Assembly (NCBI GenBank): GCA_000388065.2
Contig: KB932206.1
Source: Fonticula alba ATCC 38817
Lineage: Eukaryota; Protista; Nucleariida
Length of the DNA stretch: 28,560 bases
Direction: 5' to 3' (one strand)
The translations under genes were made by a program, and so were the position numbers. Positions 1-28,560 of the stretch are shown here, in pieces. A model generated the notes under the pieces. It did no database searches. It worked only from the letters and a program-made list of their open reading frames with translations, and had not been told where the DNA came from. Numbering within the stretch: the stretch's first letter is position 1; each line of letters begins with the position of its first letter.

Positions 1-55
1 GACAGAAAGAGAGCGACAGAAAGAGAGCGACAGAAAGAGAGCGACAGAAAGAGAG
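1..55 (+). repeat. 14-bp tandem repeat (GACAGAAAGAGAGC) x ~4 in a PKC intron
   Basis: Three exact copies at 1-42 and a 13-nt copy at 43-55; may extend left of the window. Confidence 0.9.
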
Positions 56-159
56 GGGGAGAGAAAAGTAAGTCACGCATGAACGCCCAGACACAGGGGG
101 GGAAAAAAAAAAACAAAGAAAGCCCAGGAGACGCGGAAGCCCGGCGAGGGGGGCCGTAC

Positions 160-3100
160 ACTCTCAATCAGCCGGATGGCATGCGTGTCCATGTGGCTCG
201 GGAAGTACACCTTGCCCGTGAGGATGGACTCGAAGATCTCCTCCTCGGCCTCGCCGCGGAAGGGCGACTGGGCCAGGATCATCTCGTACATCAGCACACC
301 GAAGGCCCACCAGTCGACCGCCCGGCCGTAGTCCTTCTCCAGGAGGATCTCCGGGGCCATGAACTCCGGCGTGCCGCAGAAGGTGTTGGTGGTGCTCTCG
401 AAGAACATGTTCTCCTTGCACAGGCCATAATCCGCCACCATGACATGACCCTCCAAATCCAACAGGAGATTGTCCAGCTTCAGGTCGCGATAGATGATGT
501 TGTTGTGGTGCAGGTACTCCAGCGCCAGGAGAACCTGCGCGCCATAGAGCCGGGCCCGGGTCGGGTCGAACACCTGCCGCTGGATGTGCATCATCAAATC
601 ACCGCCACTGATGTACTCCATGACAAAGAAGAGGCGGTCCTCATTCTGGAAGCAGCTGTGCATCTTCACCAGGAACGGATGGTTCAGCCGGTTGGCGGTC
701 TGGAAGACGCGCTTTTCCGCCTGCACGGACTCCAGCTCGTCATTCTCCAGGACAAACTCCTTCTTCAGCACCTTGATGGCGTAGAAGCGCCCGGAAACCT
801 TCTCCTCGGCCAGCATCACCTTGCCGAAGTTGCCCTTGCCCAAAACCCGCACCAGGTTGAAGTCATTGATGGAGGTCATGCGCGAGGCGGGAGGGGCCGC
901 CGCGGCCGCCGGGCCGGCCGTCGGCGAGGAGGCCGCCGCCGGCACCACGGCCTGCAGCTGCGACGGCGGCGGCGAGAGAGCCATCGGCGAGGAGGCCGCC
1001 GAGCCGGGCCCGGCACCGCCGCCGCCGCCGCCGGCCCGAGGCGCCGCGATGGTCGGCGACACACGGCCAGCCATCTCGGCGGCCGCCGCCTCCGACGTGG
1101 CAGACGGCCCCCCGGCCGGGGGCTTGGCCGTGGCCGCGGCCGGCACACCGGTGTCCACATGTAGCCGAGGGGTCGAAGCGGCCGGGTCGTGAATGGCGGC
1201 CGCGGTGCCGCCGGACGACGCCGGCCCCGGCTTGGCCGCCTGCTGCTGGTGGTAGGGCATCGGGGTCACCGACGGGGAAGAGGGAGCCGTGAGGCTGCTG
1301 AAGCCGGAGGCCGCGCTCGGGCCGCCCATGGCGGTGCCCTGGCCCAGGGCCCCGGGGCCGGCGGTGCTGCCGCGCTCCTTCCGCCGGACGGTGGTCATCT
1401 CCTTCTGGAGCTGGGCCGAAATCTCCACCGTGGACTTGAGACCGAACACGCGGATCATTTCCATCGGCTTGCGGGTGAGCTTGACGGCGCCGCGCCGGCG
1501 GAAGTTCCCCTGCTGGCGGCTGTCCACGAAGTTCATGCTGATGTCCAGCTCGCCGCGCGGCTCGATCGCCAGCGAATGGACCTCATCCTGCCCGGAGGTC
1601 AGGGCAAAGCGCGAGGTGCCCAGCAGCTTGGCGATGTCCAGGAAGTGCACCCCCACCAGGGTGGTCCGGTCGTACACCAGGAGCTGGATATCGCGGGTGC
1701 CCTGGAGCTGGAGGTCGATCTCCTCGTTCCAAGTCCACACGGACCCCTTGGCCGGCTTGAAGGCGGTCTTGGCCCGGTTGTCGTGGTCGCAGCGCACCAC
1801 GATCCGGGTTTCCGGGCGCCGGTGCGGCTGGGCCAGGTCGCGCGCGGACATGAATTTGATCCGGAACCGCCCGGTCAGGTGGCCGCGCTGCTTGGCCTTG
1901 GTGGCTGCATTGTCCGACTGGGGGACTGGCATCGACGCGGGCCCGTGGCGAGGCAGGAGGAGCAGGGGAAGCAGGGGGATCGACGGAGGTGGGCATGGAA
2001 AGCCGCGGAGGGGTGAGAATGGGGCTGCTCGGGGCGCGACCGATGTACCGGGCACATGCCGGGCGCGAGAGAAGGAGAGACAGAAAGAGACACGGCCAGG
2101 GTGCCGCACAGGGAAAGGGGGCGGGGGGGGGCGGGGGGGGCGGGGGGGGACATACGCGTGGCCAGCAGGTCATCGAGGGCCTTCTCATCGTCGGGGGCGA
2201 TCTTCAGGGCGTTGCAATAGCGATGGACGGCCATGCGCAGGAGCGAGATCTTGGCCGTGTAATCGATCAGCAAATTGAACACCTGGCTCATCATGGGATC
2301 GGCCCCGGCGTCATACGCCGGGAAGGAGGCACTGGAGGGGGAGGATGAGTGCCCGGAGCCGGTGCCATTGCCGGCATTCAGGTGGCCGTTGGAGCCGCTG
2401 GCTAGCAGGTTGCTTGTGCTGCCGGGCGACCCGCCGGAGGTGAGTGGCAGCGAGGAGGACGGCGAGGAGGACACCCGCGACAGGGAGGTCGACGAGGGGG
2501 AGGACGAGTGATGCGAGTGCGAGCTGCTGCCAGGGGCGAGGTGGGCCGAGGAGGAGGACCCCAGGAGGGAAGGCGACGACCCGCGCCCCTGGGAGCCATA
2601 CGCCAGGGCCATCCCCTCGGCGCCGCTCTTCAGGCGCTGTTCAATGGTGATCTTCTCCCGGAGGAAGCGGATGCGCTCGAGGATCTCATCACGAGTAAGG
2701 CCGATGGCGGTGGCCGGGTCGGTGAGGTCATGGGTTTCGGGTGAGAGGGAGGGGGGTGGGGGAGCGGCGGGGCGGCGAGGAAGGCAAAAGAAGCAGGGGC
2801 CTGGAGGCGCACCGGTGGTGGGGATGTCCGACCCATGGCGGGTGATGCAATCGCCGCTGAGCGTGGCAATCCGCTGGCGAATTTGATCGATCGTGCGGTT
2901 GCTCTTATCGAGCTGCTTCTGGACGGTGGTCTGGCGGCGGCGGCGGCGGCGGCAACAACAAGGAGCATCCGGGAAGCGGGTGAGTGGGTGGACAGGAGGG
3001 TGGATGGGGTGGAAAAGGGTATGCGCGCATTTGTGTGTGTGTGTGTGTGCCGCATGTAGCACGCAAACCGGGGATCCCCCGGCGCCGCGCGGCGTAGAGG

Positions 3101-3223
3101 GTGTACCTTCTCCGCGCGGCGAAGGCCGGTTTGAAGGAGGTTCTGTGCGCCATTCTTGATGCGAAGCTCAATCACAAGCATGTTTTGGAGCTGCTCCAGA
3201 TCGGACTCGGTAATCTCATTGTC
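160..3223 (-). CDS. PKC1: Protein kinase C, fungal Pkc1 type (HR1a-HR1b-C2-pseudosubstrate-kinase, no C1); partial at both ends
   Basis: Inferred exons 3223-3107, 2930-2156, 1925-160 with phase-consistent GT-AG introns. The start exon is not visible (probably in or beyond gap 3327-3717) and the gene continues below position 1. HR1a [13 protein letters not shown]...[19 protein letters not shown]; HR1b [15 protein letters not shown]...[12 protein letters not shown]; C2-like [15 protein letters not shown]...WNEEIDL; pseudosubstrate RRRGAVK; kinase [48 protein letters not shown] and DYG are fungal Pkc1 hallmarks. Confidence 0.92.
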
Positions 3224-3326
3224 CTGGACGGGCCGAGCCGGGACGGCGCGCGGCGCCGGGGCGAGGATAGAGAGAGGGGCGCCGTCAGTCAAGGGAGCCG
3301 GAGGGCAGCAACACCGGAGGGGGGGG

Positions 3327-3717
3327 NNNNNNNNNNNNNNNNNNNNNNNNNNNNNNNNNNNNNNNNNNNNNNNNNNNNNNNNNNNNNNNNNNNNNNNNNN
3401 NNNNNNNNNNNNNNNNNNNNNNNNNNNNNNNNNNNNNNNNNNNNNNNNNNNNNNNNNNNNNNNNNNNNNNNNNNNNNNNNNNNNNNNNNNNNNNNNNNNN
3501 NNNNNNNNNNNNNNNNNNNNNNNNNNNNNNNNNNNNNNNNNNNNNNNNNNNNNNNNNNNNNNNNNNNNNNNNNNNNNNNNNNNNNNNNNNNNNNNNNNNN
3601 NNNNNNNNNNNNNNNNNNNNNNNNNNNNNNNNNNNNNNNNNNNNNNNNNNNNNNNNNNNNNNNNNNNNNNNNNNNNNNNNNNNNNNNNNNNNNNNNNNNN
3701 NNNNNNNNNNNNNNNNN
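3327..3717. other. Assembly gap (N run)
   Basis: Ns flanked by poly-G; may hide the PKC start exon. Confidence 1.
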
Positions 3718-3748
<31 letters not shown>

Positions 3749-5075
3749 CGTTCGGCTCCAATGGATGGGCCTTCAAGCGTCGGCACACTTCGGGGGGGGG
3801 GGGGGGGGGGGGGGCATGCACGCGCGCGTCTGGCCCACACACTGGGCGGGACACGGGCGGCGCCGACGGCGGCAGCCGTACCGGGAAAGAATCGACGCCG
3901 GGAGAGCGAGGCAAGCGGGAAGGCCTGACGGGAAAGCCAGGAGAAGGGGAAGGATGAGAGGGGCGCCAGGGAAATGCGCGATGACCGGCGGCAGCGGCGG
4001 CGGCAGCGGGCAAGAAAGCGCGAGATCGGGGGGTGGGGAGGGGGAAGAAAGGAAGCGGGGGCTGTGCGGGGTGGGGAGGGGGGGGGGAGGAGGGGGCGCG
4101 ACCAGGGGCGGTGGAGGTGGAGGGGGGAGGGTGAGGCAGCGATCGGGCCACTCCCATGGTTTGGGGGGCACTTGAGCTTATGTCCCCGGGACGCGCAGCA
4201 GCGCAGAAACACAGAGCCGGAGGCGGGGCGGGGGGGGGGAAGGGACAAGCCGACCAGCCGACCTCGCCATCCCCACTCCGAGCGCCCTCAACTCCCCGCC
4301 CGCCGGAAGGGGGGGGGGCGAGTGCGGAGGACGGGGTGAGCGCGTCGGCACGGACTTACGCCCTCGGCAGTCAGATGCACGCATTAGTACCGGAGGAGAG
4401 AGACACAGAGAGAGAGAGAGAGAGAGAGGGGGGGGAGAACACGGTGACTGCTGCCGCACCGCGCCCCGTCTCCGGTCAAGCCTGCTCGTGTCTCCCCCGC
4501 TCGCGGACTGGCCGCGTCCCCCGGCCCGGGGGGGGGGCAGGCGGGGGGTCGGGGACTGACAGATTATTATTGTCTGGCGCGGGCTCTCGGCCCCCTACTC
4601 CACGAGACGACAAAGGGCAGGCGCACCTAGTACATGAGTCAATGTCTCCGGGCGTTACAAATGCACCTCTGTATTGGCTGGGCGCGAGCCGTGCGCTGTG
4701 CGCCCCGGTGCCACGGCCGCCGGTCATATAAACAAACGGCCGGCTCCAAAGGGCCGTCGGGCCCGGGCGTGCACGGGCGGCGTGTGCGGCGTGCGCGGCG
4801 TGCGCGGAGTGTGAGTGTATGTACATTATTCGCGCACACGGCGGTTGGCCCCTGCGCCGCGGCCAGCCCCCCGGCGACTCGCCCGCCCGGGGTTCGGGGG
4901 CCGGCCCGGCGAGGCGGGACCTTCGCCCGAGGGCCAAAAAAGCAGGCCCGGCCACCACCAGAGGGGCCCGGCCGCCGAGGTACGATATTTCCGCCTCAGG
5001 GGGGTTATGCGGTCGGCAATATGGTCCCTTGCTCCTGCGCTCGCCCGCGGCCGACTATACGGCAGGGGCGGGGGG

Positions 5076-5130
5076 GGCCGGGCCGGGCCGGGCCGGGCCG
5101 GGCCGGGCCGGGCCGGGCCGGGCCGGGCCG
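5076..5130 (+). repeat. (GGCCG)11 pentanucleotide repeat
   Basis: Eleven exact units, read directly. Confidence 0.95.
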
Positions 5131-6084
5131 GGCTGCGTACGTGTGTGGACCCTTGAGCGCCCCGCGCGGGGGCCACGCCGCGCTCCGCGTCCCCGGCGCC
5201 GTGTGCGCGTAGTCTTGCCTGCAAGTGGGCGATGCCAACCAGCCTGCGATGCGGGCCTGTCCCCGCCCCCCGGAGAGAGAGAGAGAGAGAGAGAGCCGCG
5301 CCGGATCATGCCGGCCGCCGGCGGACACACGCCCAGGGCCGCGCGCCGGCACACATGCGCCTTCGCGCTGGGCCGCCCGCGCCCTTTGGCACCGCCCCTC
5401 GGACGTGCGTGTCCTCATCGCCGGTGAGATAACACGGGGCGCGAGACGCCCCCGTGTTGGCCCCGCCCCGCCGGCTGCGCGTGCGCGGCCTCGGGTGAGT
5501 CAATGCGAGGCTCGCACTGGAGAAGGCCCCCCCCCCCTCGTCGGCCCCCCGCCCGCAGAGTGCTGGCACGCGACGGCTCCCCCCCTCCGGGGTGCGGCCG
5601 CCGCGAGATGCCGCGCCTGCCCGGGGGGGGGGGGGGAAACAGGGGCCAGGCCGGGAGCAGCTGGCGCCGCCAGGCGCGGCGGAGAATGTCTCGCGCCGGG
5701 CCTCCCCGCCACGATCGCCGTCAGAGCGCCGCGGCCAGGGGACTTCCGCCGGGGTGCATTGCCAACGAACCAGCGTACCCGACCATGGACCGCGCACGGG
5801 CTGCGATGCTGGACGAGGGCCGACCGGGCGTGCGCGCGCGCGCGGGGCGGCCCCCGGTCCGGAGCGGCGCCGGGGCGCCCTTCGTGCCCCCTGGTCTTGC
5901 GGAACGTCCCCTCGCGGCCCCTTTCCCGGGACAAAGTGCACGCACGCGGCAAGAATGCTCCCTTTTTATTCGGCAACATTATCCAAAGCGACAGGCCCGG
6001 TGCTGAGAAGCATCTCGGCGCCCGCGGAGCTTTCGGGCGCGCATCCTCGGCTGCCTCTTTCGCGCGGCCTCGCTCGTCTCGCCC

Positions 6085-6815
6085 NNNNNNNNNNNNNNNN
6101 NNNNNNNNNNNNNNNNNNNNNNNNNNNNNNNNNNNNNNNNNNNNNNNNNNNNNNNNNNNNNNNNNNNNNNNNNNNNNNNNNNNNNNNNNNNNNNNNNNNN
6201 NNNNNNNNNNNNNNNNNNNNNNNNNNNNNNNNNNNNNNNNNNNNNNNNNNNNNNNNNNNNNNNNNNNNNNNNNNNNNNNNNNNNNNNNNNNNNNNNNNNN
6301 NNNNNNNNNNNNNNNNNNNNNNNNNNNNNNNNNNNNNNNNNNNNNNNNNNNNNNNNNNNNNNNNNNNNNNNNNNNNNNNNNNNNNNNNNNNNNNNNNNNN
6401 NNNNNNNNNNNNNNNNNNNNNNNNNNNNNNNNNNNNNNNNNNNNNNNNNNNNNNNNNNNNNNNNNNNNNNNNNNNNNNNNNNNNNNNNNNNNNNNNNNNN
6501 NNNNNNNNNNNNNNNNNNNNNNNNNNNNNNNNNNNNNNNNNNNNNNNNNNNNNNNNNNNNNNNNNNNNNNNNNNNNNNNNNNNNNNNNNNNNNNNNNNNN
6601 NNNNNNNNNNNNNNNNNNNNNNNNNNNNNNNNNNNNNNNNNNNNNNNNNNNNNNNNNNNNNNNNNNNNNNNNNNNNNNNNNNNNNNNNNNNNNNNNNNNN
6701 NNNNNNNNNNNNNNNNNNNNNNNNNNNNNNNNNNNNNNNNNNNNNNNNNNNNNNNNNNNNNNNNNNNNNNNNNNNNNNNNNNNNNNNNNNNNNNNNNNNN
6801 NNNNNNNNNNNNNNN
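6085..6815. other. Assembly gap (N run)
   Basis: Ns. Confidence 1.
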
Positions 6816-7746
6816 GGGGTGTGGGGGAATGCGCTCCACGGAGGGGGCGCGCGACGCCGGCCGTACGCGGGGTGTCTCGAACCCGCTCGGGTCATGCTCC
6901 GGACCACGCGAACTGTGCCGGTTTCGCCCCCGGGCGAGGCGTCCCCGGGGCGCCCTGCCGCTTGTGTAAAACGCCCCTCTGTGCCCCTGCAGCAGGGGGG
7001 GGGGGGGCGCCGGCCCCTGCAGCAGCCCGGCGCCGTGGGTCTGGGAGCCGTCTGACCGCGCACTCCCAGCGACCGGCGTCCCCCCGCCCCCCTCCCTGGC
7101 CCTCCCCCCCCTGGCCGAGGCGCGGGCCCTGCCGGGCCGCCCTCGCGCCCTGGCCCCCCGCCCCCATCACGGCCCCGTCGTCGGCCCGGCTCTGTTGCCC
7201 TGCGGCCTGGAGGCCGCGCCGTGAGCTCCGGGCAGCCTCCCCCCCCCCCCCGCACATATGGGAGAGTCAATGCTGTGTCCGGACGAACAGGCCCCCTCCG
7301 CGCGTCCCCCGGCTGTTATTCCCCCCCCCCCCGGCCGTATATTCGGTGCCCCCTCCTCCCAGTGCGGGCATGGTCGATGCCCCCGGCCCCCGCGCCAGTG
7401 GCAGCGTATTGCCGACCAGGAGGGGCGCGCGCTGAATGACCCACTCCGGACCCGGGGCCGCACGTCCTACGGTCTCCCCCCCACCTCACCCCCCGGCCCC
7501 GCTCCCGCCGCTTGGCCAGCCACCAGCGCCGGGGCCTGGTGCCGGCGCCCGGCACGAGCCCACAGCTCACTCTATGATGTTTCGGCGCGCAAATCCACGC
7601 CCCCCCCCGTTCCCTCCCCCAGCCACGCCCCGGGCGCCAGGTGGGAACGGCCAGGCATCCCTGGGCAGCGGCATTCCAGGGCCGCAGCCCGCCGGTATCA
7701 CGAGCCACATCACCCCATCGACGCATGATGTATTCGATCGGGGCCC

Positions 7747-10245
<2,499 letters not shown>

Positions 10246-10247
10246 CC

Positions 10248-10511
10248 NNNNNNNNNNNNNNNNNNNNNNNNNNNNNNNNNNNNNNNNNNNNNNNNNNNNN
10301 NNNNNNNNNNNNNNNNNNNNNNNNNNNNNNNNNNNNNNNNNNNNNNNNNNNNNNNNNNNNNNNNNNNNNNNNNNNNNNNNNNNNNNNNNNNNNNNNNNNN
10401 NNNNNNNNNNNNNNNNNNNNNNNNNNNNNNNNNNNNNNNNNNNNNNNNNNNNNNNNNNNNNNNNNNNNNNNNNNNNNNNNNNNNNNNNNNNNNNNNNNNN
10501 NNNNNNNNNNN
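10248..10511. other. Assembly gap (N run)
   Basis: Ns in the ESA1/WrbA-like divergent intergenic region. Confidence 1.
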
Positions 10512-10513
10512 CC

Positions 10514-11399
10514 ATGCCCAGCCCCGACGCGCCCATCACCGTTGGCGTTCTTTTCTACTGCCGCACCGGATGCACCTTCCGCCTGGTGCAGCACCTGTGC
10601 GCCGGGATCAATGCCATCCCCGGGGTTCGGGCCCTGCCTGCCCTGGTGTCCGACTCGCGGCGCCTGAAGGAGGAGTACCTGGCACACCAGGACGCCATCA
10701 TGGCTGCGATCGAGCGGGACCTCGTCGCGTCCGGGGAATTCGCCTATCCCGGAGCCGAGGTCATCCCCTGGAAGTCCATCCCCCTGGTGGATCTGAACTT
10801 CCTGTCGCAGGTGGATGCCCTGCTGGTGGGTGGCCCGGTATACGCGGGATCGCTGGCGGCCCCGGTCCACGGCTTCTGGGATTTGCTTGCCCACTCGAAC
10901 CCCCGCGGCGCGCTGGCCGGCAAGCTGGCGGCCCCCTTCGCCACGGTCAGCTCGGCCCTCGACGGCGGAGAGTCCGCTTGCCTGGACCTCTTCTCCGTGC
11001 TGTCTTCCTTTGTGCGTCTGGCCTTCCCGGTCCCTCCCTCCTAGGAGCCATGTGTCTAACACTTGCCGTTCTCTCTCTCTCTCTCCCCCTCTATTTCCTC
11101 CCCCCATCTGGATATGATGTCTCCCCGGCCACACACAGGGCATGACCGTCGTGACCCTCGGGTATCTGGACCCGGCCATGTCCTCTGGCAGCACTCTCTC
11201 CACGGTCAGCGCCCTGGTGGCGCAGGTTGGGCAGCGTGTCGACCAGCGTGTTTTCTTCCGCGACCTCTCGGTCTCCTGGCAACTGGACGAGTTCACCCAG
11301 CGCACGCGCTTGTCCGCCGAGGATGCTCGCGTCGCCTTCAAGACCGGCCAGCTCATGGCCGGCACGGCCAAGCTTTCCCGCCTGGGTGCCAGCGCCTGA
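10514..11399 (+). CDS. WrbA/Pst2-like flavodoxin-fold protein (putative NAD(P)H:quinone oxidoreductase)
   Basis: Exons 10514-11011 and 11139-11399 (GTGCGT...CACAG, phase 0). FMN-loop-like FYCRTGCT, DALLVGGPVYAGSLAAPVHGFWD, GALAGKLAAPF, GGESACLDL...GMTVV. The ATG is only 2 nt after an N gap, so the N-terminus could be longer. Confidence 0.8.
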
Positions 11400-12690
11400 T
11401 CTCCCTGTCCACATGATACCAAGCAACCTGATACACAACCAGAACCAGAACCGATCTGATGCCGAGTCTGGTGGCCAGGCGAGGGCCCACCCAGGCGCGC
11501 GGGGGGGGGGGGGGGGGGGGGGGGGGGGCGGAGGGGGTGAAAATGCGTCCTGTGCATGGGCGCCAGTGCGCGCTGGCTCACCCGACCAGGGGTGGGGGGG
11601 ATGTTCATTTTCGTTCGGTCAGGGCGGCATCCCGCCCCCGGGCGGGCGGGCTGGGGGGGGGGGCGGGGGGGGGGCAGACAGCTGGCTCCTTTCTTTTCGT
11701 CTGGGTGGCCGCATAAGTTGGGACCAACTTGGAACGTAAGCCGGCGCGTGCCTGTGTATTTTCTCGCTCTCGCTCTCCTTCTTTCTCCCTGGCTGTCTCT
11801 GGGAGCATGGAGCAACAACCGAGGCCGGGCCCGGGCGCCGAGCGGACTGGCAGGCGGCAGCGCCCTCACCGGTTTGCCCGGTGTGCCGGCCGGGGGGAGG
11901 GGGGGGGGGTCAGGCATTCGTTCTCCTGGTTGCCGCAATCGACCCCGCTCATTTCGCGGAGCTCGGGTCTCATATGGCTGATTTGTCCGGGCCCCGGCCC
12001 CTGTCCTCTTTCGCGCCCCCGGGGCAGGGCGCCGGCGCGCGGACGAGGCACCCGAGGGCGCCTTTCTTGCGTAAGGAGAGGGCCCGGCAGCGCGAGCAAC
12101 GGGGGCGATGCGGGGCCGGCTCTATTCGCCGGGCGGCGCGTGTGACTGCCGGCGTGTGCCGCGCCCCGGTGTGCGGCCTCCATGTCCCCCCGCCCCCCGG
12201 CCCGGAGGCCAGGGTTGCGAGGATGTCGCCTGGCCCGGGGCTGCCCGGGTGCGCGCGGCATCACAACCGGGGAACCCCTCAGGTCACCGGGGGGCATTCC
12301 TCCGCTCGCCGGGCGGGGGAGCCGGCGGCCCAGAGGGGGCGGGCGCGGCGCAGTAGTGGGGCGCGGGCGGAGAAACGGCTCTGCCCGCGGCGCGCCGCCC
12401 TAGGGGGGGGGGGGTGCGGCGAGCCCGATCGCCCGCACCTGTGCCCGTAGCCAGCCAATCCCCCTGCAGAGCGAACGGCATCGCAGACCTTCGGCCGATG
12501 GAATGCTCGGAGGTCATTCACCAGCCGCAAGTATGTGCCCTCGGTCGTGGTATTCGGGGAAGGCAGCGCCTCTTAGCTGGCTGACGCCAGGCAGCGGGGC
12601 GCCGCGGGCGGAGGCTCCTCGCCCGGCATGCGCATGCGAGCGATTGGCGTGCGCGTGTGTGCTGGCTGTGGTGTACGGGGCGTGGGGGCC

Positions 12691-12830
12691 GTGTGTGTGT
12701 GTGTGTGTGTGTGTATGTGAGTGTATGCCAGCCCGCGGGCGCCGAAGAAAATGCTGCGGCCGAGGTCCCAAGAGTTGGCAACATCAGTCCGCGGCCTGGT
12801 GTGTGTGTGTGTGTATGTGTGTGTGTGTGT
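12691..12830 (+). repeat. Two imperfect (TG)n microsatellites
   Basis: (TG)n runs at about 12691-12725 and 12799-12830. Confidence 0.85.
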
Positions 12831-13214
12831 GACACCAACCACAGCACCAGCACCGGTGGCGGCATTTCTTCGCGCCGGAGTCGGGCCAGCGGGCAGAGGG
12901 CAAACGGGCGCGTTCCCTGCCCTCGCCCTGCCCTCCACCCCACGGCCTGAGCGGCCCGGGGTGCCAGGAAGCCCGGGTACAACTGCCAGGATGAGTTCTA
13001 TCCCGGCCCCCCGCGCCGGCCGGTTCCGTGACCCTGCTGTTGTGGCGGTGTCCTTTTGTGCGGGGAGCCCGTGGCTGGGTCTGCGGTGCGGAAAGTTCGA
13101 TGCCCGCAAGTTGACCTGGCGTTGAGGCGGGGGATCGGGGTCCCGGCGGGAGAGCGGATCAGAGGGGCGGCGGGGCCTGTTTTTTTTTGTCGCCGCGGGC
13201 GTGTCCGCATGTGC

Positions 13215-13245
13215 TACGCGCGCGCGCGCGCGCGCGTGTGTGTGT
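13215..13245. repeat. Alternating purine-pyrimidine tract TA(CG)10(TG)4T
   Basis: Read directly; ~330 bp upstream of the inferred formin ATG. Confidence 0.9.
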
Positions 13246-13574
13246 CTGCTCATGGCGATGTGTATGGGTGGCCGGCACGCACACGGGCATATGTCCGGGA
13301 TGCATGGGGTGCGCGTGTTTGCCGCCCCTCGGGGGTGCCGCGCAGCCCGCGGTCCCCCGGGACCGGGCATTTTTGGCCAACCGCCGTGTCACCGCCGTCG
13401 TCCCCGGATTGCTCGTCACCCATGCTTTCCCCCTTCCCTTCAGGTTGGACTTGCCCCCTCCCCCCCCCCCCCGCCCGCCTCTCCTTCATCACCCCTCCCC
13501 TCCTCCCCCCCCCCCCTCCCGCCCCCCAGCGATCCCCTCCTGGCACAAATCCCCCTGTCCATGCGCTGGTTGAC

Positions 13575-16500
13575 ATGAGCCAGGGTGTACGTGAGCGCGT
13601 CCTCGCACATCCCCTTTCGGTGGTCCTCCTGCCCTGTCAAACGCCCGCCCACCTCTGACCGATTGCATCCCCCCCCCCACCCACCTCGCTCCCAGTCCAT
13701 TACCGTCTACCTGCCTGATGGTACGACGCGGACCACATCCGCGTCCAATTCCAGCACCGTCAAGGATCTCCTCCGCCCGCTGCTGCAGAAGACGCAGTTC
13801 GCCTCCTCCGACGAGCATGTCTTCGTCGTGACCAGTCGCTCCGACCCGGAGGGTATGTGCTCCTTCGGTTCCGCCTCCCGACCTGCCTGCCTTGCACCCG
13901 ACTCACCCCCGGCCCCTCGCCCTGCCCTGCCGCCAGGCAAGCGCCTCCAGGATGACGACCGCCCGCTGATGCTGCAGCACTCCTGGGGCACCGGCAACCC
14001 CAGTCGCTCGCGCATTCGCCTGGTCAACCCCCGGGACTATGTGCGGGTCCTGATCCGCGGCATCCCCGAGGCCGGGCCCGACGACACGCCGTACGGCATC
14101 TACTCGTCGCTCAACCAGTCGGCCGAGGTCCTGTGTGATCTGGTGGCCAGTGATCTGGGTCTGGCCAAGCGCCGGAAGTATGTCCTGCTGGATGTCTTCG
14201 GCGGCATGGAGGAGCGCCAGCTCCAGCGCGACCAGAAGCCCCTGTCCATTGCCCTGTCTCTGTCGGAGAAGCTCGGCCTCGGTGCCTCGGAGTTCCACTT
14301 TGTCTTCACCGTTTCCCAGAGCAGCTGGATCTCCAAGTCCCTGGGGCGCCTGGTCGGCACGAACACCGCCAACCCGGCCCCGAGCAACCTGGACGTCGGG
14401 TCCCCCACTATCCAGGTGGGCGCGCCCACCCTTCCGGTCGAGTCGCCGACCACCACGGCCCTGGCGGCCATGACCGGTGTCCCGGCCGGCATCGACCTGA
14501 ATGCCGCCATGCCGGAGCTCTCCGAGCTGGACCAGCAGTTCCTGCGCCTGCTTGTGCGTGTGCCCCCCCCTTGCGCGGACATGGATGGCTCGCCACCCGC
14601 CGGGCCACGGGCCGCGGCCCATGTCCGCCCCTTCTCTCGGGTCCCGCGGCCTTCGGCCCGTCTCGCCCCCCCCCCCTCCCTCTGACCCGCCATTGTCCTT
14701 CCCCCTTTCCCTCCTTCGCCTCCCCAGGATGAGATCAACATCGTCGATCCGAAGCTCCGCGAGCACATGATGTCCCAGGAGCCCCGGCGCAAGTGGGTCA
14801 TCATCATGCAAAATCGCCCGGAGTGGACGGCCCGCGATCGGGGCATCACGTCCGGCGCCTCGGCCCCCGGGCTGCCATCCGGCCCGCAGGCCGGCGCCGC
14901 GCCGGCCGCCACTCGCATCGACCGCGACAAGAGCCCCACGCACTACATCGACATGCTGGGCAATCGGTACGAAGCACCACGTTTTTCCCCCTGCTCTTGG
15001 CATCTTCCCCGATTGCACCCTCCTCACTCTCGTGGGTTTGCCGCCGCCGCCCCCCCCCCTCCCCTCTCGCCCCTCCCTTGGCTTTCAGCAACATTCAGCT
15101 CCGCGAGATCGCCAGTCTGCGTGTGCAGCTGAACTGCGCCACGGCCACGTGGATGAGCGAATTCCTGGAGCTCAATGGTATCGGCAGCCTGGAGTCGCTG
15201 ATGGAGCGCATCCAGAAGCGCATCATCGCCCAGTCTTCGGCCGCTGGGCGCCGGGTTTGCTCGGAGACCGACTCCGATCTGCAGCTGGAGGGCCTGCGCT
15301 GTGTGCGCACCCTGATGAACATCGACTCGGCCCGGTCGGACATCCTCAACCGGCCGGCCGTGGTGCTGGCGATTGCCACCTGTCTGGATGCGGAGAACGA
15401 GCGCCTGGCCATCCTGGCCTGCGAGCTGCTGGCCGGTATTTGCATGTTGCCTGCCGCCTCGGCCGAGGCGGATGCCCTCTCCGGGCATGCGTTGGTTCTT
15501 GATGCGCTGACCGAGCTCCCGTCGCGCATTGGCGAGCCCTACCGTTTCCAGCGTCTGGTCGAGATCGTCGGGTCTTCGCGCCAGGAGTCCAATGAGCTGC
15601 GCACCATCGCCATGAGCCTGATCAATGGTGCGTGCCCTCCCTTTGTCCCTCCCTCCCTCTCTCTTCCCTCGCTCTCATCCTGCTTCTTTTGCACGTTTCT
15701 GTGGGGCTTCCCCCCCCCCCCCTGCCTCCCCTGCCTCCCCCCCTCCCATACTGACTTCCTCCTCGGGACCTTCCTTTGCTCGACCTCCCCCTGTCCGCCT
15801 GCTGTGCCCTTCGCCATCCGATAGCCGTTGTCAACTGCCCGACCGAGCTGGCGCAGCGCCTGCGCCTGCGCGATGAGCTCTCCCGTCGTGGGCTGATGAA
15901 TGTCCTGCGCATTGCCCAGCTGGATGCCACGTCGGACCTGCGCCAGCAGATCCTCCTCTACATGGAGGAGAGCGAGTCCGACCAGCTGGACGGCGTGACC
16001 AATGGCATCAGCGCCTCCTCGCTCAATGACACCGCCGGCAAGACCAGCGAGTCCATGAACACCACCCTGTCGGCGGCGCAGGAGCTCTGCCAGCTGGGCC
16101 GGTCGAACCCAAGCATCGAGGTGCACCTGCTGACCATCCTCCGCACCCTGACCACCCTGGCCAAGCAGACCCCCCAGACGACGGCGACTCTGGGCAGTGC
16201 GGCAGCCAGCGCGGCGGTCCTGGCCAACAAGGCCATGGCCCAGTCGGCTGCCTCGCTGTCCTGGTCCATCCTGGAGCTCCTGTCGCAGTACCTGTCGCAG
16301 CAGTCCCCCGACACCAATCTCGCGGCACCGGATGCCTGGTACAAGTTGTGGTCGTCCTTCCTCAACATCACCGAGGCGGTCTTGCGCATTCCCATCCCGG
16401 AGACCATGCGCCCGGATTACCGGCAGAAGGTGGAGAAGTCCGCCGTGGAGGCCATCGCCGCGCTGGATGCCGCCAACAACCAGATCTCCCGCCTGAACAG

Positions 16501-19413
16501 CGCCATCGAGAGCTTCGACAATGAGCTGGCCTCGCGCGACAGTGAGCTGGCCATTCGCAACCAGGATCTGGCCCTGCGCACGCATGAGCTTGCGATGCGC
16601 GACCAGGAGATCATCAACCGCGACCAGGAGATCGCTCGCCTTCAGGGCGTCGTGGAGGCTCAGGCGGTCGAGATCGCCGCCAAGCCGGTGGCCACTGTTG
16701 CCGCTCCTGCGGTGGCGGCGGGCCCCTGCGCCAAGTGTGCCGAGGGTGTCCCGGTGCCCGCGGCGCCGGCCCCCATCTACATCCTGCAGCCGGGCATGGA
16801 TGTCCCTGCCGGGGCCAATGTCGTCTCCCTGCCGCCGGGTGTGGAGCTCCCCACCCGGACCGTGGTGGTGGCCGCCGCCGATGTGCCCGCCGCTGGTGCT
16901 GGCGCCGGCGCTGTCGGGGCCGGCAGCAGCGGGTCCATTGCCTCCTCGGGCGGCATGTCGGCCTCGCAGCTGCCCCCGCCGCCGGGGGCCTCCCCTACCA
17001 CCAGCCGCTTGAGTGTGGCCACTGATGGCTCGCTGCCATCGCCGATTGGTGGCTCTGGCTCGCCGCTGCCCCCGGCTTCGCCGTCGGCTGCGGGCGCCGG
17101 TGGCCCGCCGCCGTGCCCGCCGCCTCCGGGTTCGGCCGGTGGCCCGCCGCCGCCGCCCCCTCTGCCGGGCATGGGTGGCCCGCCGCCGCCTCCCCCGCCT
17201 CCGGGTGGTCCTGGTGGCCCGCCGCCGCCGCCGCCGCCTCCGGGCATGGGTGCTGGTACGTGGTTCCCCTCTTCCTCCTCGCTGCTCTGTTCTCTCTCTC
17301 TCTCTCTCTCTCTTTTCCTCTGCTCTGCTCTGCTCTCTTTTCTTCTCCTCTCTTTTGCTCTCTTTTCTTCTCCTCTCTTTTGCTCTCTTTTCTTCTCCTC
17401 TCTTTTTCTCTCTTTTGCTCTCCCCTCCTCTCCCCTCCTCTCCCCTCCCCTCCTGACCATCATGCCCCCCCCCCCCTGCTCAGGCCCCGCTCTGCCGCCC
17501 AAGCGCACCATCAAGCCGAATGTCCCCATGCGCCAGATGAACTGGGCCAAGCTGCCTGCCAACAAGATCAAGGATTCCATCTGGAGCGACATCAACGACG
17601 AGAAGGTGTCGGTGGATATCAATGTCCTGGAGAGCTTCTTCCAGCGTGACGCGCCCGCCGCCTCGACCAAGACCCGCCTACAGGGGCTGGACGATGTGGC
17701 CGACGCGCCGACCAAGCCCAACTCGATCACCCTGATCGACTTCAACCGGGCCAACAACCTGGCCATTTTGCTGTCGCGCTTCAAGATGTCCAACTTCGAC
17801 ATCAAGACCGCGGTCTTGAAGATGGACGAGGAGAAGCTCTCGATCGAGCAGCTGCGCGCCCTGCGGCAGTTCACCCCGACCACCGAGGAGGTGGCCCTCG
17901 TGCGCGAGTACGACGGCGATCTGGCCCTGCTGGGCCCGGCCGAGCGGTACTTCCGTGAGATGATCTCCATTTCCAATTTGGAGACCCGCCTAGATGCCAT
18001 GATCCTCAAGCGCCAGTTCGACAAGCTGATGCTGGACCTCACCCCGGAGGTGGAGTCCATCAACAAGGCCAACAACGAGCTGCTCAAGTCCAAGGTCTTC
18101 AAGGAGCTGCTGCAGCATGTGCTGGCCATCGGCAACTACATGAACGGCTCGTCCTTCCGTGGTGGCGCCTACGGTTTCCGCATTGACAGTATCATCAAGG
18201 TGCGTGTGTCCGTCGTCCTGGCCAGCAGAGTGCAGCGCCCGGGTTTTTTTTTTTCTTTTTCTGCTGCATGTGGCTGGGCGCCCTCCTCCGGCCCCCGGCC
18301 TCCGCCTTCCGCGCCCCTGTCCCCTGTTTCTTTCCGGTTCTCCTTCTCTGACCCTGCTCCCTGATTTCCCTCTGTCCCTCTCTGTCTGTTTTTTTTCTGT
18401 TTTTTCTCCCCCCCCCCTCCCCCTGCCTCCCTTTGCCTGTTTGTTTTGCTCTTTCTCTCCCCCCTCTCGCCTCCCTTTGCTTGTTTGTTTTTGTCCTTTC
18501 TCTTCCCCTCTCGCCTCTCTTTGCCAAACCCCAGTTCGCCGAGACCAAGGCCACTCCGAACGCCCCGTTCCCCACGCTGCTGCACTACCTGGCGCACTAC
18601 TTCGACAAGATCGACGAGTCCTTCGTGGACTTCTCCGACACCATGCCCAACCTGGAGCCCGCGTCGCAGACCTCCCTGTCGGGCCTGCAAGCGCAGGTGG
18701 CCGAGCTTCGCCAGAACATCAGCCGCGTGGAAAAGATGCTGGAGCAGATGTCCCGCGTGTCCATGGTTGCCGGCGGCGGGTCGGACGACGCCTTTGCCAG
18801 TGTCATGTCGGCCTTCATTCGCAGCGCCAGCCCTCAGGTGGCCGAGCTGACCCGCCTGCTGGAGGAGTCGGCTGCCGGGTTTAAGAATGTGCTGAAGAAG
18901 TTCGCCGAGGAGGAGCTCAACCAGCCGGAGGACTTCTTCCGGGTGATTGTCAGCTTCTCGCAGGCCCTGCGCCGCGCCCGCAAGGAGAACCAGGAGCAGG
19001 AGGCGCAGAAGGAGGCGGATGCCCGCCGCGCGGCCAATGCCGCCAATGCCCTGGCCGCATCGGCCATTGCCCGCCGGAACAAGGCCGCTGGTTCGGCCGA
19101 GGGGGGTGCCGGTGCGTCGGCCGGCTTGCCGGCTGTCGGGGGCTTGGCCCCGCCGCCGCCACTGGGCCCGGGCGGCTTGAAGCCCCTGGCTCCGATGTCC
19201 CTGTCTGGCGTTCGTGCCGGGGCCAGCCCGGCCTCGCCGGGCCTGGTGCCCAATGCCTCCGGGTCGGATGCCGTGGGCGGCTCGGCCAGCAAGGACTCCG
19301 AGTTCGACAACATGCTGCGCGGCCTGCGCGGCGGTGGCTCGGCCTTCCGCCGCCATCGCCAGTCGGTCATGATCCCGCAGTCGCCGCAGACGCCGCAGGC
19401 GCCGCAGACGTAG
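13575..19413 (+). CDS. Diaphanous-related formin (RA-RA-GBD/FH3-coiled coil-FH1-FH2-DAD)
   Basis: Inferred exons 13575-13586 (start uncertain), 13696-13852, 13937-14553, 14728-14966, 15089-15627, 15825-17255, 17484-18199, 18535-19413, all phases compatible. GBD LLDEINI...KWVIIMQN; FH3 ASLRVQL...WMSEFLELNG, CVRTLMN; poly-Pro FH1; FH2 MRQMNWAKL, RANNLAILL, LAIGNYMNG, GAYGFRIDSIIKFAETK; DAD FDNMLRGLRGGGSAFRRHR. Confidence 0.93.
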
Positions 19414-19696
19414 TGTCTCCCTGTTGGGGGGGGGGGGGGCTTGGTGTCCCGCTTTTCGGGCCCCTCCCTCTCTCCCTCTCTCTCTCTCTCTCTCTGTGCC
19501 TTTCTGTGTGTCCCCTCCGGCTCTCCTCTCCGTGTTTGCCTTTGGCCCCTCTTCCTCATCTCTTTCCCTCTGCACAGACACACATACGCATACAATATAC
19601 AACACCTCAAACAACAAGTTGCGCCTGGCGTGCCGGGGAGGAGGAGAGGCCCGCTCGCGGCGTGCGCGTCTATTTTTCTTCGCGACCAGCGGGCTC

Positions 19697-20539
19697 CTAT
19701 TTCGGGGAGGACCGCCGCCGGCGGCGGTGGCGCCGAGAGGCGGATGGTGACCGGGATCGGGTCCGAGATCGACCCCGAGCGCGGGACGATCGCTCGCGCG
19801 ATCGACGTCGTGAGGTCCGGCCTGAGGAGGATCGCCGGGAGGATCGAGCGCGGGTCCGGCGTCGGGCACGCTCCGGCGAGGAGTCTGAGCTACTGCCATC
19901 GTCGGACAGTGACGATGATGTCCAGCCGGCCGCCTCGGCTGGGTGCCCCGGCCGCCAGCAGGCAGGCAGACAGGCAGACATGGGCGAGGGGGGGGGGGGG
20001 GGGTCATGGTGTGAGGTGCACATGTCACAGGAGGGCGCCAAGCAAACGGGCGGGGCGGAGAGGCTTGCTTCCGTACCTCGCAACAGATCGAAGGCCTGCG
20101 GACTGAGGATGAAGGGCCCAAGATCGACGGTGGACTGACGGGTGTCCGGGAGCCGGGGAAAGGGCACGGCGCCCGGGGGCGGCGATCCGGGCCTCTCATC
20201 TGAAGGTGGCCTCTCGTCGGAGGTGTCAGCCGAATCATCCTCATCGTCGGCCAGCAGGCTGGCCGCCTTCTCGGCGATGTGTCGCTCGAGGACGCTATCA
20301 TAGTACAGCTTGGCGTTCGGGTGATTCGGCTGTAGCTGGAGCACGCGCTCAAAGTCGTCCAGCGCTCGTGCAAGGTGGCGGGTATTGGCCAGAGCCGCCC
20401 CGCGCGCAACGAGACAGTCCAGGTGTTCGGGATCCAGGTCGAGGGCCGAGTTGTAGCTATTGATGGCCTTGTCGAAGTGGCCGGCACGGGCCTGCTCGAT
20501 GCCGGCCACCGTGCTGTTGGGTGCGCGCGCGCGTGTGTA

Positions 20540-20570
<31 letters not shown>

Positions 20571-21342
20571 GGGGGCGACAAAATGAGAAGGGTGCACTGG
20601 CAGCGAGGGCCGAGGCCGAAACAAGACGCACAGCTCGCTGGCCCAGCGCTTCAAGGGCAGGTTATGGCCATGCTGGCGGTCGGCCTGCTGACCGGCGGTG
20701 ACCGCGCCGGCGAACACATCCGGCACACTTTGGCGGAGGCGCGGGCAATGGGTCCAGGGTCAGGGGATGCGCATTTTCTTCTTGGCAGGGGCCACACAGG
20801 AAGGGCGGCAGGGGAGGGAGGGGGGGAGGGAGGGGGGGGGGAGGAGCCGGGCCCGGAAGAAATCCGGCTCGACCGAGGGGACGGGCGAGGAGGAGCGAAA
20901 TATACCTGCTGTTGGAGAAGATGAACGCCCGGTGTCCGGCATAGGGGCAGCCTGGCCCCAGGCCATACAGCGCATACTCCGGCTGACTAACTAGCCAGGC
21001 CTCGATGGGGGCCTGCCCCGGGAGGGGCGGCGGGTCTGTATACGTGTGGGCCTGGTCCACGGCCTCCTGGATGAAGATCTGTCGGACCGGCGGCACAGGC
21101 GAGGGAGCCGGCGCACCGCCCGGCCAGCGGGCCGTGGAAAAAGTCCCTGCCAGGGTACGGTCATCGAGGGACAGGCGCAGATCATCGCCCGGCCCGGCCG
21201 CGTCCGGGCGGTCCCCAGCCCGGCAAGTGCGCCACAGGAGATCCAATCGGCAGTGGACGCGCCCCTCGATCAGCGAGCAATCCGGCCGGGCCTCGGCCCG
21301 GCTCAGTGCCGCAATCACCGCCGGGACGGTCAAGGTGGGCAT
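19697..21342 (-). CDS. TTC14: TTC14-like tetratricopeptide-repeat protein with RS-rich C-terminus
   Basis: Inferred exons 21342(start uncertain)-20906, 20727-20632, 20513-20077, 19938-19697. TPR block YNSALDLDPEHLDCLVARGAALANTRHLARALDDFERVLQLQPNHPNAKLY resembles the TTC14 TPRs as I recall them. Ends in an Arg/Ser-rich tail (RRRSRERSSRARGRSRTRSRSP). The N-terminal exon is poorly recognisable. Confidence 0.7.
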
Positions 21343-22335
21343 CTGGCCGTGTGTCCGTAGGTTCGCGCGCTGGCGTGCACGTGCGCCGGGTATACAGCGG
21401 CCCGCAGGCAAGGTGGGTAAGGGGGGCGGGGGGAAGGTGGCGCGGGGGCCCGGCGGGGAAGGTTATCGGGGGTGGCGAGGGGTGTTCAGGTGGAATGATC
21501 GTCGGGCGGATGGGGCCCATCACCGAGGGGCCACCCTACGGCTTGGGGGCTTTTAGTGGTGCCCGCAAGCTGGGCCGCGAGAGTGGGCATCGGCATTGGC
21601 CTGAAACACCAGCTCACGTGGATTGGCCGTTTGGTGCATTCCCCTCCCCCGCCCCCCCCCCATACCACTGGGGATGGCCCGCAGCAAGAGGGGAGACCGG
21701 CCTTCATCGGCTTGGGGGCCGGCAAACAGGACCAGAATTTGTCTTCTTTTTTTTCTGACAAGCTTTGGTATATTTCATGAAAAGCCAGACCCCCCTCTGT
21801 GTCTGCCTGTCTTCCGAGGCGAGTGCAGTGCGCGGACAGGGGTGCATCGTATGCCGCTACACCGGCAGTGGCGAGAAGATGACAGGGCCGGGCGCGAATA
21901 CAGGAGTTCCGCCACTGAAGGGAGAAAGAGAGAGAGAGGGGGGGGGCAGGATGCGAAAGAGAAGGAGGAAGGGAGGCACCCCGGACACATTTGGGGCCCG
22001 GGGGGCACATAAAGTACAAGGTGAACATCAGCCGGGGGGGGGGGGGGGGAGCCAAATCCCACTGGCTGGACAAGGGCAACCGCAGGGCGACCCCGCCGCC
22101 CCCTTTTTGCACTGGTGGATTTGGGGAGGAAGGGACAGGAACGCGAAGCACAGGGCAAATACGGAGGCGGCGACGGCTGTATGCGTGCGCGGGATGGAGA
22201 GGGGTCCTTGGCTGGATGCGCGAGTGGGAAGGTATCCGGCGGCAGGCATAGCACAGCTGGCGAGCACACAGGCACCGGCACACCCACGCCCACACGGACA
22301 GGCACAGCTGGCGCATGGAGTTCCGCCAGCACCGC

Positions 22336-23011
22336 CTAGAACAGAAGGCAGCGGGGCTTTTTCCGGCGGATGACATCAGTCACGTAGCGAGCGGCCGCGT
22401 GGAAGATCTCATCGACGCCCTTGTTCTCCTTGGCACTGCACTCGAAGAAGCCGGCGGCCCCGATCTTGTTGGCGACGGCCTTCGCTTCGCTGGTGGAGAT
22501 GGGCTTCTGGTCGCGCGCGGCCAGGCTGGCCACGACCTCCGGGTTGTCCCGGAGGTCGGCCTTCGACAGGACCAGGAAGTAGCCCACGCCGTTGCAGAAG
22601 TGCACGACCTCCGGGTGCCACTGCGGGCGGTGAGGCGAAGAGGGGAGGGAGGGGGGGGGGGGAGGGGCGGATTGGCGGAGCAGGGAGCGGCGGCTCGGTC
22701 AGCAGGGGTACCCGGCAAAGGAGGCTGGCCATAGGTCAAGAGGTCCGGGGAGGAGCCTCCACATGTAGGCCACGCGGGGGCACAGCAAACGCCGCGCACC
22801 TTGTCCACGACGTTGGCCAGGGAGTCAGGCTCATCGACCGAAGCGCAGATGAGCACGATATCCGTCGAGGGGTAGGACAGCGGGCGCAGGCGGTCGTACT
22901 CCTCCTGGCCGGCAGTATCCCACATGGACATCTGGACGACACGGTCTTCCAGATGCACCGTGGCAACCCAGCTGTCGAAGACGGTCGGCACGTAGTCCTG
23001 TATGGGGAGGG

Positions 23012-23066
<55 letters not shown>

Positions 23067-23271
23067 AGCGTGCGGATGTGCGTGGGCATGGATGTGGAAG
23101 TGGACGAGGAGAAGGTCGGCCGAGAGACGGCGCAAGGCGGCGACGCACCTCCGGGAAGGAGCGATGACAGAAGACCGTCAGGAGGCAAGTCTTACCACAG
23201 GCACCATCGCCGACAATGACCAACTTGTAGGTCGAGATGGAGGATGCCTTGGTCGTGGTGTCTGTCTCCAT
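22336..23271 (-). CDS. Rho-family small GTPase (RhoA/Rho1/Rho4 group, divergent)
   Basis: Exons 23271-23149, 22997-22800, 22620-22336, all phase 0, 201 aa. [47 protein letters not shown], polybasic RRKKPR plus CaaX CLLF. QEEY and [11 protein letters not shown] resemble fungal Rho4. Confidence 0.95.
23012..23067 (+). repeat. Compound (AT)n(GT)n(GC)n microsatellite in Rho intron 1
   Basis: Read directly. Confidence 0.85.
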
Positions 23272-23308
23272 TTTCTTCAAAAGTAGTCGGGGAAGAGGAG
23301 GGGGGATG

Positions 23309-23336
23309 GGGGGGGGGGGGGGGGGGGGGGGGGGGT

Positions 23337-23367
<31 letters not shown>
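23309..23367 (+). repeat. Long poly-G tract upstream of the Rho start codon
   Basis: About 59 nt of G interrupted by one T, adjacent to an N gap. Confidence 0.85.
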
Positions 23368-23370
<3 letters not shown>

Positions 23371-23386
23371 AGAGAGAGGTATGGCA

Positions 23387-23617
23387 NNNNNNNNNNNNNN
23401 NNNNNNNNNNNNNNNNNNNNNNNNNNNNNNNNNNNNNNNNNNNNNNNNNNNNNNNNNNNNNNNNNNNNNNNNNNNNNNNNNNNNNNNNNNNNNNNNNNNN
23501 NNNNNNNNNNNNNNNNNNNNNNNNNNNNNNNNNNNNNNNNNNNNNNNNNNNNNNNNNNNNNNNNNNNNNNNNNNNNNNNNNNNNNNNNNNNNNNNNNNNN
23601 NNNNNNNNNNNNNNNNN
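23387..23617. other. Assembly gap (N run)
   Basis: Ns. Confidence 1.
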
Positions 23618-24261
23618 GTGTGTGTGTGTGTGGGGAGATTGTCGATTAACGAAAGGGCCTGTGTTGATGCTTGCGCCCGTGACAAGACCCTCTCTGCGGC
23701 CGGGCAGGGACGCGGCGAGGGCGAAGGCCCCCGGGCGGACAAGCCCGGGCGGGGCCGAGAGCGAGCAACAGGCCCTTCTTTCAGGGGTATATGTAACATG
23801 GAGCGAGCAATCAAATGGGGGGCGGGGGGCGGGGGGCGGGGGGCGCGCATGCACGGATGGACGCGGCTCACGGCCCGAGGGCCGGGGGGGACGAAGGTGC
23901 GCACCCCCTGGCAAGTTCGTGCCGGCGGGCTTTCGTCGAAACAGCAATTTGCCAATATTATCCGGAGATCTGGACGACCTACCCTCCCGTGCCCCCCCTC
24001 GGCCTCATCTTCCTCTGTGGCGCACGGGCTCTTGGCCCGTGGCTCGGCGTCGGCCCCGGTCTCGCGGTGCCTTGCTGGTGCTTCTTTGGGGCTCGCTCCT
24101 GGAGCAGGGGCCTCCCGGCGGCTCTTACGGACAACCGACCGATCGAACGCCGCTAGCGCCGCCCCACCCCGGGTCTCTGGCAGAACGGGGCCTTCCTCCC
24201 GGCCTCGATGTCGCAGGCACCCGCCTGGGGGGGGGGGGGGGGCCCCTTGGGCGCGGCATGC

Positions 24262-24609
24262 NNNNNNNNNNNNNNNNNNNNNNNNNNNNNNNNNNNNNNN
24301 NNNNNNNNNNNNNNNNNNNNNNNNNNNNNNNNNNNNNNNNNNNNNNNNNNNNNNNNNNNNNNNNNNNNNNNNNNNNNNNNNNNNNNNNNNNNNNNNNNNN
24401 NNNNNNNNNNNNNNNNNNNNNNNNNNNNNNNNNNNNNNNNNNNNNNNNNNNNNNNNNNNNNNNNNNNNNNNNNNNNNNNNNNNNNNNNNNNNNNNNNNNN
24501 NNNNNNNNNNNNNNNNNNNNNNNNNNNNNNNNNNNNNNNNNNNNNNNNNNNNNNNNNNNNNNNNNNNNNNNNNNNNNNNNNNNNNNNNNNNNNNNNNNNN
24601 NNNNNNNNN
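24262..24609. other. Assembly gap (N run)
   Basis: Ns. Confidence 1.
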
Positions 24610-25038
24610 AGGAGCGGAGGGCAGGCGCGGCGGGCGCGGGCACGCGCTGGACGAATGCCTCGTTCCCAAGGGCCCGAGGGCCTGGTGCACCCCACCGCGG
24701 CCCAGAACCGGCGAGAGGCACCCCGGGGGCCGTGTGCCAGCTCGCTGCCGCCCCCCCCCCCCCCCCGCGGTGTCTTCGTCATGCCTCGAGGCGGTGGTCC
24801 GCCCGCCCGGGCCGGCTCGCAGGTGGTCGACCCGGCGGCGCGGGCCCCCTTCCCGAGGGAGAGAGAGAGAGGGATAGAGAGCCGCGGGCCTCACCGCACA
24901 CGGCCAGCCGTGAGGAGAAGCCAAGACAGAGCACAGCGCCGAAGGCCCGGTCGGCGTGCGGGCCAGGCACCCTTGGAGCCTGCGTCGGGTCTTGTTTTCG
25001 CCTGCGTCATCTTTCTCCCTGGCTCACGCGCGCTCTCT

Positions 25039-25044
<6 letters not shown>

Positions 25045-25081
<37 letters not shown>
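25045..25081 (+). repeat. (CT)n microsatellite
   Basis: About 18 CT units in the Rho/DUF202 divergent intergenic region. Confidence 0.9.
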
Positions 25082-25083
<2 letters not shown>

Positions 25084-25641
25084 CCCTCCCCGCCTCGCCG
25101 TCTTGCTCCCCGGCCCAGCCCGCGAGACCCCGGAATGAGGTCAGGCACGCGCGCACACACATACGGCTCGCCTGCCCCCCCCCCCCTCTGGAACACCACA
25201 CCAGGACGCGCGGGGCTCCCTGCCTGCAAACGGGAAGGGGGCCCGCTTGTGTGGCATCACCCCTCTTCCATCATCTCAAGCATGGGGATCTGGACTTCGC
25301 GAACGGCCCGTGACGCCGGCCATCACGTGCGGTGCTTGGATTCCCAGGCCCCTTTTCCCGGGGGGGGGGGGGGGGGGCTTATCTCCTGGGTGCGCCGGAC
25401 ATGAACGGCCCCCCGCCCCTCCCCCTCGGCGGGCAGCCGAGCACAGCAAGATGAGGCCCCGGACCGGCAAAAAGGGACGCCACCCTCTCTTGGAGGCTGA
25501 GATCTCGTTCACGGCCAGGCCTGGCCATTCTTCGACTTATACTTTGCCCTTTTCTCTTTCCCACGGCGCCTCCCCTTCCCTCCCTGCCCCCTTGCCCTCG
25601 CTGGTTGCCGACCCGCAGCCCGGGCACGCCCTCCTTTTTTC

Positions 25642-26361
25642 ATGCTGCCGCCTCGCGCCGCGTCGCTGGACGACGCGCCTATGGCCGCGCCTCCGCCGCG
25701 AGCATCGCCATTCCTCCGGTGGGACAATCCCCCGGCCGCAGCCCCTCCCGAGCGCCCGTCCGCCCATCTGCAAGACGCCTCGGGCCTGGGGGAACGCTGG
25801 TTCTCCGCCACCGGCGGGGGGGGCTCTCGCCTGAATGAGATTTTCCAGATGACCACCCTCTCACCGGGGTTTGCCCGGCTGCCGGACACCGATCCCGATG
25901 AGGATGGCGACGGCCCGGTCGCCGGGGCCGAGGAGGACCTCTTCATTTTGCACGAGGACACTGACTGGAATGATGATCGCCGGGGTACGCTGTGCCTCGC
26001 CCGCTCTGCTCTCTGCTCGCCCGGGGCGCCTGGCCCAGGGTGCCCGGCGTTGACACTTACCTCTGGCCATGCTTCAGCCACCCAGCGGACCAATTGGGCC
26101 TGGTTGCGGACATCCATCTCGCTCATCTCCCTGGGCTTGACCATCCTCTCGCAGTTTCTCTCCCACCGGATCGCCCTCTTTGCGCTGGTCACCCTGGCTC
26201 TGGGGCTGGTCTACGCCGCGCTGGCTCTCATCCGGTTCTACATCACGCTTCGGTACTTCGAGGCCGGGCGTTTCCTGACCAACTCCAAGGCCGTGGCCAC
26301 CGCCAGCGTGGTGACCCTTTTCGCCATGCTCGGCATTCTGGTTCTGATGATTGTGACGTGA
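25642..26361 (+). CDS. DUF202-family (YidH/Vtc1-like) small membrane protein with extended N-terminus
   Basis: Exons 25642-25984 and 26078-26361. Splicing restores DDRRATQRTNWAWLRTSISLISLG, similar to the family motif ANERTxLAWxRT, followed by three hydrophobic segments. Start could be 25642 or 25681. Confidence 0.75.
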   Translation: MLPPRAASLDDAPMAAPPPRASPFLRWDNPPAAAPPERPSAHLQDASGLGERWFSATGGGGSRLNEIFQMTTLSPGFARLPDTDPDEDGDGPVAGAEEDLFILHEDTDWNDDRRGTLCLARSALCSPGAPGPGCPALTLTSGHASATQRTNWAWLRTSISLISLGLTILSQFLSHRIALFALVTLALGLVYAALALIRFYITLRYFEAGRFLTNSKAVATASVVTLFAMLGILVLMIVT

Positions 26362-26886
26362 GTGCGGATGCACGCGCGCGGACGGGTGTTCCCCTCTCTC
26401 TCTCTCTCTCTCTCTTCCTCTCCCCCTTCTCCCCGGGGCCCTGCCTCCCGTTTACCAGCGAGGCAGGGGCCGTGTGGCCGTTGTCCGGGACACACGGGCA
26501 CACGCAAGTCCATGCTCACATACACAATAGACATCCCCCGGCCCTTCGGCGCGAGCGCACACACAAGCATGGCTGCCATCAGACCCCAGGCCATTGGGCG
26601 AGGCATGGGGGAAAGGTGGGCGAGGCATGGGGGGAGAAAGGCGGACGAGGGGGTATATTGGCAAGGCCGTCCTGGCAAGGAAGGAGGCGGAGGCATGTTT
26701 CCACGCGCGTGCATGCATGTGCGCACACATCCCTCCCCCCCCTGGTCCCTCCCCCCCCTCCCCCCTACATACGTGCACATGGACAGACAGGCAGGCGAGC
26801 GAGAAGGGGCGCCCGGCCCATCCGCGCACGTGTACGGCGCACACAGGGAAGAAGAGGCCGGCCAGTGGGTCGGGTGCACGGTAGGC

Positions 26887-28543
26887 CTACCGGCGCCGCG
26901 CGGCGGCGGCCCGGGCCTGCTGCTCGGCCGTCGCGACCATGCGCAGAGCCTCCTCAAGCCGGGCACGGGCGGTCGGGATGTCGGCATATTGGACGGCCGA
27001 GGCGGCGTGCCGGGCAAGGCGCTCGATGCCGGCCAGCGTGGCCGGGTCATACATGTCGGCCGGGTCATCGTCATCCGAAAAGTCGTCCTCCTCATCGAGG
27101 AAGTTCTTGGACATGATGACCGGTGACCGGCCGACCGGCTCATCACGGAAGGCATCCGGCACCGAGGTGGCCGTCCGGCCGGAGAGCGTCGGCGACCGGG
27201 CGGTGGGCGACTGGTGCTGCTGGTGCCGGGAGTGGTGGTGGTGGTGGTGCTGCTGCTGCTGCTGCTGCGCCGGCGGCGGCGGCTGGTGGTAATCCGACCG
27301 AGGGTCATGGGGGGAGGGGCTGCCGCTGGGGCTGCCGCCGCCGCTCCCGGGGCCACCATAGCCCGGATGCGGCGCCAAGTGCCCGTGGGAGTGGCCGCCG
27401 AAGCCCTGGTGCTGCTGATGGTGGCCCGCCCCGCCGGCATACTCGCCGTGGAAGTTGTTCGGCGAGGTGGACGCCGAAAGGGATGGGGTGGGGATCGGGT
27501 CGGTGTCCATGGCATGGTGCTGGTGCTGGTGCTGGTGCTGGGTCATGGAGGCCGAGCCAGGGAAGGAGTTGTCCCCGCGCGGGGCGTCCCACTGGGTGGC
27601 CGCCATGGCCGGCGAGGTGGGAGACCCGGCCGCCGGGTCCTGCTTGTCGAAGGAGGTCGGCGGGCTGGGGAGGCGGTTTTCCCGGATGGCCCGGGAAATC
27701 TCCACCGCGCGCCACTTGGCATACTTGATCTTGTTGTCGATGTCCTCGCGTGGCATCCCGGCTGGCGAGCCATCCGGCGGGCTGCCGCTGGGGACCGGCA
27801 TGCTGTTGAGCACCTCGAAGAAGCAGGCCGCCACGAGGAAGTTCTGGGAGGTCTTCCTGCGGGCGGGGGGCGGGGGGGNNNNNNNNNNNNNNNNNNNNNN
27901 NNNNNNNNNNNNNNNNNNNNNNNNNNNNNNNNNNNNNNNNNNNNNNNNNNNNNNNNNNNNNNNNNNNNNNNNNNNNNNNNNNNNNNNNNNNNNNNNNNNN
28001 NNNNNNNGGGGGAGGACAGCAGGCGGTCAGGGTCGGGGCGAGGGAGGGGCAGAAGGGCAAGCGAGAAGCAGGGGCGCACATGGCCGGTGTGCCCTTGCGA
28101 TCTTCATCATCCGCCGCGAGGAACACCCGGGCAGCCATGTTCTCGACGCGCTTGCGGGAGGAGTGCAGGTCGGCGAAATCCGGGCGCATCTCCACGGTGG
28201 GCTTCATCTTTTCCACATGGCCAAGAAGCTGCAGGAGGAAGGGCTGTGAGGCGCTCTTCTCCGGCGGCGGCAGCGTCGACATCTGCTTGACGCCATTCTC
28301 CACGGCGCACAGGAAGGCTGCGAGGCGATGCGGGCGGGAGGGGGGGGGCCGATGGAGCCGGGGCAAGGGGGTGAGCGGCCAGCGGGCGGGGCGAGGGGGA
28401 CCGGCCAAGGTGCGAGTCATGCGGCCCTGCAGCGCACCGTAGTACGAAACAATCGGATCAATGTCCTGCACCTCGCGGGCGCGCTGGACGTAGGTGGTGA
28501 TTGATTTCAGGCCGAGAGGGATGTCATGGTTGAAAGGCTCCAT
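26887..28543 (-). CDS. VTA1: Vta1/LIP5, ESCRT Vps4 cofactor (MIT-MIT, low-complexity linker, VSL)
   Basis: Exons 28543-28438, 28317-28080, 27856-26887 (intron 2 contains an N gap). DPIVSYY, ARVFLAADDEDRKG, NFLVAACFFEVL, KIKYAKWRAVEISRAIRE; C-terminal VSL ERLARHAASAVQYADIPTARARLEEAL. Confidence 0.93.
27879..28007. other. Assembly gap (N run)
   Basis: Ns within VTA1 intron 2. Confidence 1.
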
Positions 28544-28560
28544 CGTGGGCGGCGCAGGGG

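What the first reader, a model, noticed from the sequence alone, without database searches (positions are those of the whole stretch)
13575..14330. Formin with two N-terminal Ras-association-like domains ahead of its Rho-binding GBD
Seen: ~230 aa before the GBD form two ~90-aa ubiquitin-fold-like units. Unit 1 is SITVYLPDGTTRT...TVKDLLRPLLQK...KRLQDDDRPLMLQHSW...IRL. Unit 2 is YVRVLI...SAEVLCDLVASDLGL...YVLLDVFGGMEERQLQRDQKPLSI...FHFVF. Both carry an ERxLxxDxxPL-type motif. They are joined to the GBD by phase-consistent introns. Established: that motif is typical of RA domains, which bind Ras/Rap-GTP, and Diaphanous-related formins are normally opened by Rho binding the GBD to release the DAD. 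Inference: this is an actin nucleator that could integrate Ras/Rap and Rho inputs. I do not recall this architecture in a characterised formin.
Basis: partly seen in the sequence, partly recalled or inferred. Interest (0 to 1): 0.75.

Follow-up and report, generated by a model that had tools for sequence, protein, structure and literature searches.

The report
Fonticula formin with tandem RA domains
The gene is a real actin-nucleating formin of the amoeba Fonticula alba that carries two Ras-association-like ubiquitin-fold domains before its Rho-binding region, but this gene's RA-plus-formin layout was already published in 2017, so it is a sound annotation and not a discovery.

Summary
The window is Fonticula alba. 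The stretch is the 5' end of an 8-exon gene (13575-13586 ... 18535-19413, + strand) encoding the 1529-aa protein H696_04048 / XP_009496195.1.

- **Domains.** Pfam finds RA (PF00788, 5e-11) and RA_3, then Drf_GBD, FH3 and FH2.
- **Fold.** AlphaFold2 models residues 1-190 as two beta-grasp units (pLDDT about 85-93). Unit 1 superposes on the Lamellipodin, afadin-HRAS and RIAM-Rap1 RA domains (Z 12-12.7). Unit 2 superposes on FERM-F1 and RalGDS (Z about 10).
- **Transcript.** Spliced contigs of 4.4-4.7 kb join every tested exon with GT..AG joints, including 14553/14728.

- There is a second, divergent RA-like unit.
- The tandem module is shared with about 25 Mortierellaceae formins, where Pfam mostly misses it.
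- It is also shared with three uncultured eukaryote lineages, two to three of them with the same intron position.

Ras/Rap binding remains an inference. Unit 1 keeps the beta2 basic residue. Unit 2 and the fungal unit 1 do not.

The parts
13520..13574 (+). 5' UTR. Transcript contigs begin at 13520-13535. It holds a 5-codon uORF (ATG 13561, MRWLT, stop TGA 13576-13578) that overlaps the main ATG.
   Evidence: and the sequence.
13575..13586 (+). Exon 1: start codon plus 3 codons (MSQG).
   Evidence: Joint 13586/13696, GT..AG, in four runs. Matches P0001 residues 1-4.
13696..13852 (+). Exon 2: first half of RA unit 1 (beta1-beta2-alpha1-beta3; aa 5-57).
   Evidence: Pfam RBD 1.1e-6, RA_2 and RA on this exon alone. 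AF2 strands 3-9, 15-21 and 46-50, helix 26-36.
13853..13936 (+). Intron 2: 84 nt, phase 1, in frame and free of stops. Its position is conserved in L001 and L006, and is about one residue off in L002.
13937..14025 (+). Second half of RA unit 1 (aa 57-86), with the GKRLQDDDRPLMLQHSW motif.
   Evidence: Pfam RA 3-81. Alignments to Grb7 and afadin RA. VIA Z 12.7/12.3/12.1 to the Lamellipodin, afadin-HRAS and RIAM-Rap1 RA domains.
14029..14352 (+). RA-like unit 2 (aa 88-186) plus a trailing helix (aa 188-195). Includes the basic cluster AKRRKY and the motif EERQLQRDQKPL.
   Evidence: AF2 strands 91-96, 107-112, 138-144, 148-151 and 177-182, helices 119-129 and 158-169. RA_3 and RA are weak in F. 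alba, but 10 of 11 family members hit RA. VIA Z 10.3 to PTPN21 F1 and 9.6 to RalGDS.
14353..14511 (+). Disordered Pro/Thr/Ala-rich linker (aa 196-248).
   Evidence: pLDDT below 50 for residues 196-249.
14512..15446 (+). Diaphanous GTPase-binding domain (aa 249-461). It spans the end of exon 3, exon 4 (14728-14966) and exon 5 (15089-15627); the introns are 14554-14727 and 14967-15088.
   Evidence: Pfam Drf_GBD 2.9e-29. Joints.
15486..15988 (+). FH3 / DID region (aa 475-576), across intron 5 (15628-15824).
   Evidence: Pfam Drf_FH3 1.4e-16. Contig pieces 15088-15626 and 15824-17090.
16973..17255 (+). FH1 poly-proline region (about aa 905-999) at the end of exon 6 (15825-17255).
   Evidence: Poly-Pro runs in P0001. 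Tandem repeats at 17096-17252.
17501..18969 (+). FH2 domain (aa 1005-1382). It lies in exon 7 (17484-18199) and exon 8 (18535-19413); the introns are 17256-17483 and 18200-18534.
   Evidence: Pfam FH2 4.4e-87. The lengths of the spliced contigs fit the whole CDS.
19294..19362 (+). DAD-like motif DSEFDNMLRGLRGGGSAFRRHRQ (aa 1491-1513). The stop codon is at 19411-19413.
   Evidence: D1491, D1495, R1499, G1500, L1501, G1504 and R1512 are invariant with the Mortierellaceae. Sequence.

Best explanation
The stretch encodes the N-terminal tandem Ras-association/ubiquitin-fold module of the Fonticula alba Diaphanous-related formin H696_04048. This protein is 1529 aa and belongs to the 'Fungi-2' subtype.

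Shown here:
- One spliced mRNA encodes RA1 - RA2 - disordered linker - Drf GBD - FH3/DID - coiled coil - FH1 - FH2 - DAD.
- Both N-terminal units fold as beta-grasp domains of the RA/FERM-F1 kind.
- The module is conserved in Mortierellaceae fungi and in three uncultured eukaryote lineages.

Inferred:
- The formin is autoinhibited by DID-DAD binding and is opened by a Rho-family GTPase at the GBD, as in other DRFs.
- The tandem module adds a second targeting or activating input.
- RA1 keeps the beta2 basic residue (R16) and the alpha1 C-terminal Lys (K36). It would bind a GTP-loaded Ras/Rap-family GTPase by beta-sheet pairing with switch I.
- RA2 lacks the beta2 basic residue but carries a conserved KRRK patch. 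It would act as a structural partner and/or a contact for acidic membrane.
- The net effect would be to place or prime actin assembly where Ras/Rap and Rho signals coincide.
For: - **Identity and gene model.** P0001 is a 100% match of 1529 aa, named H696_04048. Spliced contigs of 4.37-4.67 kb from 2 samples join exons 1-6 with GT..AG joints. They run about 1.79 kb beyond 17090, which equals the rest of the CDS.
- **Domains.** RA 5.1e-11, RA_3 8e-9, Drf_GBD 2.9e-29, FH3 1.4e-16, FH2 4.4e-87.
- **Fold.** The AF2 model has two beta-grasp units at pLDDT about 85-93. Tandem ubiquitin-like proteins top the Foldseek list. RA domains solved in complex with HRAS or Rap1 top the VIA list for unit 1, at Z 11.3-12.7 and rmsd about 2 A.
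- **PDB profile.** The best sequence hit is the Grb7 RA domain, 3.2e-5.
- **Ras-contact residue.** F. alba R16 aligns with afadin K58. It is K or R in L001, L002 and L006. [quoted passage not shown]
- **DAD.** The motif is conserved with the fungal orthologues.
- **Conservation.** The architecture recurs in L001, L002 and the Mortierellaceae.
Against: - No binding data exist for this protein.
- Unit 2 of F. alba falls below the Pfam gathering score when scanned alone, and its profile finds nothing in PDB sequences.
- Unit 2 has Gly where a beta2 Lys/Arg would be.
- The Mortierellaceae orthologues have Glu at the unit 1 beta2 position and acidic residues in alpha1. A Ras-binding role for unit 1 is therefore not conserved across the family.
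- In the known formins with an N-terminal ubiquitin superfold, direct GTPase binding could not be confirmed for FHOD1, and ForC uses a basic surface for membrane localisation (PMC4111664).
- RA domains bind Ras-family GTPases with affinities ranging from 0.3 to 500 uM (PMC8163975 abstract).
Confidence: 0.55

Rival explanations
1. The two ubiquitin-fold units are not GTPase binders. They would be a structural or membrane/partner-binding module, like FERM F0/F1, FHOD1 G2 or ForC. Such a module would localise the formin through its basic patch (KRRK) or through another protein, and Rho at the GBD would be the only GTPase input.
For: - The beta2 and alpha1 basic residues of unit 1 are replaced by acidic ones in the Mortierellaceae.
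- Unit 2 lacks the beta2 basic residue, and its conserved basic cluster lies at the alpha1-beta3 junction.
- SNX17/27, PTPN21, FAK and myosin FERM-F1 lobes score nearly as high as RA domains.
- There is precedent in FHOD1 and ForC (PMC4111664).
Against: - The best sequence and structure matches of unit 1 are bona fide Ras/Rap-binding RA domains: Grb7/14, afadin, RIAM and Lamellipodin.
- The beta2 K/R is kept in four independent Fonticula-type lineages.
Confidence: 0.35
2. The module is a variant of the FHOD/ForC-type 'G2' ubiquitin-fold GBD, making this an FHOD-like formin and not a Drf with an added RA module.
For: Both have ubiquitin-fold domains N-terminal to an armadillo DID. There is a faint Pfam FH3_FHOD1-3 hit (0.015, 15.5 bits).
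Against: - A full Drf_GBD (2.9e-29) lies between the RA units and the FH3.
- FHOD1 is not among the top 50 structural matches.
- Pruyne 2017 places the gene in Fungi-2 and found no FHOD relatives in Holomycota.
Confidence: 0.05
3. Gene-model artefact: the RA exons belong to a separate upstream transcript or are chance open reading frame in GC-rich DNA.
For: In DNA of about 68% GC, long stop-free frames are common.
Against: - Single spliced contigs join the RA exons to GBD/FH3/FH1 in four runs.
- Collinear homologues exist in other organisms, some with the same intron position.
Confidence: 0.02

Closest known systems
Fonticula alba H696_04048 as described by Pruyne 2017 (PLoS One 12:e0186081; 'Fungi-2' formin subtype)
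   Same: It is the same gene. [quoted passage not shown]
   Different: - The paper reports one RA domain; here a second, divergent RA-like unit is modelled.
- Transcript support is added here.
- The paper treats the RA as peculiar to the fonticulid, but the module is also present in Mortierellaceae and in environmental lineages.
FHOD1/FHOD3 and Dictyostelium ForC (G2-DID formins)
   Same: Both have an N-terminal ubiquitin-superfold domain of the Ras-effector kind ahead of an armadillo DID, followed by FH1-FH2-DAD (PMC4111664).
   Different: - There the single ubiquitin fold replaces the Drf G region. Here two units precede an intact Drf_GBD.
- No sequence or top structural match to FHOD1 was found.
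Tandem RA/RBD modules of afadin/Canoe, PLC-epsilon and RGS12/14
   Same: Two consecutive beta-grasp Ras-binding-type domains. Afadin RA1 is a top match (Z 12.3, 24% identity). The Atlas shape search returns nematode RA-domain, RGS14 and PLC (RA-bearing) clusters.
   Different: The downstream effector domains differ, and none of them is a formin. That the two units usually differ in GTPase binding in these proteins is recalled from memory, plus the title of PMC11698047.
Talin/kindlin F0-F1 double ubiquitin-like head
   Same: A tandem ubiquitin-like pair at the N-terminus of a cytoskeletal regulator. Talin F1 is a profile hit (E 0.002) and the talin head appears in the Foldseek list.
   Different: Talin continues into FERM F2-F3, not GBD-FH2. 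That talin F0/F1 bind Rap1 is from memory and was not tested here.
Dictyostelium ForG, a Ras-regulated Diaphanous-related formin (Junemann et al. 2016; from memory)
   Same: A formin proposed to link Ras signalling directly to actin assembly.
   Different: As recalled, ForG binds Ras through its GBD and has no separate RA domain. It was not examined here.

Membership tests
Diaphanous-related formin (GBD/FH3-FH1-FH2-DAD) | FH2 domain | tested here: met
   Pfam PF02181, 4.4e-87, aa 1005-1382.
Diaphanous-related formin (GBD/FH3-FH1-FH2-DAD) | Drf GBD and FH3/DID N-terminal to FH1 | tested here: met
   PF06371 2.9e-29 (aa 249-461) and PF06367 1.4e-16 (aa 475-576).
Diaphanous-related formin (GBD/FH3-FH1-FH2-DAD) | Proline-rich FH1 directly before FH2 | tested here: met
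   Poly-Pro runs at about aa 905-999 in P0001. They are invariant Pro columns in alignment A4.
Diaphanous-related formin (GBD/FH3-FH1-FH2-DAD) | C-terminal DAD (MDxLLxxL-like core plus a basic stretch) | tested here: met
   FDNMLRGLRGGGSAFRRHRQ. Its core residues are invariant with the Mortierellaceae. The comparison with the DAD consensus is from memory.
Diaphanous-related formin (GBD/FH3-FH1-FH2-DAD) | Autoinhibition released by Rho-GTP | not testable with these tools
   Needs biochemistry.
RA domain (Pfam PF00788 / RA clan), unit 1 | Score above Pfam's gathering cut-off | tested here: met
   39.3-43.5 bits against a cut-off of 21. RBD also scores 27.3-28.9 bits against 25.7.
RA domain (Pfam PF00788 / RA clan), unit 1 | Beta-grasp fold that superposes on solved RA domains | tested here: met
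   AF2 pLDDT about 85-90. Z 12.7 to 4gn1, 12.3 to 6amb and 12.1 to 4kvg, at rmsd about 2 A over 79-87 residues.
RA domain (Pfam PF00788 / RA clan), unit 1 | Basic residue in beta2 that coordinates Ras switch I (afadin K58) | tested here: met
   R16 aligns with afadin K58. The position is K or R in L001, L002 and L006, but Glu in the Mortierellaceae.
RA domain (Pfam PF00788 / RA clan), unit 1 | GTP-dependent binding of a Ras-family GTPase | not testable with these tools
   Needs pull-down, ITC or a complex prediction.
RA domain (Pfam PF00788 / RA clan), unit 2 | Score above Pfam's gathering cut-off | tested here: inconclusive
   F. alba unit 2 scanned alone gives RA 15.9-16.3 bits; with 33 flanking residues it gives 23.7 bits (cut-off 21). 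RA_3 gives 18.5-22.4 bits (cut-off 27). The orthologous unit 2 of L001 scores 28.0 bits and of L002 24.5 bits. Ten of 11 family members hit RA at E<=0.01. The PDB profile search is blank.
RA domain (Pfam PF00788 / RA clan), unit 2 | Beta-grasp fold | tested here: met
   AF2 pLDDT about 86-93. Z 10.3 to PTPN21 F1, 10.1 to 2cs4 and 9.6 to RalGDS. Unit 2 of the Mortierella model gives Z 11.1 to the Lamellipodin RA and 10.4 to Grb14 RA-HRas.
RA domain (Pfam PF00788 / RA clan), unit 2 | Basic residue in beta2 | tested here: not met
   F. alba and the Fonticula-type relatives have Gly at the position where the Mortierellaceae have Arg (HYRQIHV).
FHOD-type formin (G2-DID) | Ubiquitin-fold GBD directly abutting the DID, without a Drf G region, plus a FHOD-type FH3 | tested here: not met
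   A full Drf_GBD lies between them. FH3_FHOD1-3 scores only 15.5 bits against a cut-off of 27.4.
'Fungi-2' formin subtype (Pruyne 2017) | Placement by FH2 and DID-DD phylogeny | not tested
   Taken from the paper's S1 Table. No tree was built here. The only full-length relatives found are fungal, from the Mortierellaceae, which is consistent.

The most novel reading that the evidence does not exclude
The tandem RA/ubiquitin-fold module may not be a fonticulid oddity. It may be an old, conserved feature of a Holomycota formin subfamily that includes Fonticula, Mortierellomycota and at least three uncultured lineages. Fungal annotation largely misses it, because Pfam calls it in very few orthologues. 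On this reading the subfamily is a direct Ras/Rap-to-actin effector that needs both Ras/Rap and Rho input. Which of the two units binds the GTPase may have switched between lineages: the beta2 basic residue is in unit 1 in Fonticula-type proteins and in unit 2 in Mortierellaceae.
Probability: 0.3. Interest if true: 0.5.

Novelty: already known. Interest (0 to 1): 0.25.

Why it matters
If the RA module does bind Ras/Rap, this formin subfamily would be a one-protein coincidence detector between Ras/Rap and Rho signalling. It sits in the lineage sister to fungi, which is relevant to how amoeboid motility and polarity control were wired before hyphal growth evolved. As it stands, the finding is a correct domain annotation of a published, uncharacterised gene. 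The modest added value has three parts:
- the second RA-like unit;
- transcript proof of the fusion;
- evidence that Mortierellaceae fungi and environmental protists share the module.

Tried and rejected
1. **phmmer of the RA-RA region against 1.84 billion representatives.** It returned only the gene itself plus three short metagenome fragments and no annotated full-length relative. The fragments turned out to be exons of collinear formin genes.
I therefore could not survey chytrid (SPPG_03515), Ustilago or nucleariid Fungi-2 formins for a cryptic module.
3. **Unit 2 profiles against PDB sequences.** Nothing was significant.
4. **ESM Atlas by features and by shape.** The results were RA, RBD and ubiquitin-like clusters, with no formin cluster. 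These are leads only.
5. **Papers.** The chytrid actin-network preprint and the Toret 2022 Fonticula paper say nothing about RA-formins.
6. **Taxonomic placement of L001, L002 and L006.** Not resolved. They score about equally against F. alba and Mortierella.
7. Read laying was limited to 13300-17090 to stay clear of the FH1/intron 6 repeats, so the exon 6/7 and 7/8 joints rest on contig length and homology, not on observed joints.
Full report
**What is there**

The window is GC-rich eukaryotic DNA. A phmmer scan of the translated stretch against 1.84 billion representative proteins returned a 1529-aa protein that is 100% identical. Public sources name it hypothetical protein H696_04048 of Fonticula alba (XP_009496195.1, UniProt A0A058Z5T8).

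Reading splice signals in the sequence gives eight exons on the + strand:
- 13575-13586
- 13696-13852
- 13937-14553
- 14728-14966
- 15089-15627
- 15825-17255
- 17484-18199
- 18535-19413

Their summed coding length is 1529 codons, the same as the public protein. For whole-protein work I used the database protein P0001 that the tool returned.

**Transcript evidence**

Four runs from 2012 (two samples, one study) hold 64-65% of the sampled words of 13300-16300, which is about the exonic share. Laid on 13300-17090, each run gives one contig of 4.37-4.67 kb. Each contig starts at 13520-13535. The pieces lie on 13586|13696, 13851/2|13936/7, 14553|14728, 14965/6|15088/9 and 15626|15824, and then run on to 17090.

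The first four joints are listed as GT..AG joints. About 1.79 kb of each contig extends beyond the laid stretch, which equals the rest of exon 6 plus exons 7 and 8 and a short 3' UTR.

Because the contigs lack every intron, the runs must be cDNA. The RA exons are therefore part of the same mRNA as GBD, FH3 and FH1, and by length FH2. They rest on contig length, on Pfam FH2 continuity and on the public model.

**Domains**

| Pfam family | E-value | Residues |
|---|---|---|
| RA PF00788 | 5.1e-11 | 3-81 |
| RA_3 | 8e-9 | two stretches |
| Drf_GBD | 2.9e-29 | 249-461 |
| Drf_FH3 | 1.4e-16 | 475-576 |
| FH2 | 4.4e-87 | 1005-1382 |

These are the hits on P0001. Poly-proline FH1 precedes FH2. The C-terminus carries DSEFDNMLRGLRGGGSAFRRHRQ, whose core is invariant with the fungal orthologues and looks like a DAD.

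Unit 1 alone passes the RA and RBD cut-offs. Unit 2 alone is borderline in F. alba. However, the orthologous unit 2 of L001 (28.0 bits) and of L002 (24.5 bits) passes, and 10 of 11 family members hit RA at E<=0.01 with no competing family.

**Fold**

AlphaFold2 was run on a 9-row alignment. It models residues 1-190 at pLDDT about 85-93 as two beta-beta-alpha-beta-beta-alpha-beta units, followed by a disordered linker (196-249) and the first GBD helix.

Foldseek's best matches are linear di-ubiquitin, ISG15, the USP7 ubiquitin-like domains and the talin head, which are all tandem ubiquitin-like proteins.

VIA-align gives these matches for unit 1:

| Target | PDB | Z |
|---|---|---|
| Lamellipodin RA | 4gn1 | 12.7 |
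| Afadin RA1-HRAS | 6amb | 12.3 (24% identity) |
| RIAM-Rap1 | 4kvg | 12.1 |
| Grb14 RA-HRas | 4k81 | 11.3 |

For unit 2 the same call gives PTPN21 F1 (Z 10.3), 2cs4 (Z 10.1) and RalGDS (Z 9.6). FERM-F1 lobes score almost as high as RA domains, so the fold alone does not prove Ras binding. A family profile finds the Grb7 RA domain in the PDB at 3.2e-5.

**Relatives**

The three short hits are exons of intron-bearing genes on metagenome contigs. L001 (54% GC) and L002-L005 (54% GC) are collinear with P0001 from residue 57 to about 1456. They carry unit 1, unit 2, Drf_GBD, FH3 and FH2. L006-L008 (25% GC) carry unit 1 and unit 2 before the contig ends.

The phase 1 intron in the Gly codon after 'PE' is at the same place in F. 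alba, L001 and L006, and within one residue in L002.

A word search with P0001 found Mortierella sp. AD094 BGX26_012598. Its residues 4-200 align collinearly with F. alba 3-190 at 27% identity, including EERQLADDESP and HFVFTVPDSWISK, and they are followed by GBD, FH3 and FH2. A region search then found 25 Mortierellaceae clusters that share this N-terminus. Precomputed Pfam lists an RA-type family for only one of them.

AlphaFold2 of the Mortierella hygrophila N-terminus again gives two beta-grasp units (pLDDT 83.7, pTM 0.78). Its unit 2 matches Lamellipodin, Grb14 and afadin RA domains at Z 10-11.

**Is it new?**

No. Pruyne 2017 (PMC5628938) analysed the Fonticula alba formins and lists H696_04048 as 'Fungi-2' in its S1 Table. 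[quoted passage not shown]

The public protein also already carries PF00788 and PF23010 in precomputed Pfam. Ubiquitin-superfold N-terminal domains are known in FHOD1 and ForC as well (PMC4111664).

**How it probably works (inference)**

The GBD-DID and DAD elements predict the usual DRF autoinhibition, relieved by a Rho-family GTPase. [quoted passage not shown]

- In unit 1 this residue aligns with F. alba R16 and with K or R in the three environmental lineages. The Mortierellaceae have Glu there and acidic residues in alpha1.
- In unit 2 the Fonticula-type proteins have Gly where the Mortierellaceae have Arg. The Fonticula-type proteins instead carry a conserved K(K/R)(K/R)K patch after alpha1.

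I therefore rate 'RA1 binds a Ras/Rap GTPase and RA2 supports it or contacts membrane' as the most likely reading, at about 0.55. The rival, a module that does not bind GTPases and serves membrane or partner targeting, is at about 0.35. FHOD1 and ForC are precedents for the rival.

**Verdict**

The Ras/Rap-plus-Rho integration idea is reasonable but unproven. The novelty claim is refuted by a 2017 paper on this very gene. Interest is low to moderate.

Noticed in passing
window 13561-13578: A 5-codon upstream ORF (ATG CGC TGG TTG ACA TGA) lies inside the roughly 45-nt 5' UTR. Its stop overlaps the main start codon (ATGA), which could allow termination-reinitiation control.
   Followed up: partly
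window 13853-13936 and 17256-17483: Intron 2 (84 nt) and intron 6 (228 nt) are in frame and free of stops. Their retention would insert 28 aa into RA unit 1, or 76 aa between FH1 and FH2.
   Followed up: partly
L001:1-4300, L002:1960-7020, L006:5230-5840: Three uncultured eukaryote lineages (GC 54%, 54% and 25%) carry homologues of this tandem-RA formin. Their taxonomic identity is unresolved. L006 also carries a PP2A B56 gene upstream.
   Followed up: partly
P0010 residues about 145-155, compared with P0012-P0030: The Mortierella sp. AD094 gene model lacks the segment '...YIFSQLKVNEEG.EE' (beta3 of unit 2) that other Mortierellaceae have. This is probably a splice-model error in the public annotation.
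   Followed up: no
window 3327-3717, 6085-6815, 10248-10511, 23387-23617, 24262-24609, 27879-28007: Six runs of N (129-731 bases; assembly gaps or masking) explain the low-GC bins in the composition profile.
   Followed up: yes
window about 12600-12900: GT/CA dinucleotide microsatellites lie upstream of the gene. They show up as CVCVCV and HTHTHT in ORF translations.
   Followed up: no
window 19697-20581 (- strand): A convergent downstream ORF has a TPR-like sequence (…AINSYNSALDLDPEHLDCLVARGAAL…) followed by an Arg/Ser-rich tail. It was not analysed.
   Followed up: no
window 16523-16609: A 21-nt tandem repeat (about 4 copies) encodes a heptad-like ELA.RD.EL repeat in the coiled-coil region between FH3 and FH1.
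   Followed up: no
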